A stretch of 61,462 nucleotides of DNA, filler included, from Sphacelaria rigidula (lineage: Eukaryota), in assembly GCA_964200075.2 (NCBI GenBank). It is 10 parts of 10 records of this genome, joined end to end, with 100 filler letters (N's around TTAATTAATTAA, not from the genome) between each part and the next. Parts side by side here need not be neighbours in the genome. Positions count along the whole stretch, not along the records: positions 6,158 to 12,214 come from CAXNAA020022529.1; 9 more parts are not named here. One strand, 5' to 3'. Shown here piece after piece: positions 1 to 61,462 of the stretch. Each line of letters begins with the position of its first letter. Positions within the stretch are counted from its first letter, which is position 1. Under the pieces are notes generated by a model. It worked only from the letters and a program-made list of their open reading frames with translations. It made no database searches and had not been told where the DNA came from. Made by a program: the position numbers and the translations under genes.

Positions 1-58
1 AGAATAGGAGTGGGGGCGGTGTTCGCGTTGGCGCCCCTGGTGTGGACGGGGCGGGCGG

Positions 59-61
<3 letters not shown>

Positions 62-109
<48 letters not shown>
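62..109. repeat. poly(G) homopolymer (48 nt)
   Basis: Read directly; length may be inflated by sequencing error near the contig end. Confidence 0.85.
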
Positions 110-894
110 CGATTGCGTCAGGGATGTTGCATAAAGTATTTCGGTTTTGTTTGCTTCAAGTAGAGGGTGACCATGTGCACAGTCGCGGCTGCTTCGAAGC
201 GCTCATGCAGATTGCGCTTTGAAATCTAATTTTTTCACGGACAGTATTTCCACGCCAAGATCTCCTCACAGCACAGGAAAGCTCGGACACTGTTGGCTAC
301 GGTGGCATTCGTCTATGGCGGCTTGCACCCTATGCGAAACATCGCAAAAACCAGTACATGCTTCTCGCTGTTGAAGGTTCACAATTTCGAACCTTGGGCG
401 CCAGGGTGGGTCTTCCGGTGGACCGACATTTTTTCTGAAATAATAGTAAAGCCCAGATACCCCACGCTGGCGGTCGAAGGATGAACCGGCCTGCGGAGAT
501 TTGATTATTCTTATCTCAACTCTAGCCGATGAAAGCTAACTGAGTGTTCATCATCAATGATACACGATTACTTGTACACCACCTCAACAATGATGATGTG
601 TAATATGTAGTGGAAGGAGTTGCTCCTCGAGTGGTCACAGATGAATGCTATCGATACAACAGACTTACCCCCTTGGCGGTCAAAGGGCCGTCATATTTCG
701 AAATGGGGTTCGCCTCTACTGTGCTGCAGCACGGGAGTTGTTAGGAGATAAGGTTTCGTAGCTCACTCAGTGAAAGCTCCGTAGAATGATGCTTTGTGTG
801 TGATTGAGGAACATGTGCAACAATTTCTTGGCATAGCATTTGAAATTGACTGTAATGTCTCCGTTATTTCGTCCTAACTTGGGTGGGGGGGGGG

Positions 895-1309
895 CGTACT
901 TAGATGTTGCTTGCCTTAGTCGTTCGATCATGGATCACGCATCCCTTTCGAGATGGAGCACCGTTCCTACTCCTAATAGAGACACCTCCAACATTCTCGC
1001 GCTCATTACGTTTTTTCCGTAGCTCATTACGTTTCTTCCATGGATTACACAAAAACCTTTGACATATCTTGTCTCCGTCCTGTTTCGCCGTCTCGGGCCA
1101 TCATCCATCTCCTAATATAGCCATCGTCTTTTCCCTACGGTCTAATGCATCAAACGATTTCATGCCACCTTTATTCACGTCCCGCATGTCCCCCTCTAGC
1201 ACGTTCCGTTCCTCCTTGTATAGCTCACATTCTGCCACTATATGACTTCTGCTCTCTATTCCTTCGCCACAGAGAGGCAGTTTTGTCCATCTACTTCCTC
1301 ATCCTTTCG
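895..1309 (-). mobile_element. 5'-truncated LINE (family A) 3' end with target-site duplication
   Basis: Homologous to 18008-18371 and 18551-18960; flanked by CTAACTTGG plus a G-run at 874-894 and 1310-1328. Confidence 0.85.
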
Positions 1310-1772
1310 CTAACTTGGAGGGGGGGGGTGCCAACTCCCTGGTTTACTCTCATCTACGGACCGTTTTACACGGTGCGTTGTTCCGGATTGTCTTGTCCGC
1401 AAGCGGCATCTGCAATATTTGTCCATAGTCCTAGCGCAGCGTGTCTGCTCACTTGGCTTGGCAGCAATCAATGCCAACCTTTTGGGACAACCCTCAGAAA
1501 CGTTGAGGGACATTTCTTCCACAGGTTATGAGCCTCAAGGCCTCAACATTTCGCATGGCGCAAACGAAGCAGGGACTGGGAGGAGCCTCGGAAGCTGAAG
1601 CAACAGCATAGAATCGTCGAGAGATCTCTGGGAACAACATGAGTTGAGTCACACTAAGGGCAGCATCAGCACCATTTGCGTCGGCTATCGAAAGCCGCGA
1701 ACTTCATCGCAGGCCGTAGCGATGCCATGCTGGCACGTGGAGGAAGAGACGCACCTGCCCCATTCTTTATGG

Positions 1773-1874
1773 AGGTGTCTCAAACTCGAGGTTCTCGGTA
1801 TGATTCACTGTAAATTACTGTATGTACTGCAAGGTACTGTCAAATATACCGGGAACCTCGAGTTTGAGACACCT
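1773..1874. mobile_element. ~100-bp MITE with 29-bp terminal inverted repeats
   Basis: AGGTGTCTCAAACTCGAGGTTCTCGGTAT (1773-1801) is the reverse complement of 1846-1874 with one mismatch. Confidence 0.75.
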
Positions 1875-1877
1875 TTA

Positions 1878-2642
1878 GTGTGTGTTTTATCCCATCTATT
1901 GCGGACGCCAGTGTACACCTCTTGATGTACAGTATATGTGGGCGCATGAGGAAGATCAACGTAAGAGTTTTCCCTTTCTTTTTGTTGTTTCAGTGCTCCA
2001 CCTTCCTTCTGCGGTACTTGCTTATTTTTTGTCGCGAGAGGGGTTCAGTGGTCCCTTCCCCTCGTCGACCATGGTGTTGAATTTTGTGTACCCACGATAT
2101 ATGTTGGGGTCTTGCTATTTGCGTCAACGTTGACGTAATCTGTTACATCCATCAACGTTCAGCATCCGTCCCACAAGCCCCGTATGGACACAGCAACACA
2201 TGGAAAACACTCACACAGTCTCTAGCTATCGTTCAAGCCATCGCACGGAGCAAACGGACCCGTAACGGATGAGATATATGCTATGGCAGAGTGAGCACTC
2301 TTGTGGCACGCCACCATGCATCATGCATGAATCGTATCCGTTACGGGTCCGTTTGCTCCGTGCGATGGCTTGAGCGATAGGTAGAGACTGTGTGAGTGTT
2401 TTCCATGTGTTGCTGTGTCCATGCGGGGCTTGTGGGACGGATGCTGAACGTTGACGGATGTAACAGATCACGTCAACGTTGACGTAAATAGCAAGACCCT
2501 ATAATATATTATATGTTGTCCTCCATTGTTGGGGGTGGGTGAGAGAAAATCCCAGATCGTGTGACTCCACCAAGATTCGAACACACGACCCAATCATCAG
2601 CAGGTTTCGAGGTTACCAAATGAGCTATCGGGGCGACGGGCT
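1878..2642 (-). mobile_element. tRNA-derived SINE interrupted by a foldback MITE
   Basis: Minus strand from 2642 shows A-box-like TAGCTCATTTGG and B-box-like GTTCGAATC; head and body match 52601-52955; AC-rich tail near 1880. Confidence 0.75.
2107..2499. mobile_element. foldback MITE with ~165-bp inverted arms
   Basis: 2107-2270 is near-identical to the reverse complement of 2336-2499; termini GGGTCTTGC...GCAAGACCC. Confidence 0.9.
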
Positions 2643-3329
2643 AGTAGGAGCGGAAAAACGGGAGAACAATATCACAAAAGTAGGAGCACAAAACATGAAC
2701 AACAAAATAAACAAAATGCATAGATTATTTCAGTCATACGCAGTTACAGGATATTTTTATCGGTAGTTTCCAGATGAGACGAGGGGAGGACATGACTCAT
2801 CGTATTGAGCTCTATGCATTGGGCACACCGTAAGAAAGGTGGTGCCCGTGGCTTTCCGACAGTGGTTTCGTCCTCAGACGTGTCGTACAGCGTGCAAGAG
2901 ATCAGGGTGATAACAGCCGCATTGTTTTTCGTATGAGGGAGGAACGCTATCCCCACATCCCTGAAAAAACATGCAGAAGATATATCGATAAACAACTTGG
3001 AATATGACCGAGGGACCTCAAGAAACCGTGTCCAAAGTATGAACATGCGCTCGACATATTCCCAGCTGAGGCTTCACGTCACAGCGTACCCCACAGCGAC
3101 ACCCCGCAAAGAGGTAGGAAAAGAGCAGCGCCTTCTGGCACTACGCCTAAGGTAGCAAGAGACAGGTCGCTCGTATACATCAAGGAGATGGAATGACGTG
3201 AAGAGACTGTTGCTGGGCGAGAAGCTGTCGTTGCCAAGGCGAAGGCAGCCATCGCCAAGGACTTTACTCACATTTTCAGATTTTCTGCATGTTGTGCACG
3301 GCACTGCGTTGCTTGCACTGTATCCTCAA

Positions 3330-3585
3330 ACGTGCTAGGCGTACTGTACCGGACTGTACTGTTGTACTGCCCTGGGCTGCTTTCACGGCGTACTCATTTT
3401 TTTGCGTGTACTGTCTGTACTGCACTGCTCGTACTGTATACTAGATTTTACTGTGTGTGCAGTATACTGTGCTGGGCCGTACGGGCTGTACTACGTACTC
3501 TCCTCGTTGAACTGCTCGGCGTACTCTTATTATGCTGACCGTACTGTACTGTACTGCACTATTCTTACTGTTACTGTTACGTATT
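3330..3585. repeat. degenerate (GTACT)n low-complexity tract
   Basis: Many GTACT/GTACTGT units, e.g. 3541-3555. Confidence 0.7.
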
Positions 3586-4664
3586 CTGCTGGTTCCTGCA
3601 GTGGGCTTATTTCCATGGTACAGAACAAGGGTTTGTCGAGAGAAAAAAATTAGGACATGGAGCCCCCCCCCTCCCGGAGGATAGTTTTTCGAAAAAAATC
3701 ATGATTTTTTGACGTTTTTATTTATCATGGATTTTTCTTGTGATTCTTTTGATTTTTTGTTGTTGTTGTTGAAATTGTTGAAAGACATTGATCAACAAAC
3801 ATTGACGAAAACCGAAAAGTCTGGTGGGCTTTGCCAGGTTCGTATATTTGCTTCTGCTCCTTGCCCGCTCTGTCCCGATGACCTCAGGTGCCGTCAACGC
3901 TCACACACAAATGTGTACAAAACACGAGCGCACGGTAGCGACAGCCTGCAGCCAAAGTAGCAACATTATCTCACACCTCGCCAAATTTGCCCGGAGTACT
4001 AGTAATAGCGGTAGGTAGTCGAGGCACACAACACGAAACATGACCCCATAAATATGATCATGGTAGGTGATGAGCTTGGAGGGGCGGTGTGTCCGTCATC
4101 TCAGTTGTCTCCATGCCAAGAATCTCTGTACACGGCAGCTGACAGCATCCGCCAACGCCTCGGCAATAAACTAGGGGACAGCAGGCTGGGTGTCCCCTCC
4201 CCCTCCCGCTCAAAAACTCGAATTTTCGATCTTAGGACCTACGTGTCCCGAAACATATTTTTGACAAACCCTTGTACAGAACGGTATTTTTTCGATGTCA
4301 CACCACTACCATGTCGTTTCTTGAATCTGACGTCAACACGCCGGAGATACGGCAGGTCATGCCTCAACCCCTGAACCAGGGTTGGAGGGACACCATCAGC
4401 GCAAAGCCACGGAGTGATCCTTCTTCTGTGCAATTCTTCTGCTTGTTTCTCCTTGCTGGCCAGTTATCGCATGAACCTCATGTGGTTCATTCGAGGTATC
4501 GTTTGTCGAAGTCGACGCCAACACGCCGGAGATAGAACACGTCTCAACCCCTTCGCCAGGGTTAGAGGGACACCAACAGGAAAAATGCAGTAAATTATAT
4601 CCTCAACTTTTCGTGCGCATTCTTTTTTCTCGCGTTTTTTTGCCGTGATCGGGTAAACCTTGTT

Positions 4665-4960
4665 AACGATGTTTTCGTGAGAGTGAGAGTAGAGGATACG
4701 ATTGAGAATGACAAGCGGTCAATTAGTGAATTAATCATTTCAGTTCCGAAATGCTCCCGAACAACGCTCAATATGCTTTCTGTCGTAGCTTGCCACTGAG
4801 GCCCTCGATATCCCTGACTGGGATATCGACGTGTAGCTGTAAGCACACGCTAGTGATGGAGGCAAAGAGAACCACACACGGAATACAAAATTGGCTGAGT
4901 TAAAGCGAGGGATCAAAGCCACTCTCAATTAGCGCTCTACTCTCAATCTCACGAATACTT
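4665..4960. mobile_element. ~300-bp MITE, family B copy 1
   Basis: TIRs TTCGTGAGA(G/T)TGAGAGTAGAG...CTCTACTCTCAATCTCACGAA; inverted homolog at 5130-5429. Confidence 0.8.
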
Positions 4961-5129
4961 TGTTTCTTGTAGGCTTTGGCTTCGCATGCTCACCTAAACA
5001 CGGGATTTTTCAAATCGGGGATGGATCCTTTATTGGGGACGAAAACCCGACGATTAAAATCCTCGTATCCACACCAAATTCCCAACGTATGCTTCCATTT
5101 CTTCACTTGCTGGTGGCTATTGACAACTA

Positions 5130-5429
5130 AGAATCTTTTCGTGAGATTGAGAGTAGAGCTCGGATTGAGAGTGGCTTTGATCATTCGCTTCAACTTGGCT
5201 GATCTTTCGTTCTCTGTGTGCTCTTCTTTGCCTTCATCATCGCTCTGTGCTTACAGCTTTACGTGGATATCCTTATCAGGGATACCAAGCGCCTTAGTGG
5301 CAAGTTACTATAGAAAGAATATCGGGCCTCGTGGAGGGGCATTTCGGAACTGAAACGATTCATTCACTCAGTGATCGTTTTTCACTCTCAATCGTATCCC
5401 TGTACTCTCAATCTCACGAGAACATCGTT
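5130..5429. mobile_element. ~300-bp MITE, family B copy 2, flanked by TA
   Basis: Same TIRs; interrupts a repeat whose uninterrupted copy is at 24170-24340. Confidence 0.85.
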
Positions 5430-5997
5430 TACTGCACGTCGTACAAATTTGGATTTCGATAGCCGAAATGTCGGGGTCCTACGTTGAAAACCAATTTTGG
5501 CGTCGGTTTATAAATCAGGATTAGGTTAATTTAGGTTTCATGGTCTTGAAATAAGCTGTTCATCGACAAGCTCAAGGCGAGCTTAACATTTCTGACAAGC
5601 TTACAATGTGCTCGAAACAAGCATAAGTTGCGATAAAATTTGTACACGCCTCCTCCGGCCATTGCAGCAGCTGTCTGAAAGTGCCCTATGGCCTATGGCA
5701 TGACTCGTAACCCGTCAGCAGACAGGCTTCGATACTCCAAACTGTCATGGTTGCGGGTCTGATCCGGAAACGTTCAATGATCATAGAAAAGTTCAATTTT
5801 TCAATAAAAAACAATTTTTTGAAGCTCGAATATCCAGGTTGTCGCCCTCTCCTGGTGCTACAAGGCTAGCCTTGTGAGGGGACACTCCCACGACGCCACA
5901 ACAGGGGCGCGAAGTAGGTGCATGAAGTGGGGCTTAAAACAAGGTGGCGGAGCTTTAAAAAAAAAGAAAAGAGCATAATTAAAAAACAATGCGCATA

Positions 5998-6057
5998 ACA
6001 GTGTTTTCGTGAGATTGAGAGAAGATGATACAATTGAGAGTGAAAAGCGGTCAATCA
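5998..6057. mobile_element. MITE family B copy 3, truncated by contig end
   Basis: ACAGTGTTTTCGTGAGATTGAGAG preceded by TA; matches the start of copy 1. Confidence 0.7.
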
Positions 6058-6157
6058 NNNNNNNNNNNNNNNNNNNNNNNNNNNNNNNNNNNNNNNNNNN
6101 NTTAATTAATTAANNNNNNNNNNNNNNNNNNNNNNNNNNNNNNNNNNNNNNNNNNNN
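6058..6157. other. artificial contig spacer N44-TTAATTAATTAA-N44 (first of nine)
   Basis: Identical 100-bp spacers start at 6058, 12215, 18372, 24529, 30686, 36842, 42998, 49153 and 55308; the 12-mer places stops in all six frames. Confidence 0.99.
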
Positions 6158-7263
6158 TGTGGGGGAAGCACTGTTTTAGGCTTGAGCCTCATCTCGAAGT
6201 TAAACCTCAATTCGCACAATTTGTTGTTAGTAGCTGGTGTACAGCACTTTGATCTCACTCCATTTCTGTGCTTACCGGAACACCGCATGCAGCACTACAA
6301 CTGTTCAGGTATTCTCCAGCGCACATCATCACACCATGTTCGTCGTAGAGTGTTCAACTGCACAAAAGCACAGCGACAACTACAGCATAGAAATGATGGG
6401 TGTGGGAAGCGTCTTGTTAATTCGGCTATATATTCTGAAAAAGTTATTGCTGTGTTGTAGTATTACAGCAGCAGCAGCTGGACACTAATAATTTTGCGAC
6501 AGCAGAAACTGATGCATAGCATATTGTATACAGTCCGTGTTCAGGTTCTAAAAAACACTCGCAGAACTGCTGTGTTGTCTTGTGTTCAGTGTAGTACTAT
6601 GTACTCCATGTACCACTGCAGAATTGTGTTGTGTTCAGTGTAGTGCCCTGTACTCCATATGATGGCATCACGTTTTGAGCAGTTTTTGATAAGTTCTGCT
6701 TGCTTTTCTGTCACAGAAATCCAATGCTGAAACTGGAAAGGCCTGAAACAACAACCAATTTGAATATTGGAACATTAATGTGAGACACTACGTGCGCTGT
6801 GGCTTGGGATACACATGCAGGTGTAGGATAAACGAGGATGATAAGTCGAAAGCCTCTTTCCGTCTCCGTGCCTTCATCGTGGAGCTCGAGACATGCACCT
6901 CGAGGATAGCACTGCATCATCCAGAGAAAGCTGCACATATTTGCTGCATGAGTTTTACGTGAACAGCTGTGTCACGATTCATTTCGTGGCCAACTTCCAC
7001 ACTGCATCTCCCTTGAGGCAGCTCTCGGCACATGACTGCAAGGCACATGGCGACCACACCTGTCAAAACCAAGGGTCCACGACACCCTGGAACATAGCAG
7101 TGAGATGTAAGGACCCCACAACCTTACGAGCTCTCTCGCATCGAGAGAGCAAACCATTTCATGCCAGCCACTTTCCGTTCAAGGGGACGGGTCGTGCAAG
7201 CTGGCGTCCAGCATACTCCCCGCGTACTCTGAACAATATCAGTACAAGGAACAGCACCATCCA

Positions 7264-9873
7264 TCATCTGTCGGACGCCCCTCCTAGCTCCAACTTCACG
7301 CTTGAGCCCTCCAACGCCTCTGCCGATTCCACGCCAACAAACCCGCCGAGAGACCCACATACAAATGCCGGCGAACCATAGAGCCGTCCCGCACTCACAC
7401 CACAGCTGCTGCTGCTGGAGCTACTTTCACCACCTGCGTTGCTCCAACCCCTCAAAGGGCCAGCATGCTTGCTATACTGTCCCATTCCAGCGCCACCGTG
7501 TGCAGGAGAAGGAGCTGCCACCTCGACCTTCATTCCTGCCCCTACCCTCAGCACGGAAGACACCTCACGAGTAGCCCCCGAGGGTATCTGGCCCGGAAGC
7601 AACAGTGGTGTTACACCACTACGTATGGTAACAGGGTACACGCCACGTCGAGGATCAACAACGTCGCTTCTGCCAGAACTCAGGCATGGTGCGCGCTTGC
7701 GTTTTGTTCCTCGCACGCCAGCGAAGCTTCCTCCACCACCGTCGGTTGTGCTACGGGTGTAGGTGGCCTCCTCAGTGCTGAGGCCTTCCATGTCGCACAC
7801 TGTCGCTGCGTTATGCGCAATGGGATGCTGTCGGCATGACATTGGCTCATAGAGGTTATCGTTCTTGACAATATCCATTCTCAAGCGTCCCTCGTTGCTA
7901 GACTTGTGGCTCATCACATCAAGCATTCCCGCCCTGGCATGCTGAGAGCAGAACTCCACCTCCTTGCTTCCCGCCACACGACACGACGACCTCTTCAAGC
8001 ACTCCTCGTCGCCGCATTGTTCTTCGACCACGTCCACCATTCCCGCCCTGGTGCGCGGAGAGCAGACCTTGACCTTCTTGCTTCCCGCTAAACCATCCGA
8101 CGGATTCTGGGAGCAGTCGTCATCGCCGCATTTATTTATGACCACATCCACAATTCCCGCCCTTGCACGCTGACAGCAGAACTCCGCCGTGTGGACCCCG
8201 GCTACCCGAGGCGATGGCTGCTTGAGACAGCCCTTGTCGCCGCACCTCTCCTTCATCAGATTCACCATTCCTTCCCTGGCATTCTGAGAGCAGAAGTCCG
8301 CCTCATAGCCCGGAACATCATACGATGGGCATTTCGAGCAGCCCTCGTCGCTACACTCTTTTTTCATCATGTCCACCGTCCCCGCCTTGGCATGCTGATG
8401 GCAGAACTCCGCTTTTTCGCCTCCCACTACACCATACGACGGCTTCTTCGAAAAGATCTCGTGGCCGCATTCTTTGTTCACCACATCCACCATCCCCGCC
8501 TTGGCATGCCTGGAGCGGAGCTTGGCCTTGACGCCGGGTACACCGTACGATGGCCATTTCGAGCAGCTCCCTTGGCTGCGCTTCTTGGTCACCACATTCA
8601 CCATTCCTGCCTTAGCGTGCTTGGAGCAAAACTCCGCCTTTTTGCTTCCCGCTGCACCATACGACGGCTGCTTCGAGCAGCCCTCGTCGCCGCACATCTG
8701 GTGCACTACATCCACCATCCCCGCTTTGGCATGCCTGGAGCAGAGCTTGGCTCTGAAGCCGGGTACACCGTACGATGGCCATTTCGGGCAGCCCTCTTGG
8801 CCGCACTTCTTGGTCACCACATTCACCATTCCTGCCTTCGCATGCTTTGAGCAGAACTCCGCCTTCTTGCTTCCCGCTACACCATACGACCGCCTTTTGA
8901 AGCAGCCCTCGTCGCCGCACGCCCTGCTCATCATATTCACCATCCCCGCTGTGGCATGCTCCAAGCAAAACTCCGTTTTCTTGCTTCCTGCCACACCACA
9001 CGACGCCGCCTTGGAGCAGCCATCATCGCCGCATCTCTTTGTCACCACATCCACCATTACCGCCCTCGCATGCTTCGAGCAGAACTCCGCCTTCTTGCTT
9101 CCCGCTACACCATACGACGGCCTCTTGAAGCAGCCCTCGTCGCCGCACGTCCTCCTCACCACATTCACCATTTCCGCGGTGGCATGCTTGGAGCAGAACT
9201 CGGCCTTCTTGCTTCCGGCTACACCATACGACGGCTTCTTGAAGCAGCCCTCGTCGCCGCACGTCCTCTTCACCACATCCACCATTCCCACCTTGGCATG
9301 CTGGGAGCAGAACTCCGCCTTCTTGCTTCCCGCTACACCATACGACGGCCCTTTCAAGCAGCCCTCGTCGCCGCACGTCCTCCTCACCACATCGACCATT
9401 CCCGGCCTGGCATGCCTTGAGCAGAACTCCGCCTTCTTACTTCCCGCTACACCATACGACGACCTTCTGGAGCAGCCCTCGTCGCCGCACGTCCTGTTCA
9501 CCACATCCACCATTCCCGGCCTGGAATGCTTTGAGCAGAACTCCACCTTCTTGCTCCCCGCTACACCATACAACGGCGCCTTTGAGCAGCCCTCGTCGCC
9601 GCATTTCCTCCTCACCACATTCACCATTCCCGCCCTGACATGCTTCAAGCAGAATTCCGCCTTCTTGCTCCCCGCTACACCGTACGACGGCTTCTTGGAG
9701 CAGCCCTCGTCGCCGCACGTCCTGTTCACCACATTCATCATTCCCGCCCTGGCATGCTTCGAGCAAAACTCCGCCGTGTAGCCCGGTACACCATACGATG
9801 GCCACTTCGAGCAGCCCTCGTTTATGCACTCTCTTTTTGATACGGTGGTCATCAGCTCGGTCGCGTGGTGTTT
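7264..9873 (-). CDS. EsV-1-7 cysteine-rich repeat protein (probable large terminal exon; first in-frame ATG at 9852)
   Basis: 884-codon stop-free frame with 17 repeats of consensus CGDEGCxKxPSYGVAGSKKAEFCSKHAxAGMVDVVxxx, matching the EsV-1-7 motif. A pyrimidine-rich CAG acceptor ends at 9874 with GCTGAC upstream; the C-terminal ~200 aa are low complexity and contain KRKR. Confidence 0.92.
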   Translation of the reverse strand, partial: KHHATELMTTVSKRECINEGCSKWPSYGVPGYTAEFCSKHARAGMMNVVNRTCGDEGCSKKPSYGVAGSKKAEFCLKHVRAGMVNVVRRKCGDEGCSKAPLYGVAGSKKVEFCSKHSRPGMVDVVNRTCGDEGCSRRSSYGVAGSKKAEFCSRHARPGMVDVVRRTCGDEGCLKGPSYGVAGSKKAEFCSQHAKVGMVDVVKRTCGDEGCFKKPSYGVAGSKKAEFCSKHATAEMVNVVRRTCGDEGCFKRPSYGVAGSKKAEFCSKHARAVMVDVVTKRCGDDGCSKAASCGVAGSKKTEFCLEHATAGMVNMMSRACGDEGCFKRRSYGVAGSKKAEFCSKHAKAGMVNVVTKKCGQEGCPKWPSYGVPGFRAKLCSRHAKAGMVDVVHQMCGDEGCSKQPSYGAAGSKKAEFCSKHAKAGMVNVVTKKRSQGSCSKWPSYGVPGVKAKLRSRHAKAGMVDVVNKECGHEIFSKKPSYGVVGGEKAEFCHQHAKAGTVDMMKKECSDEGCSKCPSYDVPGYEADFCSQNAREGMVNLMKERCGDKGCLKQPSPRVAGVHTAEFCCQRARAGIVDVVINKCGDDDCSQNPSDGLAGSKKVKVCSPRTRAGMVDVVEEQCGDEECLKRSSCRVAGSKEVEFCSQHARAGMLDVMSHKSSNEGRLRMDIVKNDNLYEPMSCRQHPIAHNAATVCDMEGLSTEEATYTRSTTDGGGGSFAGVRGTKRKRAPCLSSGRSDVVDPRRGVYPVTIRSGVTPLLLPGQIPSGATREVSSVLRVGAGMKVEVAAPSPAHGGAGMGQYSKHAGPLRGWSNAGGESSSSSSSCGVSAGRLYGSPAFVCGSLGGFVGVESAEALEGSSVKLELGGASDR
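7903..9828 (-). repeat. coding tandem array of 17 units of 111/114 bp
   Basis: Recurrent GAGCAGAACTCCGCCTTCTTGCTTCCCGCTACACCATACGAC and CAGCCCTCGTCGCCGCAC at 111-114 bp period. Confidence 0.95.
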
Positions 9874-11450
9874 CTGATGAGGAGTAACCGTTCGCGGTAG
9901 GGACAATCGGCAAAACACAGGAGGTTTCTCGTGTCAGCTTCAGGAGAAAGCGAGTTGATAAAAAACACTATCGTCGCACATTAATGGGAAGAACAGGAGC
10001 TACCTGAGCCTACTGAAATGACACTTTACATAAACGGATCGCCACGACTACAACTTCAGTGCCCAATGTAATTCAAGCGCATCGGACTTCCTCACCAATA
10101 CGGCTGTATGAATCTGAAGTACATATAGCATTGAAAGGATACAGGAGGTGAATGAAAGCAGACAAGCTTGAACGTAAAATACCAAGCCGTGATTCACCGG
10201 ACATGATACATGCAGTATTACACAATTCAAGGCTTGTAGAACACCTGCCAGCATTTTGGGAAGTTGCCCTACACCGGCAGAATACCTGACAACGTTGGAG
10301 GTGATCATATACACCAACAAAGTTAGGGGAAATCGTCCTGAACTCGAAGATGCCTGACCATCTCCCGAGCTACTGGCCTGGTTCGATCCTGTTCTATTTC
10401 ACGGCTTCAAGATATAAATAGAAGAGGGATGTCTTTCGTTCTCAACAGCGGTACAAGCGACCGTCGAAAGCAAGTTATATCAATTTCGGTACCGACATTG
10501 GTATGTGCACACGCGCAAAAAAGTATACATATCTGCCGAATCTCATTACACGCGCACATGTGCTCCTATGCTTGGATATCTTCATCTCTCTTGTCATATC
10601 GGGTACCGTGGAAACCAACAGTTATGTATTGTTCTAGTTTTCACGTCAATCACACGTGATTCCATACGTCGGGTTATCTGATATTTGCTTTAGTCACTTC
10701 CACGTCATAATTTTCGGCTCGTATCACATCTGTATGGTGTGCATTGTAGTACACCGCGTGTTGTCGCCAGGGTCAGAGTGTCAATGTCAGGGAAGGGCCG
10801 GAAGTTGAGTAGAGCGAGAGACTGTCGGGAGAAACAACAAGACTTGCAGTATAATACATTGCACATCTGTTGGGTGAGTATGTTACGTCTGTACATGATT
10901 GGTGCAAACATTCTAGATGGCGCCGACATGACGATAATCGTCACCGTAAAGGCCCTTCCCTTTACAACCCTTGTGGAAACCGGCAGACGCCTGACAAGGG
11001 TGAAATATCTCAAACGCACCAATATCTGACTCAACGTTCGTTAATTGTCTGTCAGACTACCAGAATATCACCTTCGTTTGACGTACGTTTTAGCCTGATC
11101 GGGTGTCATCCAGCCTGTGTCGAACACACATCCTACGGTAAACATGTACTCCCTCTGATCGCGAATATCAGGGATGTAGGGACAACGCGCGGTCTAACTC
11201 GGGCCCATGGTAGGGTTTTCGCGAACCGTTGTTTTTGCCGTTTCTCCACGTTTATTCAGAACAACTAGGACAGGTTTTCTCAATTCTTCTCCCGAAAAGG
11301 GTTCCCCTACCCCAGCAGAAGCAGCTCGATATCACCACTCCTTCTCATCGTGTGATGAGGCATGCCTGCTGCTGGGAGTGAAGGTTAATCGCAACAAATT
11401 TCAACAACTTTGAGAAAGACGAAGTGATTCGGTACCTCCTTGCTGGCAGC

Positions 11451-11494
11451 TTAGGCTTAGGCTTAGGGTTAGGGTTGGGGTTGGGGTTAAGCTT
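11451..11494 (+). repeat. short degenerate interstitial TTAGGG-like tract
   Basis: TTAGGCTTAGGCTTAGGGTTAGGGTTGGGGTTGGGG. Confidence 0.6.
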
Positions 11495-11551
11495 AGAGTG
11501 AGGCAACCGGGGAATGATAGACAATCATCCCCCCCCCCCCTCCCCCCACGT

Positions 11552-12214
11552 TCACACAGTACAGATGGCAGCAGCTAAGAAGATACTTGGATGCTCGAAA
11601 ACGACGAGTAATACAGCACTGAGAGTAGAGTTGGGAATGTACTCACTTGAAACAGAGACATGAGGAAATTGAGATGGCAATACGGCGTAAAGAACATGCA
11701 GATAAATAGATTGCCAGCTACAGTTGATAAGGCTATATGGAAGAAAAGCACGAAATGGCGTGCTATAAGGTGGGATAGAGATGTCGAGAAAGTGTGGAAG
11801 GAGATGGGAGGGAACCAACACGAGATACTGTTCATACATGAAGACGCGGGGTACGAGGCAAAAGTGGGAGATCTAATCGAAATAAGGGGAAACGGTGCGC
11901 CCAGACGCAAAGTAGACGAGAAAGAACACCTGGAGATATACGGGTGGTTGAGAGAGGGGATAGGGATGACAGCATATTTGCATGGTCCCATGGACGCTGC
12001 AAAGAATATGAAACTGCGATTTCGGGTGGGGGACCTGGATCTGCTAGAAAGAAGAAAGAGATATACCAGTCGTCAAAGGTAGGAGGAGGTAAATGGGCAG
12101 AACTGCCTCTGTGGCGAAGGAATAGAGAGTAGAAGTCATATAGTGGCAGAATGTGAACTATGCAAGGAGGAACGAGACGTGCTAGAGGGGGAAATGCGGG
12201 ACGTGAACGAAGGT
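11552..12214 (+). mobile_element. LINE family A, ORF2 C-terminal fragment (frameshifted, with stop)
   Basis: TVQMAAAKKILGCSKTTSNTALRVELG (post-RT region) through CLCGEGIESRSHIVAEC (CCHC-like finger); homologous to 18551-19387; preceded by a C-run at 11529-11547. Confidence 0.85.
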
Positions 12215-12314
12215 NNNNNNNNNNNNNNNNNNNNNNNNNNNNNNNNNNNNNNNNNNNNTTAATTAATTAANNNNNNNNNNNNNNNNNNNNNNNNNNNNNN
12301 NNNNNNNNNNNNNN

Positions 12315-12370
12315 GTTACTTGCCTTAGTCGTTTGACGATTGACCACGCATCCCGTTCGAGATGGAGTAC
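12315..12370 (-). mobile_element. LINE family A, very short 3' fragment
   Basis: Matches 906-960; followed by G-rich 12371-12392. Confidence 0.7.
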
Positions 12371-12672
12371 GGGGGAGCAGGGGGGGAAGGGGATTATTTG
12401 TGTACTCGACCCTGCGGATGGAGTGCGCCATCGCTTGGAGGTGGAAAAAGCCTCTTCTCAAACATCAGTATTAATATTTTTTCAAACTATGACGTGTGCC
12501 ATTACGCAACGCACACAACTGTCACCGGTTCTCATGTATCTTGAAAGTCGATTCACGGAGCGTGGCGGCGTAAGCCTCCGAAACTCTTGTATGTATGTAT
12601 ATAGGCACATATTTCGGCTACATCGGGAAAACATCGTCAGATTCTACTGATACACACCGCTAACCATCACAC

Positions 12673-12779
12673 CTTCAACAGATGTCGCCTGAGCCGTACG
12701 TTATCACCGCCGTCAATCTCATTGTCGATGTAGTGATTTCCACCCTCAGCACCATACCGGTCGGATGTGTCTTCGGCTG
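12673..12779 (-). CDS. exon 4 of unknown multi-exon gene fragment
   Basis: TAG/CAG tandem acceptor and AAG|GTGTGA donor; phase 1 fits the preceding exon; encodes AAEDTSDRY...LRRHLLK. Confidence 0.6.
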
Positions 12780-13207
12780 CTATCAACCAGGCAACGACAA
12801 AAAGGCGGGAACGAAAAAAACGTCACATGAGAGGCGTTTCGTTGAATGCTGTTCGACAGCTGTTGTCTGTTCTTCCACCCACGAGACATCAACAGCAGCA
12901 AAACATATCACAAGGCGGCATCCCACAAAACAAACAACACAAACAAAACCATAAAATCTTGACATCAAGTATACAACCACTGCTCGTACCTCGCCATTAA
13001 GCTGTGACCCTGAAAAACAAGCAAAAACGCGAAGAACTGTACAACAGTGGTCGTGTGCACCCTACAAGTTTTTTGTCCCGGTCAGGCGTGAAAACACAAA
13101 CATGTCACTTGACAACGCTCATCTGCGGATCTGTGTGAGCACCGAACATGCGAATGCACCATGCTGATCTGCCCCCCCCCCAAACAAGCAGGACAAGACT
13201 AACGCAC

Positions 13208-13472
13208 CGCCGCAGCGAGACGCCCTGCTTCGTTCGCCGAGAAAATCACCACCCCCTTCATCGAAACTGTGCCGCCTTGGCCGCTTGCCAGCAGGACGAC
13301 CGCCTGCTTCACCGCAGGCGCTACCTGCACCCTCACATCCCACGTTGCGGTCGGGGTTTGCTGGGGCCACCCAGTTTCCTTCAGTAGAGGCATTCGTATC
13401 TCCCGCCACATCACTTCCGTCGTTTGCTACCGTTAGCCGCCGCTTCTTATCGACAGAAGTGGAAGCGGGGGC

Positions 13473-13507
<35 letters not shown>

Positions 13508-14550
13508 GATCACCGCCAGGCCCTCCTGCTGGAGACGTCTGGTACTTGGTAGAGGCAGACGACTTACCAGCGACGTTTCCTCTCATGCGGACGTTGTCGT
13601 TGTTGGGAAGCAGGTCATGGTCATCGTCGCCGCCGTCGTCATTCGAGGAGGGACTCTCAGCCCCGTCAGTACGTCGCCCAGCTCCATCGCCCTCACCATC
13701 GTCGACTTTGTTCTCGGCAGGCGAGCGCGCCGCTCCTGTTTCTGCCGCCCCGGCGGAAGCCCTCGATGGTTTCCCATCGGCTGCCTCCAAGGATTGGGCA
13801 GACGATTTCTTCGCAGCCTTCTTCGTGACATCAGTCGGTCTGCTGATCACTTCGACAGGCGGAGAGTCTTCGCCGTCCGACCGCATCATTATCGCAATTT
13901 CATTTTCGAGCGCCTTTGACGTCTCACTTTCGATCATCGCGAGACACTCCCTCTCGTAATCCTCGCGAGTGCGCGGCACCAGCAAATGCACAATCTCGTC
14001 TATACTCATCGTCGCTCCGGGGAAGACTGGATTGCCTCCTCCTACAACGGCCCCGCCGGCCTCGCCGGCGCCACCGGGGCCATCGTCGCCATCGTCATCC
14101 GGTGTGCCGTCAGAATCCGGTAGACATTCGCCGTGATCCTTGCGTTTACTCCTCGGCAGATCTTCATCTTTCCCACGCTTTGGCTCAGCCGGATCGATCA
14201 CGTCGCTTCGTCTCTTGCCCTTGGTTTCCAAAGGACGTTCTTTGGACTGCGATAAATCAACTGCCGTCGTGCTCGAGACCGGCGGGGTGGTTTTCTCTTC
14301 TTCCTTGCAGTCGCGGCCCTCGCCGTCTGTCCCAACCCCGGCCTCGGATCCATTTTCCTTATGCCCAGTTTTAGCTGAGGGTGTCCCTCCTTGCTTCGCG
14401 TCGGCCTTGGTCGAGGGCGTTGCTTGCTCCTTCGAGTCTGCCTTTCCCCGAGGCCTCGCCTCACTCGACGCCGGCAACGAGGGCGGTGATGCAGCGGAGT
14501 TGGCATGCGTCTCCGGGGCCGAGATGCTGCCGTCCTTCACCGGGCGCGGG
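13208..14550 (-). CDS. exon 3: large acidic/low-complexity exon with poly-Ala
   Basis: Lies within a 490-codon ORF with GC-rich coding-like composition; acceptor CCTTTTAG at 14551, donor GCG|GTGCGT at 13207. Confidence 0.8.
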
Positions 14551-16220
14551 CTAAAAGGCAAGCGGAAAGAGAGCGCACGCCCATTTATCAACAGAGTGTC
14601 CGTGAATCACGCAACGAATCGCAACAACACGCCCCGACGAACGAGGACGATTGATAATACAGAGCCCCGCCCGGGCAAAAAGTGGCCGCAGTACATACAT
14701 AAATGAACAGAATCAGAAAAATGGCGAACGGGGGAACAGGGAGAGCAGGCGCGGTCCAGGAGTTTGTTGTGGTTTCTCCCGTTACGCTGTTGTGACAACC
14801 TTTACGGGGTACAACGCGAACAAGGGACAGGCAGGCGCGCGACCCAGTCATACCATCTTTCAGGTCACGAAGGGTGAACACAACACAGCAGTGTCCTACA
14901 CGCGGGGGTCGGCGAGCGTCCTCGAGCCCCTAACAAACACAAAACAAGATGGCATGTGATGGCGCTTCCAAAGCGCCCAGCTACGAGGCGAAATAGCGGA
15001 CATCCAAAGCGACCATTTCATTTAGGGGAAACCGAGGGGACTGACCAACTACAGGCCGTGATTCTCGCCGTGATTCTTCCCTCCCCCCGGAGGCTTTTGG
15101 CGATGAGGGAAACCCCAAAATGGATGGCCGAAACCGCGAATTATTTGCAATATTGACACATTCAAAGGCTGTGCTCTCTTTAGACAGGGTATATGCCCTG
15201 AAGTGGGAGAATTTCGGTTGGTATACTTGACCATATCGGAACGTGTACCGAGCATTCCGGTATGCTGCGATAGGTTATCGAGCTCTGATTCCAACACTCT
15301 GGTTTGATTCGGAAGGGCATTTACCGTAAAAATATATCTTTTACACCTCTGTAAATCCCCCGATTTCATTGGATATGTCCTTTAGAAAACAAGCTAGTAA
15401 CCTTCTTCGGAGCCAAAGAGACGAAATCATGCTTGGCAAAGCCGCAGTAGGACCGGCTCTTTGCATTTACGGAAAACCAACAGTGCGTGGCAAAGAGCCG
15501 GTTCTGCTGACTGGTTCCATCTACAGGGTTCACCAGTCAATGCCATGTCAGGGATACGAAACGCTAGCAGCGTCGTCAGAATAAATGGATATTTGAGTTG
15601 ACGCCTTTCGTCTCGCATTCATTTTTGGACAGTTTCAGGTACCCCCGTAGACTTTCTGGACAGTTTCAGGTACTTCGAGAGCTTCAGAGAATGTTGTGAG
15701 GGGAATTTGACAATTTCAGGTATATCTGGTGCCTTTTCGGCAATTATCACACCCTGGACAATAGAATACACTGTCAAAAGGTGTGATGCGTACAGTATCG
15801 ACTATTGCGCACATTGCAACAGACAATAGATTCCATACTGTACGCAGTACATTTTTTGCAACATAATCTTTTGTCCAGGGTGTGGTAATTATCAGGAATT
15901 TTGCGTCCTCCGTCAATCACATGGTAAAATCTGGGGCATTCAATATTGTTCCGGGGCTGCACCTGAAAGTGTTCCAGAAATGCTCAGGTATACTTCAGCG
16001 TGACCGTTTACAGTTCATGCTCATATACTACGGTGAGTGCTCATGTCCAACTCGCTCTCCTATCCTGTGTCGACCATGTGCTCGACACTACAGCGTCAGC
16101 ACACACATCAAGTAATCGGACGATGAGCGTAGGCTGTCGAGCATTGAAAGTGTCATAACTCTCATGTGTTTCGAGCAGCTGCCGCAATCCTGCACGCGAG
16201 GTTTGGCACGAGAAACCGAC

Positions 16221-16459
16221 CTTCGGAGTGGTTCAATCCAGCGGATGAGCTCAGCGCTTGCGGACCGCAGCTCCCCGCAGACAGGATCGGCATTCGCTGC
16301 CCTGTCGTTAAAAATTGCTACGAAGCGCTTCTTGGAGTTCTTGACCCCCGGCTTGTCAACCCAGTGCTTGGCTGCCGCCGGCTCGTCCAGTTTCGCATAT
16401 CGCGCCTGCCGAAATGAAGCAGCGGCATTTATATCCACAGCAATGTCATCCATCTGGCA
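16221..16459 (-). CDS. exon 2 of unknown gene fragment
   Basis: Open frame MDDIAVD...WIEPLR; acceptor TTTAG (alternative CAG gives start 16453); donor AAG|GTCGGT is phase 2, matching the acceptor at 14550. Confidence 0.6.
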
Positions 16460-16747
16460 CTAAATGTCGGTACTGGAGACATGGCGGGGATCATGCCGCC
16501 ACAGCAAGGTACTGTATATCGGGCAGCTTGAAGCTGAAAACAGTCATTAGGGGCGCGATTAGAGCGTGAACACCAGGCTTCATTTCTGGTGAAGGTACTC
16601 GCAAAACGGTATTGATTGCCAGCGTTTTATAATAGATATTTCACGTGGCATAAATATATTCCGCGCACAAGAACAAAAAAGAAAAACTTTGGAGAATTTC
16701 TTGCCGATGCTAGTCTCCGATTGGTAGCGCATTCATTCTTTGTTTTC

Positions 16748-16959
16748 CACGGTTCTTCGCGTTACACGTCACAAAGTTCGTTACACGTCACAAGTTCAGT
16801 CAGGCTAGTATTACCGTGGGGCCCTACGTGGTCCCCCACCGTAGTACTAGCCAGGCCCGACGCTCAATTTGATTTGACTTGACTTTACCCAGGGCTCCGT
16901 TTGTAACGATTTCTGTGACGTGTAACGTTAAGGTGTGACGTGTAACGTAAAGAGCCCTG
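16748..16959. mobile_element. intronic MITE, hAT-like CAGGG termini
   Basis: CACGGTTCTT..CGTTACACGTCAC (twice) mirrored by GTGACGTGTAACG (twice)..AAGAGCCCTG; internal hairpin 16803-16852. Confidence 0.7.
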
Positions 16960-17541
16960 ATACTTTCCACACCACTACTATTCCACTGGTAGTGTGACCG
17001 TTTCATCAACAAACGCATGCTCTCTCTCTTTTCATGGTTGTCGTGATGCCGGAGATCAACTTTTCCCCTTACTACACTTGCAGCGTTTTCACGCACACGA
17101 ACACGTAGCAAACAAAAATGACTCAAATCGACAAAGAACACACACAAGAACAAAAACAAATCCCACACCGACGTACCCGAGGGTACTCCAACACCCCCTG
17201 ATAATTGGAAAAAAAATCAAAAAGCCCAAGCCACAAGTTTTTTTTTTTTTTTTTTATTTCTATATTTAACATAATTTTTTTTTTTTATTATTTTTTTTTT
17301 TTTTTCTTGTTTTCTAATTTGCACATCTCCNNNNNNNNNNACCCCACACAAACACACCCAAAAAAAAAACAACACCCACAAAAAAAAAAAAAAAAAAAAA
17401 AAAAGCCCAAGCCACAAGTTTTTTTTTTTTTCATTTCGACCACTCTAGGACATGAGGTCTTATTTTCATTTTTTTTTATATGTAGCCCCGGATGAAGTAA
17501 GGAAAAGGACCGGTCCGTGGCACCGGTTTTTGGGGGTTCAC

Positions 17542-17632
17542 CTTCCTCTCGTCTGATCGTTGCGCCTTGTCGCCGGCAGGTGTTTCGCCCGTGAGAAGGT
17601 TGACCAAGCCCGACTTGGCGTCCCAGTTGAAC
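17542..17632 (-). CDS. exon 1 (most 5' exon visible) of unknown gene fragment
   Basis: TTAG acceptor, FNWDAKSGLVNLLTGETPAGDKAQRSDERK, donor AAG|GTGAAC; phase 0 matches the next exon. Confidence 0.55.
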
Positions 17633-18007
17633 CTAATGCTGAGATGTATGGCATGGTCTATTGCAATCTGCAGGAGCTGCCAGTTTGAAAACGGGGAGCA
17701 CAAAAATTGACATCGCGATTGCGCGCCGTCAGAAAACATCATACTTCGTGCGCGCGGGGTGTACTCGCGATTTTGCATGCCATAGTCATCAGACCATTGA
17801 CCTCCCATTCCTACAAAGACGGGGCGGAGCACGCCGGGTCGTCACGGACCAGGCCCGCAGTCAATCACCAAGGGCGAAGCACGGTCATTTGCTCAGCGAG
17901 TCGCATGAAGAGCAAGCTATATCCTACTGACATTGTTCGGCCCGAACCGTGCTTATTTTCTTGCATCTGCACGCGAAGGGAGGGGGCGGCAGGGGGGGGG
18001 GGGGGGG

Positions 18008-18371
18008 TCGCCATTTTTTTGTTCGCGGGGTTGTTTGCCCTTTGACCACGCATCCCTTTCGAGACAGAACACTGTTCGTACTCCTAACAGAGACACCTCC
18101 AACATTCCGGCGTTTATCACGTTCCTTCCACACATTGGACAAAAACCTTTTACATATCTTATCCCCGTCCTGTTTCGCCGTCTGTGGCCACCATCTATCT
18201 TCTAGTATAGCCATCGTTTTCTCGCGAGTGTCTAATGCATCGAACGATATCATGCCAAAATTGTTCACGTCCCGAATTTCCCCCTCCAGCACGTCCCGTT
18301 CCTCCTTGTATAGTTCACATTCTGCCGCTATATGACTTCTGATCTCTATTGCGTTGCCACAGAGGCAGTTC
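18008..18371 (-). mobile_element. LINE family A 3' fragment
   Basis: LEGEIRDVN..WWPQTAKQDGDKICKRFLSNVWKER; 3' end abuts a G-run at 17992-18007. Confidence 0.85.
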
Positions 18372-18471
18372 NNNNNNNNNNNNNNNNNNNNNNNNNNNNN
18401 NNNNNNNNNNNNNNNTTAATTAATTAANNNNNNNNNNNNNNNNNNNNNNNNNNNNNNNNNNNNNNNNNNNN

Positions 18472-18542
18472 GTTCCGACTCCCAATAGAGACACCTCCAA
18501 CATTCCGGCGCTCATTACGTTTCCCCCATGCATTACACAAAA
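18472..18542 (-). mobile_element. LINE family A short second copy, head-to-tail after the long copy
   Basis: Repeats 18615-18685; separated from the long copy by G8 at 18543-18550. Confidence 0.7.
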
Positions 18543-18550
18543 GGGGGGGG

Positions 18551-19387
18551 TACTCATTTGCTGCTCATTTAAGTTATTTGACCATTGACCACGCATCCCT
18601 TGCGACGGAGCACCGTTCCTACTCCTAATAGAGACACCTCCAACATTTGGCCGCTCATAAGGTTTCTTCCATAAATTACAGAGAAACCCTCCACATATCT
18701 TATCCCTTTCCTGATCTGCCGTCTGTGACCACCATCCATCTCCTAGTATAGCCATCGTTTTCCCCCTACTGTCTAGTGTATCAAATGGTATCATGTCACC
18801 TTCGTTCACGTCCCGCATTTCTCCCTCTAGCACGTCCCAATCCTCCTCGTATATCTCACATTCTGCAATTCTATGACTTCCGCTCCCTGTTACTTTGCCA
18901 CAGGGGCAATTCTGTGCATCTACCTTCTCCTCCACACGACTACTGGTAAATCTCTTTCTCCTTCCTGGCAGGTCCAGGTCACCCACCTGAGATCGCAATT
19001 TCAAAATTTTCGCCGCGTCCATGGGGCCATGAAAACATGTTTTCATCCCTATTCCCTCTCTCAACCCCCCGTATATCTTCAGGTGTTTTTCCCAGTCTAC
19101 TTTGCGTCTGAGCGCTCCTTTTCCCCATATTTTTATCACGTCTCTTACTTTTGTCTTGTACCCCACGCCTTCACCTATGAAAAACATTTCATATTGGTTT
19201 CCTCCTATCTCCTTCCATTCTTTCTCGACTTCTTCATCCCACTCTATCCCAGCCCGCTCTTTCGTACGTTTCTTCCATACAGCCCCATCAACTACGGCTG
19301 GCAATCTCTTTCTCTGCATGTTTTTTAAGCTATATTGCTATCGCAGTTTTTTCGTGTATCTGTTAGTTTTAAGTGAGCATGCCACAT
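18551..19387 (-). mobile_element. LINE family A ORF2 C-terminus and 3' end
   Basis: Long open frame including CPCGKVTGSGSHRIAEC; homologous to 11660-12214. Confidence 0.88.
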
Positions 19388-20071
19388 GGGGTTGAGAATA
19401 GCTGTTTCCTCGTCACCTAAAACACATTTTTTATGAACACGTGGAGGTTGGAAATTTCCATCGTAAATAGTTCCGGAGAACCCCTACGAAGCATGCCGAG
19501 TACTGAAAACACCTGAAATAGGGTACCCAGTGATATATGTCCTCCATAGTGTGAGATCAATTTATTTTATTTGCGCGTAACTATTTTTAACTGGACTACT
19601 ACGTTTTATGTGTTAGACCTAGATTAATGTTTTACTACGTGGAACCGGTTTACCCAGCTGTCTAGTGCGTGCAGAGTCAGTACGTATGATATGCTTCATG
19701 TCTTCGCTGGATAAGACGGCAAGAGAGTGAGCGTGCCATCGCTCTTGACTGAACACAGCCTACTGCATGCTGCTGATGTCTGCTTACTGCCCCACACAAA
19801 CACTACATCGAGTGTGAAGATAGGCTGGGAACACAAGAGCGGTCAGGCAGGCGGCACAGACCACGAGCAAGGTAAAAAGCACATATTTTGTGCCCATATT
19901 ATCTGTGTGGTTGAATGGTCGAAAGCTAAACGGGGAACACGGCGAGCCCGCGAGGTAGTTAGTCTATCTGTAGGGCAAACACTGACATTTTGACCGATCA
20001 TAACTCTCAAAATGGTCACTCCGCTCCTCTCGGGCATCGTTCCTGAATCGCAAATTTCTGTGGGAAACTTC

Positions 20072-20100
<29 letters not shown>
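20072..20100. repeat. (CA)n microsatellite
   Basis: Read directly. Confidence 0.9.
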
Positions 20101-20102
<2 letters not shown>

Positions 20103-20123
20103 GTTGGCATAAGGAAACCTAAA

Positions 20124-20434
20124 GAAATGAACGCAAACAATGGTTGGTACTACGGAGATGACGCCAGCCCTAACGCTAATCCTAACCCTAACCCCGACCA
20201 AGGCATACCGACTACCCTCGGGCAAGGGGGGTGCAAAGTGTTTCTTTGGCAAAGTGTGCATTGCCAGAGCTCAAATTGGCGCCTTTGAGCCGATTTTGGA
20301 CCAAAACACGTTCTGGGCGAGCAGGGTCTACTTCTCACTACTGCTCACCTGGCCCAAATAATGAATTTTCTCATAAAATTCTTCAGTCTGAAATCAAGTA
20401 AAATGGAGTACCAACCATTGTTTGCGTACATTTC
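20124..20434. mobile_element. MITE with 28-bp TIRs and an internal CCCTAA-like tract
   Basis: GAAATGAACGCAAACAATGGTTGGTACT ... AGTACCAACCATTGTTTGCGTACATTTC (one mismatch). Confidence 0.75.
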
Positions 20435-20686
20435 CTCACGTCTACTGGTTGGCTTTGTGGCCTTTTCGGCTGTTTTGCGAACAGGCCCTCACTCCCCCCA
20501 CCGGATCTCCCCCGACTGTTAGCCTGTGAAACTGTTCCAAGGCGATGCTTGCGGTCTAGGGCTTGAAAAACATGGGGCGAATATCGAACAAAGCACTTTA
20601 GTAGGAAACTACCCCTGAACTGACAAAACTCCGACTTTTCTCAGAAACCGCAGTGCAGTCTACTTTTGGTATAGACGTAAATCATA

Positions 20687-22041
20687 CACACGTCGGACGA
20701 GCACAAGTACGACTCATGGCACTCGCATTCGTTGGGCTGCTCGTTAGCCGTAAAAAATTAATAGGGCGACTACTCGAGTCATTGCTCGTTGTGCAAAAAA
20801 TGAATAGGGCGAGCACTCGAGTCAGGCCGTGTCGTATGAAGTTATTTTCGACTCGAAAACATACGGTGGACGGTGGGTGGAATCGAATTTGTCTCAACCT
20901 GATACATCTACGGCATGCATGTTTTCAATCATCTGAGGAAATAAATAGCGTGGACGAATCAGAAACGAGCGAATTCGATTCGACCGCACGTTTTCGACAC
21001 CAAAACAATTTGACCCTTAGACAGCGAGCCCCCCGCTGGTAGACTGAGGTAGACACTACACTTTCTGGGTTCAGAATCATTCGTTTGTCACAACTCGAAA
21101 CGCCTACTCTACGGCGGAAGGGACCGGGAGTGCATAAGAAGCACATAGTTGTGAGAGTCAAAACACAGACGGTCGTGTGGTTGTCGACCACCTGATTATT
21201 ACGCCTCATATTTTTGCTGTGCAGTTTGTAGTGTATCGTGCCGCGGCTGCACGTGCGGTCTGCGGCGTACTGGCTCTTAAAGTGTTGAACCTGCCGAGTG
21301 TACGAAGCGTGCGTTTGGATATCGCATCATGACTACCGCCGCGAACGCCCCTGACTAGCGTTGAGCAATTGCTCGGCGATGGCGGTCGCCTCACCGTCGA
21401 AGTACTCGTCTACATCTACGTGCGTACGATACTCGTGGCCGCCGCTCGCGTGTTGCGCCATGACGTTTGATACCAGATGGAGGTGTGGAGCTAGTAGGAC
21501 GCTCACGCAGTACTGAATAGACAGACACAGTGTACCGAACATGCTCACACACCTGCTTTATGGTCATATAATCTATGATTGATTTGGCATGATCAAAATG
21601 AGATTTGAGGGTAGACGGCGAATGTGTCTACCAGCTGTCTACCTCTACCGGAACAAAAGTGCTCATTTTGAAGACCGTGATTGGTCAGAATGGTCGTCCC
21701 GCGCCTCTCGGGCCTCATGCACGGCTCATACTTTTCCGCGGGAAACTTCCACACACGCATGGTTGACTCCGTGAGCTTCTCCGATGCTCCGCGGAGAGAC
21801 CCCCCCTTCCCTCAAAAATCACCCCCCTCGATCCCTGGAAACCTCCGGATGTCTCGAGACTGTCAGCCTGTACAACTGTTCCGAGGCGACGCTCGTCATG
21901 TGAGGGTTAATAAGAACACGGCCTACGTTTTTCGTCCAAAAAAAAAGTAATGACTCGAGCACACGAGTCATGCTCGTTCTGTTTTTAAAAAGCATCCACA
22001 AGTGCACTGGTGTCGACGAGTAATGACCCGTCCGACGTATG
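20687..22041. mobile_element. putative non-autonomous DNA transposon (~1.35 kb)
   Basis: CA(C/T)ACGTCGGACG termini in inverted orientation, ACTCGAG subterminal motifs; the same end occurs at 42950-42997. Confidence 0.5.
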
Positions 22042-23399
22042 AGATCATATCTTAATTGTGAAGCGAACGAGAAAAGGGTTGTAGGCGCGAGGCAGGGGTG
22101 CATGTTTTACTCATACATGCACACCGGTGCAACATACAGTATATAATACTCGTCAGTTGCACACATCTTCACACTTTCTACAAGCGAGTTTTGCCACTGT
22201 CTAACCGTCCTCTCAACTATGCCACCATTCCGTTGAGAGTAGCGACCCTGCGGGCAACAGATCCCAGATGACCGGCGCACACAAGTGCCCCCCTTCCCAA
22301 CAGCTCTATCACACGCATGCCTATGCCTATCCAGGACTCATAGATACTACAAGGTATACAGTAATGTAAATGCACGGAAACACAACAACATATTCCTCCA
22401 CCCCACACCTCCCCCGCGATCAAACACTATAGCCGGAACATTTCTTGACCAGTTGGGAGCGGAGCAACCATGGCAGAACAAAAATCATCAGATGTGAAAT
22501 CACAGGGCTAAAAAACAAAAGGTAGCGCTCAAGTCACCCAAACGCGGACCTGCTGTGCCCTCTTGCGTCAGCACTGATTGCTTCTCGTCCCTCAGCTGGG
22601 CTTCATCTACCATCATACTATCCGTAAACGCATTCCACAGCAGCACAGCAGAGTACCGTACCGCAGTTAGTGTACGGCGAAGAAGAGCCGCAAAACGAAT
22701 ACCGTCGTGAACCGAGATAACACCCCCATCTGAAAATATTTTCAAGATGGATTTTCTCGAGAGCGAGAACCCTGTACTCGCGGGAGTTGTCACGTGTCGT
22801 ATACAACCGACGCTGGACCCCATAAACAAAGTATGTTATCGCCGTGTCCGCCTGAGGTTTCAAGATACTCCAGGAGGTTGAAATAACTACCCTGGAACGA
22901 CTACCCACCAGGGTGTTGAACCCCTTCCACTTCATGCTTATGAGAGGAACATTTCGAGGTAGAGCGCCACGTTGTGTGGCGATTTGAGGACATACCAACC
23001 TGTAGACATAGTTTAAAGCATAAAGACGCGACTCACCGTGGGGAAAAGTGGACGAGCCCGGAAGAAGGCCGCTACGGTGTGTGCCGTGCGCGGAGATGCA
23101 GAACTGGTCGAACAGGCGGCAAAGCGATATTTTATTTATGTTGATGAAAATACTCGCCAAATCAATATCTTGGTACCCGCGGTTGGAGCACCAATTCTCA
23201 GTCTATAAGCGTCGCATTGGAAGCTGACATCTGAAGTAATGCTGATATGGGCTAATCGACCAGCCGAAAGCCGCCACTACCGGTTTTTCTCTCGCGCATG
23301 TTGTCTGGAAATGGTCCATATTTTCAACTGCATTTTCGGCCGGTCGCCACGTTGGCTCAGTTGTTATAGGTGGAGTACCAAAAGAAGAAATGTAAAAAC

Positions 23400-23530
23400 T
23401 TCTTCTGCTGTGCTGGCATTCGTCCTTTTTTTGTGTGAACGCGCCCGGCGGATGCGCCCACGTAGACTAAAAGGTGCAGAATGGTGTCTAGAATAGATGG
23501 GATGACAACACACAACACACAACACATAAT
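23400..23530 (+). mobile_element. SINE 3' fragment with (ACACA)n tail
   Basis: Similar to 52840-52955. Confidence 0.55.
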
Positions 23531-23574
23531 ACATTTCTGAGATGAATAGGGCTGCACACGCGACCATTTGGCTA

Positions 23575-23923
23575 CCCTGGAAATTCATCCAGGGCGGTCA
23601 ACTTTTCGAGCCTCCAGAGGAATTACACGCCTCCAGAGGGGTGCGCGGCCCTCCTGAGAGGTGCGCTGCCCTCCAGAGAGTATTTTTTTGTTACCTCCTG
23701 AGGTATTGAAGGTGTCCGGAGGCTTCTTTATGCCGCTGGAGGGCCGCGTATCCCTCCGGAGGCATTTTGCTAACCGCAAATTCTTCCGGAGGGGTCCGCG
23801 GCCCTCTAGGACGGTAGTGTTTGGTTTCCTCCAGAGGTATTATTGGAGGCCTCTGGAGGCTTGTTTTGCCTCTGGAGGGTCGCGCATCCCTCTGGAGCAA
23901 AGTGCCTCCTGGCACTTTGGGGG
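23575..23923. mobile_element. non-autonomous element with CCC...GGG ends and dense CCTCCAGAGG repeats
   Basis: TA-CCC ... GGG-TA with more than ten CC(T/C)CAGAGG or CTGGAGG motifs in both orientations; EnSpm/CACTA-like layout is inference. Confidence 0.55.
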
Positions 23924-24251
23924 TAGCCAGTTGGCCGCATGTGTATGAACTAGATCAGTTAATACTATTATCGTCGCTCATTGAACCGGAAACTGGGGAT
24001 GAGGACGCCAGCTATCCAGTTAATTCTAGTGTGTCATTACGATCTTTAGTGTACACTTCGAAGTATCAATTTTGGAATGACTATCGTATAATAATGATGA
24101 TCAAATCGTCACATATACAATTTTACTCTTGAAACAGCCGATCATTCAAATTGAGGATAGAGATTTTCATTGAGGATGAGAACCCGGAGGATTAAAATCT
24201 TCGTATCCACACCAAATCTTTGTAATATGGTTCCATTCCTTCACCTACTGG

Positions 24252-24456
24252 TAGCTATTGACAAGCACTACACGCCAGACAAATTTGGATTTCGATTGCC
24301 GAAATGTTGGGGCCTTCGGCGAAAAACCAATTTCGGGGAATTTCGGCGATCGGGCCGAATCACCTCAATTCCCGAACTATTTTCTTCATCTAGAGTCCCA
24401 GCATTTCGGTTATCGAAATCCAAATTTGTAGGGCGTGTAGCAGTTGTCAATGGCTA
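24252..24456. mobile_element. MITE with ~60-bp TIRs and TAG...CTA ends
   Basis: 24252-24312 is inverted relative to 24397-24456. Confidence 0.75.
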
Positions 24457-27199
24457 ACAGTTGGTAACAGCCAATCATCTATGTTGAGGATGGTGCTTTT
24501 GATTGAGGATGAGAACCCGGAGGATTAANNNNNNNNNNNNNNNNNNNNNNNNNNNNNNNNNNNNNNNNNNNNTTAATTAATTAANNNNNNNNNNNNNNNN
24601 NNNNNNNNNNNNNNNNNNNNNNNNNNNNCCGTGTCCTCTGATCGACTTCATCAGTCGTGTCCAGCTGTCCCTCTTTATGGATCATGTGTCATGGAACATA
24701 GTGTGCCACCGTGCATTTGCTGTCTGGTGCTTTGTACGCTGCTGTTGTACTGCACTACATATTTGTATTACGGTTGCGCTTGTACATTTATTGACTGTTA
24801 CCTGCCCGATGATACGTCATCGACCCCCGACTCGGCGGTTTTCAGCGAACTACGCGGTAGTGTAATAAGTATCGTCAGCTGCGCTGGTATTGCCTCTGAC
24901 ACACGGCATCCGGTAGTTTTTTTTTTTTCAGCCTCAACGTGTTCTCAAAATAGAACTGAGCGGTTTGACGTTGCTGTTCGCTGCATCCCACACGTCTATT
25001 CCTTCGTGGCATGCAGGTTTGTTAATGCGCTGTTGCGCTGGTGACAGGCACTGTATGTCTGTTGATCGTGACAACCTTCGTTTTCTTGTCTCTCGCTGTT
25101 ACAATTTATTTCAAAACACACACACACACATACGGTTTGTTGTGTGCCTTCGACATATATATATATATATATATTCCCTTTCATCTGCACCTAATTTTAA
25201 AGGTGATAGACCGCTACATGTGCGGAGTGCGCGGACCTACATGTCGATCGAAAACTGTCGACAGTACCCTGCCACTATATTTCTTTTATTTTTGTTCGCT
25301 CCGCCTCAATCCTCAACAACTGTGCTGTCTCCCACGACGAAGCGTTCACTTTTCAACCCCCGCATCTTTACGTTCACGATCTGGCGCAATAGCGCACGTG
25401 TACAAGCCATTTCTGATATCAACCGCCCTTCGACTTCATCGGAGCACGATGTCACGAAGGACGGTGCATTCCCTACAGACAGTGGTGACCGACCGTACAA
25501 ATCAACCACGCGTAATGAGACGAGTGATGAAAAAAACGAACCAGAACGTTGTGATGATGATGAGAGCGTCGTTTCAGGACGTATTTATAGGGACGTGAGT
25601 GTGGATAAATACTAGTACTCCTAGCCCCCCCACAAACACATCTACTACCCCGAACACAGCCCGCCAGAATGGGACCCACGACTCTACCGATGCCAAACGT
25701 ACCACCTGACGGTGTTTGAGAAACGCACAACACCCCGCGTTTCCAAATCACCGACGGGGTACCTCTTCGTGTGTGACCGCTTGTAACACTTCGCCGTCAC
25801 CCTCTTTACATTTTGATAACACTTCTACTTCAAACCCCATTGTCGGCCACAGGTCCACAATCGGGCCCCAACAACCTTCAACAACAAACCACGGCAATAT
25901 ATTTTCTTTCACCCCGCCAGCGTACCATCACCACTTAACAAAATCCTTGTCGGCCAGCGTGGGTTCTCGCTTGTGGTGTGGGTACGCTAGCGTTGACCGT
26001 TCTGTCATGACGGGTTCCATGACAGCACAGTCCCGTGCAACATTGCATGACTCCTAAATGCGCAATGATCAACCCCAGTGTTTTCATACTGGATCTGATC
26101 ACCCAGTTGTATTTCCGAGGGGTAGTAATCAATGCCAGTTGGATCCGATCGCCCTGCGGGATCGGCAGTCGTGTAGCGTAGCGCCCACCACCTTAGAAGC
26201 AGGTACATCTTCTGATACGGTAGCTGTTACCCCTACGACCGTTCATCGTAGGATGCAGTGTTTACAGAGACTCCCCAGCCCCGAGAAGGACTCAGGAGTC
26301 CAGTCGACCCCGGTAACACATGCGTGCGAAATTCCGCGTGTGCCCGGTCCCCTTTTGTTTGGTGAGCGTAATTCTTCGTGCACTACGCGCGCCACTGCCG
26401 AACCCTTGCTTTCCGTAGCTCAGCGGGTATGAAAGGAACCCCAAGCGACTGTGCCGACCAAGCGCCACACGTGTAGCCACGAACGGACTGACCTTGCCAA
26501 CTTCCCAAAAGCCCCTGGAACAACGGGCTCTAGAGTGCGCTATACGCGACACCAGGAGAGGGCTCTTCCGGATAAAACTGTAAATTAACCTGTAGTTGCC
26601 GCTGCATCCGCCCACCAAGAAGGTGCCCGGGTGCGGGGCACAGCGGATGAAGGCCTTGCCGTAGAACAGGTCGGTGTTTCCCAGATCTCGAACTGATCAG
26701 CACCGCTTCCTGCCAATCCCTCGGAATCTATGGTGAAGAATAAAGTAGCGTTGACATATGTTGGGACAGTAAACCCGCTACGCCCTGCATGTATGTCTCA
26801 TGGTGCTGGACAAACCCCGGCTGTGCCGTCACAATCGCAGTCCGATCAGGATTGTTTCTCCCCTGTTTCTCATAGCTCCAAACAATTACTGCAAACATCC
26901 ACATCCACTCCCTTTCCCAGGCGTCGTCCATCCCTGATTGTGTACGAAATCCAACTTTCGTCTACTGCACCACACGCCCTACAAACCCCCCCGTGCCACG
27001 ACGGCCCTCCGAAAAACACATTCGTTCCGGAGGATCAATCTCGAGTCTATTTTAGTACCATTGCCCAACAACACAAGAGCGATGTGGCTGCAGATCAATT
27101 GTCGGAATTTGGACCGGACTTGGTCAGTGGAACTGCACTCATGGATGACGCCTCCTTCACAACCCGAATAGGTATACATAGTGGAGTGCATGCAACATG

Positions 27200-27500
27200 C
27201 CCTTTGATGGCCGTTGCCCTGCCCGACACTGGCTCGCCACAAACTTTCATAACAGCCAGCTGCTGGCAACACATGATGAACGCTGGAGCAGCAGACAAAT
27301 ATTGCCTTTCTACTGTTCCGCCTCGTGTTTTTGGCGGGTTTGGTGCCTCCACTCCCCCTACGGTTGATCAATCAGTCAGCCTCAGTGTGCAATTCTTCGA
27401 TGACACGGGCCCCACTGCACAATTAGCTGTGTGGGCATTCATTGTGCCCGATGGTTCCATGTCGGTTGATGTTCTCTTGGGACGTGATAGCTGGTTACGT
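27200..27500 (+). pseudogene. gypsy aspartic protease
   Basis: ALPDTGSPQTFIT active-site motif and downstream VDVLLGRDSW. Confidence 0.85.
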
Positions 27501-28199
27501 TTTTCCACACATACATACACGACGAACTCACCTGTCTTGAACCGACCACTGACAGGCAGATTAAAATTGGGACATCACGACGCTGATCCAGGGGCTCAGG
27601 CCTATGTCGATGACCCAACACAAACAGGTTATGCTTTTCGACTGTATTATATTGGAGACCACGTCGTCTCTCTGTTCCGTGAAACCTCAACACATCCATG
27701 TGAATCTTATGAGACGGAACGGATCCCCCACCCTCACTGGACAGTACTTGGTCGACTTAACCAATCCCAACCAAACCCCAGACAGTATTCCCCCCTTTGA
27801 TCAGACCGATGTATTTGTCCATGAGGGTGAACAATCCATTCTCCTCACGTCCTCTGCATATCTCGATGTCCTTCCTGGTCAGTTGTTGGGTTTTGCTCAA
27901 GCGCCCCTCCTACGAGCAGCCTTGTTGAATGGTGCCACCGCAAACATCATCAGACAGCTCAGAGACAAAGGGTTCCACTTCGTTCGACAAGACTGACCCC
28001 ATGGTTGTAGCCGAATCGACTGATACGCCTGGCACAAAACCTCCGACTGTCTCACTAGATACATTCTCGCCGGAGCAACGTGTTAGTTTTCAACAATTAT
28101 GGAATGAAATTCCCCCCATTTGAGACACATTGCGTTTGATTTATCTGGTGAGGGTTGGACACCCACGATGATTGATCGGTTGCGCTCCATCTTGATACG

Positions 28200-28837
28200 A
28201 TACTCTGAACGGCTTTCCAAATCGTCAACAGATTTAGGCCGCTGCAACACTATACCGTTCAAGATCAACATTCCTGATGGTACGACACCTATCGTCATGC
28301 GTCCGTCCCGAACAAACGCTCTTCTAGCGGGTAAAATTCAAGTAATTCTCGACGAGTACTTGTCCGCCGGGTTAATACGGCACTCAACGTCTCCGTGGGC
28401 CTCGCCTTTGGTAGTCGTCCGGAAGAAAAATGATAAGATCCGACTGACCGTCAATTATCAACGATTGAACGCAGTCACAAAAATCGCACGTCTACCTCTT
28501 CCCCAGATAGATGAAATCATCGACTGCCTCGGCGGGGGCAAAGTTTTTTTCGAACTTCGACATGCAGTCCGGTTACCACCAACTGGTGATGAATCCGCAC
28601 TCTATCGAGCTGACGGCGTTTTGCACCCCGTCAGGACTATTAGAGTGGCTGGTCACTCCATAAGATGCCGCCGGCGCCCCAGGAGCGTTTCAACGTGTGA
28701 TGTTTTGCGTCATTGCTGGACGGTCCAAATGCTGCATGTATCTCGACGATGCGGTGGTTCACGGCAGTACACCTGCTGAACACGTCGAACATTTGGCGTC
28801 CTTCTTTGCTCGTTTTGAACAAGACAATTTGAAGCTC
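28200..28837 (+). pseudogene. gypsy reverse transcriptase, frameshifted and 3'-deleted
   Basis: SPWASPLVVVRKK..IRLTVNYQRLN, LPQIDE, then after a frameshift FDMQSGYHQ, TAFCTP and YLDD at 28739-28750. Confidence 0.92.
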
Positions 28838-29399
28838 GACACCTTCCCAACCACCTCTGCCCACCATAGTCGAGACCTCGACTGTGCCTCCTCCACCCCG
28901 TGATGGTACCACCTCCGGTACCACACCATCCGACACCCTCCACAACGTAGGAATAGAGGTGAACGTTCCGTTTGAGAATATACTGACCACCTCCTCTGAC
29001 CTTGATCCAAATGACGCGTCGTGTCCATCCCACAGCGATTCGATCCCCTGCGTTTTGGACAACCCCTCCGACAGTGTATTCAAGGAATTGACCCCTTTTC
29101 TCACGCCGATTGGGCCCGGGAACAGCAAGCTGAACCTGCTTGTAGAGCAGCTATACATCCTCCTTTTCAGAAACTGAGTTCCGTTTACCAGTAGGGCCCC
29201 ACCGAACCCCCACACAGGATGAACTTACTGAATTATCGCGTAAAGGCATGTTTTTTACGGATGATGATGGCGTTGTTCTCTTAATTCACCGGCCCACCAC
29301 GAAACCTCCTGGAGGGAAACCTACAAGTAGTCACGTCCGTTTGTTGGGTGATGCCCCCGTACGTATTTATGTTCCGATGCTTCTGCGTTCATGAGCTCT

Positions 29400-30453
29400 C
29401 CATGAATGCCACTCACAAGCATCCACACATCTGGGCGTCGCTAGGACCTCCCAGATGCTTCAGCGCTTTTTTTGGTGGATTTGTATGGACCAATGTGTGC
29501 GTTGGTGGGTTCGGCGGTGTCTTCTTTGCCAAGCACGCAAAACTTCGCGTCAAACACTTAAATGGCCGGTAATCTCTATGCCCCTCCCCAATGGGCCTAA
29601 TGAAATAGTTTCATGGGATTACTTTGACCCCCTGCCCCTCACTGATAGTGGTAACAAGTACATTTTGTTGTTTACGGATCGGTTCAGTCGACATGCTGTG
29701 ATGACTGCTGTTGCTGAGGCCAACTATAGTGCAGAAGGGACTGCCAACGTCCTTGTGTACACATACATCCCTCAGTGGGGTGTCCCCAAACATTTGTTAT
29801 CCGATAACGGCCCACATTTTGCCGGAATACTTTCTGCCGCGATCAGTAATCTCCTGGGTGCCCATCATTTTTTTACTAGTTCATACCATCCATCCACTAA
29901 CGGTGGGACCGGACGAGTTAATCACACGATGGCGCAAATGCTTGCCACAGTGACCAATGAGCGACAAACAGACTGGGGCCTGCACTTACGCCTTGTCCAA
30001 ATGAACTACAACAACTCCGTCAATGCCGCCACAGGCTTGGCTCCCAATGAAGTTCATATTGGTCATATGCCTCGGTTGCCATTGATAGTGTTCGACAGGA
30101 AACCCCCTGGTGGTCATCAGAGTTTGGATCGGGATTTTGTGGAGTATCATATATCTGTTAGTAATCGTCTTCGTCTTGCATATGAGGTGGTACGGGACCA
30201 GAACTTGATCAACGCAACAAAGGTAGCTAAGGCAAACAGCGTGTTGGATGATGCAGTGAACAACCGTCTGGTGTGGAAAGTAGGTGAATGGGCATCGGTG
30301 TATAACGATGTGAGAACTGTAAACCAAGGTGCAAGCTCTGCTAAGTCGTCGTCGGATGAGGTGTTGAAGTCGAAGCTTTGCTTGAATTGGACTGGTCCTT
30401 GGAAGGTTCGACAGTTGGGCCCTGTGATACCGCACCTGACGATAGGCCAGTAG
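29400..30453 (+). pseudogene. gypsy integrase
   Basis: HHCC finger (CHSQASTHLG..CLLCQARK), core SWDY..DRFSR..SDNGPHF..YHPSTNG, GPY/F-like WTGPWKV. Confidence 0.92.
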
Positions 30454-32439
30454 GTGAGAAACTTTTGTATTTGGATTTCCCCACGGATGAACCTGGCGTC
30501 AAACCCAAAAACGGGTTCTCGATGCTTCGGTGCAAGCCGTGTCTACCCCCTCACGACCCTAGTGATATGCCCAAGCAATTGCCTATGGGGTTCAGTCAGT
30601 ATGTAACAGCCGATTTTCGAAAATGGGGTTGAAAGAAAAAATGAGGTTGAACTCAAAAGCCGTGCTTTCCCTGAACTAGATTCATNNNNNNNNNNNNNNN
30701 NNNNNNNNNNNNNNNNNNNNNNNNNNNNNTTAATTAATTAANNNNNNNNNNNNNNNNNNNNNNNNNNNNNNNNNNNNNNNNNNNNTGGATGAGATAAGGG
30801 GCTCCTAACAATTATAATCTCAGAAATTATTTCTGTACCCCTACCGTAGCATCACTCGCACATTGGTGTTTATTCGAACAATGCTACTTCATTTTTAGCT
30901 TTCACATACAAGAGTGTTATGTGAATCGGCGCCGGCCGCCGGTTGCCGATGTGTCAACCCGCATTATTGTCGTATCGATCGGGTCAGTTTGTCGTAATCA
31001 CGGCTACTGAAAATTCATAGGTCGTTTCCCGTTGTTGTCGTAACCACGGCTACTGAAAATTCTTTGGTCGTTGCCCCCTTGAAACGAATAATGGCCCAAG
31101 CACGACCTGGCTTATTGGGTCCTTGCGGTTTGGGCTTCTCTCCCGCTTGGCGTCTACAAGGCGTAACTATTGCTCATATACAAAAACCCTCAGCAATGCC
31201 GCGATATCCCCCCTCACGAACCAGCCCCAAAACTGTCGCGAAGAAAATGTCCGTATCGCGTATGATAGCTGGTTTCAGACCGCACAAAGCGCCTCATATA
31301 CGGGCGACATCGGCGAAAGAGATCTTAAGCTTGGGAGTTCCTAGCTGCTGGGTGTGCTCGGCTTTCGTCATTTCGGTTTATATGTAGATCTCGCCTCCTC
31401 AAACTAGACATTTTCTGGGAGAGTTTATCGCGGCATCAGCCCCCTCTAGATTCTTTGGAGCAGAACATTACCTAGGCAGTTTGCCATTTGCTTGACATTT
31501 TTACTTCCAAACACGTGATCAACCCTGCATCAGCGGGTATTGTTTTGTCTACACTATAGTACCCGCCCTTTGAACAAGCTACCAGCGGGCGTATTGTACT
31601 TTTTCCCCGCAAAAAAGAGCGATACTTTGTACAAGACTTAGTATGGTATGGATCCTTTTCGACCTTGCTTGGAATGTTCAACTGCCAAATGAAGCGCGAG
31701 CGAGCCCGAGGACCAGGACTACAGAAACGAAATGGAGATAAAAAAGAGATCGCATCGATGAGACGTCAACAACATGATGAGCCGGCGGTGACCGCACGGA
31801 TGTTGTTTTTCCACGACTGCTACAATATCAGATAAAGAGTTGTACGAGTAGCCAAGTACTCGCAGCTCGCGATGGGCGGTGATCTCCGACAGCAGAACGA
31901 TGCGGTAGGACAGTCGCCAGGGTACGGTACATCACGGGGGAGACCAGATGAGCGCAAAACTGCGCAAGAGGAATTCACCGACGGACATATACAGTTGGGC
32001 ATGCGCGAATGTAGCCCAAGGAAACAGACTGGAAGACACGAAGGGCCATCATGGGCGTCGCTCTCCACACGTTCATCTAATTGGCGTGCTGTCATCAACG
32101 GTGATGATCACAGTACGATGATCATATGCTCGATCTGCCTTGCGGGAGTGGTCCCTGTGGAGCTGTGAGCAATGGATCTCTCAATTTCGCTTCCTTCACA
32201 GTGTTTTGAGTGACTTTGCACATTCTCCAGGCACAGCACTGCTGTGAAGCGCACCAGAGAGATATTGTACGAATCGGGCTCCGGAGCGCTGCGGCATCCT
32301 TTCGAAACGATATGACGGCAAAGTAGCCATATTTTCATATCATCACCTTTTCGCTGCAGCGTCGTTGCCTAGCATACGCCGAAAGTCATGACTCGTTCGC
32401 TGGCACACAATATCGATATCCTTGATAAACCACCGTGGG

Positions 32440-32650
32440 TCGTATGCGGCGAGACTACGTCCAGCAGATTTCGGTTTCAAACGCACGCGATAGCAAAAAT
32501 GATCCCCATATGTCCCATCCTGCTTAGTCATACCTTAGCTGCCGACCGTTATGCCGCTGCTGGCTGCTCTTTCGCCACAAAACGCATCGGAGACACATTG
32601 CAAAGTGCATGACACAGTAGCGAGATGGCTTCATCGGCTGGCAACATGTC
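32440..32650 (-). pseudogene. possible decayed OTU-like cysteine protease fragment
   Basis: LPADEAISLLCHAL, then MTKQDGTYGDHF and (frameshift) AIACV*NRNLLDVVS, resembling OTU motifs. Confidence 0.35.
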
Positions 32651-35060
32651 TGCAGAAGACGACGAGAATCTACTGGACTCGAGCACCTCGTCTTCTCTGG
32701 CTACATCAATCTGCCAGGTACTGCCGCGGTCGATATGATGGTCTTTCCTGCGGTGGTCATTGATGTTTGTCTCCTGGTGGTGAAGGTAGACATGTATGTG
32801 CGCTGATACTAATGAACGTTTCATGCACACTGCCTCCGGCCCTGGAATATTCAAGGCACCACTCGTGCATCAAACGAAGATATCTCAACACCAGTCGCGT
32901 ACGCAAGCACATGTTCGTGCCTGCAACGGCAAACGCAGTTCGAGGTAAACGTCGTTCTGCCGATTTACTGTCCCCCGTAACGAACTACACGATCCAACGA
33001 CGAACTCTAGTCTATCCTGTACATTTGGGTAGGGGGTCAAATACGAAGTTGAGAGCAAATATCCGTGGAGATGCGCGGACGACTAAAGGCGATCGAAACT
33101 CGGTTTGCCAAAACCCAACGGCAGCGCGAGGAAGCAAGCATTGGTTTCGTAGTTTGAGTGGTGGAGCTCCGTAGTCCACAGATGTACGAGACACAGGATC
33201 CATGTGATGGTTGCCGCGCCAGCTGACTCGTCGACCGCAAGCCATTTCGAAGGATCGTCACGCAACTCAAATTTTTGACATCAGTACGGCAACCTTGTGA
33301 GAGCTTGGACGTGCAGCAGTGCGACATTTTGGCTCTTTATTATGCTGCGACATCGTTATGGCACGCCTGACTGGATTGAGCCGTCTTACCAAGCTAAATG
33401 TTCGAAGCACTGGAGTATCGGGAACAACAACAGCTAGCTACTACTGTAACATTGTACACACAGAGCGTGGTGTATGACAGTCATCTCCAGTCCTCTCCTA
33501 TGTTCTTTGTACATCCAATAACGACAAGTTTCAACCATGTTGGATATAGCCAGCTCTCGCCTGTTCACTGCTGTCTCCGTGATTTGTGGTGCGTGGATCG
33601 TTTCAGGATCTCATCTGACGGTGCTGTTTACCACGTATCTACCACGCCCTACAGGCTAAATGGAAGCGCGATCGTTCAGTAGGATGTCATACCTCGTAGA
33701 GTAAAGTAGTGCCGACAGCAAGTGCTGCTCTCTGAGCATCAACGGACAATCAGTTTCCACAGTCCTTTTTTTCTTGTCACATCGTCAACCCGTCCCCTCC
33801 CTCAGGACCAGCCCGTAGTCTCAAGGGAGCGAGCAATCCACCTCTGGCGTACTGATAAATAATATCCGACATTTTGACATCGCGAATTACAACAGCATTT
33901 CCGCACCGCGTCGACTCTCGTCAACTGTGTCTACTTCTCCCTAAGGTCCTCACGTTTTCCAAATCCTCACAGCACATCCTGCGTGTTTGTCAGGATTCAA
34001 ACCTTCTCATCAAACATGAATCTTCAGGGCAAGGAAATTGATTTCAGCCTTCGACCTGGAAGGATTTGGGGTCTGACGGAGCCCTCAGAGGCTATAGTAT
34101 ACCACAACCACCCTTGAATCATGACGATGCACCATTAATAGTTCAACGACAGGGGCGTAGCGACGAACGGCTTGCTGCCGATATATTGCATTAGTGCACC
34201 GCAACATACAATACTACTGATGATTTGCACGTGCTGGTATTTTCATGCACTCGTATATCGCCCGCCGTGCAGTGGACTCAGGTCGTGCCGTACCACAACA
34301 TATTGTGTCTTAGATGGAGCGAATCGGTGCGGCGGAATCGATTTGATCGAACTCGTTTGTTGTGGGCGATTTGGTTGCGGGCTAATTTGCACGCTCTCCT
34401 TTTTTTGATCGAAATTATGCGGTGGAATTCGTGAAGCGGCCCATGTTCACTTGCAATCAGTGCAGACAGTACTGTATTGTTTGTACTGTCGGCACAACAG
34501 CATGAGCGTGTGTTTTGTACAGGGAGAATGTGAAAACGAAGATGGCAGCATGCAGAACAGACAGCACGGGGCTATTCGTGTTCCCTGCATACAGGAGGGT
34601 GTGAAGAAGGTTCGGATAGCAATGTATCCCTGTGCTCAACTCTTCATCTATGCTGCAGGCTTGCGTTGATTGCTGAGAAAATTGTGTGGCGTTTTTGCAT
34701 GATGGTTCTGCTGTCAGCAAGGAGTATCTGGCGGCGTGGTAGTCTGCAAGACAGGAGTCAAGTGCACTTTCGTTTTTTTCCGCCTCATATTTTCGATCCA
34801 AATAGACAAGATTTTTTTCTGTTGTTCGCCCTCCCGGTCGCGTGCGAATATAATTATAATTGTGAACGCTGGGCTTGGAGCCATCGGAGAACCTCAATGG
34901 CGTGGACGTGTCGGATACATTCTTCTATTATTCCGCCGCGCTTTTTCGGCCGAAGAAAATATTGATAGGACACGCAGGGGTTCACATTTTTTTGTTTGAC
35001 ACGTATGCCTGCCCACTTCTTCTATTTTGGACCCCTCGGGCGGGGGGGGTTAAGGTGCTA

Positions 35061-35609
35061 CAGTAGTGGGCGGTCTAACTATTCATTTTCAGGCATTTTG
35101 TGATTTCTTCGTAATTCGCGATTCTCTTGGGCTCTTGTCGCTTGCCACCGCTTATCATATCGGGGTTCTGAAGATAATTGTATCCGCTCCACAATACGAG
35201 GAAAAAAATCATTTATACTCAATATTTTGTGACTTATGGGCTGACCGGTCATCGGGGGTCCTGCGACGTTTCAGCCCAGATTCTTACTCTTCGGTATTTT
35301 CGGTCGATCGAGTCTGTCCCGATCATATTTCTAAAAAATTGTACAGTTTTATTTTTTCGAAATTCTGCCTACTCATCGCACGAGGGCCGAAAAACTGTGT
35401 TTCACGGTCAATAACACCCTCCTGATGAACGGGGTATTTACTCGTTTCGCCCGATATTACCAACTGGAACTGACTTGGGCACTGTATTCCGAGGATCATC
35501 TGCTCACTGTACCAAAATCTACCGACGCTAGCAACTTCGAGTTCTATCGAAGAGTAAAACACGAGGAAAACCCCAAAACTCCGCTGAATAGTTAAACCGC
35601 CCACTACTG
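35061..35609. mobile_element. Tc1/mariner-type MITE, TA TSD
   Basis: TA-CAGTAGTGGGCGGTCTAACTATTCA ... TGAATAGTTAAACCGCCCACTACTG-TA. Confidence 0.9.
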
Positions 35610-36460
35610 TACACCGCCATCCCTCCCTTTCCCCTACTCCAAAACGCCATATAACTCATACAGGCACCGATCCCGTATTAAACCCCACACAAAATGACGC
35701 GGCGTCGGAGGGAGGGTAACCCCCCTGGTTTCGTTGGGAAAGAGGGGGGGGCGGGGGGTGATCACGATTCCCGTACCCCCCTCAAACGTAGGTGTAGAAA
35801 TACAAACGCAGATATAATGAAATAGATAAATGAAATACGCATGATGAAAGAAAACAAAAAAAGTGAAAAGAGAAAAATCACTGGAACAAGAGAAATAATG
35901 TAGAAGTGATACACTTAAAAAGGGGAAATGAATAAACGAGTAAGAGCGAAGGAAATAGAAACAGAAAAAAAGCCGAGAAAGGAAAAAAAACAAGAGTAAT
36001 AAAATCGAATAACAAAATGACCGAATAAAATACAAGTACAGGGAAGAAAAGAAGTAAAACATGATTGAAAAATAAATCACAACTCAAGACAAAAAAATGG
36101 TGAAAGAAAAAAGATCAAGGTTCACAGTGATACGCCCTTTGGAGGTTGGTGAAGTTCACCATGGTATCCAGTCATCACAATAATGCACGCGGCAAACTTG
36201 TTTGGGTGGTAACCAGCGAGTCATACTACGACAGGGGGGGGGGGGGATTTGGGCCGTTTTCTCCCACAAAAGATCACTTAATCGCCGTTGAAAGCAGTCA
36301 ACAGTTGTTCGAACGCGCTTGCTCCCGATAAACAACGCTCATTCATACTGCTTTACACAGCTTTAACCCAAAAACAAGTGCACCGCGAGTGTTTCAGGTC
36401 GTTTTACGCATCAATGCTCACATTGTTTTCGCAGAATCGAGAACTCCCCCCCTCCCCTCT

Positions 36461-36582
36461 CCGGCGAGAACCCGGCGTGCTCCGTCCCGGCTTTGTAGGG
36501 GCGGACCCCCGACGCGGTTGGCGTCGGTCGGCGGTGACGTTATTAAACACGCCACTCACTCCGTAAGCGAGGCAACCAGGCT
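36461..36582 (+). mobile_element. short dispersed element ending ACCAGGCTA
   Basis: CCGGCGAGAACCCGGCGTGCTCCGTCCCGGCTTTGTAGGGGCGG is identical at 49109-49152, where it starts TAGCCTGGT; related pieces at 17775-17840 and 55408-55465. Confidence 0.7.
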
Positions 36583-37136
36583 ACCGATTATTTTGCGCGC
36601 TTGCGTTTTTTTGCGGTAACCATGATGGTAGTCGAGCTAGCTCATGTTGTGCGGTGTGGGAGAACCTCAACTCCGCACAGTGGGCAGGATCGTACCACGG
36701 AGTGTTTAAATAGTGAGACACCCACGAGACAGTGTATAAGCCGTGGCTGTCTCTGGAGGTGGCGACACCAGAGAATAAAGCAGCTCATTGGAGGCTGTCA
36801 CCCAAATGCAAGATCATCAGTAGGCTTCGGGCCGAACAATCNNNNNNNNNNNNNNNNNNNNNNNNNNNNNNNNNNNNNNNNNNNNTTAATTAATTAANNN
36901 NNNNNNNNNNNNNNNNNNNNNNNNNNNNNNNNNNNNNNNNNGCCGGAACGAGCCTGGCTCTGTCTCCTTGTCTTTGTATTCCTTTCCTTACGTTCTATTC
37001 TTTTCTTTTTCTCTTTTTTAAATTATTTTTCTCCTTTTTTCCCGATCGCGAGCTGGAATGTTGCAATCAGCTACGTAATACGCGATCATCATCTATCTTC
37101 TTGTTGTGTTGTTCGCGTGCTTTGTGTTTGCTTTTA

Positions 37137-38236
37137 CAGGCTGCTTCACTGTGACCGCCCAAAATTGTGTCATCAGCATATGCCTTCCGCAATACGAACC
37201 CAAAAGTCGCATGTATAGTATCATACTGACCGCAATAAAGAGACGAAGAGGGCGACATAGCCGGATTTTTGTTTACGGTCGTAGCGGTGGCGCTATGGAC
37301 GAATATGTGTCTCAGCCAATCAACGCCCTTCAAACTGTTCCGAGATCGAAATTACTAATACCAAGCCCAATTTTCGCCCAATCTCTACAACATGCTTCAA
37401 ATTGTAGTAACCGTCATCGACACGGGAATCTAACGAGTAGATCATATTTTTTAAACGGTTACTACGGGCGTCGAATTATACCCGAAACCGTGATGTTTCG
37501 ATGATGTCGGGTGTCGGCGTCGTCTAATTTCCAATAATGACACGCACGAAAGACCCGGGGAGCCTCGTGACGGTGTCCCCTACATCTCTGTTGTAGAAAA
37601 GCTCAGATCGTCCTCAAACTTGGCAGTTCCGTGGGTTGTTGATGCTCCGAATGGAAAAAGAAACAAATATAAGGAAAATCATCGCCACGAGGCTTCCTGG
37701 CCGGGTCTACTTTTTTCGTGCGTATCATGAGTGGAAATCAGACGTCCCCAACACTTCACATCACCGAAATATTACGGTTTCGGATATAATTCGACCCCGT
37801 TAGAACCGTTTCAAATCTGTTTCTTCCGTTAGATTCCCGAGCTGATGACGGTAACTACGATTTGAAGGACATGGAGATTCGGTGCTTGGAATATCTGTTT
37901 TGTGACGGTTTAACAGACTACCAACTAGACGATTGGCCAGTCAGCGCTGACTTGTCAGTAGTCTAGTTGGTCGTCTCTTAAACCGTCACAAAAGGTAGTC
38001 GCTGGTTCGGTTCCCGTCGGACGCAATTTTATTTAGAACAATTTCAACGGCGTTGATTGGTCGAGACACATTTTTGTCCATAGCGCCACCGCTGTAACCT
38101 TAAACCAAAATCCGGCTATGTCATCATCTTCGTCTATTCATTGCGGTTAGTATGATATCATGTATGCGACAATTGAGTGCGTATTACGGAAGGCATTTGT
38201 TGACAGAATTTTGGGGTTTTCGCGTGAACCAGCCTG
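37137..38236. mobile_element. 1.1-kb diverged foldback element
   Basis: 37137-37580 aligns in inverted orientation to 37680-38236, except for an insertion in the right arm. Confidence 0.85.
37898..37993. mobile_element. ~95-bp hairpin MITE nested in the foldback arm
   Basis: TTTTGTGACGGTTTAA..CCAACTAGAC ... GTCTAGTTGG..TTAAACCGTCACAAAA; absent from the left arm. Confidence 0.8.
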
Positions 38237-41200
38237 TCTGTAGAAAAATATATAATATTCTACAATAAAAACTGTCTGTTACAAACAGCAGTAGCGGCTC
38301 GCTCATGAGAAATAAATGAGGTTATGAAGGAGATGAGACTAAGATTCGTGGGGGGAGAGGGGGGGGGGCAATAAAAACACCCAATGACGTACGCGCCGCC
38401 CTGTGTTTTTTCATTTTCGGCCCCAGAAATCCGGTACCGCCCGGTTTTCAAATACTATCGCTTTCGGGGTGTGGCTCATTATTAGCGCATTATTTTTCGA
38501 TCGAACTTGTGCGGTGAAAAAGGAAAACTCCAGTTTGATATGTTGTGATTTCAAGTACCGTATGAGACATCAACTCTTGGTTTATAATGTACTGACTAGT
38601 ATATATTGTAATATACCTGTCTTCTCAGGTAAAATGAGCAGCGTGGATATGACAACGGATCTGTGACGTCCAATAGTGAGCGAATGTTCTCTCTACAATT
38701 TTTCTTTTATTTACAACCCTGTTGGCTTAAAAGGGAAGGCACCATAAACGTGCCAGCTTTGCACACACGCGTGGAAGTCACACGGACCAGCCGATTCTCG
38801 CCATGCTTTCTACGGTTTCGAGGATGGGCAACACCGCGTCTAGGTATATGATTCGCCTGTATCTCATCTTTACCGTATGCCTCGATCTCTGCTCGTACTG
38901 CTGCTTCTTTGGATCTATCGCGTGTGTTGGTTTTCGCACATCACGGCTGGACGCGTGTACAATCGCCTGAAACAGCGACACGACGACGCATGCTTGTGTT
39001 TTAGGACTATCCCCGTTGTAGGCTGCGACCTCGAGATGCAATTCCATGTGGTCAAGCCGTCTTCACACAAATTTGTTTCAAGCAAGTCGCTACTGTACTT
39101 TCTGTCCCTGCTGCTGCTGCTGCTGCTGCTCTCTAGCACCACTGGTCCGCGTGCGAATTGTTGGTATTTGCACTTGCGCCGGCTCCTTCCTCGAATTTTG
39201 CAACCCGGGGCTCCCTCCGTTTTCGCCCTGGGAAGACAGCCTTCGCCCGTCGACTGAAGCACCGACTGCAGTCCGCTATATACCACGTGTAATTCTCACT
39301 CAGTCATGACTACAGATACTATTTGCACAGTCTCATGTCTGTGCATATAGTGTGCTGTGGTTCATGGACAGATTATCCTCACCAGGCTCCAGTGCACAAC
39401 AGTTGGTGCGTGAAAAACAGAGGGCTACGCTTTTTGTTCAGCTCCACACCTGTCGTGGTGTTGTGCCTCGCGATTCCGCGATGGTCTGTGCCGCGCGGTA
39501 GGGTGAGGGCTCGTGCCCCAATTTTTCACGCCTGACTTGTTTGGCGACGCTAGTGTTTTGACTCTCCCGCATTCCAGAAGGGCACGTCGTACAGCAGTTG
39601 CTTTTCCTTCCATGCTCTGAGCTCGTGCCTCATCACACGTCTTCGCTTCTTTTTTCAGGGGTGAACATCAACCATTGTACATGCATACGTGACGTGCATA
39701 CGTGTGCGTTCGCAAGCCCGTGCCTGTTTGATATCTAGCTGTGTGGTGTATGCTCGTTGGTCACAGGCTTCTTCGCCGCGTTGTAGATTACATGGAGGAC
39801 GCGCCCGCCCAAGTTCGTGAGGCAGCGAACACAACAAAACAAGACGCAACAGAGCACGCGTCGGCAGTATTGTCATTCGCACCCCTGCTGCGGATTGTTG
39901 CAAGTTAACACCATCTCTACTTGAAAGACCCGCTCCGAAATTGCACCTGACCTGTCGTGGACCGTACCGTCCGTAAAGGAACGGACTACTGATGTGCGTG
40001 AGCACCCCGCATAGATCTCTTTCGCAACTCTTCACCTTCCCAAAAACTCGCCGACTCTCGTATCTCTGTGTGTTGCTCGCCGCGTGCAGGGCGGGACGTT
40101 CCGTGGCTTCCCAGAGCAGGTCGTTGAATGTCGGTAAGTTGTCACGGTGTTCTATTTGTGTTCTCCAGCAAACCCGCTACACCCTGCAATGACCCAAAAC
40201 AGCCGCGATCATTCAGTACATGAGACTTGGTGAGCACACAATATCGCCGTTTAGGTTTATTGTTTTGGCTCGGAGATGCAGCTTCATGTACTAGCAGGAA
40301 ATACACAGGTCGCGACCAGAACCGGATGGCCATGTAGCTTCCTCCCTAGCCATGTTGGTGCAGGCGTTCTGTACATGCAAGCAGTGAACCCTGACTGTTG
40401 ACACTTTTTCGCATGGAAGGGAACTTGAACAGTCAGTTGCGCCCACTGAAGTACAAGACGTTACAGTGCTGTGGTAGGGAGTTCGTTGGCAACGATGTGC
40501 AGTGGCGCCTACTGCGCTGCTGCTGGCAAAAATTCGGCGGGAGCCTCCAGTTTGCTGCCGTGTATGCATGCATGACCCTTCCCCCATGCCCCTCGAGACT
40601 GTCATGATTCCTCCAGCAGATGTTCCGGTTTATGTAATAGAAACATGGACCTCCCAAATGCTCCGCCACCGGACGTAACACGAACTCCTCAGATTTTCTG
40701 ACAAGCGGTCTACTTTGAAATGGATATCACACATCTTATACTTGATACCCATCACGAATCAGGTGTACACGATCCCACCTGCATCAGGAGACACTAGCCA
40801 AGGATTGTTGGAAATTGAGACGTGTTTTACAGGGTTTGTCTAATCCATTACGGCGTTTTGCTGCCCGTAGGGATTCCGTCCTCTTGAATGATGAAAAGTT
40901 CCCTGATGGGAGCGGACCGAACAACTGAACGAGAACAACCGTCAAACAGCCGCCATGCGCATGCATATACCTTTTTTTTTGCGGGGCTATTCGTCGAAAG
41001 GCCCTCGTTTTTTGTGCCGACTCTCCGGCTGGCCCACTTCACGGCACAATTCTTGCCGTTTTTTCACATTCAATACCATATATCTGTTTATTCACGGATG
41101 TAATCAATTTATGTAAATAAAAGATTGTTTGAGGATGGATGGTTGGATGGTTGATTTCTTTTTTTGTGCAAGGGAAAGACAATATATAAAACATTATGCT

Positions 41201-41628
41201 CCGATATATTTATATGCGTATTTTGGTGAAATATGCGACACCTATGGGCTTTTTTTCGCGTCCTTCTTAGGGCTATTCCCGGCGGGCTCCTGGCAACACC
41301 GCCCATGAAACGTACCCCCCAGCAGAAAAACAAAACGTCATTAATTTCGAGATTTCATTCGTCGGTTTTTTATCAGTTTCACATCAACGTGAAGTAGCTC
41401 ACATACAGCGCCATAACCGATATCAGACCCGCAACAAAATTCAAAAAAAGGAAATACGAACACAAACTACGCCGCTAGTGCTGCACACGGGGTGCATGAT
41501 CGCGTTAGAGTACTATATGCGTCAAGTTATGCGTAAAACTTGGCTTTCATGCCTCAGGTATGCTGAAATCTCCAAAAGCATTGGTTTTGAAAAAAAACGC
41601 GTATGCTTTTGCGCAAGACCTCGTTCTA

Positions 41629-42121
41629 CAGGCGGGGCCGCCTAAGACGCAGACAGGGATGTGACCACGCGATTCAGCAGCTCAATTTTGGGTCGTTTTC
41701 TATAATATTTTGACACAACGTTCGGGACGTCTGTGCGAAGATGCCCTCATATGCCGCGTATATATTTTTCTTTAGTTTTGGAGTTGTCACGATTCTGTTC
41801 CGAAAAATCTGTTGTGAAACGTTGGGTCGCCTATAACTCACGGGAATCGGGGCGTCTTTGCACACAAATCCTGTATGCGTCGAAATTTCATAAAAAAACG
41901 ACCTGAAATTCAGCTCATGAATCGCGTGTGGGTGTCCAAGACTGGTTCTGATGTGGAGAATTACTTCGTTTGATTGGAACTCATCAGATCGCAGTGCTAC
42001 GTGAAGTGGAACACGCGTTGATTTACAAATCACCACGATGTGTGATCGTGAGCAACATTCGTGATGGATCGTCAGTTGGAACCGGCTGAAGGAAAGTCCG
42101 CTTCTTGGGCGGCCCAGCCTT
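41629..42121. mobile_element. Tc1/mariner-type MITE, TA flanks
   Basis: AGGCGGGGCCGCCTAAGACGCAGAC versus reverse complement of 42096-42120, about 4 mismatches in 25. Confidence 0.7.
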
Positions 42122-44549
42122 TATGCGGAAATATCTGCGTGCATAAAAAGCAAGAGCCCACATGGGAGTCGATTTTTGTTGTGAAATGTGAAATTATACA
42201 CATCAGAGGCACTTCAGTCAGGAATCGGCGGAATCCAGCACCAATGAATTGCGACTTCCGTATGAATTATGCGGTGAAGAATGCTTGTGATCGACTCGCA
42301 CACTTGAGTCACACCTTCAGTTGTAGTGTACGTACTACAGTACATGAGTGAACAGTTGCCTCGAGACCGATAGAGCAGCAGCATGGTTCGGTTTAATACC
42401 ATCTTCGTATGGCTGGTTGTGTCTTCCCGTGGCTGCGAGCGCACCATCGGCAGCGGCCGCCGTGCTGACGGGTGCAATCAGTAACCTGACGGTGCAGTAT
42501 GTCTGCACAATCCTGTGGCTCGCTTCCTTCGGAGCACGGGGTCTGGCCCACCCGGTCTAGCGGTGTATACCGGCGCTGGTCGTGTGTGCTTACCCATCCA
42601 TGTTCGGTATCGCGCAAGTGATGGGTCCTGGCAGCACCTCGTTCGTTTCATCGAAGACCGAACAGTTAACACACCGTGAAAATCGTACCAGTCAGAGTGT
42701 AGGCATCACGGCGTCCCGACCAAAAGTATATTTCACAGAGACGGACACAACAATACAAGGGAGACCAAGCCGTCGTCTTCGCAAGTTCTGAACACACACA
42801 CAGACGGTGATCGATAGCGACAGCACATGAAGGAGGACGTACGTGTTTGTGCTGCAGTACAGTGAAATGGAATTCGTCCCATGTTGAAGTTATTCGCCTG
42901 ATTTTTAATGGGCCCTCAGTTTCTGCCGGGTGCTAATCTTGGAACACTGCATACGTCGGACGAGCCATCACTCGTCGAGACGAGTGCACTCGTTGAGNNN
43001 NNNNNNNNNNNNNNNNNNNNNNNNNNNNNNNNNNNNNNNNNTTAATTAATTAANNNNNNNNNNNNNNNNNNNNNNNNNNNNNNNNNNNNNNNNNNNNGGA
43101 AAACACTGTTTTAGGCTTGAACCTCATCTCTGAGTTAAACCTCAATTCGCGCAATTTGTTGTTCCACGTAGTTGGGAACGCGTGACTCGTCTCCCTGAAA
43201 CATAAGCTGTACGAAGTACTAAACTATATTCCACTGAGCCACATCGAGTAACGTGCCCGACTATCTACTTGAATAAAGTACAGTCCTTGGATACAGTACA
43301 GACATTACTACGTTACCGTTCACTTGAATGCCATTAATCACGGGTGTCTAAATATCATGCAGGGCGCTCGCACGGATACTGTCTTGAATAGAGACACGTG
43401 GTATATATTACGAAATACTTGCATGTTGCGTGAGGACGCACGTGAGCACGGGATCGATACCCGACATCGCGCCAACAATTACTGGACTGCGAAGTCACTA
43501 TCGACCGTAGGCGTATCCACCGAGTGTGGGATAAAGACTATCGACTGAGCCGCTGTCACATCGATATGCGTATATTGAATGTGGAATACGGTCAAACACG
43601 GGCCGTATAAGCAAGGACTTTGATGCAATATCAATCGTACTCACGATGTCAACGTACCGCTGTGAGCCCCAGCTTATCCTTCCTCTTGCTCTTGATTGGC
43701 ACCTTTCTTTTTCTGCCCCGACCACATTTTTCTTTCTGAATCACTCCTTCCTTTCATCGCCCAGTCGCAACCTTCGATTCTATGTACGACCCGATCATCT
43801 ACATCGAACTATGAACAGAGCCTATATGAAGCCCGTTCATTTACGAGTTTTGGAAGCAATCGCCAGAACTTCTTTTGTTGGGGCCTGGACGTTTGAAATC
43901 CCTATTTTTTTGTTTGTGTGGCTGGAGCAGGATTGTTTTGAATTTCGGATTTTCCTGAGTTTTTCACTTTCCCCCGGTTTCGGCCCAACATGCGTCGTTC
44001 TCTTGCAACAAAACTTGGTATTTTCCATTTCCGTTCGGTATTCCCCAGGTACAAGCGTTGCTCTTCGTTTTACTTTGCCGCTTTGACTCTTCCGTCTTCA
44101 CTAGCGCATCGAAGCATCTTGTGCTTCTTCTTTTGAGTTTTCCTAGCACGCAGAAGCAGCTTAGACTTCTCCGTTTCAAAGTTTTTTCGTGCTTCTCGAA
44201 GCAGTTTGCGCTTCCCCGATTGAGGCATGAGAAGATTGAAATTCGCCCCACCTATCTATTTTTTGTTTTTATCGGCCGCTCATGACTCGACGTGTAAAAG
44301 AGATCTTAATGTTCGTCAAATTTTAAGAGCCCTGTGGCGCAGATGCGTCGCCATGTGGGGAATCTAATGGCAACCGTAATAGAGGCTTTTCTAGGCGGGC
44401 TAGTGTCACGGGGTTAAGAATCATTTACAGCATCTCCTTCCCAGGGCCGTAGGTTTATAGATGTCTGAGATCATAGATCTCCGATCCGAACAGTTGAATC
44501 ATAGTTGTCTACAATCCAAAGGATTCATGTCCGACCAGTAAACGAATCG

Positions 44550-44893
44550 GATGGTGTCCCCTAGCCCCAAAGATTCATGTCTGACCAGTAAACGGGTCGA
44601 TAACGCACTACAGCTTCATTTTGCCGATGATGTGAGTGAGGAAGGGTCGGCCGCTCTCTCCTTTACCTCTCGTCATGCCTGGATCCTCTACTGGTGAATA
44701 TGAGTGAGATCAAGTTTCTTTTCTTACTAAACCGATGGTGTCCCCTAGCCTCAAGGCGATGACGCACTACTGTTGCATTTTGCCGATGATGTGAGTGAGG
44801 AAGGGTCGGCCGCCGCCTCTCCTCCACCTGTCGTCATGCCTGAACCCTCTACTGGTGGGTATGAGTGAGGTCGAGTTTGTTTTCTTACTAAAC
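44550..44893. repeat. local tandem duplication (~160-bp period)
   Basis: 44603-44731 is similar to 44762-44892; a shorter repeat occurs at 44516 and 44567. Confidence 0.85.
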
Positions 44894-46329
44894 GACACGT
44901 TTTCTTACGCGTGTGCCTAAAAGATAGACAAAAGGGTGTGTCATAGTTTGTTTGATACAAGCTCCAAGGACAAGGTGGGTTGTTCTGCTTTGATATTCGG
45001 GTGCATTGCTCAGTGTGTTGCATATACGCAAGCAAACCTCTTTACACATCATGCACGGCGCTCGCACGGGTACTTACATGACTAGAGGCACGTGGTATGT
45101 AGTGAAATATTCGAGTGTTTCGTGGGGCTACATGAGGAGAGTCGTATAAGTGGGGTGGAGGATGTCGCGGCAACAACCTTAGTGGCGCGAACTCACGATC
45201 GAGCGTGTTCGTACACATCGGGCATGGGATAACGGACATCGTCAGAGCCGCTGTCGCACGCTATGCATTATACCCCCAATTAAAATACGGTCGAGCGCGG
45301 ACCATCTATCATACACTGTGCTGACACGGGTATCTACAAAACTAGAGGCACGTGGTACACATTCTGAAATGTATGTGTAAACATGTCGGGAGGAGATTCA
45401 AATCAACAGAATCGAGACCCGACATCGCTGTCATAGCTACAGTAGTGCGAACTTATTATCGGGCGTATGTATATGCCCCGGGCAAGTATCGACAGAGCCG
45501 CTGTCACAAAGTTATGCGCCATGCCTTCATTTAAGGAAGGTGCGGAGACATTAGTCTGCTACCACGCTGTACGGTTTGTTCAATATAACTCATCTACAAA
45601 CGTAAGCCAGCATTTGTGTGCAGGTGATTACGGGATATGCAGTAGTCCACGAGTACTATTGAGAAGGTCCCTGGCGGTCGGAGAACGGGAAATATCCGGG
45701 GATCCTGAAAATGGGGTCGAATTCGAAAAGGGGGCTGCAGCCACCTTCCGAAAAATCACATTTCCTCCGGAACAGTTTTGCAAAACAAAAGCATTTTTAC
45801 CGATCTTTTGTTTCTGTTTGAATTAAGCAAGTGTGGCTAGGCAGTGATGCTGCGGTAGGGGTTGCACTTTTTTGGCGAAACGTTTCTCGGAGCTGCTCGG
45901 GGTGTTGGACTGGTCATTTTGTGAATCGTCATCACTTTTACTTGAACAAGACTAAAAATGGTGCCGATTCACGAAACGTCTCCTGCGTGTAAACACCATG
46001 TTTCTGGGAGTCAAGTCCCCGGAGATTTGGGTTGCACAGTAAGCCCCATTTAAACAAAAAGTGCAACCCCTACCGTAGCATTGCTCTAGGTACACCCAAT
46101 GAATGCGATGTGCACGTTTGTCGATGATGATACCACCGGAGGAGCAATGGCTGAGAAGAAGCTCCTCCTTCGTGTCTTCGTGTGTCCTCGTTTGGCAATC
46201 CCCAATCGCTGGAGAAATTGGCATCATATTACCAGCATATACCCGATTTCCCAGCTCTTTCGTCAGCAGAAAAACGGCAGGCGGATTACTGTACAGCCCC
46301 CAAAGAAGATCCGGGCGCCCAGGGATCCG

Positions 46330-46830
46330 CATCTTGAATGATATAATCGTCTCTTGTCCGTGGCGCTGACCGATGCAAAACTTGAGTTCTCTCTTCCTCT
46401 CTCTCTTTCTGGACATGACGTGCCTCTATGCGCTACAGAACACGTCGTCGAAGTGCAGGGCGATGTTCCTGTCATCGCTACTGCTCTCACACACACGTGC
46501 GAGCAAGGACGGTTGCACTAAGATCCAATCGCATGTTGGGGGGATTATTATCATAATCGTTGACTCTTTCCCGACGTTAGCACAAGAACCAAAGTCTTAC
46601 ACATCCCTGTTGTTCGAGTGATCGAACACTCATGGAGATCTTCGTGGTATGAGGAGTAGAAAACATACCTCTGGCGGTGACTTAGCTGTTGCTGGCGTGA
46701 CCCACATGGGAGCTGACATACTGTAATCCGTGAGCATATCTGATGTACAATCGTTTGTATACGCCTGGGGGTGTGGGTGTTTTCCTTGCAAAAACTCGAC
46801 TCTGAGGAGGCCATCCCAAGCTGAGGCGAG
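46330..46830 (-). pseudogene. intron-containing pseudogene of an unknown family, copy 1
   Basis: Homologous to 50320-50720 over two exon-like blocks with a shared GT donor; contains a stop and a frameshift. Confidence 0.55.
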
Positions 46831-47329
46831 GCATTGTTTCATCAGGGACAAGAGTGTTCTATTGTTACCCAGTTGGCGTTTTATTTGGAACCCACGCCGT
46901 TAAGCGCTGATCAAGAAGATCTTGCCTAAGATATGTTGCTGAGCTAGCTTTTGAGCAGTGTAGTCGGCAGTAGCTCAAGGAAGCCCAGACACTTCCGCTG
47001 TCGCACTGACTGCCTGTAGCAATACGATGCTTACAATTGCACAAGTGCGAAATGCTATGATATTTCAATCTCAGTCCATAGAATCAAAACGGCTTTCAAA
47101 AACTGAGAGAAAGCGCTCCCTTTATGTTCGGTCAGACGTCAGCAAAGAACGATGCCACCACGCTTTTGCATGCTCTTCGGAACATTGCCTAGCACAGAGA
47201 GTTTTCTTCGAATGAAATTCCCGCACTTTTCAACATGTAAAGCGTTTCCAGCAATGAAACTCAGTTCTGAACATGAATGGATGCATTTTACTTAGGTTCT
47301 ATACTAATCGCTCTATATAACTTCCAACA

Positions 47330-48345
47330 ATGTCTGGCAAAACTACTCACAAGCTTAGGAGTAGTATGGACTTTCCGTCGTGAAAGAGACATTGTGAGGG
47401 TTTTGCCCTAGCAAGCAATTGTATGCAGGCATTTATTACAGTAACAGATATGCTGGTAGGCGACCCCGCTTGACCTCTCGATCGCTTGATTAAGGTTTAA
47501 GTGAGGAGGCAAGTATAAGACGAGCACGTATTGCCTCGATGTATTCAACGTTGAGCATCACGGAAAGTGATTTGCTAAGCGGGGTGTTTCACACTAATTC
47601 CCCTAGAGTAGGTTGGTGTGTGTCATGCAATTAGTTGTTGCCGAGAACTCTCTTCGTTCGGGCGGTCGAAATGGAAACGCCTTTTCAACGAATTACAGAT
47701 TGGGAAGAAGGAGGACCCGCTAACGTTTTCGCGCGTGTAGACAAGATACTGGGTTTGCTAGGATCACAAGGGGTACACACGCCTGTAGAGGATGTTAGTC
47801 TCAAGATAGTAGAGGTTCTCACGAAACACTGCGAACACGAGCAACGGACAACAATCTTGTGCAGAGACACCATCACCCGTGCTGAGATAGAGGCTATACC
47901 AAGACAGAGACACACACTAGTGGCTAGGAATAGTACGAAGAGTCGTAGTGCAGGGCAAGCTCTGGTAATGAGCAAGCCCACCCGCTGAAATCGCCATCAA
48001 GGTGGTGCTAAAGGTGACAGAGCTTCAAGAGCGTTTCTAGTGGTACTGTAGCAAAGGTTGACCAAAACAGCAGTACGAAGAATGTAGGTAAGAAGCACGG
48101 CGACATACGAAACAAGTTTCACCATTGCGTTGCATAGAGTCAGAACATCGATGGTTCGACAACACCGCACACGTCATCCCCTACGCGAAGAAACCACAGA
48201 GCGGCTCTGGTGAGATTATAGCGTGTTTGTCGATTGGCATGCATGGCGAGAAGGATGCGATAGGAGAGTGCGAGAAAAAAAGTAAGGATGGTACTGACAA
48301 GTGGATAGCTGATAGTGGCCCTACCTTTCATACTTCCTCCATCCC
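47330..48345 (+). mobile_element. decayed Ty1/copia gag-protease fragment
   Basis: Gag-like PANVFARVDKILGLL..KIVEVLT, decayed knuckle near 48120-48165, and copia protease motif KWIADSGPTFH at about 48300-48331. Confidence 0.8.
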
Positions 48346-48613
48346 ATAAGTGTGGTCGGTTATGGGCGGTCTCTTGTTTGGGTACAACGGTGTTGATGAT
48401 GGCCCTATAGTTGGGTTTTATAAAAAGATAAAGCGCATATGAAGCTGGTGAAAAAAAATAGAGAAAAAAGTGACCTCGTTTTCAATTAAAAAAACAAGGT
48501 CAGAATATACTCCGTTTTGGCGTTTTTCTGATAATTCTTATGACACTTGTTTTAGATGTTTTTTAGAATTCGTGTTAATCATCCTACACCTAGCCCACAG
48601 AGATCACAATACG

Positions 48614-49065
48614 ATGGACTTGCCCCCGAGTACCCCGCCCCCTCGCCGAACGGGTGGCGAGCTACGATTGGGTCGCTGTAATGCGATTACGATGGAGGTT
48701 GCGCTCGCTTTTCCACTGGGCAAGGTGAAGGTGCCCAAGGGCTCGCTGCGGCCAATTTTCGAACGCTACGGTGTTGGTCCCGAGTACCTGACGAAATCGT
48801 GAAAACAACGCCAAAGCCCACATCGACGCTATCCACCAGGCCGACCTTTCGAACACCACAAGGGCTGGACGCCCGTCACTCTTCACGCCAACAACGGTTG
48901 CGACGTTGATGAACGTCAACAAGCAGAGTCGGTCATTTACGCTCGGGCAGGTGTCTGATCAACTGAAAGACATCGGGCTGGATTTCGGTACGGAGACCGT
49001 GCGGCGGTGGTTCAAGATAGAAGGGGTGGCGAAGGTGGCTTGCCGCATCAAACCTTCCCTTTCCC
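48614..49065 (+). pseudogene. Tc1/mariner transposase N-terminal DNA-binding region
   Basis: RAGRPSLFTP, TLGQVSDQL..TETVRRWF..IKPSLS; stop and frameshift near 48800; catalytic domain absent. Confidence 0.75.
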
Positions 49066-49252
49066 TGCAAAGAGATATTTCCCATATTTCCCCCCCCTTT
49101 AGCCTGGTCCGGCGAGAACCCGGCGTGCTCCGTCCCGGCTTTGTAGGGGCGGNNNNNNNNNNNNNNNNNNNNNNNNNNNNNNNNNNNNNNNNNNNNTTAA
49201 TTAATTAANNNNNNNNNNNNNNNNNNNNNNNNNNNNNNNNNNNNNNNNNNNN

Positions 49253-49560
49253 TGTACTTGGATGCAAAAAGCAGTAGGTCCTCTGCGTGGCCTGTGCCGT
49301 TGGAACCTCTCTCGGCCATGGTGCGTACATTTAACGTGGCCACCACCAGCTCTTTGGATCGAGCCTCCGCCCTTGCGGCAGTACGATTCGCGTGAGCCTG
49401 AACTTTGTCGCTGAAGACTGCACCGGTAGCCGCCTTCATGACGGTGGAACGAACTGGAATCGATGACGTGCGCGCTTTCAGGCTCGGCTCCTCGTCCTGT
49501 GCTTGACTTTGCTGTCGAAGATCTTGTAGCTTTCTTGTTTGCTCCTGCATAATTCCGATA
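49253..49560 (-). mobile_element. RTE-like LINE 5' end (AP endonuclease N-terminus)
   Basis: ELVVATLNVRTM matches APE motif I (xTxNVRT); truncated by contig start. Confidence 0.75.
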
Positions 49561-50319
49561 GGATCTCCCTTACCGCGTCTTGGTCGGCTTTTGACATTTT
49601 TGCGATGAGTTCGTCTACTTTTTTTTCTCAGTCAATTTTTGATGTCTGAAGAAACCTTGAGGTTACCCTGTAGCAATGCGTAGCCCGATCGCTAGCGTAA
49701 AGGCTTCATTGCTTGCTCGGCGCAGCGGTCTATGTTTGAGGAAGGTCGTGGGACCTCTGTCTATGTATTAATCCCCCGGTTGAAAAATGTGTATTATACT
49801 CTCCACATCAAATGTAAAATCCCCACTTGTGCACTACCGAAAGGGGGGGGGTTTAATCACGGAAAAATCGCCCATGCAAAAATAACACGTCATAGCCTCA
49901 TTCCTTGGCCACGCGATGAGGCATGTGCCCGCCAGCAGATATATACTGCAACCATCATATCGAGTATACCTTAAATAACAGAACTGCATATCTTATTTGC
50001 CTTTCCGCCATATGTCATGACCCAATCACAATATCCACTTCCCTTGCATCCAGGCATGTGTACATGTATCTATCCTTGATTGTGAGTATATTCGATTACA
50101 CGCGTGTCGTTCACGATATCACCAGAGAGACAAGCAACGACAGAGATGAAGCTCCTCGTCCGTGTCCTTTGTGTGGCCTCGCTCGGCGATTACCAATCGC
50201 TCGAGAGACTGGCATCGTGCATGTTACCAGCATGTACTGAATTTCTCATGTGCCGATAGGCATGTTATTACAGTATACTGCTACGCACAGCCCCCCAAAG
50301 TACGTTGAGGTGCGGAGGA

Positions 50320-50720
50320 ATCTCGTCTCTTCTTGTCATTGGAGCTCACCAATGCGAAGATCGATTTCTCTCTGCCTCTCTTTTTGGACGGGACGCACCT
50401 CTGTGCGCTGGAGAACACGTCGTTGAACAACATGGCAATGTTTCCGTCACCGCTGCTGTTCTCTGTCACACACATGCCAGCAAGGACGGTGCTGCGGCAA
50501 TAGCAGATCCAATTTGAACTTGAGGGGTGTTATTCATCGTTTATTTTACGCGACATGTGACAATCTGGGTGCGTGACGACAAGAGCGTGCGACATGCCAG
50601 TTAGGGGGGGGGGGTAAACTTCTTGACATGCGGAGTGAAAAAAGATACCTGTGGTGGTGACCTAACTGTTGCTAGCGTGGAGCAGACGGAGGCATCCATG
50701 TTGCATCCTGGAGCACACAC
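50320..50720 (-). pseudogene. intron-containing pseudogene of an unknown family, copy 2
   Basis: ..ATVRSPPQ|GTATCT then SSGDGNIAMLFNDVFSSAQRCVPSKKRGREKSIFALVS; homologous to 46330-46740. Confidence 0.55.
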
Positions 50721-51721
50721 TAGCTGCGTGAACACCTCGGTACAGTAGCTTTCCAGATCGCTCAATTTCGCTCGGTAACTTACCAATCAGATCGCTCAAT
50801 TTCGCTTGGGAATCGCCAGGGGAGTAGTCTATAACCAAGTGTTTGTGTTCGTGCACCAGGGGTGTACTCTAAGCCAAGTAAGTGTTGTGCGATCCAACTC
50901 GTATCGCGTTTCAGACAAGTACAGTAACATAGATAATATAGTATTGTACACCGAACACAATGCAACAAAACGGTACAGTACAGGCGCCCAACGCACGGCA
51001 CCAGCAGGGGTGTCGCAGCAACGGACAGCGCGTTGTTCGTCTTACCGAAGACGAAGCAGTCAACTCACCCATGACGCTTTCAACAGTGTATACAGCCACC
51101 ACTGCGTGCTGACTAACACTGTTTTCTGGAGAGACGAACACAACGACAATAATATCGCAGCTCATGCAATCCAAAGCGTCTTCGCAATGCGCGAACACAC
51201 CACACAAAACAGACAGTGGAAGCTCCAACACATGAGAGAGGCTTGAGTGTTTTTGCTGCGGTACAGTAGTGAAACAGGACGTGTCCCATGTTTTGGTCCC
51301 CCGTCTGATCGTGGACAGGTCTTTAATTTTGGACCAGTGTCGAGTTTAAACACTCGGCCATATAGTCGCGCTTCTGTCAATTCACTTTGGGTTACCCTAC
51401 TCTTCGTGTGGGAGGTTTGGCTCGTGATGCGGGCTTCGCCCGCTACTTCAATTAAGCAGATTCTGTCCCGGTACATCTTCGATCTGCCAGGTTTCGAGAG
51501 TGGCCGCTGAACAATGACCCGTGTGCAATAAAATCTACGGCGATCTCCACAGATTTTTGGGCAAACTTCGATATGTCGGCAAGAACAGATTATACAAGTA
51601 CCAACAACACACCAACAGCAAAACTCGTATATTTTTGTCCACACATATTATTGCGGATTTCTACAAAACCGAGAGTTCCAAAAGTGTAGAAACGTGACGT
51701 CATATATTCACAAGTAATATA

Positions 51722-52449
51722 CAGTGGGGGGCTCTCAGTAGTGCCTATTGAATAGTGCCAACGACCTATATAATGCCGGTAAAATCTCCGGGCACAGCCA
51801 GAGCTCGCAGTAGTGCCGGGCAGCACTACTGACAGATGACCGTCAGTAGTGTCGGTTTGAACGGTTTTGTACCCTCTACAGTGCTGGTTCCGAACACACT
51901 CACGCACGCCTTACCACCCACCAACCAAGCACCAGTAGGGGTACAGCAGGGTACGTACTTGTGCAGACCTTGCAACGTAGGGACACAACATGCCTTGTGC
52001 GGGAGGTAAACTGTGCCTGGTGCAGGCCACGACGCCAAAAGGCCGTCATGGCCACGGTTGCCAGGGGACATGTGGCCGTACTGCTGCTGTTGTGCTATAA
52101 TAGTAGGGAAGGAAATGATCAACCTGTGAACAGGATCAATCAAGTTGAATGTGAAAAACAAAAAACATCGGGTTTTGTTCTGCTACCCCGAAACCTTACG
52201 TGACGTATCCTATCGAAACCCCTTGAAACAAAGGTCCTCGTCCGCTTCGTGCTTCCGTTGTTCCCACGAAGGGCAAGCGTAGCACTGGACGACCGGACGG
52301 TCGCCAGTGGTGCCAGAACCGGCACTACTGAGGTATTCAGAGTCCTCAAGTGCACCTTTTTGGGCACTTTTCAGAGTAGTACCGGGCTTTCTGAGTAGTG
52401 CCGGTGTCCGTGGTCGGCACATACCGGCACTACTGAGAGCCCCCCACTG
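51722..52449. mobile_element. Tc1/mariner/pogo-type non-autonomous element, perfect 24-bp TIR, TA TSD
   Basis: TA-CAGTGGGGGGCTCTCAGTAGTGCC ... GGCACTACTGAGAGCCCCCCACTG-TA; internal CAGTAGTGCC repeats. Confidence 0.92.
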
Positions 52450-52600
52450 TAATCATATACCCACTGCATGTCCACCTGCGGCTTCTCTACCGTATTTCGA
52501 CGGAGTGTAACATGCTTCATACGTACGAGCTGGGCTGGCCTAGACGCGGAGTTAAGCTCTCAAAGCAACATCTCAACGTTGAATAAATCCCATGTCTATA

Positions 52601-52955
52601 GCCGGTCGCCCCGGTGGCTCAGTGAGTAACCTCGAAACCTTCTGACGGTTGGGTCGTGGGTTAAAATCTCGGAGCGATCTGGGATTTTTCCTCACNNNNN
52701 NNNNNATGTCGTGGGTACACAAAATTCGATCTAGCTATCGACGAGGGAAAGGGACTGCTGAACCCCTCTCGCGATAAAAAATAGAGGCAAGCACCGCAGA
52801 GGGGAGTTGGGGTACTAAAAAATAAAAACATACAGCCCCTGTGCTGACCTTCCTCCCGTGTGACCCCGGCTGGTGCGCCCACATATACCGAAAGATGTAG
52901 ACCGGCGCCCAGAATATATTGGACGACAACACAACACAACACAGCACACACAATA
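52601..52955 (+). mobile_element. tRNA-derived SINE, full length, with a 10-N gap
   Basis: A-box-like TGGCTCAGTGAG, B-box-like GGTTAAAATC, body shared with 1880-2100, (ACACA)n tail. Confidence 0.8.
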
Positions 52956-53521
52956 ATTCTTATACCGTACGGAGATAGCGTCCATACTATCGATATATAT
53001 GGCGGATGGTGACGATTTTTAGTGTGGACATCCCTAGAGCACGGGGAAACGATCAATGCCTCAAGTTCTGCCTAATTCATTAGCTGTCTCGAGATATGGC
53101 GCACATAAGTTTCTAATAAAGTAAAATCGACATATTTCGAGCAGATATACACTTAATGCACTAAATCTGCATACGAGTATTGCGTCTCAGGTTTTGAGAG
53201 TTAGTTGTGCTTTGAAATTTGGTTTGGAGAATCGCTACTGCATAACAAGGAAAAAAGTCATCGTTTTTCGTTTTCCCTCATTTTCTTTCATTTCTTTTTT
53301 TGTTTTCCCAGGGGACGTTGACGGGAAAATGGACAATATTCTCGGACCTCATCTCGGTTTTTCAGCTTAATTCTCACAATTGAGATTTGAAACTCACCAT
53401 AGAGAATTGCAAAGGCATGCCGAAGAAAAAAAATGGGCCCTTAATTTTTTTTTTCTGAAAAGGTACGGATCTTCCCGTGAAAATATGGTATTTACTACAC
53501 CCGAGCGTTCTACGCAAGTGA

Positions 53522-53522
<1 letters not shown>

Positions 53523-53556
<34 letters not shown>

Positions 53557-53557
53557 C
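53523..53557. repeat. (TA)n microsatellite
   Basis: Read directly. Confidence 0.85.
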
Positions 53558-54520
53558 AACATTTCCCAATTTTTTGGTCGGCCATGGCCTAGCAAGGTCC
53601 CACACAAAGATTCAAGGAACAAGTACCAAACCTAGGCCGGTAAACGGCCTGGAAAATGTTATCCCGAATTTCGCCCGGCCCGGTTTCTGACTTGCCCCGT
53701 CTCACCTCAATTTTGCGAGTTAGACTTCAAAGTAAGAAATCGAGGAAGAATAGGGCAAGCTAAACTCTGTCGCTCGGAACGCAAATGTTGTTTTTTGTTT
53801 TTCGTGAGTTAACGGTGCTTTCCTGATATCTATATACACTGATTATTGCCCTTAACTCACGAAAAAAAAAACTTTGCGTCCCGAGCGAAATCGTTCAAGC
53901 ATGCCCTATTCTTCGTCCCTACCGAATGGTGAAGTCTTGACTCGCAAAATCGAGGTGAGTCGGGGTGTGCAAACAACAAATTCGCGTCTTGGCCGGCCCA
54001 GCCTGGAGTATGTTGCGATATACGTAGGGCAATAGACGACAGAGAAAATCTATCCGTAGGCAGTGGACCCTCATCCCACGGGATGTCATCATGATGATCA
54101 TACTGCATGCAGTTGTGTTGCAGGCTGGTTCACTGTGAACGCCACAAGCACACTCGTCTGGAAACTTGACCCTTCGTGAGCGTCGCCTCGGAACAGTTTC
54201 ACCGACTGACAGTCCAGAGACATCCGCGGATTTCCACAGGATGGATGAGGCGGGGCGGCTGTTCTCAGACAGGCAAAAAGCTCACGAAGTGAACCATATG
54301 TATTAAACATTTCCCACGGAAACGTTTACGAGTAAGCCACGGGCGTGGCTCGAGAGAAGTGGAGTGACCCTGCTGACCAATCATGGCTATCGGAACGGTC
54401 ACAGCGTTTCCCTATACAGATCGACTACAGATTGAGTATACGTCCCATCGAGCCCATGGGAAGCCGATAAAGAGCCAAAAAGCTTTGAAACATCTTACGA
54501 GTATACTCCTTGGACGGCGG

Positions 54521-55057
54521 TGCGGGTAGTTCATCTGGATCACGCATACACATTTCAGGTGAATATTGATGCCGATCTAGCAGGTGACCTACCCTCGCGG
54601 TCGAAGGGTCGACCCTTCGACCGCGAGGGTATGTCAGCAGCTGAATCGGCATCCATGTTCACCAGAAAAAAGTATGCGGACGCACACGTTTTTCAGGTGA
54701 ATATTGATGCCGATTTAGCAGGTGACCTACCCTCGCGGTCAAAGGGTCAACCCTTCGACCGCGAGAGTAGGTCACCAGCTGAATCGGCACAAATGGTCAC
54801 TAGAAAAAAGTATGCATGATCCAGATGGACTACCATCCTCGCGCTCCAAGGGGTAACCCGTAGACCGCGCTGCGGGCAGTCCATCTGGATCATGCACACT
54901 TTTTCAAGTGAAACTGATGATGCCGATTAAACAGATGACCTTCTCTTTTCAAGTGAGATTGGACAGCGAGGTTATCTCACCTGCTGAATCGGCATCAATT
55001 GCACTTCAAAGTAGTATATAAGATCCAGATGGACTACCCGCATCGAGGTCTAAGGGT
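54521..55057. repeat. tandem array of long palindromic units
   Basis: Hairpins 54543-54678 and 54680-54817, a degenerate third at 54871-55042; perfect 42-bp palindrome at 54590-54631. Confidence 0.9.
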
Positions 55058-55875
55058 TAGATCCACTTTTATGGCAAACGAGTCCCGATATTTTTGGACC
55101 CCGATTTTGAAAAAATCGGGGGGAATCAGATTCGTGAACTCAAAATCGGGGTGACCATTTTATGGCACAGACGGTACAGTATCACAGATTTGTGAAACGG
55201 TTCTGTACCCAGACGGAAATTTTTTGCATGAGTGTGGTACTGCGTTCTCGTGCATGAAGCCGAAGAGCAGGCAGGCGGTAAACGATCCTTCGAGTACAGT
55301 GTCGTACNNNNNNNNNNNNNNNNNNNNNNNNNNNNNNNNNNNNNNNNNNNNTTAATTAATTAANNNNNNNNNNNNNNNNNNNNNNNNNNNNNNNNNNNNN
55401 NNNNNNNCTCCGCCCCGGCATTGTAGGGGTGCGAGGTCAATGGTCTGATGACTATGGCATGCATGATCATGAGTACCCCCCCTCTCTACTATCCTAGCAA
55501 TACTCCCACAATTTGTAAAACCCCGCGGTATCAACAGGAAATTCTGACAAATAAGAACATTGTTTGAACGGGAAGGAGTGGAGGTCGAACGCGTTGGGTA
55601 TTCACACGAGGTTTTACAAATCGCGGGTTGATTCTTAGAAGGATGAGCGAGACCACACATCACGACCGGAGAGTGCATACCCTTTTCCTTTTCCCGACAA
55701 TATTTCGATGCTTGTGAAGGTTCCCAGGATCCATCCTCAAAAGCAGATCCATCCTCAATTTGCAAAATCCCATGTTTCAAGCGAGATCGTCGAATGCCGC
55801 AACTAGTATATCAAGTATATCCAAACTTTCTCACCTCTACTCTCCAAACCTTCTCTTCTTCCGCCGTTATGCCAG

Positions 55876-56653
55876 ATTCTGGACGACCGGATGGACAGGG
55901 ACCAGGGACACGCGGTCATCCGAAAGCAGGACCCTGTGATGCGCAGCGAATTCAGTTTAGGGGGTCTCTTCGTCTACCCGTGTCCTCCTGAGTGTGCTGT
56001 GGTTAGTATTGGGGCACAGTACGGGGAGGTTGGAGTTGGGGCATGGTATAATGGGAGGACGATGTTGGCGTACAAAGTATTCTTTCAAACTTCTGTATTG
56101 TTTTGTAAGCGGTGCCACAAGAAGAAACGATCACGCTCACTCTGTTGGAATGCTGCGAACAAAAGTAGAGGTTCCGCGTGCGGAAGCGCCCACCATACAT
56201 GAATCGCACACGGCCAGAGTCTGAATACTATCGGCGTACAAAAATCGGCGTACAAAAAGCTAGACAGTACCTAGCGGGTTCACCGGCGGGGGATTTATTT
56301 CACTTGCGATGTAATCATTCCGATCACATCATACGTGAGCCGAACGCCATAATCGTTTTTCTTACTTTTTATTGTTGACTGTACGTGCGCTGCTGGGTAA
56401 CGCCATCTTCACGCAGGAGCACACGGTATAACGCCTAATGGACGATACTCCTGAGTTCGCTAGCAGCTCTAACTCTATCAGACATCAAACTACCTTGTAT
56501 TCCAGCATAGGTGAATCTATTTTTTCCCCCTTACTGCCTAACGCAATGTTTCCACAGAAGCGTGTCACCTACCGCACAGCGACGGACGGCAGTGCACAGC
56601 TGGTTTTATTGAACACAGGCAACATGAGGCCGGACTTGCCCGAGCCCGTTAAG
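55876..56653 (+). pseudogene. probable multi-exon gene or pseudogene fragment, unknown product
   Basis: CAG/GT-bounded open blocks 55876-56001 (42 codons) and 56558-56653 (32 codons); the middle block 56417-56510 is out of phase. Confidence 0.4.
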
Positions 56654-58546
56654 GTGACACCGATGTCCCTCTCGTCGAAACTTGGGAACCTTTCATACTT
56701 TGACGTTTGAAGCCTCAGGAGAACGTCAGATCGTTGTCAGCAGTTGCCGCGCCAGAAAGATCATAACACCAACGTGGAGCAGCAGCGTGCGTCAACAGCA
56801 ATTGCCTAGGTTCCCATACCTTGAAACCGGGAATCACGACCATTGTCATGAGTATCGTATCTGTGGTATAGTTTGGGTTTTCGTCGGTGAAATATGACAT
56901 TTTTTCTGACTTCACCTTGTGAAATGCACAAGATCTTGCAATTCTTTCGCAACAAGAAATAAATCGACGTGCTGGTGTTGTTTCTTCACCCTGTTAACCC
57001 GCCCTATTCCTCGGCATGTACCCGCGGTCGCAACGGATCGAACCGTCTCCGCCTCGGCACACGCCTTGAATTTTTGGTCTCGCGGATCAGATCAGCACTC
57101 TCGCACCACGTCAACTCTCGCCCAACAAACTCAGACAAACGTTGCCCGCTACTCATGTGCTCATACTTGCAACGGCAGAGATCCAGCACTTTGAAGATAA
57201 ACCCAAACGCACCTGGTAGGAATCGAGCCCGCGTTCCCTCCATCCTTGAGGTGCCACTCGTACCACTAGACCACTGGAGCGCGGCGGTGTGTGCCGAGTT
57301 GTTTGTGCAGATGCTTTAGCCGGTCCAAGGGGAAACTTGGAATTTTGTGGGTGTGTTCGTGCATTGGAACCCGGTTTACAACACGTAGATTCAGAGCCCA
57401 GACCCGACTTCAGGCGCACAAGTTCGTGCTACACGGCTCAAACCCAAAGCCGTAAGCCTGATGTACCATTCGTAGCGCACTCATCTTGTGCGGACGCTAA
57501 TCTGCGGTAGCCCGAGCCACCCGTTTGTAGATGAACACATAGTTTTAAAACCCATTTTTGGGCGTAGGCTGGATGGTGAATCGCTGTGATACGTTAGTAT
57601 CGAAAGCTGAAGCGATCTGACATGGAAACAAAGCGCTATTCACCCCGCGAGGTCATCACCCGCCCCCCCACCCCACCCCCGCCCACATGTGCCTGCCCGT
57701 TGTCTGCTGCTGATCACGTGCTTAAAGACGAGCACCTTAGTCAGGTGCATAATTGATCGTGATCACAGGAAACGACCGCGCATGCACGAGGTGTGGGAGG
57801 TTTTCGATTACCAGGCGTTTTTGGCTGGCGAACAAAGCCACTTGACACCAGCGGCAGAAGTATCCCCGAGCGTTCTGCCCTTGGCGGACTGTTACCCGTC
57901 GTCATTGCTGTTGCCGCCGTCACCGCCGCCTGTGTTGCTGGAGCACTACTCTGAGTCCGCACAACTATGGCAGACGTTGACAACAGATGATTCGGGAGCG
58001 ATGGTTGCCGGGGGGTTTACGGAGGGCGGATGGGCAGCGGCGACGAGTTTGGCTGGTACGGGGAGTAGCACTGCCGTTTGTTCCACCCACCCTTGTAACC
58101 ATGACCTGTAGAGTAGTCCACCTCCAGTACACGTACGTGCAGGTTCATGATGATATACAAGTGGAACAATCTGCTGTAGGCGTTTTCTATTGGTTGACGG
58201 ACTTGCGGGTCTGATCGGCAGACTATGTGGATTTGAACATCACATGCTTCACGCATGTGGATACTTCCGATAACGAAGGCTGCGTGTTCATGAATAACAG
58301 CTGTCTTGAAGTCTCCAGGCCCTAGTGAGGGAGGAAGCCCTTGGAGCAATCTTGTGACCTTGTTCTGAGTCCAGGAGGGCTTTATAAAAATCATTTATTA
58401 AAAGGAACCCGCTGGTTTCTGGGAGAGGTTTTTCAGCTGTGGGCAGCTGCGGATAAATTTCATCAGACTTTGTTCACAGCAGTGTGCACTCTGTAAAGTG
58501 AGGGAGCTCGCTGACAACAGAGAGACGCCTAGGTTGACTGGAACTG

Positions 58547-59511
58547 TTGCGTGCAGCTATGGCAGCGCGCAGGAAAGTGGGTGATGGCGATGCATGCGAA
58601 GAGGTGAAGTTTAAGTTTACTGAGCTTATGCCTGCAGGATCGCTGAAAGCCCCAGAGTACGGACGGCATTTTGACGAAAATGCGTCCCGACATTTTCATC
58701 AGAAATACGTCGAATATGAAGAGGCGGTCAAAATGAACAACGAAGGACGTAGCATGCAGGCCGTCTTATTGATTGTTACTGAACTGATGCCGAAGCACAT
58801 TCGTGCGTGTCTGTCACGCATGATTTTTGACGGATCCGTGCTTGCCGAAGATGATCTCAAGGAGGCACTAGGCCGACATGCGAAATGTTGGCAGGATGAA
58901 GAGATTTATCCTTCAGTTGCTGCCGCTGGTGTGCGGAAAGCGATGGCGGCCCGCAACGAGCAGACTGCAATGGGAAGAGTAGAAGGGCAGTGGGGTGCCC
59001 TGGAGGAACTTTTTGCGAAGAATGCTAGAGCCGAGCGTGCGTTCCGCGATGATACAGTTTTAAAACCAGGACCCGCTCAAATCATCACGCGTGAAACGTT
59101 GAATGGACTAACCCCCCCCCCCCCGAATTCAAAACCAAAGTCTTCAACATGTTGAACATGAAGGGGGGGTGGAAGGGGGACCCTGGGCTTGTGTATACCA
59201 CGACTCGGGAAGCAGCGGAGGCATGGAAGACGGTGGAAGCGGCGGATAAGCAGCGCCGTCAGCAGCCGCAGCTGAAACAAAAGGGCGGCAGCGGGACCTC
59301 CGGGTCCAAGCGCGAACCGAATGGTGGAAAAACGGCGACCGCTGGCAGTGAGACTGCCAGTTCCGGGAAATGTCGGAAACCGGGCCCAAGCTATGCAGGA
59401 TGTTTCTCATGTGGAGACAAGGGCCACTTCGTGAAGGATTGTAAGCAGCAAAGCCAAGCTGTTGCTCCACAACATACTGCTGGTGGGCAGTCCAAGGCCG
59501 GCGACACGTAG
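58547..59511 (+). mobile_element. LTR-retrotransposon gag, frameshifted at a C13 run
   Basis: Two ORFs join at 59112-59124 (NGLTPP/EFKTKVFNML); CCHC knuckle CFSCGDKGHFVKDC at 59401-59442. Confidence 0.8.
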
Positions 59512-60147
59512 CAACAACAGCAGCAGCTGTCGCAGGGCCCTGGACAGGTGCCTCGAGGAGGGGGCAAAAGTCCTGCCGCTACAAGGGCTGTATTTTCAAC
59601 CGATGGAGGGGGTGCTCCCAGCAGTGGAGCGATGCTACCACCAGAACCGGTCATTCCTACTGGTGGCGTACAGCAGACCGTATCGGGGGAAACAGGGGAA
59701 ACAGGGGAAACAGTCTGTAGCCAAAATCTGCCGCGTAGTAAATGTAGCATGTAGGGTCCTGGATGACTCAGCGGACAAGGGCATTCTGTGGATGGTGACC
59801 CTTGCTGTGTAGCCCATGCCTGATGGTACCGGCCGGAGCTGTTTACTTCGTGAATACAACAAGTGAGAAGAAAGGACTTGTTGAGCACGAGGCCAGTGCT
59901 ACTGGAGGAGTCCCTCGTGGATAGTCCTCTTGTCCAGATCGTCTGGCAGAGGCTATAGTATCTAGATATTCTCCGGCACTCTGTCAGAGGAGTTTTGGCT
60001 GAGGAGGGATTGGGCTGCAGCATAGAGCCAGTTCAGCCCCCAGGCGGAAGACAGCTTGCAGCGCACAGCGTTTGGAGGAACACACTCCGCTGGAGGGACG
60101 TTCAAGTAAGGCAAGAGTCTATCCGTGATTTTTGAGTCATAGAGAGC

Positions 60148-60720
60148 ATGGCTCAAGCGACAACGATGCCGCTGGTTCGGGATAAACCGTTGAAAACGTC
60201 AAAGTATGGCGAGCGCAAGCAACAGGAACAGCTGCCGACTTCGCGACCGTTGTTTACTCGCCTATGTTACAATTGTGGAGACCATGGGCATATTTTAAGA
60301 TGTTGCCCCAAGCCTCGCGCTCAAGGCGCTGCGCAAGGAAATGCGCGAGATTTGTCATTATCTCGAGGCGGTCGTTATGGTGGACAAGGTCGGAGCAACC
60401 AGAGATACGGGTGCAGAGGCAGGGGCCAAAAACGAAACCAAGCGACGGAGAATAGTAATTCCGCCGCTACTGTATCCCCAAGTGCGTTTTCAAGTGATGA
60501 CGCTAGATCTCTAGGTTCGTCTATGTCGGGGCGGCTAACATATGTGGGAGGAGGTAATACTTCGGTGGGGAGTGCTGGAGCGGAAGGTTCGCAACCCATA
60601 GGCCCGGCAGGGTTCGTGTGGGGTGTATTTTCCACTGTCGCGACGAATGCAAAAGCATCGATGTCAAGTGCTGGAGCGCTGCCTTGGCGTCGAGTGACTC
60701 AAGGTACTAACCAGAGTTGA
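60148..60720 (+). mobile_element. second gag-like fragment with a CCHC zinc knuckle
   Basis: CYNCGDHGHILRCC (Cx2Cx4Hx4C) at 60265-60306 followed by a G/R-rich tail. Confidence 0.65.
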
Positions 60721-60753
60721 ACCGCTTGTCGGGCGGTAGGCAGACGCCAAAAA

Positions 60754-60890
60754 ACTGTATTACTCGTCGTTTTCGAGCATCCACCAAGTACTTTCTTAGC
60801 TGCTGCCATCTGTAATGTTTCCAACTTCTCCACCAAGTTCATGTTCCCTTCCCATTCTTCTCCTGCATATTCCAGCTTTGATGCAATCAC
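60754..60890 (-). mobile_element. LINE family A internal fragment (RT C-terminal region)
   Basis: KLEYAGEEWEGN..KLETLQMAAAKKVLG.CSKTTSNT overlaps the 11552 copy. Confidence 0.8.
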
Positions 60891-61462
60891 GTTGCCGATT
60901 GGACGAAGGAATGATGTGGGGTCAAGGCTTCCCGCGTCAACCGGTCGCGAGGTATTGGCCGCGGCAGATCCCGAGAGGCGACGCTGATGTGGCCTCCCCC
61001 TCAGCCTCCGTCTGCTGCAAATCCGCGTCAGACTATAAGAGTTGCGTAGGCGGTGGGAGGGTCTGGAGATATTGCGTGAGCCGTTCTCATCGGTTTTGAC
61101 TTTTCAGGTATTGGTGGCAAGTTTGGTTGCAAACAACCGTTGGCGCGGGAGGTCGGCCTGCTGCCGACGGCAGGTCCATACGGCAAGACTTGCTTATTGG
61201 TGAACGGATGTCGACCGGAGGAGCAGCCAGCTACAAGCAGCAATTGCGGCAGCAGCAGCCATCCCCCGTGCCGTTGCGGACACGTGTGCTAGAATTAAGC
61301 ACCAGTCACGGTGGGCATAAGTCCCGCCAGAGTGTGTCGGTGGCGACCTCCCGTACGGGCGTCTTGGGGTCCCCTCCCGTGCCCGATATCCAGCCTTCTG
61401 GTAACGGGTACAACCACAGCAGCTGTGCTGTGCTGGGCGACGAGAGAGACAAGCTAGGAGGC

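Follow-up and report, generated by a model that had tools for sequence, protein, structure and literature searches.

LINE retrotransposons of the human and mammalian L1 type nick their target at TTTT/AA and carry a poly(A) tail, and the pairing of that tail with the primer is established for L1 and for target-primed reverse transcription (TPRT) in general. A locus in the genome assembly of Sphacelaria rigidula (GCA_964200075.2) raises the question of whether a LINE family can follow the same principle with C/G homopolymers as target and as tail. There, a degenerate LINE fragment, copy A, is flanked by a target-site duplication (TSD) with a C run in the position in which L1 TSDs carry a run of A. 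The window, by which we mean the whole stretch of 61,462 nt that was analysed, consists of ten pieces of ~6,057 nt at a spacing of ~6,157 nt, with N44-TTAATTAATTAA-N44 linkers between them. Piece ends, and not biology, truncate several of its LINE copies (B, B', C, D' and F).

The initial annotation had read copy A, on the sense strand, as C9-TCCAAGTTAG[element]C10-ACCCAAGTTAG, and this structure is found as claimed in the sequence at 874-1328, together with a 9-mer, CTAACTTGG, whose only occurrences in the window are those at 874 and 1310. The TSD is ~19-21 nt long, its C run lies at the outer, upstream end, and the last 3 nt of the sense word TCCAAGTTAG, TAG, also match the element, which constitutes junction microhomology at the 5' end. 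Contigs of the public runs X1 and X3 bridge both junctions (120-960 and 1273-1864), so that the structure is not the artefact of one assembly; contigs of run X5 give cover across the junction at the 1273-1626 side only. Among the joints listed for contigs mapped to piece 1, none skips copy A as an empty site would. Copy A alone displays both of its ends, and a TSD starting with a C run is thus represented by n = 1 plus one-sided junctions.

Identity and coding capacity of the family

By tblastn, seven fragments of the window align to aa 1033-1360 of the protein P0003 (1360 aa) at 58-79% identity (Table 1), copy A covering aa 1245-1359 at 61% identity with several stops, and two short tails, at 17756-17825 and 55425-55482, were recovered in addition by blastn with the reference copy. 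The window copies cover only the part C-terminal to the reverse transcriptase (RT). Translation of the three longest fragments yields a protein tail with a CCHC motif, interrupted by stops in A and B, and Pfam assigned no family to the window's own 261-aa fragment. The endonuclease is seen in full-length relatives, not in these truncated copies: P0003 carries Exo_endo_phos and Exo_endo_phos_2 at aa 170-414 and RVT_1 at aa 740-989 (E = 1e-30), and P0004 (1328 aa) also carries Exo_endo_phos and RVT_1. A further contig (L011) contains an uninterrupted ORF of 1333 aa, and the 1,067 nt upstream include no second sense ORF of at least 80 aa. Among solved structures, L1 ORF2p (E = 7e-21) and R2 RTs come closest. 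Because the relatives combine endonuclease and RT, L011 has a single ORF and L1 and R2 are nearest in structure, the family is a single-ORF APE LINE, in agreement with its first description as a LINE.

Hallmarks of LINEs are also present in the copies themselves, namely one 3' end common to 11 copies, variable 5' truncation (5' ends at reference positions 1387, 1434, 1905, 1963, 2162 and 2234) and no terminal repeats. The window copies are old, 5'-truncated and non-functional, with stops in the translated A and B, and the intact relatives possess one ORF of ~1,330-1,360 aa with an APE-type endonuclease, an RT and a C-terminal CCHC motif. Putative membership in the RTE-X clade is based on the shared architecture, the trait of (C)n ends with C-rich TSDs, and 49-59% identity to the Ectocarpus proteins P0005, P0006, P0019 and P0023. 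Viral contigs scanned with a conserved 21-mer gave 0 matches.

Table 1. Positions of LINE copies, associated C runs and linkers in the window; strand refers to the sense direction of the element.
Feature	Position	Strand	Remarks
TSD copy, 3' flank of copy A	874..884	-	CTAACTTGGGT on + strand, sense ACCCAAGTTAG; match to 9-mer CTAACTTGG
G10 on + strand (sense C10)	885..894	-	Directly after copy A's last bases ..TAAGTACG; tail and/or TSD start
Copy A	895..1309	-	Degenerate, 5'-truncated LINE 3' fragment, 415 nt; ~1905-2300 of reference copy L001
TSD copy, 5' flank of copy A	1310..1319	-	CTAACTTGGA on + strand, sense TCCAAGTTAG
G9 on + strand (sense C9)	1320..1328	-	Start of upstream TSD copy; the target's C run
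C12TC6AC..	11529..11551	+	Directly upstream of copy B 5' junction
Copy B	11552..12214	+	aa 1058-1277 of P0003; cut by end of piece 2
Copy B'	12315..12371	-	Element's last ~56 nt; 3' end cut by piece start
CCCCTTC7TGCTC5 (sense)	12372-12392	-	Before copy B' 5' junction
Copy G	17756..17859	-	Tail of diverged subfamily, probably non-autonomous; last ~70-100 nt in common with LINE
C16 (sense)	17992..18007	-	After copy C 3' end, also upstream of copy G: head-to-tail
Copy C	18008..18371	-	aa 1243-1360 of P0003; cut by piece end
Copy D'	18472..18542	-	5'-truncated; 5' junction adjoins C8 after copy D; 3' part cut by piece start
C8 (sense)	18543..18550	-	After copy D 3' end
Copy D	18551..19414	-	Longest in window; aa 1088-1345 of P0003, 59% identity
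Possible copy	36446..36500	+	C7TC4TCTCC, then ~40 nt resembling G/F subfamily; family assignment tentative
Possible copy	49090..49152	+	C8TTTA, then ~50 nt like copy at 36446; cut by piece end; family assignment tentative
Copy F	55408..55482	+	G-type subfamily tail 55408-55475, then C7 55476-55482; 5' part cut by piece start
Copy H	60751..60893	-	Internal fragment, aa 1033-1079 of P0003, no 3' end; uninformative for junctions
Linker gaps	6058, 12215, 18372, 24529, 30686, 36842, 42998, 49153, 55308		Neighbouring pieces not contiguous genome

Besides these fragments, a diverged subfamily is represented by 17760-17960 (-) and 55408-55475 (+) in the window and by a second copy in contig L005 (2656-2900, -), comparison with which extends the copy G body to ~17960. 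The body of this subfamily (copies G, F and the second L005 copy) is unrelated to the autonomous LINE and is conserved between two sources. We consider it likely that the G/F subfamily is a non-autonomous partner, like RTEX-N of Ectocarpus.

C runs at the ends of the copies

Eleven independent 3' ends could be compared, five from window copies (A, C, D, F and G) and six from elsewhere, L001-L004 stemming from a metagenome scan and L005-L006 from probably algal contigs binned into bacterial MAGs. The 11 aligned copies have an exact common 3' end, ..ATGAGTACG, or in its longer form ..AAATGAGTACG. A stop codon, TGA (TAA in copy A), is located 5 nt before the end of the element (..TGA GTACG), and the 3' UTR therefore consists of GTACG. 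This boundary is followed by C10 in copy A, C16 in C, C8 in D, C7 in F and C4 in G, where the preceding bases read GAGTACA (run at 17756-17759), and by C8, C10, C11GC5, CCTC7, C10TC9 and C13 in L001-L006 in that order. An unbroken run of at least seven C's starting within 2 nt of the boundary is present at 9 of the 11 ends (p = 5e-28) and at 4/5 of those in the window (p = 6e-13), the corresponding frequency at random positions being 0.0006; the two exceptions are L004, with its interrupted run, and copy G. In three more copies (L009, L010 and the second one in L005) the 3' flank is C-rich but interrupted, and these were too decayed to be scored.

The G runs at 17992-18007 (G16) and 18543-18550 (G8), initially taken to follow further complete 3' ends of the family, do adjoin 3' ends of same-family copies. 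Beyond the C run all 11 flanks are unrelated to each other and none is A-rich; hence, the copies do not continue into a tail that is shared or A-rich, and no poly(A) follows any copy examined, as had been stated. Two of the copies, L001 and L006, are 96% identical and have different flanks and different run lengths, which identifies them as young, independent insertions. A different sample, run X2, contributes 44 contigs that match the 3' end and show, on the plus strand, a G-rich loose end before 885. A conserved RNA structure at the 3' end was not supported by RNAalifold, which returned for the last 100 nt of the 11 copies, a coding region, a weak fold with a covariation term of +1.95 and 2/22 compensated pairs.

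C runs also occur on the other side of the copies. With 5' boundaries set by local alignment to the reference copy, a run of at least seven C's lies within 25 nt upstream of six of eight 5' junctions (p = 2e-13; background 0.0045), namely those of A (C9, then TCCAAGT, then the TAG microhomology), B (C12TC6AC), B' (C4TTC7TGCTC5), D' (C8) and the copies at 36446 (C7) and 49090 (C8). Copy D (junction at ~19375-19414) and the copy in L005 have no upstream C run. Three of the six positives are weak, as D' reuses the tail of copy D and the assignments of the copies at 36446 and 49090 are tentative; when these are dropped, 3/5 junctions retain a C run (p = 9e-7). The enrichment of C runs at 5' junctions that the initial annotation had proposed thus holds in either set, and the two C-rich stretches it had named, 11529-11551 and 12372-12392, both adjoin 5' ends of copies. 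Word matching for a TSD in L001-L004 found nothing because all four copies run off their contigs on the 5' side, and in L005, where the 5' junction is defined, there was no matching TSD.

In two places a C run joins a pair of copies head to tail, C-(C16)-G and D-(C8)-D', and these tandem pairs fit re-insertion into existing C runs. Homopolymers of this kind are frequent in the window, which contains 16 G/C runs at least 8 nt long within 60.65 kb; 90 8-mer matches to runs of eight G or C compare with 1.37 expected from shuffles, a ~65-fold excess. One of these runs, a G48 homopolymer at 62-109, lies in DNA that is single-copy by contig depth and has no recognisable LINE tail beside it, and the public contigs begin at 120-130.

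A proposed route of insertion and its alternatives

We consider it probable that the family inserts by TPRT at C/G homopolymers, in the full form of the model that includes a (C)n tail on the RNA. The endonuclease would nick the G-run strand at or inside the 3' side of the run, and the exposed oligo(G) 3' end would pair with (C)n at the 3' end of the element RNA and prime cDNA synthesis. A nick of the second strand 0 to ~10 nt downstream would follow, so that the TSD would start with the C run. Reverse transcription would usually abort early, giving rise to 5' truncation, and the 5' end would be joined by microhomology. As every insertion would leave C runs at both ends, old copies would become new targets, and head-to-tail arrays could build up. 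The position of the nick, the (C)n on the RNA and the G:C priming are what we infer here; the initial proposal of a G/C analogue of L1 TPRT is supported as far as the layout of the sequence goes, and its nick, RNA tail and oligo(G) primer keep the status of inferences. As judged from the DNA, the pattern is consistent with complementarity between an RNA tail and the nicked strand of the target.

The resemblance to L1 extends to the combination of APE endonuclease and RT, a TSD starting with a homopolymer of the same kind as the tail, 5' truncation and microhomology at the junction. Unlike L1, the family uses C/G instead of A/T, has a single ORF with no ORF1 seen, and possesses a 3' UTR of only 5 nt. 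Its tail cannot stem from polyadenylation and so would be templated from the donor locus or the flank. We speculate, rather tentatively, that the endonuclease could be a true homopolymer- or structure-specific poly(dG)/poly(dC) nickase and that the RT could prime oligo(G) on templated oligo(C), with the family making its own targets and acting as a main source of the unusually frequent G/C homopolymers in these genomes; this extended proposal is possible, if on the whole doubtful.

The two runs of copy A, C9 and C10, are equally compatible with an RNA tail and with a run derived purely from the target. Their near equality is what would be expected if both belonged to the TSD, and this leads to the alternative in which the RNA ends in ..GTACG without (C)n, the endonuclease is specific for the edge of a C/G homopolymer, and the C's on the 3' side are duplicated target, with the RT starting without base pairing in the manner of stringent-type LINEs that recognise their own 3' end. 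Conservation of the last ~70-100 nt between autonomous copies and the G/F subfamily would suit such recognition by the RT, and at copy G a run of C4 was enough. The Ectocarpus curators, however, assigned (C)n to the 3' end of the element, and 3' runs reach C13-C16, and we regard a purely target-derived run as unlikely.

Still less likely, in our view, is the converse, in which the RNA would carry a (C)n tail while the endonuclease would have no real preference for C/G runs, the 5' C runs being tails of older copies hit by chance. Two of the 5' C runs do consist of an upstream copy's tail (D-D' and C-G), and we read a tail-like remnant, ..GAGTACA, upstream of B'. Yet no recognisable LINE 3' end precedes the C runs upstream of A and B, the flank beside copy A is low-copy by depth, and so frequent a landing in old tails of ~10 nt would itself need targeting. 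Moreover, many G/C runs of the window have no adjoining LINE, the G48 at 62-109 in single-copy DNA being one example, and targets therefore exist independently of the family.

Non-templated tailing, whereby the RT or a terminal transferase would add G's to nicked DNA and cDNA ends in the absence of any target C run, would account for the C runs that abut or nearly abut the 5' junction in B, D' and the copy at 49090; the C9 of copy A, however, is external to the unique portion of the TSD (C9-TCCAAGTTAG-element), a position that tailing could not produce, and this explanation is very improbable. Poly-G reads of two-colour chemistry or homopolymer mis-assembly, to which the breaking of contigs at the G48 run might point, can be set aside with near certainty, as the run is always C on the sense strand whichever strand of the window the copy occupies (A, C and D minus; F and B plus), which rules out a sequencing artefact, and as such runs recur in six contigs from other sources and in the junction-bridging contigs of X1 and X3.

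Related elements, abundance and neighbouring features

A few APE LINEs are known to target simple repeats, and a single-base G/C homopolymer as a target is rare. Waldo, Mino, Kibi, Koshi and Dong, which probably belong to clades other than that of the window family, resemble it in being APE-type and in inserting into simple repeats that match their own 3' tail repeat. Their microsatellite targets are given in a 2013 review as (ACAY)n, (AC)n, (TC)n, (TTC)n and (TAA)n, respectively (PMC3812793). The window family differs from them in its single-base unit, C, and neither (C)n nor (G)n figures in the list contained in the accessible part of that review.

The closest precedent comes from Ectocarpus. 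In supplementary file 1 of a 2025 study of its transposons, the entry for RTEX-1_Ec32 reads 'single EN-RT ORF; (C)n 3'' and that for RTEX-2_Ec32 '(C)n termini/TSD', and the TSD is given as 'C-rich' in all RTE-X entries of the portion available (PMC12477816). These elements are like the window family in the single EN-RT ORF, the (C)n 3' end, the C-rich TSD and a very high copy number. RTEX-N1 is annotated in the same file as 'can be present in tandem', with 60 bp at the 3' end in common, and the RTEX-N1/N2_Ec32 partners, tandem and sharing the last 60-100 nt, resemble the G/F subfamily. The RTEX_Ec32 elements and the window family reside in different host genomes and share only ~50-60% protein identity, and they are therefore different families. 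In the same host group and the same file, simple-repeat 3' ends are also recorded for RTE-1/2_Ec32, as (CAA)n tails, and for CRE-1_Ec32, as (CA)n tails, and the available entries note no C-rich TSD for them (PMC12477816).

The specificity was fairly called unusual, but it is not unrecorded, given the (C)n 3' ends and C-rich TSDs annotated for Ectocarpus RTE-X. The accessible main text of the Ectocarpus study is silent on the (C)n feature, and 'C-rich' occurs in it 0 times (PMC12477816). Saccharina also has RTEX-1, according to the relevant passage of PMC4421812; the RTEX passages available from PMC11203168 and PMC5753468 contain nothing on tails, and a preprint on the 3D genome of brown algae does not mention RTE-X. 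A literature search for poly(C)-ended or homopolymer-targeting LINEs, in which the spellings '(C)n' and 'poly(C)' are unsearchable, found no main-text treatment. With a supplementary entry and no main-text treatment, the trait has been recorded by curators, but not analysed, in a related genome; as far as these searches reach, G/C homopolymer targeting has previously been recorded only in these Ectocarpus RTE-X notes.

The family is extremely abundant in its source organism, as contigs of four public runs reach a summed depth of ~1e6 over 809-1414, compared with 10-55 in the flanks. RTE-X elements are likewise the most abundant transposons of Ectocarpus, with 16,418 copies making up 3.41% of the genome in Table 1 of the study as available (PMC12477816). 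Given this abundance in Ectocarpus and here, the target rule shapes where insertions fall, and some of the G/C runs in brown-algal genomes may be due to it. If their preference for G runs is a defined one, the endonuclease and RT, together with a 3' UTR of 5 nt, could provide a compact system for the study of how tail-target pairing sets LINE specificity.

Two contigs carrying this eukaryotic LINE (L005/L012 and L006/L011), one of them with the full ORF, had been binned into bacterial MAGs and are probably mis-binned algal DNA. Other features of the window were observed along the way. A degenerate telomere-like array of TTAGGC/TTAGGG/TTGGGG units is located at 11450-11495, ~35 nt upstream of the C12 of copy B, and two direct repeats of ~94 nt that contain long runs of T (T18) and of A (A25) surround an N10 gap at 17162-17436. 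Close inverted repeats occur at 2097-2509 (arms of 185 nt, 93%), 4694-5399 (277 nt, 78%) and 54504-54855 (175 nt, 81%). Over 1819-2828 and 4647-6057, contigs reach a depth that exceeds the flanks by a factor of thousands, which marks the inverted repeats as other high-copy elements, possibly foldback or MITE-like. The stretch 7264-9933, GC-rich (58%) and strongly C-skewed, holds a minus-strand ORF of 889 aa with at least 12 tandem units of 114-nt period (38 aa) at 7856-9856, and may represent a repeat protein gene. An open frame at 29395-30453 (+) encodes Integrase_H2C2 and rve domains and is the fragment of an LTR-retrotransposon integrase.

What the first reader, a model, noticed from the sequence alone, without database searches (positions are those of the whole stretch)
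7264..9873. Intact 17-repeat EsV-1-7 protein with hypervariable positions: candidate modular recognition protein
Seen: 17 tandem 37/38-aa units with C-x4-C-x15/16-C-x2-H spacing in one stop-free frame, in a window where every TE frame is broken or truncated. The scaffold is nearly invariant, but the three residues after the second Cys change unit by unit (SKW, SKK, SKA, SRR, LKG, FKK, FKR, SKA, FKR, PKW, SKQ), as do the basic linkers (NRT, RRK, RRT, KRT, TKR, TKK). Known: the EsV-1-7 motif is named after an Ectocarpus siliculosus virus-1 protein, is expanded in brown algae and occurs in the developmental regulator IMMEDIATE UPRIGHT; to my knowledge its ligand is not established. Inference: a zinc-binding array whose variable positions could encode nucleic-acid specificity as in TALE or C2H2 arrays, possibly in virus/TE surveillance or development.
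Basis: partly seen in the sequence, partly recalled or inferred. Interest (0 to 1): 0.85.

Follow-up and report, generated by a model that had tools for sequence, protein, structure and literature searches.

The report
Brown-alga EsV-1-7 zinc-repeat gene
This is a real, open gene for a 17-unit member of the already known and hugely expanded brown-algal EsV-1-7 cysteine-rich repeat family, with five decayed units and no measurable sign that its variable residues form a selected recognition code.

Summary
The repeat array is real. It lies on the minus strand: a 114-nt period with 16.9 copies and 17 Pfam EsV_1_7_cys stretches, E 2.7e-218. The open frame is 862 codons, from ATG 9852 to stop 7264.

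"Intact" is overstated. Only 12 of 17 units keep C-C-C-H; five consecutive units (R12-R16) lost ligands.

The listed variable triplets and linkers are correct. However, those columns evolve at about the neutral rate (omega 0.91, against 0.45 for the scaffold), and no column shows a significant nonsynonymous excess.

The 215-residue tail is coding. 24 of 199 homologues share it, 23 of them named Sphacelaria rigidula. It carries a KRKR motif and is predicted to be disordered.

Four units fold confidently (pLDDT 92) and have no solved structural relative.

Indirect support for DNA binding:
- The array has net charge +41.
- A published transposase carries an EsV-1-7 domain.
- 126 giant-virus or metagenome proteins share a nuclease-like C-terminal domain, and all 120 listed carry EsV-1-7 arrays.

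Verdict: a new member of a known family. The recognition-code idea is untested.

The parts
7264..9852 (-). Proposed single-exon coding sequence: ATG at 9852-9850, TGA stop at 7266-7264, 862 codons, about 91 kDa, pI 9.1
   Evidence: There is an in-frame stop just upstream (stop-to-stop frame 7264..9933). The closest relative P0081 starts with an almost identical N-terminus.
8590..9837 (-). Units R1-R11, all with the C,C,C,H ligand set. Scaffold near-invariant. Net charge +1 to +5 per unit.
   Evidence: Pairwise pN/pS is 0.35 on scaffold columns and 1.0 on columns 1, 2, 3, 10 and 12.
8026..8589 (-). Units R12-R16, each lacking one or two zinc ligands (RCRH, CFCH, CCCN, CCCR, CCCR). More diverged.
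   Evidence: (scaffold pN/pS 0.62 in R12-R17).
7912..8025 (-). Unit R17, with the ligand set intact, directly before the tail
7267..7911 (-). C-terminal tail of 215 residues. G/S-rich and predicted disordered. Shared with a small lineage-specific set of paralogues.
   Evidence: 24 of 199 homologues match at 34-74% identity, several to the same last residue; 35 representatives at E<=0.001 among 1.84 billion; pLDDT 31-43. No Pfam or NCBIfam match.
7693..7704 (-). KRKR, a nuclear-localisation-like basic motif in the tail. It is conserved in the three closest paralogues shown.
   Evidence: Reading it as an NLS is inference.

Best explanation
This is a host, non-viral, intronless gene of a brown alga whose closest named relatives are Sphacelaria rigidula proteins. 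[quoted passage not shown]

Shown:
- Family membership.
- The array grew by tandem duplication of 114-nt units. The 37-residue units R1, R10, R12 and R14 form one clade, R10 and R12 are 90% identical, and tail-sharing paralogues carry 1-8 units.
- Purifying selection holds the scaffold of R1-R11.
- A distal block of five units has lost zinc ligands and evolves under relaxed constraint.

Inferred:
- Each intact unit is a small zinc-stabilised module, built as knuckle, short hairpin, then C-x2-H at a helical turn.
- The basic array binds nucleic acid, most likely DNA, in the nucleus. The KRKR tail motif provides import and the disordered tail recruits partners.
- The residues that differ between units (columns 1-3, 10, 12, 28, 31) are weakly constrained positions near the zinc site. 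They may modulate binding, but they are not shown to be selected specificity determinants.
For: - Family: PF19114 at 705.9 bits with 17 stretches. EsV-1-7 of EsV-1 itself is a structural match to the 4-unit model, at E 3.3e-17 and 47% identity.
- Coding: scaffold omega is 0.35-0.45 between units. The tail is conserved in 24 of 199 homologues and ends at the same residue in the closest ones. The N-terminus matches P0081.
- Sequence check: contigs from two studies reproduce unique parts of the frame with 0-1 differences (table 8).
- Fold: the 4-unit model has pLDDT 92.2 and the same secondary-structure pattern in every unit.
- Ligand columns are 94-100% conserved in 442-485 homologous units. C,C,C,H is present in 909 of 977.
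- Host context: there is no giant-virus marker among 109 other frames, only retroelement pieces.
- Nucleic-acid binding, indirect: the array has net charge +41 and pI 9.1.
- A Tc1/mariner transposase of Ectocarpus has an N-terminal EsV-1-7 domain (PMC12477816, passage read).
- A conserved C-terminal domain with invariant PD...EVDE.QH residues is found in 126 proteins, and all 120 listed carry PF19114.
- That C-terminal domain gives sub-threshold Pfam hits to DUF2726 (E 9.1e-5) and DUF559.
- 4 of the 28 significant BFVD matches are named 'Endonuclease' and 1 'DNA primase' by their sources.
Against: - No direct evidence of zinc binding, nucleic-acid binding or nuclear location.
- Foldseek found no solved structure at E<=0.001, and the best VIA match has Z 2.3. 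No sequence match in the PDB. The fold therefore gives no functional analogy.
- The nuclease identity of the fused viral domain is weak. No Pfam hit at E<=0.01 in 26 such proteins, nothing in the PDB by profile, and nothing in PHROGs or NCBIfam.
- A 2026 preprint states that none of the Ectocarpus EsV-1-7 genes has another Pfam domain. The algal paralogues may therefore do something different from the viral fusions.
- Five dead units and 74% tail identity to the nearest relative fit a young, fast-evolving, possibly dispensable gene.
- Transcription is not shown.
Confidence: 0.55

Rival explanations
1. The array is a programmable recognition scaffold like TALE, PPR or C2H2 arrays. Each unit reads one element of a nucleic-acid target through the residues after the second Cys and in the linker, and these positions are diversified by selection.
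For: - R1-R11 have a near-identical scaffold, with variation concentrated in columns 1-3, 10 and 12.
- Those columns take more nonsynonymous change than the rest (47 N: 11 S against 109 N: 66 S, Fisher p 0.0097).
- Column 12 has 14 nonsynonymous and 0 synonymous changes.
- The same columns are among the most variable in 120 closely related units from 65 proteins.
- The knuckle columns 5-8, variable family-wide, are held constant here.
- The 4-unit model superposes on viral arrays at TM up to 0.71, which suggests a regular inter-unit geometry.
Against: - Omega at these columns is 0.91, about neutral.
- No column has a significant nonsynonymous excess. The smallest binomial p is 0.146, and column 12 gives 0.21.
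- Against the synonymous rate, column 12 gives p 0.03-0.11 before correction for 38 columns.
- The five columns together give p 0.11-0.23.
- The columns were picked after looking at the data.
- Column 11 is conserved.
- Column 12 is R, K or H in 65% of related units. That pattern looks more like a generic basic contact than a code.
- Five units have no complete zinc site.
- No target, no periodic target repeat and no structure with a ligand is known.
Confidence: 0.12
2. The array is a zinc-stabilised protein-protein interaction scaffold, as LIM, B-box or RING-like modules often are. It acts as an adaptor in development or gamete and spore biology, without binding nucleic acid.
For: - The weak structural neighbours are mostly protein- or histone-binding zinc modules: PZP/PHD, B-box, and RING of IDOL at Z 2.3.
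- The long disordered tail suits partner recruitment.
- Passages read report that Ectocarpus members are stage-specific and peripheral in co-expression networks.
Against: - None of those structural matches is significant.
- The strong positive charge, and the recurrent fusion of such arrays to a transposase and to a nuclease-like domain, point to nucleic acid.
Confidence: 0.2
3. It is a young duplicate on its way to becoming a pseudogene. The frame is still open only because the array expanded recently, and the protein has no maintained function.
For: - 5 of 17 units lack ligands, against 7% in homologues.
- Scaffold pN/pS rises to 0.62 in R12-R17.
- The protein is absent from the searched collection. 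The nearest relative is 65% identical overall and 74% in the tail.
- The gene sits in a gene-poor region that carries retroelement pieces.
Against: - An 862-codon frame has stayed open although synonymous divergence between units is 0.26-0.34.
- Scaffold omega is 0.35 in R1-R11. Purifying selection therefore acted after the duplications.
- The tail, stop position and N-terminus are conserved with paralogues.
- Degenerate distal units also occur in paralogues with otherwise intact arrays.
Confidence: 0.12

Closest known systems
EsV-1-7 cysteine-rich repeat family (Pfam PF19114; EsV-1 gene 7; Ectocarpus IMMEDIATE UPRIGHT; 2018 proteins listed for brown algae and sister taxa in bioRxiv 10.1101/2024.02.19.579948, passages read)
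   Same: The unit motif, ligand spacing, tandem arrangement and brown-alga host are the same. Pfam score is 705.9 bits. The 4-unit model matches EsV-1-7 itself in BFVD at E 3.3e-17.
   Different: - It has 17 units. The most in any of the 197 homologues examined is 12. Only lengths 30-1547 and the best-scoring hits were seen.
- There is no N-terminal domain, so it is not an IMM orthologue by architecture (describes IMM's unique amino-terminal domain plus five repeats).
- It carries a lineage-specific tail.
P0081, unnamed protein product of Sphacelaria rigidula (484 aa), and 23 further tail-sharing homologues
   Same: The N-terminus is almost identical, the unit scaffold is the same, the tail is 74% identical over all 215 residues, and the last residues are the same.
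   Different: - P0081 has 7 units, all with complete ligands, against 17 here.
- The order of variable triplets is not collinear after unit 1.
- Most other models start at an internal Met of a unit, so they are probably cut short at the 5' end.
Giant-virus and metagenome proteins with an EsV-1-7 array plus a conserved C-terminal nuclease-like domain (for example L001:2207-4375, P0253 of Fadolivirus, P0275 of Faustovirus), and the TcMar-2_Ec32 transposase with an N-terminal EsV-1-7 domain (PMC12477816)
   Same: They share the same repeat module in long arrays of 4-12 units. They suggest what the array does: it delivers a DNA-acting enzyme to DNA.
   Different: The window's protein has no catalytic domain. 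Its tail is unrelated, with no match in the tail searches to these proteins.
TALE, PPR and C2H2 zinc-finger arrays (works-like comparison only)
   Same: Tandem near-identical modules with a few variable positions per module.
   Different: There is no sequence or fold relation. No demonstrated code, no demonstrated ligand, and no significant positive selection at the variable positions.

Membership tests
EsV-1-7 cysteine-rich repeat family (PF19114) | Match to the Pfam model above its gathering score | tested here: met
   705.9 bits against cutoff 25, E 2.7e-218, 17 stretches
EsV-1-7 cysteine-rich repeat family (PF19114) | C-x4-C-x15/16-C-x2-H ligand set in the units | tested here: met
   12 of 17 units have it. 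R12-R16 lack one or two ligands. In homologues 909 of 977 units have C,C,C,H.
EsV-1-7 cysteine-rich repeat family (PF19114) | Units arranged head to tail, about 35-38 residues each | tested here: met
   Period 114 nt, 16.9 copies. Unit table.
EsV-1-7 cysteine-rich repeat family (PF19114) | Zinc coordination by the four ligands | not testable with these tools
   Only predicted. The 4-unit AF2 model has pLDDT 92.2, but no coordinates or metal are returned.
IMMEDIATE UPRIGHT orthologue | Amino-terminal domain unique to IMM, followed by five EsV-1-7 repeats (as described in bioRxiv 10.1101/2024.02.19.579948, passage read) | tested here: not met
   The first Cys of unit 1 is residue 9 after the start Met, so there is no N-terminal domain. 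There are 17 units and a C-terminal tail. The IMM sequence itself was not compared.
Sphacelaria-lineage tail subfamily (unnamed) | Shared C-terminal region of about 215 residues after the last unit | tested here: met
   24 of 199 homologues match, at 34-74% identity and E down to 1e-96. 35 representatives in 1.84 billion.
Modular code arrays (TALE, C2H2-like; works-like) | Near-identical modules with variation confined to a few positions | tested here: met
   In R1-R11 the entropy peaks at columns 1, 3 and 12, then 10, 28 and 21.
   Omega is 0.91 at columns 1, 2, 3, 10 and 12. No column is significant. There are only 17 units of 38 codons and no orthologous DNA, so power is low.
Modular code arrays (TALE, C2H2-like; works-like) | Variable side chains on one exposed face; one module reads one target element | not testable with these tools
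   Structure prediction returns no coordinates, and no nucleic-acid complex prediction is on offer.

The most novel reading that the evidence does not exclude
EsV-1-7 arrays are a so far uncharacterised class of modular DNA-recognition zinc modules. Giant viruses and a mariner transposon use them to aim nucleases and transposases. Brown algae have domesticated them by the hundreds, and this 17-unit protein would be a long-target reader whose columns 10/12 and linker residues set the specificity of each unit.
Probability: 0.1. Interest if true: 0.8.

Novelty: new member of a known kind. Interest (0 to 1): 0.3.

Why it matters
The EsV-1-7 family is one of the largest gene-family expansions in brown algae, with up to 335 genes per species in the passages read. 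It includes a developmental regulator, yet its biochemical activity is unknown.

This locus adds little by itself. It is one more, unusually long, partly decayed member. It is still a convenient test object:
- It has eleven near-identical intact units that differ at a handful of positions.
- It has natural 'dead' units to serve as controls.

The side result may be more useful. The same arrays are recurrently fused to a nuclease-like domain in giant viruses and, as published, to a transposase. That gives a concrete, testable hypothesis that the module binds DNA.

Tried and rejected
- Whole genome: none is held.
- Earlier notes by place: none.
- Macaisne et al. 2017 (Development 144:409) could not be read by DOI or PubMed id. 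What I say about IMM comes from passages of other papers.
- Supplement tables of the bioRxiv papers (Table S17, the EsV-1-7 lists) are closed. I could not see whether this gene or its unit number is already listed.
- Expression: no RNA holder is listed.
- Three runs of one study are only guessed to be RNA. In them no contig lies on 9850-10385, and cover below 7170 is thin. This is not evidence for or against transcription.
- Joints connect different units, with skips of 118, 348, 595, 707, 1393 and others. They occur in the DNA-like run too. I read them as products of assembling repeats and paralogues, not as introns.
- The full-length AF2 model (mean pLDDT 51) is uninformative for units 7-16. 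The homologues aligned only to the first six units and the last one.
- Foldseek pdb, VIA wide, phmmer against the PDB and the protein atlas gave nothing usable.
- The Pfam hits Phe_ZIP and Fer4_23 on the array have 0 accepted stretches. I treat them as repeat artefacts.
- The long plus-strand frames inside the array (for example 8399-9781) are by-products of the repeat.
- Only one EsV-1-7 gene lies in the window, so there is no tandem gene cluster here.
- Viral-contig scans:
  - The unit alignment A3 gave 1 locus.
  - P0067 gave none.
- Identity of the fused viral C-terminal domain: no Pfam hit at E<=0.01 in 26 proteins, none in PHROGs or NCBIfam, none in the PDB by sequence or profile.
- A provirus origin for the locus is rejected. 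No giant-virus marker appears in 109 frames.
Full report
**Observation**

- The window holds one very long open frame on the minus strand, 7264..9918 under table 11 and 7264..9933 from stop to stop.
- The next-longest frame in the window outside the array has 495 codons.
- The first ATG lies at 9852-9850, with an in-frame stop just upstream. That gives 862 codons, about 91 kDa and pI 9.1.
- Tandem Repeats Finder reports one array, 7911-9821, period 114 nt, 16.9 copies, 75% matches.
- Pfam reports EsV_1_7_cys (PF19114) at 705.9 bits, E 2.7e-218, with 17 stretches.
- I cut the protein into 17 units of 37 or 38 residues.

**What is overstated**

- Only 12 of 17 units keep the four ligands. R12 to R16 read RCRH, CFCH, CCCN, CCCR and CCCR.
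- In 977 homologous units with all four columns aligned, 909 are C,C,C,H. So 5 of 17 broken is an excess (Fisher p 0.0057), and the five are consecutive (p 0.002).
- These distal units also carry less positive charge.
- Their scaffold pN/pS is higher, 0.62 in R12-R17 against 0.35 in R1-R11.
- Column 11, the middle of the 'variable triplet', is K in 15 of 17 units.

**Is the variation more than neutral?**

- Nei-Gojobori comparison between units gives overall pN/pS 0.55.
  - For R1-R11, the scaffold columns give 0.35 and columns 1, 2, 3, 10 and 12 give 1.0.
  - For R2-R9, those five columns give 1.4. That rests on five codons chosen after looking.
- I also counted changes by parsimony on a maximum-likelihood tree of the 17 units.
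  - In total there are 77 synonymous and 156 nonsynonymous changes.
  - The five columns take 11 S and 47 N (omega 0.91). The rest take 66 S and 109 N (omega 0.45). The difference gives Fisher p 0.0097.
  - No column has a significant nonsynonymous excess. The smallest p is 0.146. Column 12, with 14 N and 0 S, gives p 0.21.
- Measured against the array-wide synonymous rate:
  - Column 12 gives p 0.03-0.11 before correction for 38 columns.
  - The five columns together give p 0.11-0.23.
- The pattern is a selected scaffold with a few positions drifting at about the neutral rate. Weak diversifying selection cannot be excluded with 17 short units.
- Two further points soften this reading.
  - The knuckle columns 5-8 are variable across the family (entropy 2.0-3.6 bits in 442-485 units) but are held constant in this array.
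  - Columns 12, 3, 28, 31, 32 and 10 are also among the most variable in 120 closely related units from 65 proteins. There column 12 is R, K or H in 65%.

**Gene structure and relatives**

- No protein identical to this one is in the collection.
- The best matches of similar length are 43-47% identical.
- Among shorter proteins the best is P0081 of Sphacelaria rigidula, at 65%.
- At first the 215 residues after the last unit looked like read-through, since they had no hit in the first 79 homologues. With the shorter proteins added, 24 of 199 homologues share them at 34-74% identity. In the closest ones the match runs over the full length to the same final residues.
- 23 of the 24 are named S. 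rigidula. One has no name.
- A full scan of 1.84 billion representatives finds only 35 matches at E<=0.001. Two of these look like low-complexity matches.
- The tail is therefore a real, narrow, lineage-specific coding region. It contains KRKR (7693-7704). It has no Pfam or NCBIfam match. Its pLDDT is 31-43 although paralogues were aligned to it, which suggests disorder.
- P0081 begins almost like this protein and has 7 units.
- Most other paralogue models begin at the internal Met of a unit and come from short contigs. Their unit counts of 1-8 are probably underestimates.
- Among 197 homologues the largest unit count was 12.
- The unit tree groups the four 37-residue units (R1, R10, R12, R14). 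R10 and R12 are 90% identical in DNA. This fits growth by unequal tandem duplication.

**Sequence support from public runs**

- Contigs of a large run and of three small runs from a different study reproduce unique parts of the frame with 0-1 differences. Examples are 7238-7417, 7397-7702, 7932-8066, 8041-8313 and 8865-9097 (table 8).
- No contig spans the array, so the number 17 rests on the assembly.
- Many hundreds of contigs fit the units at 95% or more (table 1). This fits many close paralogous units in this organism.
- Nothing here shows transcription (see Tried and rejected).

**Context**

- A unit profile finds no second EsV-1-7 gene in the window.
- Pfam on 109 other frames of 100 or more codons finds only an integrase piece (29395-30450) and a gag zinc knuckle (59095-59508). 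It finds no giant-virus marker.
- This is a host gene in a repeat-rich stretch, not a provirus gene.

**Fold**

- Units R2-R5, folded with 60 aligned rows, give pLDDT 92.2 and pTM 0.57.
- Each unit shows the same elements: a strand at columns 15-17, a bridge at column 25, a short helical turn at columns 27-29 that carries the C-x2-H, and a strand at columns 34-36.
- I read this as a knuckle-hairpin-helix zinc module, treble-clef-like. That name is my inference, not a tool result.
- No solved structure matches:
  - Foldseek's best hit has E 0.52.
  - The best VIA wide match has Z 2.3.
  - phmmer finds nothing.
- In the viral predicted-structure library 28 matches pass E<=0.001. They include EsV-1-7 of EsV-1 (E 3.3e-17, 47% identity). 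By their sources' names they also include 4 'Endonuclease' and 1 'DNA primase'.

**What the module may do**

- One homologue, P0067, has 7 units followed by a region with sub-threshold Pfam matches to DUF2726 (E 9.1e-5, 22.6 bits against cutoff 24.7) and DUF559 (E 0.025).
- A giant-virus contig (L001) encodes 12 units followed by the same region, at 41% identity over 99 residues, E 9e-15.
- Searching with that C-terminal region alone finds 126 proteins of 397-1266 residues.
  - All 120 listed carry PF19114.
  - Named ones are from Fadolivirus and Faustovirus.
  - One is called 'Holliday junction resolvase' by its source.
- In 26 aligned members the residues of a PD...E-V-D-E-x-Q-H pattern are invariant. 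From my own knowledge, this resembles PD-(D/E)XK nucleases of the Vsr/DUF559 type.
- No library confirms the nuclease identity.
- A published passage reports a Tc1/mariner transposase of Ectocarpus with an N-terminal EsV-1-7 domain (PMC12477816).
- An earlier, unchecked note of this scan reports a single unit fused to a giant-virus RPB2.
- Together with the +41 charge of the array, these fusions make DNA or nucleic-acid binding the most likely activity of the module. This is inference by association, not a demonstration.

**Comparison with what is known**

- The family is well described. The passages read say:
  - it is named after EsV-1 gene 7;
  - it is present in IMM;
  - 2018 proteins are known in brown algae and sister taxa, with up to 335 per species;
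  - the genes are often in tandem;
  - Ectocarpus members have no other Pfam domain, high expression specificity, and preference for unicellular stages.
- I found no paper in the held library that links EsV-1-7 to endonucleases beyond the transposon paper (search: 1 paper).
- This locus is a new, unusually long and partly decayed member of that known family.
- The recognition-code reading remains possible but unsupported.

Noticed in passing
L001:2207-4375 (giant-virus contig) and proteins P0225-P0343: A widespread architecture in giant viruses and metagenomes: an EsV-1-7 array of 4-12 units followed by a conserved C-terminal domain with invariant PD...EVDE.QH residues. 126 proteins were found with the C-terminal part alone, and all 120 listed carry PF19114. 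Pfam, PHROGs, NCBIfam and the PDB do not recognise the domain. A few sources call such proteins endonuclease or Holliday junction resolvase.
   Followed up: partly
window 9463/9730 (minus-strand gene): Contigs of two runs guessed to be RNA join 9463 to 9730. They skip 266 bases whose ends read CT..AC on the plus strand, that is GT..AG for the minus-strand gene. 266 is not a multiple of 3 or of 114, and only 29 letters lie on the shorter side. It may be an artefact of repeats or paralogues, or a rare splice.
   Followed up: no
window 13122-14606 (-): A 495-codon open frame encoding a low-complexity protein rich in acidic and basic residues, G, A and S. It has no Pfam match. Long frames are also open on the opposite strand. 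It is possibly an exon of a disordered protein, or a composition effect.
   Followed up: partly
window 29395-30450 (+) and 59095-59508 (+): Retroelement pieces: Integrase_H2C2 plus rve (E 1.6e-12 and 8.1e-10) and a gag-type zf-CCHC knuckle (E 4.1e-5). The neighbouring long frames 26697-27797 and 28108-28776 have no Pfam match.
   Followed up: partly
window 6058-6157, 12215-12314, 18372-18471 and so on, about every 6156 bases: Pairs of 44-base N runs recur at a regular spacing (812 N in all). The spacing suggests masking or a scaffolding artefact rather than biology.
   Followed up: no
Sphacelaria rigidula paralogues P0082-P0113: Most annotated models of the tail-sharing paralogues begin with the internal Met-Val-Asn/Asp-Val-Val of a repeat unit and sit on contigs of 5-17 kb. 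Their 5' ends and unit counts are probably truncated by assembly or annotation.
   Followed up: no
window 8399-9781 (+), 8092-8850 (+), 8851-9420 (+): Long open frames antisense to the array (up to 460 codons). They are repeats of the same 38-codon pattern read on the other strand. They are by-products of the array, not genes.
   Followed up: yes
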